In this document: positions 1 through 32,000 of the stretch, in pieces
Layout of the letters: the number at the start of each line of letters is the position of its first letter
How positions within the stretch are numbered: position 1 is the first letter of the stretch
Assembly (NCBI RefSeq): GCF_001652585.1
Contig: NZ_LWLG01000002.1
Location: 60,001 to 92,000 of the forward strand
Direction of reading: 5' to 3'
DNA length: 32,000 nucleotides
Source of the DNA: Thermosulfurimonas dismutans
Lineage (GTDB): Bacteria; Desulfobacterota; Thermodesulfobacteria; Thermodesulfobacteriales; Thermodesulfobacteriaceae
The notes under the pieces: generated by a model
Seen by the model: only the letters and a program-made list of their open reading frames with translations
What the model was told of the DNA's origin: nothing
The model's database searches: none
Made by a program: the position numbers and the translations under genes

Positions 1-1077
1 TTCCTGAAACTGCTGAAGATGGTGGTAGCCCCCCTGATCTTTACCTCGGTATTTATAAGCCTCTTAAATCTGAAGAGTCTGAAAACCCTGGAACGGTTGG
101 GTCTTAGGACCATCATTTACTACCTTGCGACCACCTCCCTTTCGGTTCTAATAGGCCTCCTCCTGGTGAACCTCATCAAACCCTCGGCCGAGATAGGGGC
201 CAGCGAGATACCCGAATTAAAAACCATTTCCCTATCAGAGCTCTTCCTCGGGCTCTTTCCGGAAAATATCGTCAAGAGCTTCGCCCACACGGAGGTCATT
301 CCCATCATCTTCTTCGCTATGGTGTTGGCTCTTGCGGCTCTCAAAATAGGAGAAAAGGCCAGACCGTTGAACTTATTTTTCGGGGCCCTCAACGAGACTC
401 TTCTCACCCTCACTCGGGGCATCATCCGCCTGACACCGGCAGGAGTCTTCTTTCTGGTAGCTTCTTTGGTGGCCAAGGAAGGTCTCTCTCCACTCATATC
501 CCTCTGGGAATATGCCGGAACCGTAGTCCTGGGACTAGCCATCCATGGTTTGGTAACCCTGCCTTTTCTCCTTTATCTCTTCACCCGGACAAACCCCTGG
601 CGGTATTTCCTTGCCGTGCGGGAAGCTCCGCTTCTAGCCCTCTCCACGGCTTCGAGTTCGGCCACTCTGCCGGTAACCATTGAAGTTGCCGAGGAAAAAG
701 CCGGAGTAAAACCTGAGGTGGCAGGTTTCATCCTCCCCCTGGGGTCCACCGTCAATATGGACGGCACCGCCCTTTACGAGGCCGTAGCCGCCATGTTCAT
801 TGCCTACTCCTACGGTCTCAAACTCACGCTTTCTCAGCAGGTGGTTATCTTCTTGACTGCGGTTCTGGCCTCGGTGGGAGCTGCGGGTATTCCCAGTGCA
901 GGCCTGGTAACCATGACCTTAGTCCTTCAATCCGTGGGCCTTCCCCTTGAGGGCCTGGGGCTGATCTTGGCGGTGGATAGATTCTTGGATATGCTACGAA
1001 CTAGCATAAACGTTTGGGGAGACCTAGTGGGGGCTAAAATCATAGATTCCTGGTTGCCCAAGGAGGCCAAGCATTAA
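1..1077 (+). CDS. Dicarboxylate/amino acid:cation symporter (DAACS / GltP family), 5'-truncated by window edge
   Basis: Frame 1 is open from base 1 (FLKLLKMVVAPLIF...). Stop TAA at 1075-1077. Family signature motifs SSSATLP and NMDGTALYEA are present, with many hydrophobic TM segments. Confidence 0.85.
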   Translation, partial: FLKLLKMVVAPLIFTSVFISLLNLKSLKTLERLGLRTIIYYLATTSLSVLIGLLLVNLIKPSAEIGASEIPELKTISLSELFLGLFPENIVKSFAHTEVIPIIFFAMVLALAALKIGEKARPLNLFFGALNETLLTLTRGIIRLTPAGVFFLVASLVAKEGLSPLISLWEYAGTVVLGLAIHGLVTLPFLLYLFTRTNPWRYFLAVREAPLLALSTASSSATLPVTIEVAEEKAGVKPEVAGFILPLGSTVNMDGTALYEAVAAMFIAYSYGLKLTLSQQVVIFLTAVLASVGAAGIPSAGLVTMTLVLQSVGLPLEGLGLILAVDRFLDMLRTSINVWGDLVGAKIIDSWLPKEAKH

Positions 1078-1663
1078 CGCCTCTGAGAAAGAACGCCTGA
1101 TTCCGGATACCAGCATCTTCACCAATCCTGACGTTTATCACCAGCTGGGTGAAAGTCCCCCCGAAGCCTTTGAAAACTTCCTTCTCTTAGCGGCGGAGGC
1201 CGACGGACTCTCCGTTTATATGCCTTCTTCCATTTATGAGGAACTGAAAAAGATGGTAAAGGATCTTCACATCCCGCCCAGGGCCCGGGCCATTTTCAAG
1301 GTCAAATCCCCCCGAAAGTATGAACTCCAGATTCCGGCCTTCTTACTTTATGAATTCATCGAAGACCTGAGGAAAAGGATCAATAAAGGGCTCCGGGTGG
1401 CCGAAGAGGCCGTGAGGCTCAGTTCCGGAAAAAAACCAGGAGAGGTCATCAACATTCTTCGCCGAAAATATCGGGAGGCCCTCCGGGAGGGGATCGTAGA
1501 TAGCCGAGAGGACCTAGAGCTCATCTTGCTAGCCCTTGAGCTTGATGGCATAGTGCTTTCGGCAGACCGAGGAGTCCTTCTTATGGCGGACAAGCTTGGT
1601 ATCCGCTACATTCCCCCGAAGGAGATTCGGGAAACCCTCGAGGGTTTCCGGTACCTGGGTTAG
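1073..1663 (+). CDS. PIN-like metallonuclease of the HARP family (homologue of Aquifex RNase P, protein-only RNase P; formerly 'RNA ligase partner / UPF0278'). Start codon uncertain: ATT 1073 or CTG 1097
   Basis: The track ORF 1220-1663 begins at the first ATG. The same frame stays open back to 1046 and encodes ...ERLIPDTSIFTNPDVYHQLGESPPEAFENFLLLAAEADGLSVY-MPSSIYEEL. This is a typical PIN N-terminus with the first catalytic Asp ('DTS'). Downstream motifs INKGLRVAEE, LRRKYREALREGIVDSREDLELILLALELDGIVLSADRG match my memory of the Aq_880/HARP family (not verifiable here). AGGAGG at 1061-1066 lies 6 nt before ATT 1073. Confidence 0.65.
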   Translation: MNASEKERLIPDTSIFTNPDVYHQLGESPPEAFENFLLLAAEADGLSVYMPSSIYEELKKMVKDLHIPPRARAIFKVKSPRKYELQIPAFLLYEFIEDLRKRINKGLRVAEEAVRLSSGKKPGEVINILRRKYREALREGIVDSREDLELILLALELDGIVLSADRGVLLMADKLGIRYIPPKEIRETLEGFRYLG

Positions 1664-2784
1664 ATCGGACGCTCATCTAAAAGCGGGATTTCTTCCACTA
1701 GCTCTGTATAATCATCCAACCAGTAAGCTTGCGGATTCCGACGATAGACCAAAACCTTTCCGGTATCTTGATTACGAGCGGCCCGGTGAAACTTGAAAAT
1801 TACGTGCTCCCGAGTCATGGCCACTATCTCTATTTTCCCCATAGCATGAGACATCACGAAACGGGCCCTCTTGGCCACCCCGGAAACCCTGCCCCTAGCA
1901 GTTTCAAATATCTGGTATCCCCGCTCAATGGGGACGGCGTAGGGTTTATTGCCTACCGTAGGCCGACATTGAAAGACATAATACGGAGAAACCCCCATAG
2001 AAGCCAGTTGTCTGAAAAGCTCGGCCAAAACCCCCGGATCATCATTAACCCCTGAAATCATAGGACATTGATTGAGAATCTGAACCCCGGCCTTGAAAAG
2101 AAGATGGCAGGCTCGCACGGCCTCGGGGGTAATCTCTCTAGGATGATCGAAATGGGTGACCACATAGATACGTCTTTCAGGAAGACTATATTTCTTGAGA
2201 ACCTCAAGCAACTCGGGATCGTTGAGGATGCGTTCCGGCCAGTAGGAAAGGATTCTAGTTCCTAATCTAATAAACCTCACATGAGGGACCTTGGCGACCT
2301 CGGAGATGAGCTCCCGAAGTCTTGAAGTAGAGAGCATCAAGGCATCGCCACCGGAAAGAATGACGTTGGTGACTTCGGGATGGCCTCGCAAGTACTCTAC
2401 CAGGGCCTTTACATCCCGAAGACGTTCCTCCCTTTTCTCATCCGTCAAGAAGAGCCTCTTCCTGAAACAATATCGGCAGAGCCCAGCACATTTATTGGAA
2501 GCCAGAACCAGGACCGTGGAATCATATTTGTGCTGAACCCCCTCCATGACCGTATAATTAGCCTCATTGGACGGATCTACCCGCCCCCAAGGCTCAAGCT
2601 CTCCCTCATCGGGCACCACCACTCGACGCAAGGGATCAGAGGGATCATTAAAGTTAATGAGTCTCAAATAGTGAGAAGTACAAAAAAAGGGAAACTTTTC
2701 AGATACCCTCAAAAGCCTTTCCCTTTCCTCAACCGAGAGAGGTATCTCCTCCAAATCCTTTACGAACCTCACCCTATGGGGCAT
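1660..2784 (-). CDS. KamA-family radical SAM aminomutase (lysine 2,3-aminomutase / EpmB-like)
   Basis: CAGLCRYCFRKR (CxxxCxxC with the KamA-type RYCFR context) plus overall KamA-like N-terminal region. Start moved from TTG 2799 to ATG 2784, because GGAGGAGG (2790-2797) lies 5 nt upstream of that ATG. Confidence 0.85.
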   Translation of the reverse strand: MPHRVRFVKDLEEIPLSVEERERLLRVSEKFPFFCTSHYLRLINFNDPSDPLRRVVVPDEGELEPWGRVDPSNEANYTVMEGVQHKYDSTVLVLASNKCAGLCRYCFRKRLFLTDEKREERLRDVKALVEYLRGHPEVTNVILSGGDALMLSTSRLRELISEVAKVPHVRFIRLGTRILSYWPERILNDPELLEVLKKYSLPERRIYVVTHFDHPREITPEAVRACHLLFKAGVQILNQCPMISGVNDDPGVLAELFRQLASMGVSPYYVFQCRPTVGNKPYAVPIERGYQIFETARGRVSGVAKRARFVMSHAMGKIEIVAMTREHVIFKFHRAARNQDTGKVLVYRRNPQAYWLDDYTELVEEIPLLDERPI

Positions 2785-2844
2785 TACAACCTCCTCCAAG
2801 ATTTTTAAAGCAGAAATCGGACTATGAGGGACGATTTTAAACCT

Positions 2845-2872
2845 AAATTAATAGTTCTCTCTGCACTGTCAA
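2845..2872 (-). promoter_or_regulatory. Candidate sigma-70 promoter for the KamA-like gene: TTGACA-16 nt-TAATTT
   Basis: On the minus strand, TTGACA at 2872-2867 and TAATTT at 2850-2845, in the AT-rich 127-nt gap between the lptE stop and the KamA-like start. Confidence 0.35.
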
Positions 2873-2926
2873 GCCTTAGAAGGCTACAGATTTTTTAAAT
2901 TTGTAAAAAAATTTCGGAAATTTTTG

Positions 2927-3436
2927 TCAAAAAGAAGCGGTTATTTGGTGGTAGATGATGTCGGCCAAATCCTCGGATAGTTTGCGCAGGGCCTCCTCCT
3001 TTCCAGGATCAAGGACCCCTGAGGATGTCCCCTCCACGGGATAATTCTCATACCGGGAGAGGTTACGATTTTGCCAGATTATCTGTCCGTCCCTTGTCCG
3101 CATATCGACGGCCAGGGTTACGGAAACCCGCCGTTCTAGGGTTTCGGTGTAAGTATTGTAAGAAATCCCGCCTACGGAAAGGCTCTTGACCTCTCCGCCA
3201 ATTACGAGATCGGCTTTGGTAGGACTGGCGGCCAACTTTACAAAGCCACTTCGGGCAAATCTACGCCTCAAGGCCTCAGAGAGATAGACCCCTAGTTCGG
3301 TCTCCGCGGTTCGGTTCTTAAAGATTTCCACATAAAGGGTCTGCCACTCGGGCCTAAACCCGGGAGGCTTTTCTCTCAAACGATATCCACAGGCATTGAG
3401 AAAAAGGACAAGGATCAGAAAACTAGTTCGCCACAA
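2927..3436 (-). CDS. lptE: LPS-assembly lipoprotein LptE (RlpB-like)
   Basis: Lies immediately downstream of leuS, the conserved leuS-lptE synteny known from E. coli. Starting at TTG 3436 gives [16 protein letters not shown]|GYRLRE, a good lipoprotein signal with a lipobox Cys followed by the LptE-typical G-[YF]-x-L-R. The longest ORF (TTG 3490) would overlap leuS by 68 nt. Confidence 0.6.
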
Positions 3437-6014
3437 AATTGATGAGCCTCCCGGGCACAAAAACCACCTTGCGGATGGTCTTGCCCTCAAGGTGGCGCTT
3501 AACCTTGGAAGAAGAGAGGGCCAGTTCTCTTACCCTTTCTTCCGGAGTTCCAGCCGGTACCCGAAGCTGATCCCTGACCTTGCCATTCACCTGAACCACC
3601 ACCGTAATCTCCTCCTCCCGGGCTACCTCTTCACTCCATTCCGGCCACTCGGTCTCAGCAACCAGCCCCTTCTCGCCGAGCTTTTCCCAGAGTTCCTCGC
3701 AGATATGTGGCGTCATAGGGGAAAGCAACAACACTATTGCCCGCAGGGTTTCCTTCAAGACTTCATAAAAGCCTGGAGCCTCGGGAGAGGCCTTTTTCAA
3801 GGTATCTTCCAGATGATTCACCAACTCCATTATGGCCGCAATGGCGGTATTGAAGTGAAGCCTTTCTTCAAGATCCTGGGTGACCTTGCGAATGGTCTGG
3901 TGCGTTTTGCGCCTTAGAGCTTTGAGTTCCGAGGGCAAATCGTTTCCATCGCCGGAGTAGGGCTCAACCTCCCTTATCTTTTCCGACCATTCCGAAACCA
4001 AGTGGTAAAGCCTTTTCAGAAATCGAAAGGCCCCTTCAATGCCCTGGTCGCTCCACTCTAGATCCCTTTCCGGTGGGGCGGCAAAGAGCATGAAAAGCCT
4101 TACCGTATCCGCTCCGTAGCGCTTTATCATTTCATCCGGATCCACTACGTTGCACTTGCTCTTGGACATCTTCTCCGGCCGGCCCACGATCACCCTTTCT
4201 CCACACCCCTCCTTGAGACAGGTCCCGGACTCCGAGACCTCCTCTGGATAGAGCCAGCCGTGTCGGGGACATTTGTAGGGCTCTTTAATGACCATCCCCT
4301 GGGTAAGGAGCTTTTCGAAGGGTTCATCCAGGTGGAGATATCCCAGGTCCCTCAAGACCTTGGTAAAAAAGCGGGCGTAGAGGAGGTGCAGGATGGCGTG
4401 CTCGATGCCTCCAATATACTGATCTACCGGAAGCCAATAGTGAACCTTCTCGGAAACCAAAGGCTCTTTAGCATCGGGACAAGCAAAGCGGGCAAAATAC
4501 CAGGAGGACTCCACAAAGGTATCAAAGGTATCGGTCTCCCTCCGGGCGGGCCCTCCGCAGCGGGGACATTCGGTCTTCAGAAAACTTTCCAGTTTAGGCA
4601 GAGGAGAACGACCGGCTTCATCTATCTGGGCATTGAGAGGTAACTTTACCGGGAGGTTCTCGAGTTTCTCCGGCACGACGCCACAACGCTCGCAATAGAC
4701 CACCGGGATGGGGCAACCCCAATAACGTTGACGCGAAACCCCCCAGTCCCGAAGACGATAGCTAACCTTCTTCCGGCCAACTCCAATTTTTTCGAGGTGT
4801 TCCACAATGGCCCGTTTCCCTTCCTCACTCGGAAGACCGGTGAAAGGCCCGGAATTGACCATCACCCCTGGTTCCTCGTAGGCGGCTTCCATGGTCTCGG
4901 GATCAAGCTCCGCATCCTCGGGATTAATGACCACCTTTATCGGAAGCCCATACTTTCTGGCGAACTCGAAATCCCTCTGGTCATGGGCGGGAACCGCCAT
5001 GACCGCCCCGGTGCCGTATTCCATGAGCACGAAATTGGCGGCATAGATGGGCACCTTCTCGCCGGTCAAAGGATGAATGGCATAGGCTTCAAGAAAAAGC
5101 CCTTCCTTTTCGGCCAGACCTTCCTCGATCTCCCGTCGCGCACGCCTGGCCTTTTCCCTGAAAGCCAGAAGTTCTTCCTTTATCCCGGCCCTCTCGGCCA
5201 GGCGCTCGGCCAGGGGATGTTCCGGAGATAGGGAAACAAAGGTCACACCGTAAAGGGTGTCCGGTCGGGTGGTGAAGACCGTGATCTTTTCAGGAAGACC
5301 ATCCACCTCAAACTCGATCTCTGCGCCTTCGCTCTTTCCGATCCAGTTTCTCTGCATGACAAGGACCTTCTCCGGCCACTTTCCCTGGAGCTTTTCGAGA
5401 TCCCGCAGCAGTTCCTCGGCATAAGCCGTAATCCTGAAAAACCATCCTTCCATCTCTCTCTGGACAACTTCGGTCCCGCAGCGCCAGCAGGCTCCGTCCT
5501 CCACCTGTTCGTTGGCCAGTACGGTGTGACAGCTTGGACACCAATTGACCAGAGTCTTCTTCCGGTAAGCCAGCCCGCGCTCAAGCATTTCAATAAAGAA
5601 ACGCTGTTCGTGCCGATAGTATTCGTGGTCGCAAGTGGCAAATTCTCTGCTCCAGTCGTAGCTGAAACCCAGTCGCCGAAGTTGCCGTCGCATGTAATCT
5701 ATGTTGTCGTAAGTCCAGTCCGCGGGATGGACCCCGTGCTTGAGGGCCGCATTTTCTGCCGGAAGCCCGAAGGCATCCCAGCCCATGGGATGGAGCACGT
5801 TAAAGCCGCGCATCTTCTTATAGCGGGCAATAACATCCCCAATGGTGTAGTTTCGCACATGGCCCATGTGGATGCGCCCGGAGGGATAGGGAAACATCTC
5901 CAGGACATAGTATTTGGGCTTATCCGGGTCCTCTTTAACCCTGAAAACGCCTTTCTCCTCCCAGATCCGCTGCCACTTGATCTCTATTTCCTCGGGTTTG
6001 TAAACCTCGCCCAT
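3423..6014 (-). CDS. leuS: Leucine--tRNA ligase
   Basis: Class I motifs HMGHVRNY (HIGH) and KMSKSK (KMSKS), with CP1 and zinc-binding Cys clusters. Start set to ATG 6014 ([14 protein letters not shown], matching E. coli-like N-termini), with GGAGG 6 nt upstream. The track's TTG 6035 has no SD. Confidence 0.97.
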
Positions 6015-6060
6015 AGCCGGCCTCCGCGCTTCCAAAATTTCCCGGTTTACACCGGTCTTG

Positions 6061-7284
6061 CTAGATATTTCGGATATTTTCGATCACGGCCTCGCCGAAT
6101 TCGGAACATTTGACCTCCTTGGCCCCTTCGATCTGACGGGCGAGGTCATAAGTGACCACCTTCTGCTGTACGGTCCGGGAAAGGCCCTCCCAGATAAGCT
6201 CCGCGGCCTCCCTCCACCCAAGATACTCAAGCATCATCATCCCAGAAAGAATAAGGGAACTGGGATTAACCTTGTCCTGGCCGGCATACTTTGGGGCTGA
6301 ACCGTGAGTGGCCTCAAAGACCGCATATCCGTCGCCGATATTGCCTCCTGGGGCCATGCCAAGCCCTCCCACCTGAGCCGCAAGCGCATCCGACATATAG
6401 TCTCCGTTCAGGTTGGGCATGGCAAGCACACTGTAGTCTTCGGGACGAAGGAGGGCCCATTGGAACATGGCATCCGCAATTCGATCTTTAATAACCACCA
6501 CCCCTTCGGGCACACCTTCGGGATACTTCTCGGCCACCTCGGACTCCGGCACGGTCTTTTCCGGAAACTCCTCCCTGGCAAGCTCATAGCCCCATTTGGC
6601 AAAGGCCCCTTCGGTAAACTTCATGATGTTGCCTTTATGCACCAGGGTCACGCTGGGTTTGCCCAGAGAAAGGGCATACTCGATAGCCTTTCTTACCAAT
6701 CGCTGTGTTCCAAAACGGCTTATGGGTTTGATCCCAATTCCAGAGTCCGGACGTATCTCTTTTCCGAATTCCTCCTTAATAAACTCAATCAGACGTTTGG
6801 CCTCTTTTGAGCCTGCCTCCCACTCTATCCCGGCATAGACATCCTCGGTGTTTTCCCGAAAGACCACCATATCCACCTTTTCGGGATGTTTTACCGGACT
6901 GGGAGTTCCCGGGACCCAACGCACCGGACGCACGCAGGCGTAAAGATCCAGCACCTGCCTGATGGTCACGTTGAGACTCCGAATCCCCCCTCCCACAGGC
7001 GTGGTGAGCGGCCCCTTAATGGCCACCACGTGTTCTTTTATGGCCTGAAGGGTCTCCTCCGGAAGATAGGAACCGGTGGCCTCTTTGGCCTTCTCTCCGG
7101 CCAGAACCTCCTTCCAGTGTATCCGACGGCGGCTTCCGTAAGCCTTTTCCACCGCCGCATCCAGAACCTTCTTCATCGCTGGCGTGATGTCCACCCCAAT
7201 ACCGTCGCCCTCGATATAAGGAATGATGGGCTCATCCGGAACCACCAGCGTGCCATCGGGATTGAGTTTTATCTTCTCCGCCAT
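6061..7284 (-). CDS. icd: NADP-dependent isocitrate dehydrogenase
   Basis: 407 aa with full-length similarity to prokaryotic homodimeric IDH (...[22 protein letters not shown]..., ...[16 protein letters not shown]...). AAGGAGG lies upstream of the ATG. Confidence 0.95.
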
Positions 7285-7383
7285 TCTTGCCTCCTTTGCT
7301 TTTTTGGCCTAATCCCCTACCCCAAAATCGGAATTTTTACAACATCTCTTTACGCTAATCCCTCTTGGAGCTAAACTTATCCT

Positions 7384-8055
7384 GTGAGAGATTTTATTAA
7401 ACTTTTGGGCACCTATCTAGAGTATCTACAGATTCTGGGGATAGATTCTTTGCCGGCCTTTCCTGAAGTCAAGAGTTTCCTTGAACTTGACCCTTTGGTC
7501 CCCGAAAGTCTTGAAGAGCTTGAAAGAGAAATCAAGGCCTGCCGTAAATGTCCCCTTCATCGCACCCGTACCCAGGCCGTACCCGGAGAAGGACCAACCC
7601 CTTGTGAGATCATGATTGTGGGGGAAGCCCCGGGACGAGAGGAAGATCTCGAAGGGCGTCCCTTCGTGGGAGCCGCCGGGAAACTCCTGGAAAAGATGCT
7701 TGCGGCCATCGAACTCAAACGCACCAGGATTTACATCACCAATGTGGTCAAGTGCCGTCCCCCTGGCAACCGCACTCCGGAAGAAGAAGAAATGAAGGCC
7801 TGTCGACCTTATCTCGCCCGACAGATCCGCCTGATAAAGCCTAAGGCCATTCTGGCCCTGGGGAGCGTGGCTGCTAGAAGTTTACTTCTTACCAGGGATC
7901 CCCTTTTAAAACTTAGGGGCCGGGTCCATATGCTTGAGGGTATAAAGGTGGTGCCTTCTTATCATCCGGCCTATTTATTGCGTAACCCCTCGGCTAAAAG
8001 AGCGGCCTGGGAAGACCTCAAACTTTTCCAAAGAGTCCTTAGAGAAGGAACATGA
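7384..8055 (+). CDS. Uracil-DNA glycosylase, family 4 (Fe-S type)
   Basis: CRKCPLH...GEAPGREEDLEGRPFVGAAG...NVVKCRPPGNRTP...HPAYLLRN motifs. GTG start without an obvious SD; the N-terminal extent is uncertain. Confidence 0.88.
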   Translation: MRDFIKLLGTYLEYLQILGIDSLPAFPEVKSFLELDPLVPESLEELEREIKACRKCPLHRTRTQAVPGEGPTPCEIMIVGEAPGREEDLEGRPFVGAAGKLLEKMLAAIELKRTRIYITNVVKCRPPGNRTPEEEEMKACRPYLARQIRLIKPKAILALGSVAARSLLLTRDPLLKLRGRVHMLEGIKVVPSYHPAYLLRNPSAKRAAWEDLKLFQRVLREGT

Positions 8056-9365
8056 AAAAACTCCCTTTTTCGATCCTGATTTTGATAGTTTTCCTTTCTT
8101 TAGGCTTAGCCACAGAGAAAAATTCTTCAAGAGCTCCTATTCTCTTGGTCAAGATAGATGACGTCATCACGCCGGTAACCACTGATTTCCTCCTCGGAAG
8201 TCTTGAAGAGGCCCAGCAAGGGAACTACCAGGCGGTCATCTGGCAGCTTGACACCCCTGGAGGTCTGGTAGAATCCACCCGCCAGATAGTAAAAGCCGTT
8301 CTGGCCTCTCCGGTTCCGGTGGTGGTTTACGTGGCCCCGGGCGGGGCCCGAGCAGCCTCTGCCGGTACCTTCATCGTCCTTTCCGCCCATATCGCAGCCA
8401 TGGCCCCTGGTACTCATTTAGGAGCGGCCCATCCGGTAACCCTTATCGGAGGGAAGATAGACAAAAAGACCGCCCAAAAAATCGAAAACGACCTCGCGGC
8501 CTGGGCCCGAAGTCTGGCCAGACTTCGGAAGCGTAATGAAAAGTTTGCTGAAGAGGCCGTAACCCAAAGTCGCACCCTCACCGCTGAAGAAGCCTTAAAA
8601 GCTAGAGTAATAGACTTTCTGGCCGAGGATCTGAAAAACCTTTTACAAAGCCTTGATGGCCAAAAAATAAAACTCGACCATCGAGAAGTGACCCTAAAGA
8701 CCACCGGGGTTACCATTTTGACCTACAAACAAGATCTGAAAACCCGAATTCTTAGCATTCTGGTCCACCCTCAAGTGGCCTATCTTCTTCTAATGCTTGG
8801 CCTGGCCGGAATCTATTTCGAGCTGTCCAATCCCGGGGCCCTCTTTCCCGGGATAATAGGGGCAATATGTCTGGTCATGGCTCTCTTTGCCCTGCACATT
8901 CTACCGGTAAACTACGCTGGTCTAATTCTCATCGTGCTCTCGGCTCTTCTCTATTTTCTCGAGATCAAGATTGCAAGTTATGGCCTTATAGCCTTGGCGG
9001 CCACGGTCTGTCTCCTGCTGGGTTCCCTCATGCTTTTCGGAGATTATCCACCACCCCTTGCAGTGCCCTATTCCTTCCTCATCCCGATAGTTTCGATTAT
9101 CGCCCTCTTCTTCCTAGTGGTAACCTATCTCGCAGCCAAGGCCCTCCATCGCCGGCCGGTCTCCGGTCCGGAAGGATTGCTGGGGAAAGAGGGATATACC
9201 ATATCGGAAGTAGGGCCCGAAGGCGGTCAAGTATTCATTGAAGGAGAAATTTGGCAAGCCTTCTCCGAAACCCCCATCCCTCCCAAGACGCCGATCAAGG
9301 TGCTCGTTCAGGAAGGCCTAAAACTGAAAGTCAAACCCTTAAGGCAAGAAAAATTTGGAATATAA
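8052..9365 (+). CDS. NfeD-family membrane-bound serine protease (ClpP-class N-domain, TM region, C-terminal OB-fold)
   Basis: Signal/TM N-terminus, ClpP/S49-like region (DTPGGLVEST...YVAPGGARAASAGTFI), four to five TM helices, and a C-terminal NfeD OB domain (GQVFIEGEIWQA). ATGA overlap with the udg stop. Confidence 0.85.
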   Translation: MKKLPFSILILIVFLSLGLATEKNSSRAPILLVKIDDVITPVTTDFLLGSLEEAQQGNYQAVIWQLDTPGGLVESTRQIVKAVLASPVPVVVYVAPGGARAASAGTFIVLSAHIAAMAPGTHLGAAHPVTLIGGKIDKKTAQKIENDLAAWARSLARLRKRNEKFAEEAVTQSRTLTAEEALKARVIDFLAEDLKNLLQSLDGQKIKLDHREVTLKTTGVTILTYKQDLKTRILSILVHPQVAYLLLMLGLAGIYFELSNPGALFPGIIGAICLVMALFALHILPVNYAGLILIVLSALLYFLEIKIASYGLIALAATVCLLLGSLMLFGDYPPPLAVPYSFLIPIVSIIALFFLVVTYLAAKALHRRPVSGPEGLLGKEGYTISEVGPEGGQVFIEGEIWQAFSETPIPPKTPIKVLVQEGLKLKVKPLRQEKFGI

Positions 9366-9369
9366 GGAA

Positions 9370-9390
9370 GCTAGCTTTATTAAAGCTAGC
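9370..9390 (+). terminator. Perfect 21-bp palindrome GCTAGCTTTA-T-TAAAGCTAGC. Candidate intrinsic terminator of udg-nfeD, or a dimeric-regulator operator
   Basis: Seen directly. 10-nt arms are exact reverse complements, starting 5 nt after the nfeD stop. The downstream tract (AGTATCTCTTTAAAAA) is only moderately T-rich. Confidence 0.35.
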
Positions 9391-9578
9391 AGTATCTCTT
9401 TAAAAAGGACAGTCTTGATAATTCATTCAAAAAATTATTGAATATAAGCATGGTAAAATAAAAAGGACAACGTTTCTCGTTAGTGCCCGGAAAGGTTGGA
9501 TACAGATATTCTATGGGAAAGAGAGGTCCCATTGCTTTGAGCTGGTAAAAATCAAGTCCTTACACCAAGGAGGAGCTT

Positions 9579-9998
9579 ATGAGTGATCTCATACGCTTTG
9601 GGGTCTCTATTCCAGCTTTGCTTCTCAAAAATTTCGATCGTTATATCTCTAGGAAACATTACAGAAACCGATCCGAAGCTATCAGAGATCTCATAAGGGA
9701 AAAACTCGTAGAAGAAGAGTGGCAGGAAAGTAGAAGAGAAGTAGTGGGCACTATTACTTATGTATATGACCATCACAAACGAGAACTAACAGATCGTCTA
9801 ATTGATATCCAACATAAACACTATACTCGTATTATATCTACTCAGCACGTGCATCTCGACCATAATCATTGTCTGGAAGTCATTATCGTAAAAGGTGAGG
9901 CCTCAGCAGTAAAAGATCTGGCCGACCGCATAAAGGCCCAGAAGGGAATACTTCATTGCAGTCTTTCCATGACCACGACAGGTAAAGATTTGACCTAA
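9579..9998 (+). CDS. nikR: Nickel-responsive transcriptional regulator NikR
   Basis: Ribbon-helix-helix N-terminus (RFGVSIPALLLKNFDRYISRKHYRNRSEAIRDLIRE) and a C-terminal metal-binding region with His/Cys ligands (HVHLDHNHCLEV). AGGAGG lies 6 nt before the ATG. Confidence 0.9.
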   Translation: MSDLIRFGVSIPALLLKNFDRYISRKHYRNRSEAIRDLIREKLVEEEWQESRREVVGTITYVYDHHKRELTDRLIDIQHKHYTRIISTQHVHLDHNHCLEVIIVKGEASAVKDLADRIKAQKGILHCSLSMTTTGKDLT

Positions 9999-10001
9999 AC
10001 T

Positions 10002-10940
10002 TCAGGCCCCAAGCACCGTACCCGGCTTAAGGGGATATCCTCGCAAAAATTCCTTAGCTGGGAGGCGACGTTTACCCTCAAGCTGTAATTCCCGAATGAC
10101 TAGCACTCCATCTCCGGTGGCCACAGCTAGGCCCCCGGCCTCTACCCCAAGAACCGTACCGGGGGCCTTGGTGGTAGCTTCATGCACGACCAAAGGCTTA
10201 AATACCTTCAGTATCTTATCCTTCCAGTAAATATGGGCCCCAGGTCGGGGATCAAAGGCCCGTATAAGACAAGCCAGTTCCGAAGCCGGACGGGAAAAAT
10301 CGAGGCGCCCCATTCCTTTTTCTATGGGGGGAGCATAACTCACGCCATCTTCAGGTTGAGGCCTAGGTGAAAGCTGGCCGACCTTAAAGAGCTCTAGGGC
10401 CTCCATCAAGGCTTTGGCTCCTAACTGGGCCAAACGCTGGTAAAGCTCGCCAAAGGTCTCATCTTCTCCGATGGTGAGGCTTTTTTGCAAAAGGATAGGA
10501 CCGGTATCAAGCCCTTCGTCCATCTGCATGATGGTGATACCCGTTTCCCTTTCACCGTTGATAAGGGCCCATTGTATAGGAGCCGCTCCGCGGTATTTGG
10601 GAAGAAGCGAAGCGTGGATATTCCAACACCCGTATCGGGGAAGATCGAGGATCTCCCTCGGGAGAATCTTGCCGTAAGCCGCCACCACGATCAACTCCGG
10701 GTCCAGTTTGGCAAGGTCCGCCAGAAAGGCCGGATCCTTGATCTTCTCCGGCTCAAACACAGGCAGATCAGCCGCAAGGGCCACTTCTTTTACTGGAGAG
10801 GGACGGAGCTTGCGGCCCCGGCCACGGGGACGGTCCGGCTGGGTGACCACCCCCACTACCTCCTCGGAACCTAGGAGGGCCTTCAGGGCCGGAACCGCAA
10901 ACTCCGGAGTTCCCATGAATACTACGCGATAGCTTTTCAT
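10002..10940 (-). CDS. fmt: Methionyl-tRNA formyltransferase
   Basis: 312 aa. [12 protein letters not shown]..., [22 protein letters not shown] (formyltransferase SLLP motif), and a C-terminal tRNA-binding domain. Confidence 0.95.
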
Positions 10941-13522
10941 TTCTTCCTGAAAACTATCTGTTGTTCTTTTTCATCGTAATCGGCAAGGATATGATCACCC
11001 TCCACGAATTCACCGGCCAGGATCTTCATGGCCAGAGGATCTTCAATATAACGCTGAATGGCCCGTCTCAAAGGCCTGGCACCGTAAACGGGATCGTAAC
11101 CTACATTGGCCAGCCACTCCCGGGCCTTGTCTGTAAGCTCAAGGGTAAGGTGTTTTTCTGCCAGTCGCTCCCTAAGATACCGCAACTGTATATCCACAAT
11201 CCTCATAAGTTCTTCACGTCCCAAGCGATTGAAGATGACAATCTCATCAATACGATTGAGAAATTCCGGACGGAACTGACTCCTGAGGGCCTCCATAACT
11301 CGCCTCTCTATCTCCTTCCGATCCTCGGAAATCTCCTGGATCCACTGGCTTCCGATATTGGAGGTCATGATGATGATGGTGTTGCGGAAATCCACCGTCC
11401 GGCCTTTGCCGTCGGTAAGTCTTCCGTCATCGAGGATCTGAAGTAGGATGTTGAAGACATCCGGATGGGCCTTTTCGATTTCATCAAATAGGATTACCGA
11501 ATAGGGCCGGCGACGCACGGCCTCGGTGAGCTGTCCTCCCTCTTCGTAGCCCACGTAGCCTGGAGGAGCTCCGATGAGACGGGCCACCGAATGCTTCTCC
11601 ATGTATTCGGTCATGTCTATGCGGATCATGGCCTCTTCGGTATCGAACATGAATTCCGCAAGCGCCTTGGCCAACTCGGTCTTACCCACCCCGGTGGGCC
11701 CAAGGAACATGAAGGAACCGATGGGCCGGTTGGGATCCTTGAGTCCGGCCCGGGCCCGACGCACAGCGTTGGCAATGGCCGAAATAGCATGATCTTGCCC
11801 CACCACCCGCTGCTTAAGCCTTTCCTCCATCTTGAGAAGCTTTTCCCGTTCGGACTCAAGGAGACGGGCCACCGGAATGCCGGTCCATTTGGAGATGATC
11901 TGGGCCACATCTTCGGCATCCACCTCTTCCTTGAGGAAACGGTGTTCCTTCTGGATCTCGGCCAATCGCTGGTTTTCGGCCTCCAGCTCCTTTTCGAGCT
12001 GAGGAATCTGACCATAGATGATCTCCGCTACCCGATTGAGGTCCCCCTGGCGCTCGGCCTGCTGAGCCTCGATGCGGAGCTGATCTATCCTTTCCTTAAG
12101 AGCTCGAATCTTCTTAATGACCTCTCGCTCCTCCTGCCAGTGCCGCTTCATCTCCTCGGACTTGGCTCTAAGCTCGGCCAACTGTTCTTCGATTCTTTTC
12201 AGTCGCTCTTTAGCCTTGGGGTCTGTTTCCTTCTCAAGGGCCACCTTTTCTATTTCAAGTTGCTTGATCTTACGCTCAACCTCGTCTATCTCCATGGGCA
12301 TGGAGTCAATCTCTATCCGCAGTTTAGCCGCCGCCTCGTCGATAAGGTCAATAGCTTTATCCGGGAGATAACGATCGGTAATATACCGGTGGGAGAGGGT
12401 TACCGCGGCCACTATGGCACTATCCGTAATTCGAACTCCGTGGTGAACCTCATATTTTTCTTTCAAACCACGCAAGATAGCGATGGCCTCCTCTACCGAA
12501 GGTTCATCCACATAAACCGGCTGAAACCGCCGTTCAAGGGCCGGATCCTTTTCGATATATTTCCGGTATTCATCGATGGTGGTAGCCCCGATACAGTGGA
12601 GTTCACCCCGGGCAAGAGCGGGCTTTAACATGTTGGCCGCATCCATGGCCCCTTCCGCGGCACCGGCTCCCACAATAGTATGGATCTCGTCGATGAAAAG
12701 AATGATCTCGCCTTCGCTGGCCTGGATTTCCCGGAGAACAGCCTTAAACCTCTCCTCAAACTCTCCACGGAACTTGGTACCCGCAATAAGGGCTCCTAAA
12801 TCAAGTTGAACTACGCGTTTGTCTTTTAGAGGATCAGGGACATCTCCGGCCACAATTCGTTGGGCCAGCCCCTCCACGATAGCGGTCTTACCCACGCCCG
12901 GCTCTCCCACCAGCACGGGATTGTTCTTGGTACGCCGGGAAAGGATCTGGATCACTCGCCGGATCTCCTCGTCCCGTCCGATCACAGGATCGAGTTTGCC
13001 GGCCCGGGCCAGGGCCGTAAGATCCCGCCCGAACTTCTCCAAGGCCTGATATTTGTCCTCCGGATTCTGGTCTGTGATTCGCTGGCCCTTGCGGATCTGC
13101 CTTACGGTCTCAAGGACGTTGTCCCTAGTAATCCCGCGGTTCTGTAAAATCCGAGCCGCTTCGGTATGGGTCTCAAGAATGGAGAGTAACAGATGTTCGG
13201 TGGAGATGTATTCGTCCCGCATCTCCCTGGCCAGGCGCTCGGCCCGATCAAGGATCTGTTTGAGAGTCATAGAAAGATAGACCTGATATCCGGTCCCGGA
13301 TACCTGGGGCAATTTGTCCAAATACTCATCCAGATCAGAGGATACCAAGCGATTGTTCACTCCCAGGCGCTCAAGGATCATGGGCACAAGGCCGCCTTCC
13401 TGTTCTACCAGCGCCTTTAAAAGGTGTTCGGGCTCGAGCTGCTGGTGCCCGCGGGACTCCGCTATCCGTTGAGCCTCCTGCAGGGCGTCTTGAGCCTTGA
13501 AGGTAAATCTATCAAGTCGCAT
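10937..13522 (-). CDS. clpB: ATP-dependent chaperone / disaggregase ClpB
   Basis: Two AAA+ modules ([16 protein letters not shown]), a long coiled-coil M-domain and a Clp N-domain. Start set to ATG 13522 ([11 protein letters not shown], canonical ClpB N-terminus), with GGGAGG 9 nt upstream. The track's TTG 13531 abuts the SD. Confidence 0.97.
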
Positions 13523-13686
13523 CGTTTTCAACCTCCCAAATTTATGTTTTTTCTTTTTGATCCGAAAAGTAAGGTAAGAACGCCTCTCAGTGTGTCAAGC
13601 AAACCCTTCCCGGAAATTGTTGCCTGACACGGAAAAATTTTCCCACCAAATCCTAGAATAGGCCTCAAAATCTCCCCAAAAATTAC

Positions 13687-13702
13687 TGGCACAGTCCTTG
13701 CT
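13687..13702 (+). promoter_or_regulatory. Sigma-54 (RpoN) -24/-12 promoter upstream of fliK-flgD-flgE-flgE
   Basis: TGGCAC (13687-13692), N5, TTGCT (13698-13702) is an exact match to the TGGCAC-N5-TTGCW consensus. It lies about 40 nt upstream of the fliK ATG. Confidence 0.7.
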
Positions 13703-13740
13703 TTCTTATCAAGCGAAAGAATTCGAAAAGGGGCTTGAAT

Positions 13741-15111
13741 ATGATTCCCAAAGTTCCAACCTCCGGAATCGATTTCGATAATATGACCGTACAAACTTCG
13801 TCTTCTACCCCAAACCTTCCTTCGGATTTTTTCCAAATACTTCTGCTGGCCCTGATGAACCTTTTTCAGGGAAAAGCGAACGACGAAACGAAAACCTTGG
13901 AATCCTCAGCGAACAACTCGGAAAAAGACATGTTTGGAACTCAGAAACCTTTAAGAATCGAAAATTTAGAGCAAGGAAAGGGTCTAACGTCTATCCTTGG
14001 TCTTCTTTTGCCAGAACCTTTGGCGCAAAATCTTAATCAGGAAGAGGCTCAGCCATTCCCCTCTGAGGGAGAGACGATTAGCTCCAAAACCGCTCAAAGA
14101 ATTTTCTTTGAAGGGTTAAACTCCCCTATCGAATCCCCAGAAAAATTCCTCCCAAATACCAAAAGTAAAATCAAAGTCCAAGAATCTTATACAAATATAG
14201 TGAAAGATAATTCTGGTTTTCAGGTTGAAAATTTTCTTCGCCTTCCTTTACAAGAATCTGCCTTTCACAAGAATCCAGAAGACTCATCTTTGATGGACGA
14301 GAAGCTTCAGGATGTGTCCAAAACAATTCTCGAAGTATCTACGAGAAACCAAAACGGCCTCGAAACCCCAAATAATTTATGGCGAGAAAAGAGCACGGAC
14401 ACGGAACCAGATCTAAAATTGAAGACCCATTCCCAAGAAACGGATTCAAATCTCTCTTTAAAGCTCCAAGAAACACCTAAAGAAAACGGCAAGCAGATTT
14501 ATGGCATACGCAACGAAATCTCTTACCGAAAAAAGGTCGGATCAAAAATAGAAAATAAGGACTCCAGGGATTTAACAAAGCATCGAATCTTTAATACAGA
14601 AGAACTTAAGATCATCCCAGGTGACAAGGGAGTTTCCGTTTCCTCACAAGAGATCTATCAATCTTCTCGCCATGTTCTTCATCCTCAGGAAACGATACCT
14701 CCCGGAGAAGTTGAACATATCATCAAGGATTTCATCTATGAAATTCAGCCCTCGGGAGAAAGGCGGGCCAAGATCAAACTTGAGCCTCCGGAACTTGGAG
14801 AGATGGAAATAGATCTCAAGGTCCACAAAGGAGAGGTACAGGTTGTCCTTACCGTGGAAAAGCCAGAAGCCGCAAGAGAACTCCATTTACACCTACCCCA
14901 TCTAAGACACTCCCTAGAGGAACTGGGACTCAATCTCTCCGAATTTCAGATAGGCTTCTTTGGAGGCGGAGGCGGCGAAACCTCTTATACCTATCAAGAT
15001 ACTGGAGAGGAGAAAAAAAGAGGACCTATGAGGGTTGATAAATTAGCTTCGTCAAAGGAAGCTCCCATTACAGAAGCTGAAAAAGAAGGACTTTTAAACA
15101 TTGTGGTTTAG
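13741..15111 (+). CDS. fliK: Flagellar hook-length control protein FliK
   Basis: Low-complexity, low-GC N-terminal two-thirds. The C-terminal Flg_hook-type domain is RAKIKLEPPELGEMEIDLKVHKGEVQVVLTVEKPEAARELHLHLPHLRHSLEELGLNL. It sits directly upstream of flgD/flgE. ATG 13741 is preferred over TTG 13735 (GGGG 7 nt upstream). Confidence 0.8.
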   Translation: MIPKVPTSGIDFDNMTVQTSSSTPNLPSDFFQILLLALMNLFQGKANDETKTLESSANNSEKDMFGTQKPLRIENLEQGKGLTSILGLLLPEPLAQNLNQEEAQPFPSEGETISSKTAQRIFFEGLNSPIESPEKFLPNTKSKIKVQESYTNIVKDNSGFQVENFLRLPLQESAFHKNPEDSSLMDEKLQDVSKTILEVSTRNQNGLETPNNLWREKSTDTEPDLKLKTHSQETDSNLSLKLQETPKENGKQIYGIRNEISYRKKVGSKIENKDSRDLTKHRIFNTEELKIIPGDKGVSVSSQEIYQSSRHVLHPQETIPPGEVEHIIKDFIYEIQPSGERRAKIKLEPPELGEMEIDLKVHKGEVQVVLTVEKPEAARELHLHLPHLRHSLEELGLNLSEFQIGFFGGGGGETSYTYQDTGEEKKRGPMRVDKLASSKEAPITEAEKEGLLNIVV

Positions 15112-15120
15112 GAGGAAGAA

Positions 15121-15786
15121 ATGATTGCCGGAGTGGATGAAAAGACCGGACAGCCTTTGGCTTTGACTCGAACCCCCAAGAAAGTCCTTGGAAGAGAGGA
15201 CTTCATCAAGCTTTTTGTTACCCAGCTTCAGTATCAGGACCCCATGAAACCTATCGAAAATAATGAGATGGCCATGCAGATGGCTCTGTTCAGTCAGGTG
15301 GATCAGCTCTTCAACCTCAACGAAAGCTTTGAAAAGCTACTTGAGATGGCCAAGGCCTACAATTTTTCCACCACCGCCTCCCTGGTGGGCAAATTGGTTA
15401 AGGCCCAAGGGTCTTACGGACGAGTGGAAAACGGTCGATTCCTAGGGGCCGAATTTGAACTTGACGAGCCCGCCAACCAGGTAGAGGTGGTCATTTATAG
15501 CGAGTCCGGTGAAGTAATTAAACGTTTGAATCTGGGGGCCCTTCCAGAGGGCAGCCACACCATTGAATGGGATGCCACCGACCAGTCCGGAAACACGGTT
15601 CCAGATGGGAACTATCGTCTGAAGGTTGTCCTACCGGGAAAAGAGCAGGAGTCCGTAACCGTAAAAGTTTACGGGCGGGTTACAGGGGCGGTGCTGGGGG
15701 AAGAGACCCAGATCATCCTTAATGAACACGAAAAACTAGATATCTCAGATCTTAAGGAGATCCTTGATCCCGAAAGTCTCTCTTAG
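15121..15786 (+). CDS. flgD: Flagellar hook capping/assembly protein FlgD
   Basis: FIKLFVTQLQYQDPMKPIENNEMAMQMALFSQV (FlgD N-terminal motif) plus a FlgD Ig-like/Tudor C-terminal region. AGGAGG SD. Confidence 0.9.
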   Translation: MIAGVDEKTGQPLALTRTPKKVLGREDFIKLFVTQLQYQDPMKPIENNEMAMQMALFSQVDQLFNLNESFEKLLEMAKAYNFSTTASLVGKLVKAQGSYGRVENGRFLGAEFELDEPANQVEVVIYSESGEVIKRLNLGALPEGSHTIEWDATDQSGNTVPDGNYRLKVVLPGKEQESVTVKVYGRVTGAVLGEETQIILNEHEKLDISDLKEILDPESLS

Positions 15787-15797
15787 GAGGAAAGACC

Positions 15798-17192
15798 ATG
15801 AGCCTTTTGGGGAGCATATACCTTGGAACCTCCGGAGTCAAAACCCAAAGCCAGGGCATGCGGATCGCGGCCGATAACATTGGCAATCTAAATACTACCG
15901 GCTTCAAGGGTAGTCGTGGCCTTTTCGAAGATGTCTTTCTTGAGGTCTCCGGAGAAGTCTTTTCCTCCCAAAAGGGTTTGGGAAGTATGCTAAAAGACAT
16001 AGATATCGACTTTTCGCCTGGGAACCTTCTTTCCACGGATATTCCAACCGATCTGGCTATCTTGGGGAAGGGATTTTTTATACTTAAAGATTCCAGCGGA
16101 GAGAACTTTTTTTCCCGCGACGGCCAATTTTTGCTGGCAGAAACCGAGAACAACACCCTAAGACTGGTCAATTCCTTAGGTTATAGTTTACTCGGCGCCG
16201 ATCCCGGAGCCACACCGAATGGTGTGGCAGACCTTTCTCCTATTGAAATACCCAAAACCATTTCCGGTAGAGCCACCGAAAGGATCAGTCTAGAAATGAA
16301 TCTAGATGCCAGAAAGGAACCCGAGGCCCTTTCCTTAAGCCTCCTTGAGGCCTGGGATGCTACCAACCCAGACGACCCCATCAATCCCGGAAATTACGAA
16401 TTCATTACGGACACAAAAGTTTATGATCCCACTGGAGTGGAACACCAATTGACCATCTACTTTGATACCACCGACCAAAATAATCAGTACGAAATCTTAG
16501 TTACCTTAGCCGATCCCACCGAGGACTGGCGAGGCTCGGGACGTTATTCCGGAGCCCTTCTTTGGGGGACCCTCAACTTCGGGGCCGCTGGGGAAATCGT
16601 AGACGCGACTTTTTTTACCGTGGATGACGTCAACACTGGAAGCCTCACCCCGATTGATCTTACGGCCACCGGAAGGCCTCAGTTCACGCTGAATTTTACC
16701 GGTACCCCTCAAACCGTGACCCTGGATCTAGGTTTTTACTTTGATGCTACCGGTAGCCTCATCCGAACTCCCCAATCTGTTCATATGTATGGAGCTCCCT
16801 TTGCCGTTTATTATCAGCATCAAGACGGCTATCCCCCCGGGATCTTCGACCACCTCGAAATTGACCTAGAGGGAGTAATAAGAGCCTACTATAGCAATCA
16901 GCAATCCCAGGAGGTAGCTCGTATCTTCCTGGCGGACTTCACCGGATCGGATGATGCCCTTAAACGGGTCGGTGGCAACCTTTTCAAATCCGTAACCGGG
17001 GCCTCTCCGGAAATCTTTGCCCCCGGAAGATCAGCTATTGGAGCCATTAACTCAGGAGCTCTGGAAGGCTCGAATGTAGACCTCGCCACCGAGATGGTCA
17101 ACTTGATCACCCTCCAGCGGGCCTTTCAGAGCAACGCTCGTGTGATAACTACTGCGGACCAGATGCTGGAAGATTTTTTGAGGGCTAAGTAA
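15798..17192 (+). CDS. flgE: Flagellar hook protein FlgE (short paralogue, 464 aa)
   Basis: Rod/hook N-terminal motif (GMRIAADNIGNLNTTGFKG), FFIL...SRDGQF, and a C-terminal GALEGSNVDLATEMVNLITLQRAFQSNARVITTADQML. AGGAGG SD. Confidence 0.9.
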   Translation: MSLLGSIYLGTSGVKTQSQGMRIAADNIGNLNTTGFKGSRGLFEDVFLEVSGEVFSSQKGLGSMLKDIDIDFSPGNLLSTDIPTDLAILGKGFFILKDSSGENFFSRDGQFLLAETENNTLRLVNSLGYSLLGADPGATPNGVADLSPIEIPKTISGRATERISLEMNLDARKEPEALSLSLLEAWDATNPDDPINPGNYEFITDTKVYDPTGVEHQLTIYFDTTDQNNQYEILVTLADPTEDWRGSGRYSGALLWGTLNFGAAGEIVDATFFTVDDVNTGSLTPIDLTATGRPQFTLNFTGTPQTVTLDLGFYFDATGSLIRTPQSVHMYGAPFAVYYQHQDGYPPGIFDHLEIDLEGVIRAYYSNQQSQEVARIFLADFTGSDDALKRVGGNLFKSVTGASPEIFAPGRSAIGAINSGALEGSNVDLATEMVNLITLQRAFQSNARVITTADQMLEDFLRAK

Positions 17193-17248
17193 TAAACATT
17201 CAGGTTTCAAGTAAAAAATTCCGAAAATAGGAAGAGGAGGTATGGGCC

Positions 17249-19486
17249 ATGGCTTTGACGGATGCCCTTTTTACTGGAACCAGCGGACTTAAAAGTTTGG
17301 GACACGGTATGAGTGTGGTAGGAGATAACGTATCCAACCTCAATACTACGGCTTTCAAGGGGGCTCGGGTCACCTTTCAGGATGTAATGGCCCAGAGCAT
17401 CAACACAGCCTCAGGCTCTGGACAGCTTGGTCGAGGAGCTACAGTCCAGGCCCTCTATCCTACCTTTGGGCAAGGATCCTTTGAGTCCACCGCCAATCCC
17501 ACAGATTTAGCTATTGCCGGAAATGGCTTCTTCATTGTAAAGGAGCCCGGCTCAACCGGAAACCTTTTTTATACCCGAGACGGTCAATTCATGGTGGACA
17601 AAAACGGTTACTTAGTAAACCCCGCTGGGTTCCGGATCCAAGGCTGGCAAATAGACGAAAATACCGGGGATATCACCGGAGCCATTACCGATATCCGCAT
17701 CGATCGCACCTCTCCTCCGGTAGCCACTTCCAAGATCGATGTCATCACTAATCTGGACGCCCGCGAAGATATCGAAACCATGGTGATTAACCTTAACGGA
17801 AATATAACTGATGGCGGATCGGCTGAGACTACCTTTGTAATCCGGGATATAGATGGAAACGACAATAAGATTTACGTAAAACTCACCTACAACGCCATTC
17901 TTAACAAATGGGATTACGAGATAAGAAAAAATAGTGCTACCGGAGCTATCCTGGCCCAGGGAACGGATTCTACAGCTACCCGGGCCACCATCCAGCTACC
18001 CTCTACAGGAGAAAACATAATAATTGACTGGAGTACCGTTACCCATACGACTACGGGAAATTTGATCTCCGCTCCTGGACGAGAAGGAAGGGTAGAAATT
18101 AGTGACGGAGGCACGCCTATCAGTAACAATAACTGGGTATATACGGATTTCACCCTTAAAGACGCCAACGGCACGGATCGGAACTTGAGGATATGGCTTT
18201 ATTACGATGGTGGCGATGGACGATGGGACTATTATGTAGTTGAAAATCCCGATCCTGGAGCTACTGATCCTGCCTCTGAGACCGGAACCATCCTGGCCCG
18301 CGGACAAAATGTAAACGAAACCTCAGCGTACTTTTTCCTAGATGGAACTACACAGATGGCAACTATTGATTGGAGTTTGGTTGGCACAGGCGGAACCGGA
18401 AACACGATTACAGTAGATAATAAGTATGCACTTCAAGAAGTTAGTTCTCTTTTTGACCGCTGGGATGCTCGTAACGAAACTCCCTTGGCCTCTACCGAAT
18501 ATACCTACCGCACCACCCTAACCATCTACGATTCTCTGGGAACTCCGCATGAGATAACTATCTATTATGACACCACCACCAAGGACAATACTTACGAATT
18601 CTTGGTAACTTGCAGTCCCACGGAAGACCAACGGGATTTCACTAAAGACACTGATCCTATGAAGTGGTTAACGGAAGAAGGGAGTGTGCCAGTTACAAAA
18701 GACATTCCTTCCGGAAGCACTTTTGCCAAGGCCAAACAAGGCGTACTCATGTACGGTAGACTAGCCTTTGACAACCAGGGAAACGTCAAAAATTTCTATC
18801 AAACCTACCGTCTGGACGCTAATACGGGTGCCTTGGTAAAAGTTATAGATCAGAATGGACTTCCGGTACCTGATCCTTTGGATGGCTTTGATGCCCTTGG
18901 AGCCAATGGCTATCCCATCTTTATTGCAGACTTTTTGGGAATAGATCTAGTGGATAACCGTCCCGCAGGCTCTGAACAGTATCAAGGGGCCTCTCGGAAT
19001 GACCTTCAGCAGATTGAACTCAATTTTGGTTACTTCTATAAAGATTCTTGGCGTTCGGAGTCTGTAAGAACCACCCAGTACGCCACAAGTAACTCCACCA
19101 TCTTTTATGACCAGGACGGCTTCGGACCGGGATCTCTGGAATCTCTTTCCGTGGACACCGATGGTGTCATAACTGGACATTATTCTAACGGCCGGGTGAT
19201 TCCGCTCTGGATGGTAGCCCTCGCTAATTTCAACGCCCCGGAAAGACTAGACAAGGTAGGCGGCAACCTCTTCCGAGAGACCACCCATTCTGGGCCGCCT
19301 ATCACCGGAAAACCCCGCACCAATGGGCTTGGCTCCATCGCCCCTAATAGCCTAGAGCAGTCCAACGTAGATCTGGGTGAGCAGTTTGTGAAGATGATCA
19401 TCTTTCAGCGGGGCTTTCAGGCCGACGCCCGCATTATTACGGTAACCGACACCATGCTAGACGAGCTCATCAACCTCAAACGATAA
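17249..19486 (+). CDS. flgE: Flagellar hook protein FlgE paralogue (long form, 745 aa) with large inserted outer domains
   Basis: Same N- and C-terminal rod/hook motifs (GMSVVGDNVSNLNTTAFKG; NSLEQSNVDLGEQFVKMIIFQRGFQADARIITVTDTML). The core is collinear with the upstream paralogue (TLTIYDSLGTPHEITIYYDTTTKDNTYEFLV versus TKVYDPTGVEHQLTIYFDTTDQNNQYEILV). GGAGG lies 8 nt before the ATG. Confidence 0.85.
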   Translation: MALTDALFTGTSGLKSLGHGMSVVGDNVSNLNTTAFKGARVTFQDVMAQSINTASGSGQLGRGATVQALYPTFGQGSFESTANPTDLAIAGNGFFIVKEPGSTGNLFYTRDGQFMVDKNGYLVNPAGFRIQGWQIDENTGDITGAITDIRIDRTSPPVATSKIDVITNLDAREDIETMVINLNGNITDGGSAETTFVIRDIDGNDNKIYVKLTYNAILNKWDYEIRKNSATGAILAQGTDSTATRATIQLPSTGENIIIDWSTVTHTTTGNLISAPGREGRVEISDGGTPISNNNWVYTDFTLKDANGTDRNLRIWLYYDGGDGRWDYYVVENPDPGATDPASETGTILARGQNVNETSAYFFLDGTTQMATIDWSLVGTGGTGNTITVDNKYALQEVSSLFDRWDARNETPLASTEYTYRTTLTIYDSLGTPHEITIYYDTTTKDNTYEFLVTCSPTEDQRDFTKDTDPMKWLTEEGSVPVTKDIPSGSTFAKAKQGVLMYGRLAFDNQGNVKNFYQTYRLDANTGALVKVIDQNGLPVPDPLDGFDALGANGYPIFIADFLGIDLVDNRPAGSEQYQGASRNDLQQIELNFGYFYKDSWRSESVRTTQYATSNSTIFYDQDGFGPGSLESLSVDTDGVITGHYSNGRVIPLWMVALANFNAPERLDKVGGNLFRETTHSGPPITGKPRTNGLGSIAPNSLEQSNVDLGEQFVKMIIFQRGFQADARIITVTDTMLDELINLKR
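17828..18412 (+). repeat. Protein-level tandem duplication (two modules of about 80-90 aa) inside the long FlgE paralogue
   Basis: aa 194-274 (TTFVIRDIDGNDNKIYVKLTYNAILNKWDYEIRKNSATGAILAQG...IIIDWSTVTHTTTGNLIS) aligns with aa 299-388 (TDFTLKDANGTDRNLRIWLYYDGGDGRWDYYVVEN...TGTILARG...ATIDWSLVGTGGTGNTIT). Shared anchors are F..D.G.D, WDY, TG.ILA.G, IDWS.V and TGN.I. Confidence 0.6.
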
Positions 19487-19514
19487 TTCTTAAAAGATTT
19501 CGGGATATTATAAA

Positions 19515-19539
19515 GGCGGGCCTTCGGTCCGCCTTTTTT
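19515..19539 (+). terminator. Rho-independent terminator after the hook operon
   Basis: GGCGGGCC-TTC-GGTCCGCC hairpin (one G-T wobble) followed by TTTTTT, starting 29 nt after the flgE2 stop. Confidence 0.7.
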
Positions 19540-19542
19540 CAT

Positions 19543-19570
19543 TTCATAAATTGATCTTTTCGGATAGAAT
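19543..19570 (+). promoter_or_regulatory. Candidate sigma-70 promoter for rnr: TTCATA-16 nt-TAGAAT
   Basis: TAGAAT at 19565-19570 and TTCATA at 19543-19548. The predicted TSS lies only about 5-8 nt before ATG 19582, implying a very short leader. No convincing SD is present. Confidence 0.35.
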
Positions 19571-19581
19571 GGCTAAGTAAG

Positions 19582-21735
19582 ATGGCTCGTCGAAAAAAAA
19601 AGAAAAAGAAAAGTCTATCTGACCTTCCTATTGAGGAAGCCATCCGGGAGGCCATGCGAGAGGCCGGAAGGCCCCTTCTCCTGCGAGAACTTTACCATCT
19701 CCTAAATATTCCCAAAAGCGAGAGGCCGACTTTCAGGAAACTCATCAAACGTCTAGTAAAAAAGGGACTTCTTATCCACATCAAGGGCAAGCGTTACGGA
19801 CTCCCTGAAAGCATGCCCCTTGTCACCGGAAGGCTTTCGGTGCACCCTGATGGCTACGCCTTTGTAAATCCCGAGGACGAAAAAGAGCCCTCCGTATTCA
19901 TCCCTCCAGGAAGACTCAAAGGGGCCCTTCATGGGGATCTGGTGGTGGCCCGCATAGAGAAGCATACCCGCAAAGGCCCCGAAGGTTCGGTCATCCGGGT
20001 CCTTGAAAGGGGGCGCAAGAAAATCGTGGGCTTCTTCTACCAGAGCCATAGGGTTTCCACCGTTATACCCGAAGACGAGCGTCTTCCCATAGAAATTCTC
20101 ATTCCTCCCGACAGGACCCGCGGAGCCGAACACGGGGACATGGTGGTGGCCGAAATTACGGATTTCTCCCCAGGAAGACGCATCCCGGAAGGACGCATCG
20201 TAGAAGTCTTGGGAGATCCGGAGAATCTCAACACCCAAGCCAAAGCCGTAATCTACAATTATGACCTCCCCCACCGTTGGAATCGCAGGGTAAGAAAGGA
20301 GTTGGAGACCATCTCGGAGGAAGTGCGACCGGAGGATAAAGCTGGCCGTAGGGATCTTACCCGGGTCCCCCTAGTCACCATTGACGGCGAAAATGCCCGG
20401 GACTTTGATGATGCCGTTTGCGTAAGAAGGACCCGCACGGGCTACAAGCTCTATGTGGCCATCGCAGATGTGTCACACTATGTTCCCCCGGGCTCGGCCC
20501 TCGATGAAGAAGCCTATTTTCGCGGAACCAGTGTCTATTTTCCCAACATGGTCATTCCTATGTTTCCGGAGAAACTTTCAAATGGAATCTGCAGTCTCAA
20601 TCCCCGGGTGGAGAGACTGGCCATGACCGTGGAGATAGATTTCGACCCCGAGGGCCGGGTTCGCCGAAGCCGATTTTATCCTGCGGTGATCTTCAGCCAC
20701 GCTCGTCTCACTTACACCGAGGTCAAGGCCATGCTGGTTGACCGTGATCGAGAGCTACGCCGGAAGTACAAGCCTCTTTTGCGGATGCTTGAGAACGCCG
20801 CGGAATTGGCCATGCTCCTCCGGGAAAGGCGTCTTGCCCGTGGAAGTATAGATTTAGATCTCCCCGAACCGGAGGTGAGACTTGATCTCCAAGGCGAAAT
20901 CGAGGACATCGTGCGCCGGGAAAGGCATCTAGCTCACTTCATCATTGAAGAATTCATGATCGCGGCCAATGAGGCCGTAGCCCGTTTTCTTACGGAAAAG
21001 GGCTACCCCTTTCTTTACCGCGTGCATGAGGCCCCGGAGCCCTTGAAACTTAAAGAGTTCGTAGAGTTCGCTCGTAGCCTAGGACTGGATCTTGAAGTGC
21101 CTGTGGAAGCCGATCCTTTGTGGGTTCAGGAGGTCATCAGACTTTCGGCCGGTAAACCCTACGCCTATCTGGTAAATACCTTGCTTCTTCGCTCCATGAA
21201 ACAGGCCCATTATTCCCCGGAAAACATAAAACACTTTGGCCTGGCCTCGGACTGTTACTGTCACTTCACCTCCCCGATTAGGCGCTATCCGGATCTAGTC
21301 GTCCACCGGACCCTTAAAGCGGCCCTCAAAAGGAAACGGCCTCCCTATTCTTACGAGGAACTAGTTGATAAAGGTAAGCACCTCTCCCAGCGAGAGCGCA
21401 CGGCTATGGAAGCCGAACGGGAGATGTTTGAAAGAGTCCAGGTGCGCTTTATGCGGGAGCACATTGGAGAGGCCTTCACCGGCATCATCTCCGGGGTCAC
21501 GGCCTTCGGCTTTTTTGTAGAACTTGAGGAATACTTCGTCTCCGGCGTGGTGCGACTGGTGGATCTGCACGACGACTATTATTTTCTGGATGAGAAAAAT
21601 CACCGGCTCGTGGGCCGCCGAACCGGAAGAACTTTTCGTATAGGAGACCGGGTGAGGGTCCGGGTCAAAGATGTCAACCTGCGCAGGAGACACGTCACCT
21701 TCGAATTAATAGAAAAACTAAACGGTAAGTCCTGA
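19582..21735 (+). CDS. rnr: Ribonuclease R (3'-5' exoribonuclease, RNB family)
   Basis: N-terminal HTH and cold-shock-like OB regions, an RNB catalytic domain (VTIDGENARDFDDAV..., HFGLASDCYCHFTSPIRRYPDLVVHR) and a C-terminal S1 domain. Confidence 0.95.
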   Translation: MARRKKKKKKSLSDLPIEEAIREAMREAGRPLLLRELYHLLNIPKSERPTFRKLIKRLVKKGLLIHIKGKRYGLPESMPLVTGRLSVHPDGYAFVNPEDEKEPSVFIPPGRLKGALHGDLVVARIEKHTRKGPEGSVIRVLERGRKKIVGFFYQSHRVSTVIPEDERLPIEILIPPDRTRGAEHGDMVVAEITDFSPGRRIPEGRIVEVLGDPENLNTQAKAVIYNYDLPHRWNRRVRKELETISEEVRPEDKAGRRDLTRVPLVTIDGENARDFDDAVCVRRTRTGYKLYVAIADVSHYVPPGSALDEEAYFRGTSVYFPNMVIPMFPEKLSNGICSLNPRVERLAMTVEIDFDPEGRVRRSRFYPAVIFSHARLTYTEVKAMLVDRDRELRRKYKPLLRMLENAAELAMLLRERRLARGSIDLDLPEPEVRLDLQGEIEDIVRRERHLAHFIIEEFMIAANEAVARFLTEKGYPFLYRVHEAPEPLKLKEFVEFARSLGLDLEVPVEADPLWVQEVIRLSAGKPYAYLVNTLLLRSMKQAHYSPENIKHFGLASDCYCHFTSPIRRYPDLVVHRTLKAALKRKRPPYSYEELVDKGKHLSQRERTAMEAEREMFERVQVRFMREHIGEAFTGIISGVTAFGFFVELEEYFVSGVVRLVDLHDDYYFLDEKNHRLVGRRTGRTFRIGDRVRVRVKDVNLRRRHVTFELIEKLNGKS

Positions 21736-22416
21736 AAGAACCTCTACGGCCAGTTCCGAAACCCGGGCCCGCCTGAAGTCCGGCCCCTCAAAGAAGAAAA
21801 GTTCAAAGTCATCGGCACGGAGTCTTTCAAGAGGGACCTTCAGTCTTTCACTCCCAGGAAAGGGCAGAAGTCTTCCTAGCGCCCAAGTTGAAAGTCCGGC
21901 GGTTACATGATCAGGAGACTCAAGAAGAGGCAGGAGATACTCGTGGGCCCTTAACTCCACCAGACGCTCCCTTTCCTTGGCACTCAATCGTCCGATACCC
22001 CAGGCTACCCCGCGTTGGGCCGGAGGATACTCAAGCATGTTGCCATCCGGACGAATATAAGAAACCAGGATATGGGTATACTCTTCTGCCAGCCCCGCAT
22101 GATGGTAGAGACACTCGGCCAGAGCCTCCGGAGCCCCCCAGGCCATTCCCCCGGACTCCTCGTTCAGCATCCACATGAGACGCCGGATCACAACCCTGGC
22201 AGCCTCCATGTCCTCATCGGCTATACGGGCCACCGTGGGCCCCAAGGCCAGAATAGCCAGCCACCTTACCCGTTCGTCCCGATGACAGAAGGCTCCGATG
22301 AGAGGACTCACCAGTTTACGAGGAGGAAAGGCCCTGAGCCCCTCGTAGAGGCTTTTTAGGTCTTTGACCCCTTTGAGGAAGCTCAGGACCTCTCTCTTGA
22401 AAGCTCTTCTAAACAC
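21718..22416 (-). CDS. Uncharacterised HEAT/armadillo-like repeat protein (232 aa), last gene of the dfx-rd-fprA operon
   Basis: Helical-repeat signature (LIGAFCHRDERVRWLAILALG..., ...HVTAGLSTWALGRL) with no catalytic motif recognised. The GTG start (22416) overlaps the fprA stop by 8 nt. The function call is weak. Confidence 0.55.
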   Translation of the reverse strand: MFRRAFKREVLSFLKGVKDLKSLYEGLRAFPPRKLVSPLIGAFCHRDERVRWLAILALGPTVARIADEDMEAARVVIRRLMWMLNEESGGMAWGAPEALAECLYHHAGLAEEYTHILVSYIRPDGNMLEYPPAQRGVAWGIGRLSAKERERLVELRAHEYLLPLLESPDHVTAGLSTWALGRLLPFPGSERLKVPLERLRADDFELFFFEGPDFRRARVSELAVEVLSGLTV

Positions 22417-23611
22417 TACAGGCTTCCTTTACCTTCTGCGCCAAAAGCCTTCCGAGCTCCTCACACTTCTTGAGATCCTCTGCGGTGGGAGCATACTTCA
22501 CCCTAAAGCCCTCGTGCACGATCTCGGTCTTGGTCTCTTCAAAAATCTTGTTTAGGTGTTTTACAGCCTCACCGCTCCATCCATAGGAACCGAAGGCGAA
22601 CCCCAGCTTCTGCCTGGGCCTAAGGCCTTTCATATAGGTGGTAAAGCCCGCCACGGTGGGTAGCAATCCGTTATTCAAAGTGGAGGACCCAAAAGCGAGC
22701 CCTTTGGCCTCAAGGACTTCAGCCATGAGTTCGGTTTCGTCCGAGACCGAAAGTTTAAACAGTTCGGCCTCAATGCCTTCCTTCACCACCCCCTCGTAAA
22801 CCGCCCATGCCATCTTTTCCGTGCTATTCCACATGGTGTCATAAATTACCAACACTTTAGAGTTGGCCTCATATCGGCTCCAGCGATCATAAGCCTCTAT
22901 GATTTCTTTAACGTGCTTTCGCCAGATCACCCCGTGATCCGGACAGATCATCTCAATCTCAAGCTTGAGGTCCTTGATGGCCTTCAGGGTCTTTTGGACC
23001 TGTGGAGAAAAGGGAAGCACGATATTAGCGTAATACTTGGCCACTTCCTGAAAAAGTTCACAGAAGTCGGCCTCATCGTCAAAGCGGGTGCTGGTGGCGT
23101 AATGTTCCCCGAAGGCATCCTGGGAAACAAGGAGTTTATCCTCAGGGATATAGGAAACCATGCTGTCCGGCCAGTGGACCATAGGGGTTTCAATAAATTT
23201 CACCGTGCGGCGGCCAAGCTTGAGCTCATCCCCGGTCTTGACCTCCACGAAAGGCCAATCCTCCTGGTGAAAATAGCCGATCATTCCCAGCCGACCGTTG
23301 CGAGTACAAAAGATCTTATCGGGTTTAATAGCCTCCACCACCTTAGCGATGGCCCCACCGTGATCGGGTTCAATGTGGTTGATGATGAGGTAATCTATCT
23401 TTTCGGGATCTCCAATGACTTCCCGAATATGGGCCATAAGAGTCTCAAAAAAGGGCTCCTTCACTGTATCAAACAAGGCTATCTTTTCATCCACTAGCAA
23501 ATAAGCGTTGTAGGTAGTACCACGATGAGTGGTGTAACCGTGAAAGTCTCGCACATTCCAGTCCACGGCCCCTACCCAATAAAAACCATCCTTGATCTTG
23601 ACCGCTCCCAT
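22409..23611 (-). CDS. fprA: Flavodiiron protein (FprA family; rubredoxin:oxygen/NO oxidoreductase, ROO-like)
   Basis: Metallo-beta-lactamase-like diiron domain with INHIEPDHGG (HxExDH) and a C-terminal flavodoxin-like domain (VLVIYDTMWNSTEKMA). GGAGGTGA SD. Confidence 0.92.
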   Translation of the reverse strand: MGAVKIKDGFYWVGAVDWNVRDFHGYTTHRGTTYNAYLLVDEKIALFDTVKEPFFETLMAHIREVIGDPEKIDYLIINHIEPDHGGAIAKVVEAIKPDKIFCTRNGRLGMIGYFHQEDWPFVEVKTGDELKLGRRTVKFIETPMVHWPDSMVSYIPEDKLLVSQDAFGEHYATSTRFDDEADFCELFQEVAKYYANIVLPFSPQVQKTLKAIKDLKLEIEMICPDHGVIWRKHVKEIIEAYDRWSRYEANSKVLVIYDTMWNSTEKMAWAVYEGVVKEGIEAELFKLSVSDETELMAEVLEAKGLAFGSSTLNNGLLPTVAGFTTYMKGLRPRQKLGFAFGSYGWSGEAVKHLNKIFEETKTEIVHEGFRVKYAPTAEDLKKCEELGRLLAQKVKEACSV

Positions 23612-23644
23612 TTACTCACCTCCTTACTAATAGTACTTTGTTCT

Positions 23645-23809
23645 TTAACCTTTCACTGGCGAAAACTCACTTTTAGCGGCTCCACAAACCGGACAGGTCC
23701 AGTCATTTGGTAAAGCCTCAAAAGCCGTTCCCGGAGGATAGCCCTGATCGGGGTCTCCCTGTGCGGGGTCATAGATGTAACCGCAGACATTACACTGATA
23801 CTTCTCCAT
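23645..23809 (-). CDS. rub: Rubredoxin (54 aa; absent from the supplied ORF track)
   Basis: Hand translation of the minus strand gives [54 protein letters not shown]. It has two CxxCG knuckles and a classic rubredoxin core. GGAGG lies 6 nt before the ATG. Confidence 0.9.
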
Positions 23810-23824
23810 CTTCGGCCTCCCTAA

Positions 23825-24226
23825 CTAAGACTTGTAAGGTTCGCAAACTTTGGAGGATTCCCAAAGCCCATGCAAATTACAGTACTCTCTGGCAGTCACC
23901 TTTTCAGCCTCTACGCAGAAAAAGGCCTCTGGAGCCTCTCCAGGCTTTAAAAACTGGATATAGGACTTGCCATCCGCCTGAAGCACGATCCACTGGATAT
24001 AATGTTTTTCCTCCATCGGATGAGGTACACTGCCCACTTTGACCTTGAAGCCCCCCTCCACCTTCTCAATTATCGGAACATGTTTTTCTTCCGAAGCATC
24101 TACAGAACCGGCACGGAGGAACTCCATGGGTTGACCACAACAAACCAGCTCTCCTTGGCCAGTGTTGAGTACCATTACAATGTTGCCGCATACATTACAC
24201 CTGTAAATACCTAATTTCTCAGTCAT
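23825..24226 (-). CDS. dfx: Desulfoferrodoxin (2Fe superoxide reductase)
   Basis: Desulforedoxin-like N-domain ([27 protein letters not shown]) and an SOR centre II domain (KHVPIIEK..., [19 protein letters not shown]). Confidence 0.92.
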
Positions 24227-24258
24227 CTTAAGCCCCCTTTTGTGGATTTAGTTTATTT

Positions 24259-24291
24259 ACTATACCTAAATAGGTAAAATGGATTTGTCAA
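24259..24291 (-). promoter_or_regulatory. Candidate promoter of the dfx operon: TTGACA-21 nt-TATAGT, with palindrome TACCTA-AA-TAGGTA (24263-24276) overlapping the -10
   Basis: The minus strand reads GAC-TTGACA-AATCCATTTTACCTATTTAGG-TATAGT-AAATAAAC...GGGGGCTTAAG-ATG. The hexamers and the 6-2-6 palindrome were seen directly. Confidence 0.4.
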
Positions 24292-24299
24292 GTCCAGAT

Positions 24300-24611
24300 T
24301 CAAGAAAGCATCTCGTATAAAAATCGAAGTTCCCTTTGGACTTCTTTCAATAGCTCTTCAGGATTGGCAGGCTTGGACGAACGGGAGAGTGCTTTGCGGG
24401 CTCCGGCAATAGTGTAACCTTCCTCATAAAGGAGTCTCTTTATCCTTTTCAGGATTTCTATTTGATCAGAGCGATAAAAACGCCGTCCAGCTATACGGAG
24501 AGGTTTAAGTTGAGGAAATTCCTTCTCCCAGTAACGGATAACATGGGGCTCTAGGCCGAGAAACTCGGCCACTTCTCCAATGGTGTAGTAGCGGCCCTCA
24601 TCTTTCAGCAT
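24300..24611 (-). CDS. Short MerR-family transcriptional regulator (wHTH only, 103 aa)
   Basis: YYTIGEVAEFLGLEPHVIRYWEKEF...RFYRSDQIEILKRIKRLLYEEGYTIAGARKAL is a MerR-type HTH. It overlaps the ihfA stop by 14 nt. The position downstream of pheST-ihfA is conserved in other bacteria (for example Pseudomonas). Confidence 0.85.
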   Translation of the reverse strand: MLKDEGRYYTIGEVAEFLGLEPHVIRYWEKEFPQLKPLRIAGRRFYRSDQIEILKRIKRLLYEEGYTIAGARKALSRSSKPANPEELLKEVQRELRFLYEMLS

Positions 24612-24897
24612 GCAAAAAAGCTTTAAGAGTAGGAGACGGCCTGAAAAGAACCGTTTTACCCCCGGAAATAATAATACTCTCCCCCGTCCGGGGATTTATC
24701 CCTCGCCGGGGTTTCCTCTTGTGTACCCTAAAAGTTCCGAAGTGTACAATCTTGACCTCTTCGCCGCGTTCCAGAGCCACTTTGATTTCCTCAAGAATAG
24801 CTTCCACAAACCGATACATGCTCCTTACCGAAAAACCAAATCGTTGGTGAAGCCGTTCTGCAAGATCTCTCTTGGTAAAAGTTTTCTTGGCCGCCAT
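24598..24897 (-). CDS. ihfA: Integration host factor alpha subunit (HU/IHF family)
   Basis: 99 aa. FGTFRVHKRKPRRGINPRTGESIIISGGKTVLFRPSPTLK is the DNA-binding beta-arm with the conserved Pro. Classic position after pheT. Confidence 0.85.
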   Translation of the reverse strand: MAAKKTFTKRDLAERLHQRFGFSVRSMYRFVEAILEEIKVALERGEEVKIVHFGTFRVHKRKPRRGINPRTGESIIISGGKTVLFRPSPTLKAFLHAER

Positions 24898-24901
24898 AAT
24901 T

Positions 24902-27301
24902 CTAGCGGGGTCGAGCCTGAAAGTGTTTAAAGATCTTCTGGGCTACGTCTTCTTGAATAGCATTGACCTCTTCATCCGTGAGAGTCCTTTCCGGAGACCG
25001 ATAAATAAACCTCAAGCTCACACTCTTTTCCCCCTCCGGAATGGGAGCACCCTTGTAAACGTTGGTAACCAATACCCCTTCCAAATATGGGATATCAAAA
25101 CTTGAGATATAATTCAAGACCTCTCCCACCGGCAGGTCATCTCTTACAATCATGGTAAGATCCCGGAAAGTTGCTGGATAGCGCGGAAGGCCTCGAAATT
25201 TCTTTGGTACCTCTGGAAGCTCAAGAAGCCCGGAAATATCTATTTCAGCCAATAATACCGGTGCTGGAAGCTCAAATTTATGTCTCAAATAATTCTTGAC
25301 CTCTCCGGCAAAACCGACCTTGCGGCCTTGAGCCTCAATAACAAAGGAACACCCTCTTTTGAGGAAAGGTTCCTCCGCGTAGGGTCTTAGCTCTACTCCA
25401 GCCAGGGAAAGCTCTCTCAGAAGGGCCTCTAAAACTCCTTTGAGGTCATAGATATCAACCTTGCGAGACTTACCTCCCCAGAATTCAGGTTGGCTTGTTC
25501 CTAGTATGAGAAGACCTAAGGAAATTCTCTCCTCGGGAAGTTCTTCTCCCCTGGGGAAAAAGACTTTGCCAATCTCGAAAATCTTGAGTCTCTGAATTTC
25601 CCGGAAGAAATTGAAACGGGCGTTTTCTAAAAGACCGGGTATAAGAGTAGTGCGCATGATGGACTGAGTTTCGGCAAGAGGATTGGCTAAACGTAAGACC
25701 TGCAACCGGGAATCATTTTTCTGTAGCTCAAGGGCTTCCAGGCTTTTCGGAGAAATGAAACTGTAATTGATGACTTCATAAAAGCCTAAGGCTCGTAGGA
25801 TATCTTTTATCTCGTTGACTAAAATTTCCTCCCTTTCAGGAGCCGTAGCCGAAAGTTCGGCTACAGGTATACTCACCGGAAGTCGATCGTAACCGTATAG
25901 CCTAGCCACTTCCTCGATAAGATCCTCCTCAAGACTCAAATCATGTCTGAAAGAAGGAGGTATGAAATAGAACACCCCACCCTTACTCTCTACCTCTCCA
26001 CCAATCCTTTTGAGATATTCAGCCGTCTCTTCTTCGGAAAGATCCACCTTTAAATAATTCTTGAGTCTCGTAAGCCGGAGATTTATGACTTGAGGTTGCC
26101 AGGCCTTCGGATATTTGTCGATCCTTCCAGGAATCACCTTCCCACCTGCAATCTCAAGGATAAGAGCCGTAGCTCGCTCAAGGGCTAAAATCACGCCTTC
26201 TGGGTCGACTCCCCGCTCAAAACGGTAAGAACTCTCCGTAGAGAGCTTCAGAGCTCGAGCCGTACGTCTTATGGAGATAGAATTGAACCAGGCCGACTCT
26301 AAAAAGACCGATTGCGTACTTTCACTGACCGCAGATTCTTCACCTCCCATCACCCCGGCCACCGCCACCGGCCGTTCGGCATCCGCAATCACAAGCATAT
26401 CCGGAGATAGAGCCCGCCTTTCCCCGTCTAGGGTCAAGATACTTTCTCCTTCCCGGGCCCTTCTTACCAGTATCTTTCGACCCGATATCTTTTCCCAGTC
26501 AAAGGCGTGTAGCGGTTGTCCCAACTCAAGGAGCACGTAATTGGTTACATCCACCAGGTTGTTTATAGGCCGAAGCCCGCACATCCAGAGCTTCTTGGCC
26601 ATCCAGAAAGGACTCTCCCCTACAGTAACTCCCGTAATGAGACGTCCGGCGTAACGATAACAAAGATCCGGCTCCAGAATTTCCACCTCAGCCTCTTTTT
26701 CGAGTCCTTCTCCTAAAGGAAGATCCGGAATTTCAGGAAATCTTAGTTTGGCACCGGTAAGGGCCGCCACCTCCCGGGCCACCCCCAGAACCGAAAGGCA
26801 ATCCCCACGGTTGGGAGTAATAGCCACCTCTAGCACAGGTTCCGCAAGACCGAGAACCTCGTGGAAGGGCCGACCAAGAGAAGCTTCTTCCGGAAGGACA
26901 AGGAGACGGTCTTTTTCTTCAGAAACCCCGGCCTCATAAGGAGAAAGGAACATCCCCTCGGATTTCATACCCCGAATCTTAGTTTCAGAAATTTTGGTTC
27001 CGGAAAAGGTGATAGCCCCCGGAAAGGCCAGGGCCACTTTGAGACCAACCTCAAGACCAGGAGCTGCGGAAACTATAGTATAGCGATCTTTACCGTCGGT
27101 AACCTCACAGACTCTGAGGCTTTCGGCTTCAGGATGGGGGTTTACCGTAAGAATCTCGGCCGAAACCACCGGCCCCAGAGCTTTATAGGCCTCTTCTACC
27201 CCTTCAACCTCCAGACCACCCATAGTAAGAATTTCGGCCAATTCTTCGGCCGAAAGTTCCGTTTCCACCCATTCCCTGAGCCAGCTTAACGGCACTAGCA
27301 T
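24902..27301 (-). CDS. pheT: Phenylalanine--tRNA ligase beta subunit
   Basis: 799 aa. N-terminal tRNA-binding OB domain, B3/4 and B5 domains, and a C-terminal FDX-ACB domain. Directly abuts the pheS stop (TAGATG). Confidence 0.97.
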   Translation of the reverse strand: MLVPLSWLREWVETELSAEELAEILTMGGLEVEGVEEAYKALGPVVSAEILTVNPHPEAESLRVCEVTDGKDRYTIVSAAPGLEVGLKVALAFPGAITFSGTKISETKIRGMKSEGMFLSPYEAGVSEEKDRLLVLPEEASLGRPFHEVLGLAEPVLEVAITPNRGDCLSVLGVAREVAALTGAKLRFPEIPDLPLGEGLEKEAEVEILEPDLCYRYAGRLITGVTVGESPFWMAKKLWMCGLRPINNLVDVTNYVLLELGQPLHAFDWEKISGRKILVRRAREGESILTLDGERRALSPDMLVIADAERPVAVAGVMGGEESAVSESTQSVFLESAWFNSISIRRTARALKLSTESSYRFERGVDPEGVILALERATALILEIAGGKVIPGRIDKYPKAWQPQVINLRLTRLKNYLKVDLSEEETAEYLKRIGGEVESKGGVFYFIPPSFRHDLSLEEDLIEEVARLYGYDRLPVSIPVAELSATAPEREEILVNEIKDILRALGFYEVINYSFISPKSLEALELQKNDSRLQVLRLANPLAETQSIMRTTLIPGLLENARFNFFREIQRLKIFEIGKVFFPRGEELPEERISLGLLILGTSQPEFWGGKSRKVDIYDLKGVLEALLRELSLAGVELRPYAEEPFLKRGCSFVIEAQGRKVGFAGEVKNYLRHKFELPAPVLLAEIDISGLLELPEVPKKFRGLPRYPATFRDLTMIVRDDLPVGEVLNYISSFDIPYLEGVLVTNVYKGAPIPEGEKSVSLRFIYRSPERTLTDEEVNAIQEDVAQKIFKHFQARPR

Positions 27302-28312
27302 CTAAAACTGCTCCAGAAACTTGAGGTGATTTTCGTAAAAGAGCCGAATGTCATCTATGCCGTATTTGAGCATGGCGATCCTTTCAATGCCCAGGCCAAA
27401 GGCAAAACCTTGCCATTTTTCAGTGTCATAACCCACGGCCTTAAAAACATTGGGGTGCACCATGCCCGCCCCTAGGATCTCAAGCCAACCCGTATCTCCA
27501 CAAAGCCGACAGCCTGCCCCCCGACAGATCACACATTCTATGTCCATCTCCGCACTCGGTTCTGTAAAAGGGAAATAACTGGGCCTGAAACGCACCCGAG
27601 TCTCGGTACCGAAAACCTCTTTGGCAAAATAGGTAAGGACACCCTTTAGATCCGAAAAACTGACCGACCGGTCCACCATCAGGCCTTCTATCTGATGAAA
27701 CATGGGGGTATGACGCACGTCCGAATCACAGCGGTAAACTTTACCTGGGGCAATGATCCGCAGAGGAGGCTTACGGGTCAACATAGTCCGGATCTGGATG
27801 GGTGAAGTGTGGGTCCGGAGGAGAAAGCCTTCCGGGAAGTAGAAAGTATCCTGCATATCCCGAGCCGGATGATCCGGCGGGATATTCAAGGCTTCAAAGT
27901 TATAGTAATCCAATTCTATCTCAGGCCCTCGGGCAATACTAAACCCCAGTCGTTCGAAAATGGCACAGATCTCACGCAAGATCTGGGTTATGGGATGGAG
28001 TTTCCCCAGCTCATAAGGCCTGCCAGGAAGGGTAAGATCCAGGCCCGGGGCTTCATCCTCAGCGGCCCGCAAGAGGTCTTCTCGTTTTCGAAAGATCAGC
28101 TCCTCAAGCTCTCGCTTGAGCTCATTGGCCCGACGCCCTATAACCGGCCGCAGGTCCGGAGGAAGATCTTTGATATTCTTTACAATAGCGGTGACCAGGC
28201 CCTTTTTGCCCAGGTACTTAATTCGCAACCAATCTAGGGCCTTAACATCTTGAACGGCCTCGATCTCTTCAAGGGCCCGGCCTCTTAATTCTTCAAGTTC
28301 CCGCTCGGTCAT
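27302..28312 (-). CDS. pheS: Phenylalanine--tRNA ligase alpha subunit
   Basis: 336 aa. Class II motifs (HPARDMQDTFY, LRTHTSPIQIR, GFAFGLGIERIAMLKYGI). Confidence 0.97.
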   Translation of the reverse strand: MTERELEELRGRALEEIEAVQDVKALDWLRIKYLGKKGLVTAIVKNIKDLPPDLRPVIGRRANELKRELEELIFRKREDLLRAAEDEAPGLDLTLPGRPYELGKLHPITQILREICAIFERLGFSIARGPEIELDYYNFEALNIPPDHPARDMQDTFYFPEGFLLRTHTSPIQIRTMLTRKPPLRIIAPGKVYRCDSDVRHTPMFHQIEGLMVDRSVSFSDLKGVLTYFAKEVFGTETRVRFRPSYFPFTEPSAEMDIECVICRGAGCRLCGDTGWLEILGAGMVHPNVFKAVGYDTEKWQGFAFGLGIERIAMLKYGIDDIRLFYENHLKFLEQF

Positions 28313-28321
28313 CCGTAAACT

Positions 28322-28678
28322 TTATTGCCAGGCCTGCTTGGCCTTTTCCACCAGTTTGGCAAAGACTTCCGGCTCGGTAACCGCCAGATTAGCCAGGATC
28401 TTACGATCTAGATCCACACCAACCTTCTTCAATCCCCCCATAAACCGGCTGTAATTCAGGCCGTGAATCCGGGCCGCAGCATTGATCCTCACCTGCCAGA
28501 GACGGCGAAAGTCGCGCTTCTTTTGTCTACGGTCACGGTAGGCGTAAACCAAGGCCCTCTCCACCGTCTCCCGAACTCGTCTAAAACAATTCTTACGCTG
28601 TCCCCAGTAGCCTTTAGCCAACTTGAGATACTTCTTATGTCGCCTCCGGGTCTTAAAACCGCCTTTAGCTCTGGGCAT
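28322..28678 (-). CDS. rplT: 50S ribosomal protein L20
   Basis: [26 protein letters not shown]... is a canonical L20. GGGAGGTGA SD. Confidence 0.97.
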
Positions 28679-28749
28679 TTCTAACTCACCTCCCGATTAA
28701 CTTTTTCCTTGTCCCAAACCGAAAACAAGGCCTATTTTCAAAGACATCC

Positions 28750-28959
28750 CTAGAACTTGTAGGGAATGAGTTTCTCAACCCTTTTTACGTAACCCCCTTC
28801 GAGCACCTTGTCCTTCCGGAGGTTACGTTTGCGCTTGGCGCTCTTCTTTCTCAAAAGATGGCTTTTGCAGGCCCGGAAGTGCACGATCTTTCCGCTTCCG
28901 GTGACTTTAAAACGCTTGGCTGCCGAACGGTTAGTTTTCATCTTATTCTTCTTGCCCAT
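28750..28959 (-). CDS. rpmI: 50S ribosomal protein L35
   Basis: ...[30 protein letters not shown]... is a canonical L35. Start set at ATG 28959 (a GGGGGA-type SD upstream). The track's GTG 28977 overlaps the infC stop and adds 6 atypical residues. ATG 28941 is also possible. Confidence 0.9.
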
Positions 28960-28976
28960 CTCTTCCCCCAAAGCCA

Positions 28977-29501
28977 CTATTTTTTAACCGGCCCCAGAAT
29001 CATGATCATCTGGCGGCCTTCCATGCGCGGAGCCATTTCAACTCGGCCCAAATCCTTAACCGCTTCCTCGATCTTTTGCAAGACCTGTTTCCCCAACTCC
29101 GGGTGGGCCAACTCCCGCCCTCGGAAAAACACCCGTATTTTAACCTTGTTTTTGTCTTCTAGAAAGCGTCTTATGTGCCGGATTTTGGTCTGAAGATCGT
29201 GCTCCTCGGTCTTGGGACGAACCTTGATCTCCTTGAGCTCCACTTGTGTCTGACGCTTTTTGGCCTCTTTGGCCTTCTTAGCTTCCTGGTAGAGAAACTG
29301 TCCATAATCCATGATCTTGCAGACCGGAGGACTGGCCTGTGGAGCCACCTCCACCAGGTCAAGCCCGTATTCTTCGGCCTTGGCCAGAGCCTCCCGCAGG
29401 GATACTACCCCTATCTGCTTACCATCCGGCCCGATGAGCCTTACTTCCCTCGCCCGAATTTTCTCATTTACCCGGTACTTACGCTTGTCAATGCTTCCCA
29501 A
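28977..29501 (-). CDS. infC: Translation initiation factor IF-3
   Basis: [22 protein letters not shown]..., [14 protein letters not shown], and C-domain [17 protein letters not shown]. The apparent start is TTG 29501, preceded by GGGAGGG-TTAT. An in-frame ATT lies three codons downstream. Confidence 0.95.
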
Positions 29502-29511
29502 ATAACCCTCC

Positions 29512-31422
29512 CTACCATATTATTTTTTGGATTATCTCCTCTTTTAATCTTTCTGCAAATTCTTCAATCGTAAATTCAAGATTTTCGCCTTTTCGGGTCC
29601 GGACAGTAATACGGCTATTTTCTAACTCTTTATCCCCCACAATTATCATATAGGGCACTTTCTTAACCTGAGCCTCGCGGATCTTGAAACCCAGTTTTTC
29701 GTTACGAAAATCCCTTTCCACTCGGAAACCGGCCTCGGCCAGTTTCGCATACACCATCTCCGCAAACTCCTGATGTCGATCGGCCACAGTCATCACCACC
29801 GCCTGAACCGGCGAAAGCCAGACCGGAAAAGCTCCGGCATAATGTTCAATAAGAACCCCGAAAAACCGCTCCAACGACCCCAGAAGCGCACGATGAATCA
29901 TTATGGGCCGATAAGGCCGATTATCCGGCCCAATGTAGGAAATATCAAAGCGTTCCGGAATATTAAAGTCCACTTGAATGGTAGAGCACTGCCAGAAACG
30001 TCCTAGAACATCGCGAATCTTGAGGTCAATTTTGGGCCCGTAAAAGACCCCTTCCCCAGGATCAATCTCATAAGGAAGACCCTTCTTTTCCAGAGCCGCC
30101 CTTAAAGCCCCCTCGGCCTTCTCCCAGATCTCCTCTGAACCCACATACTTATCTGGACGGGTGGAGAGATAGATCTGGTATTCCTTGAACCCAAAGACCG
30201 AAAGAAAGTGAACCACCAGATCCAGGACTTTGTAGAGTTCTTCCTCAAGTTGATCTTCACGGCAAAAAATGTGGGCATCGTCCTGGGTAAACCCCCTCAC
30301 TCGAAGAAGACCATGGAGTACCCCGCTTCTCTCATAACGATAAACCGTCCCCAGCTCGCAGTAGCGAATAGGGAACTCCCGGTAGCTTCGCTTCCGGCTC
30401 TGGTAAATAAGAATATGAAAGGGACAATTCATAGGTTTCAACTGATAAGCCCGCTCATCAATCTCCATGGGGGCAAACATATTTTCGGCGTAGAAATCAA
30501 GGTGACCGGATATCTTCCAGAGATCCCGCAGGGCAATATGAGGAGTATAGACCAACTGGTAACCTCGCTTTAAATGCTCATCCCTCCAAAAGTCCTCTAT
30601 TTCCTTTCTTACAATAGCCCCTTTGGGAAGCCAGAGAATAAGACCCGGGCCAATCTCCTCCTCAATACTGAAAAGCTCAAGCTCTCGACCAAGCTTGCGA
30701 TGATCTCGCCGTTTGGCCTCCTCTAGCCTCTCAAGATAGGCCTTCAGGTCTTCTTTACGGAAGAAGGCCGTGCCGTAGATGCGCTGAAGCTGAGGATTCC
30801 TCTCGTCTCCCCGCCAGTAGGCCCCAGCTACCGAAAGGAGTTTGAAGGCCTTGACTAACCCAGTGTGCGGAAGATGGGGCCCACGACAGAGGTCTACGAA
30901 TCGATCCTGTTTGTAAATACTTACCGTTTCCTCAGGAATTTCCCGGATAAGTTCAAGCTTGTAACGTTCTCCCAATTCCGAAAAGAGCCTTTCGGCTTCC
31001 TCTCTAGAAAGCTCTTCCCGCACCAAGGGATAACGCTTTTTCACAATCTCTTTCATCTTCTTTTCAATGGCCTTAAGATCCTCCTCGGTGAAGGGCCTAT
31101 CATAATCAAAGTCATAATAAAAGCCTTCCTCGGTGGCTGGACCGATCCCGAGCTTTACCCCGGGGAAGAGCTCCTTCACTGCCTGGGCCAGAACGTGAGA
31201 AGCCGTGTGCCTTAAAATCTCAAGGGCCTCGGGCGATTCCGGAAAAATGGGCTTTACCTCGCCTCCATGCCTAACAGGGGAGTGCAAATCAAGGAGTTCC
31301 TCATCTATTTTAAAGGCCAGAGGTTTCTTTTCGGAAAGTTCGAGAAGATCAACCAACTCCCTTGCAGGAGTGCCAGCTTTCACCGCAAACTCTTTGCCCT
31401 CAAAACTTAGTTTTATTTCCAC
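29512..31422 (-). CDS. thrS: Threonine--tRNA ligase
   Basis: TGS domain, editing-domain motif (LRHTASHVLAQAV), class II core and anticodon-binding domain. Start set to GTG 31422 (M-EIKLSFEGKEF aligns with the E. coli MPVITLPDG N-terminus), with GAGGT 7 nt upstream. The track's TTG 31473 has no SD and lies inside a strong hairpin. Confidence 0.95.
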   Translation of the reverse strand: MEIKLSFEGKEFAVKAGTPARELVDLLELSEKKPLAFKIDEELLDLHSPVRHGGEVKPIFPESPEALEILRHTASHVLAQAVKELFPGVKLGIGPATEEGFYYDFDYDRPFTEEDLKAIEKKMKEIVKKRYPLVREELSREEAERLFSELGERYKLELIREIPEETVSIYKQDRFVDLCRGPHLPHTGLVKAFKLLSVAGAYWRGDERNPQLQRIYGTAFFRKEDLKAYLERLEEAKRRDHRKLGRELELFSIEEEIGPGLILWLPKGAIVRKEIEDFWRDEHLKRGYQLVYTPHIALRDLWKISGHLDFYAENMFAPMEIDERAYQLKPMNCPFHILIYQSRKRSYREFPIRYCELGTVYRYERSGVLHGLLRVRGFTQDDAHIFCREDQLEEELYKVLDLVVHFLSVFGFKEYQIYLSTRPDKYVGSEEIWEKAEGALRAALEKKGLPYEIDPGEGVFYGPKIDLKIRDVLGRFWQCSTIQVDFNIPERFDISYIGPDNRPYRPIMIHRALLGSLERFFGVLIEHYAGAFPVWLSPVQAVVMTVADRHQEFAEMVYAKLAEAGFRVERDFRNEKLGFKIREAQVKKVPYMIIVGDKELENSRITVRTRKGENLEFTIEEFAERLKEEIIQKIIW

Positions 31423-31450
31423 CTCCCCTACCTCTTTCGAAACAAAATGA

Positions 31451-31480
31451 AGGCCTCTCGGGAAGTTCCCCAAGAGGCCT
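31451..31480 (-). terminator. Strong GC-rich hairpin between tRNA-Val and thrS (terminator, attenuator or processing signal); T-runs flank it on both strands
   Basis: AGGCCTCT (31451-31458) and AGAGGCCT (31473-31480) are exact reverse complements, with an inner GGG/CCC extension. On the minus strand it is followed by TCATTTTGTTT, and on the plus strand by TTTT. Confidence 0.5.
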
Positions 31481-31489
31481 TTTTAACAA

Positions 31490-31564
31490 TGGTAGGCGCG
31501 GGCGGGATCGAACCGCCGACCTCTTGCGCGTCAAGCAAGCGCTCTCCCACTGAGCTACGCGCCT
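31490..31564 (-). tRNA. tRNA-Val (anticodon GAC), CCA encoded
   Basis: The reverse complement folds by hand as a 75-nt cloverleaf. The segments are AGGCGCG-TA-GCTC-AGTGGGA-GAGC-G-CTTGC-TTGACGC-GCAAG-AGGTC-GGCGG-TTCGATC-CCGCC-CGCGCCT-A-CCA. All four stems are fully Watson-Crick. U33 is present and position 37 is G, which is unusual for Val. Confidence 0.9.
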
Positions 31565-31582
31565 TCCTTTGACATTTTTAAT

Positions 31583-31611
31583 CTTTTAGCAATCAAGCTC
31601 GGAATTGTCAA
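31583..31611 (-). promoter_or_regulatory. Candidate sigma-70 promoter for tRNA-Val (and, by read-through, thrS): TTGACA-17 nt-TAAAAG
   Basis: On the minus strand, TTGACA at 31611-31606 and TAAAAG at 31588-31583. The -10 lies about 19 nt upstream of the tRNA 5' end. Confidence 0.35.
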
Positions 31612-32000
31612 TAACCGTGATCCGCCTTCGCTTTTGGGGATTGGTTGAAAAGCCTCTATCGATCAGAGGCTGAAGCCAAAATATCAGGCAACGCCGTAGC
31701 TTCCTTAGCCAGAAAACGGTATCGCCGAGCAGATCTTCTACCGCTACCGTTGGCGGAAAAATACCGGGGTTCTCTCTTCGAAGCCAAGCACCTTATGGCC
31801 CTCAAGTCAAGCTCAAAGACCCTTGAACGAAAAAGATCTAATTTCTTTTAGTTCCTTTAGAATCCTGGAGAAGACTTTAATATTTTGGGTCATATCACGG
31901 TTAAATATAACTTATTTAGGAAAATTCAGTATTATAAATAGAACATATCTCCGACAGGCTAAATCGGATCTAAAATTAGATCACAAAGATGCTTGACGCT

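Follow-up and report, generated by a model that had tools for sequence, protein, structure and literature searches.

Where does translation start in a gene whose reading frame offers no canonical start codon ahead of its first catalytic residue? This question arises at a locus of Thermosulfurimonas dismutans, in a stretch of DNA analysed over its whole length of 32 kb (the window). On the + strand, direct reading shows a frame that is closed by TAG 1043-1045 and then open from 1046 to TAG 1661-1663. The ORF listing gives ATG 1220 as the start of the only ATG/GTG/TTG-initiated ORF in this frame (147 aa), and a search for in-frame ATG, GTG or TTG across 1046-1219 returned none; the near-cognate codons in frame are ATT 1046, ATT 1073, CTG 1097, ATT 1100, ATC 1115 and CTG 1145. 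An earlier note, made from the letters alone, had described the frame as open over 1046-1663 with ATG 1220 as its only canonical start, and every statement that it made about the sequence was correct. Our best explanation as a whole, to which we assign a probability of about 75%, is an intact 196-residue HARP gene (RNA-free, protein-only RNase P) that starts at AUU 1073, is loosely coupled to the preceding symporter gene and has a low, auxiliary output.

Identity of the product

We compared the translation of the 1073-1663 coding sequence (+ strand, 196 codons plus TAG) with profiles of the HARP family (Pfam PIN_5 / TIGR03875 / UPF0278). Pfam PIN_5 was matched with an E-value of 3.3e-60 and 203.5 bits (cut-off 27), residues 8-191 aligning to profile positions 1-202 of 205, and TIGR03875 with 193.2 bits against a cut-off of 95.3; the narrower equivalog NF003344 gave 227 bits, under its cut-off of 241. 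Seven solved RNA-free RNase P structures, including PDB 7e8k, 8ssf, 8kd9, 7f3e and 7og5, matched by sequence with E-values from 1e-56 to 3e-44. An AlphaFold2 model of the monomer (pLDDT 82, pTM 0.74) was searched against the PDB with Foldseek, which placed 7e8o, 8kda, 8kd9 and 7f3e on top (E-values down to 5e-20, TM 0.81-0.89, rmsd 2.0-3.2 Å).

Individual residues were assigned by HMMER alignment to Aq880. Strand beta-1 (E7-P11), as predicted by DSSP on the model, leads into the active-site triad D12-T13-S14, the counterpart of Aq880 D7-T8-S9 (1091-1114, + strand, with the DTS motif itself at 1106-1114). The further active-site residues D143, S144, E146, D147 and D165 (1499-1567, + strand) correspond to Aq880 D138, S139, E141, D142 and D160 (PMC8405995, PMC8266387, PMC9051087). 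The protruding-helical domain (1370-1486, + strand) carries R100, R102, K105, R108, R130, R134 and R138, equivalent to Aq880 R94, R96, K99, R102, R125, R129 and R133 (PMC8405995), and the model shows two long helices, H89-116 and H122-137. In a 31-sequence homologue alignment the eight active-site residues are invariant and the seven basic residues are conserved. Asp7 of Aq880 is essential (PMC8405995, PMC8266387), and the basic residues of its protruding-helical domain are the proposed binding site for the tRNA elbow (PMC8405995); HARPs assemble as dimers, those examined mostly as larger oligomers, with dodecamers in the case of Aq880 (PMC8405995, PMC8266387, PMC10652100).

The identity of the 1073-1663 product as a HARP is firm. 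The earlier note's assignment to the HARP-type PIN proteins is thereby upheld by PIN_5, TIGR03875, the solved structures and the catalytic and elbow residues, and the alignment that it proposed, of the 1046-1663 translation with Aq880 and other HARPs, proved colinear through DTS in both profiles and all seven structures. The protein would act as a metallonuclease of the PIN_5 type, cutting the 5' leader off precursor tRNAs with no need of an RNA subunit.

The AUU codon at 1073 and the rival starts

Translation most likely starts at AUU 1073 (1073-1075, + strand), a reading that draws on conservation across relatives and under which the codon would be read as fMet to give 196 aa. A Shine-Dalgarno sequence, AGGAGG, lies at 1061-1066 (+ strand) inside the last codons of the symporter gene, leaving a 6-nt spacer. 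In the 32-kb window 8 long ORFs have AGGAGG 5-8 nt ahead of their ATG or GTG, and this is the usual ribosome-binding site there. The infC gene of the window was considered as a possible further ATT start and set aside because it appears to begin with TTG.

Across 171 HARP loci (numbered L001 to L171), a canonical start is missing only in the Thermosulfurimonas clade, plus one locus cut by a contig end. Eight lineages of this clade (the window/L169, the L001 group, L003, L004, L018, L081, L170 from T. sp. F29 and L171 from T. marina) share the order GGAGG, 6-7 nt, in-frame ATT or ATC, set between flanks that vary. The GGAGG core is kept in 9/10 aligned sequences of alignment A1, that is in 8/9 lineages, even where the symporter stop is upstream of it, as in L004. 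All ten aligned sequences have A and T as the first two bases of this codon and T or C as its third, and in each the codon is in frame with HARP; the 6 nt before it and the 9-12 nt after it are variable. In five of the eight lineages AT[T/C] is not part of the symporter coding sequence, so its conservation cannot be put down to symporter coding. Five of the eight lack any in-frame ATG, GTG or TTG. Some lineages do have canonical alternatives, which counts against an AUU start: a TTG three codons past the ATC in L081, and a far-upstream GTG within the symporter gene in L004 and L171. ATT 1073 with AGGAGG 6 nt upstream had been one of two candidates in the earlier note, and the conserved GGAGG-N6/7-AT[T/C] pattern narrows the choice to it. 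The same note had envisaged that resequencing might reveal a canonical start; independent assemblies of related genomes lack one too.

No stable or conserved RNA structure was found to mask the start: the region is no more stably folded than shuffled versions of it (z +1.1), and the consensus structure has an energy of -0.37 kcal/mol with no covariation. A wider metagenome scan for close relatives gave a best match of 75% identity, so that the clade was not enlarged. Our literature search found no discussion of HARP start codons in the HARP papers examined, where the only start-codon mention concerns rnpA, and no paper pairing Thermosulfurimonas with RNase P.

Two rival starts lie further downstream in the same frame. 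CTG 1097 and ATT 1100 (1097-1102, + strand; codon comparison) fall inside strand beta-1, and a protein of 188 or 187 aa (the latter M-P-D-T-S...) would then begin immediately ahead of the catalytic Asp. Translation table 11 lists both codons as near-cognate starts, RefSeq has 187-aa versions from both T. dismutans and T. sp. F29, and ATT, ATC or ATA stands in the place of codon 1100 in 9/10 aligned sequences. We nonetheless consider this reading improbable, because the equivalents vary (GTA at 1100 in L081) and the four codons E-K/R-E-R just upstream are conserved at the protein level, their changes being synonymous or conservative, and belong to PIN_5 profile positions 1-4 and to the PDB alignments. 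CTG 1097, the other candidate of the earlier note, was rejected, its equivalent being CTC, CTT or CTA in L018, L171, L170 and L081. A start at either codon would cost 2-3 of the 5 residues of the predicted strand beta-1 and would place AGGAGG 30-33 nt upstream, with no other GGAGG-type Shine-Dalgarno at a usable distance. The remaining possibility is that the true start is ATG 1220, giving a catalytically dead PIN fragment of 147 aa, or that the gene is a decaying pseudogene without a start. ATG 1220 (1220-1222, + strand; internal Met50) is the only canonical start in frame, and GenBank, Prodigal-type calls in Logan and the ENA and Logan calls for a close relative all give the 147-aa product. 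Against it, the 45 codons upstream of 1220 are as constrained as coding sequence (pN/pS 0.10-0.25, pS 0.66-0.94), every lineage keeps the frame open and colinear with HARPs, and direct reading found no Shine-Dalgarno before ATG 1220. The segment 5' of ATG 1220 is thus shown to be under purifying selection, and it carries the first catalytic Asp. The 147-aa ORF spans PIN_5 profile positions 47-202 only, without positions 1-46, and has no Asp equivalent to Aq880 D7, as the earlier note had said of its N-terminal DTS segment; all eight active-site residues are present in the long form only, the invariant D12, T13 and S14 being upstream of ATG 1220. A pseudogene that had lost its start would not be expected to diverge this far with its frame intact, and five independent lineages without a canonical start, with frame kept and pN/pS low, also dispose of a sequencing error. 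We regard a start at 1220 or a pseudogene as scarcely credible.

The databases record the gene at three lengths (147, 187 and 196 aa), which a rare AUU start codon would explain. RefSeq WP_068668939.1 is exactly the 196-aa translation from ATT 1073, with M at position 1, and RefSeq independently took the same start codon in relatives (HFC97721.1, RUM89890.1, WP_370630452.1). A second, later RefSeq record, WP_279614532.1, has 187 aa from ATT 1100, and a RefSeq version for T. sp. F29 is likewise 187 aa long. GenBank OAQ21257.1 (TDIS_0477) and the Prodigal-type call for the T. dismutans gene in Logan have 147 aa, calls on ENA and Logan contigs of the close relative yield the equivalent product, and the UniProt entry for this form is still named 'uncharacterized protein'. 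Orthologues from T. sp. F29 and T. marina are recorded with 187, 196, 203, 204 or 217 aa. The earlier note's expectation that gene callers would truncate the gene therefore holds for GenBank and the Prodigal-type calls and fails for RefSeq, which already starts at ATT 1073. The AUU-start product is thus not new, and its annotation is unsettled. Comparative evidence selects a single start, AUU/AUC 6-7 nt past GGAGG, and the shorter annotated forms miss either a catalytic Asp or some of strand beta-1; the chief value of this result lies in annotation and for anyone expressing or studying the enzyme.

The symporter neighbour and HARP output

The preceding gene (1-1077, + strand, cut by the left window edge) is the 3' part of an SDF sodium:dicarboxylate symporter gene of GltP/DctA-like type (Pfam SDF, E-value 8e-112, profile positions 39-387), with a match to NCBIfam GltP/DctA-like below cut-off. 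On the other side, a convergent gene for a KamA-family radical SAM protein (aminomutase-like; 1660-2784, - strand; Pfam Radical_SAM, TIGR00238 at 222 bits, cut-off 199) overlaps the HARP stop with its own TAA, read as TTA 1660-1662. It has AGGAGG-N5-ATG at 2784 and is a conserved neighbour of HARP by synteny in relatives.

The order SDF then HARP is found in all Thermosulfurimonas-clade loci. In the window the symporter TAA 1075-1077 overlaps ATT 1073 to form ATTAA; in L001, L018, L170 and L171 the stop precedes AT[T/C] by 1-2 nt, in L004 by 11 nt, and in L003 and L081 it follows AT[T/C] by 14-25 nt. Over this spread, from 11 nt ahead of the start to 25 nt beyond it, a tight termination-reinitiation arrangement is not what the lineages share. 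What is conserved, on the alignments, is the Shine-Dalgarno with AT[T/C], the ATTAA overlap being species-specific. The earlier note had proposed termination-reinitiation at ATTAA: the overlap is there in T. dismutans, and it does not extend to relatives, in which the stop shifts.

HARP made as a symporter fusion, by a +1 frameshift near the stop, or by obligatory reinitiation at ATTAA would account for the overlap and for a symporter stop within 25 nt of AT[T/C] in all lineages. The prfB +1 frameshift site has an internal Shine-Dalgarno just 5' of a stop codon, and the one close before the symporter stop resembles it. The position of the stop varies among lineages, however, a shared slippery codon before it is absent (the last sense codons are CAT, GGA, GCC, GGC and GGG), and L002 retains HARP, with a TTG start, after loss of the symporter gene. 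We rejected the prfB-like fusion on the differing stop positions and last sense codons, and we hold fusion and obligatory reinitiation together to be very unlikely; loose coupling belongs to our best explanation. No sigma-70-like site was found between the symporter gene and HARP, which is weak negative evidence against an internal HARP promoter. Because AGGAGG and AUU lie inside the end of the co-directional symporter gene, HARP is probably co-transcribed with it and loosely coupled translationally, a view based on the gene arrangement and the promoter scan.

In E. coli, initiation from AUU or AUC reaches just 1-2% of that from AUG (bioRxiv 10.1101/063800), and AUU is a weak start discriminated against by IF3 (bioRxiv 10.1101/063800, PMC9723500, PMC5499595), so HARP output is probably low. 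Such weak expression would suit an auxiliary RNase P beside an RNA-based enzyme. No RNase P RNA gene (rnpB) was found in the 32-kb window, which holds only one tRNA, tRNA-Val. Thermodesulfatator indicus has both rnpA and rnpB, T. geofontis has P RNA, and most of the other bacteria with a HARP were found to carry rnpA and rnpB as well (PMC9945441, PMC12439589). By analogy with these relatives, T. dismutans probably has an RNA-based RNase P too, and the published work suggests that its HARP is not the sole RNase P; the AUU start would then hint at weak HARP expression in bacteria probably carrying two kinds of RNase P. It is conceivable, and in our view rather doubtful, that the genus-wide AUU/AUC start, with its perfect Shine-Dalgarno at the symporter gene's end, is a selected throttle that keeps a second, protein-only RNase P low through IF3 and coupling, beside the RNA-based enzyme. 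If so, a parallel ATG loss in a further lineage of Thermodesulfobacteriales (L008/L092) would mark recurrent selection for weak HARP initiation. A promoter scan of the + strand of L008 for a sigma-70-like promoter that would exclude its far TTG found none. By eye, L008 has TTGCCT, 17 nt and TAATAT. As this candidate matches 8/12 positions only, a promoter excluding the far TTG is speculative.

Comparison with known systems

The protein shares with VapC-type PIN toxins the PIN metallonuclease core and its acidic residues, and these appear as distant matches (Foldseek ranks 37-50, TM about 0.4). Unlike VapC, the gene has no upstream antitoxin gene, and the protein has the large helical insertion of the protruding-helical domain and HARP-specific motifs; its HARP matches are far stronger than its VapC matches (E 1e-20 vs 1e-2).

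A close parallel is Aq880 of Aquifex aeolicus, the founding HARP (PDB 7f3e, 8kd9), which has the same combination of PIN_5 nuclease and protruding-helical domain at about 46-47% identity in Foldseek alignments and a similar size (196 aa here, about 190 aa in Aq880). The four essential Asp, T8, S9, S139 and E141 of Aq880 and the seven basic residues of elbow binding are all conserved. The two differ at the N-terminus, with eleven residues before the catalytic Asp here, if translation starts at ATT 1073, and six in Aq880. In Aquifex HARP is the only RNase P, a role that, judged from relatives, is unlikely here.

Within the same phylum, the HARP of Thermodesulfatator indicus (P0009) aligns over 190 residues without a gap, at 73% identity. 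That enzyme shows robust pre-tRNA 5'-processing in vitro and rescues E. coli from RNase P depletion (PMC9945441, PMC12439589); from this identity we infer that T. dismutans HARP cleaves pre-tRNA 5' leaders, and several tested bacterial HARPs are poorly active (PMC9945441). Unlike the T. dismutans protein, T. indicus HARP begins with a normal ATG (M-A-F-E-L-E-V-E-R-E-R-L...), as does the HARP of T. autotrophicus at the Thermodesulfatator locus L016, where the symporter gene is not adjacent.

For the start itself the models are E. coli infC and pcnB, which likewise have an AUU start with a Shine-Dalgarno. The AUU start of infC is part of a demonstrated autoregulatory loop. HARP is unrelated to these genes, and here, unlike there, AUU and AUC alternate between species. 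The locus joins a known enzyme family to a known type of rare start and does not alter what is understood of either RNase P or initiation; it adds a phylogenetically conserved, well-supported case of AUU/AUC initiation beyond the classic infC and pcnB.

Family assignment of the HARP protein

The frame of 1046-1663 (+ strand) opens after a TAG at 1043-1045 and comprises 206 sense codons before a TAG at 1661-1663; its sole entry in the mechanical ORF list was ATG 1220-1663 (147 aa). Translated from ATT 1073 (196 aa, the residue numbering used here), it matched the Pfam PIN_5 family of protein-only RNases P (HARPs) with an E-value of 3.3e-60, residues 8-191 covering profile positions 1-202 of 205, and the 147-aa ORF reached positions 47-202 only. 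The protein passed the NCBIfam TIGR03875 cut-off (193 bits vs 95) and matched seven PDB entries (E 1e-56 to 3e-44), every one titled "RNA-free ribonuclease P", from a Planctomycetes bacterium, Hydrogenobacter thermophilus, Aquifex aeolicus, Thermococcus celer and Halorhodospira halophila. An AlphaFold2 model (pLDDT 82) gave TM 0.81-0.89 against RNA-free RNase P structures, with ordinary PIN/VapC proteins ranking far below them.

Residue correspondence to Aq880, the founding member from A. aeolicus, was taken from a HMMER alignment. The Aq880 active-site residues Asp7, Thr8, Ser9, Asp138, Ser139, Glu141, Asp142 and Asp160 (PMC8405995, PMC8266387) have D12, T13, S14, D143, S144, E146, D147 and D165 as counterparts, and R100, R102, K105, R108, R130, R134 and R138 correspond to the seven basic residues through which Aq880 is proposed to bind the elbow of the tRNA. 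None of the mapped active-site and elbow residues varied across an alignment of 31 sequences. The HARP of Thermodesulfatator indicus aligned without gaps at 73% identity to the T. dismutans protein. Together, the profile, PDB, model and residue matches and this identity therefore place the protein, on every computationally testable criterion, in the well-known HARP family. The earlier note's identification of an Aq_880-like protein thus stands, its DTS motif being the match to Asp7/Thr8/Ser9; we infer RNase P activity and the oligomeric state.

In many Nitrospirota/Thermodesulfovibrionales HARPs (among loci L020-L168) the nearest ATG lies 26-34 codons 5' of the catalytic Asp, which would imply a low-complexity Ser/Lys/Glu-rich N-terminal extension, absent from Aquificota and Thermodesulfobacteria HARPs. 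A basic N-terminal extension helps pre-tRNA binding in a Planctomycetes HARP (PMC9051087).

Start codon of the HARP gene

We found no in-frame ATG, GTG or TTG within 1046-1219; the in-frame near-cognate codons (+ strand) are ATT 1046, ATT 1073, CTG 1097, ATT 1100, ATC 1115 and CTG 1145. A Shine-Dalgarno sequence, AGGAGG (1061-1066, +), lies six bases 5' of ATT 1073, which overlaps, as ATTAA, the stop codon (TAA 1075-1077) of the preceding sodium:dicarboxylate symporter family gene (Pfam SDF, E 8e-112). On re-reading the sequence, the earlier description of the open frame, missing canonical start, AGGAGG spacing and ATTAA overlap was accurate in every detail. Eight long ORFs in the window carry AGGAGG 5-8 nt before their ATG/GTG, which makes this motif the usual strong ribosome-binding site of the organism.

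The HARP junction was collected from ten Thermosulfurimonas-clade sequences. Locus order was the same in all but L002: aspartokinase-like (-), SDF symporter (+), HARP (+), radical SAM (-), LptE (-), LeuRS (-). A GGAGG core, a 6-nt spacer (7 in T. sp. F29) and an in-frame ATT/ATC were common to eight lineages (the window's own, L169; the L001 group; L003; L004; L018; L081; L170, T. sp. F29; L171, T. marina). L002 retained the ATC, with the Shine-Dalgarno replaced and a new TTG two codons 5'. By MAFFT alignment, this putative start codon keeps its A and T in every sequence and ends in T or C; the poorest-conserved columns include the 6 nt directly 5' of it and the variable stretch that follows (three codons, or four in L018). 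In five lineages AT[T/C] falls outside the symporter coding sequence, and its conservation is therefore not accounted for by the overlapping gene. Five lineages lack any in-frame ATG, GTG or TTG from the upstream stop to the catalytic Asp, and among 171 HARP loci from genomes and metagenomes a canonical start was missing only in the Thermosulfurimonas clade and in one locus truncated at a contig end. We consider it likely (probability about 0.75) that HARP translation starts at ATT 1073.

Public records disagree. The best database match, WP_068668939.1 (196 aa, Thermosulfurimonas dismutans, "RNA ligase partner protein"), is the translation from ATT 1073 with Met at position 1; RefSeq had already proposed this start, and the 196-aa product is not new. 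WP_279614532.1 gives the gene at 187 aa, beginning M-P-D-T-S and hence at ATT 1100, and OAQ21257.1 (TDIS_0477, "hypothetical protein"; UniProt "Uncharacterized protein") at 147 aa. One protein cluster holds the 196-, 147- and 187-aa versions. Orthologue entries have 204, 196 and 187 aa in T. sp. F29, and 217 and 203 aa in T. marina. Prodigal-type calls on ENA/Logan contigs gave the truncated 147 aa for this gene and a close relative; the truncation anticipated for standard gene callers thus occurs there and is avoided in RefSeq.

A start at CTG 1097 or ATT 1100, the latter used in the 187-aa record, would lie on codons that change with lineage (CTG/CTC/CTT/CTA and ATT/ATC/ATA/GTA, respectively). 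The four codons 5' of them read E-K/R-E-R in every lineage, their differences (GAG/GAA/GAT, AAA/AAG/AGG/AGA, GAA/GAG, CGC/CGT/CGA) being synonymous or conservative, and the motif is also kept in ATG-started Thermodesulfobacteria HARPs. In the predicted model, E-R-L-I-P (residues 7-11) forms strand beta-1, which either start would truncate. Initiation at ATG 1220, as in the 147-aa record, would dispense with a Shine-Dalgarno and yield a product missing D12, T13 and S14; moreover, synonymous divergence is near saturation in the 45 codons 5' of it and their pN/pS is 0.10-0.25, so they are translated. The earlier interpretation is supported in essence: of its two candidate starts, the conserved GGAGG-AT[T/C] favors ATT 1073, and CTG 1097 falls away with its variable codon.

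Upstream of HARP in L002 (2880-3040; MAG S143_67) just a remnant of the symporter 3' end is left, GGGGGT replaces AGGAGG, and the TTG-started product reads M-E-I-V-T-P-E-R-E-R-L (P0003). The T. sp. F29 frame, followed 5' into the GC-rich symporter gene (L170 1149-2060), stays open for 303 codons with zero ATG/GTG/TTG, and the GenBank start there is a CTG (204 aa). In a separate Thermodesulfobacteriales lineage, ~75% identical (L008 1788-1900; L092), the sister lineages' ATG is lost (M-A-F-E-L-E to R-I-I-E-L-E) and GGAGG-CGCATC-ATC is present; the sole canonical start, a TTG 31 codons 5' of the catalytic Asp without Shine-Dalgarno, is the annotated one (216 aa, P0006). This lineage may have a second, independent ATC start.

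Expression and genomic neighborhood

A promoter scan of the symporter 3' part, in itself weak evidence, found no HARP-specific promoter-like site, and the HARP ribosome-binding site falls inside the last symporter codons; the two genes are therefore probably co-transcribed. In every lineage no more than 25 nt separate the symporter stop from the HARP start, but the position of the stop varies: it overlaps the start, precedes it by 1-2 or 11 nt, or follows it by 14-25 nt. Of the termination-reinitiation coupling proposed earlier, a loose translational coupling is plausible, and the ATTAA geometry is not conserved. A frameshift link to the symporter was rejected, as lineages share no conserved frameshift site, and no stable or conserved RNA structure was found over the HARP start site. 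AUU, AUC, AUA and CUG initiate in E. coli at ~1-2% of AUG (bioRxiv 10.1101/063800), and IF3 discriminates against such starts (PMC9723500, PMC5499595). Because of this weakness in E. coli, HARP output would be low unless offset by the perfect Shine-Dalgarno and coupling.

Rare AUU starts as such are already known. E. coli infC starts with AUU, unlike the window's infC, whose start is apparently TTG 29501 after GGGAGGG, within a tRNA-Val, thrS, infC, (rpmI), rplT, pheS, pheT cluster (27302-31564, -). The HARP stop codon overlaps that of a convergent KamA-family radical SAM gene (TTAG, 1660-1663), and overlap or abutment is kept in relatives (4 nt in L081, 9 nt in L170, 13 nt in L171). Elsewhere (13735-19486, +), fliK-like and flgD flagellar hook genes precede two tandem FlgE-like hook genes of greatly different size (464 vs 745 aa).

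RNase P complement and comparison with known HARPs

What this analysis adds is comparative evidence from across the genus in favor of an AUU/AUC start, and a resolution of the conflicting public annotations. The significance is modest, and would be greater if rnpB and rnpA were missing from the organism or the weak start turned out to act as a regulatory device. The RNA scan returned tRNA-Val only, with no RNase P RNA found in the 32-kb window. rnpA and rnpB are both present in T. indicus and were found in most other HARP-carrying bacteria, and a P RNA occurs in T. geofontis (PMC9945441, PMC12439589), so our default expectation is that HARP would be a second RNase P in T. dismutans, not the sole one. 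The T. indicus HARP is the only non-Aquificaceae bacterial member shown to be robustly active, in E. coli as well as in vitro (PMC9945441, PMC12439589).
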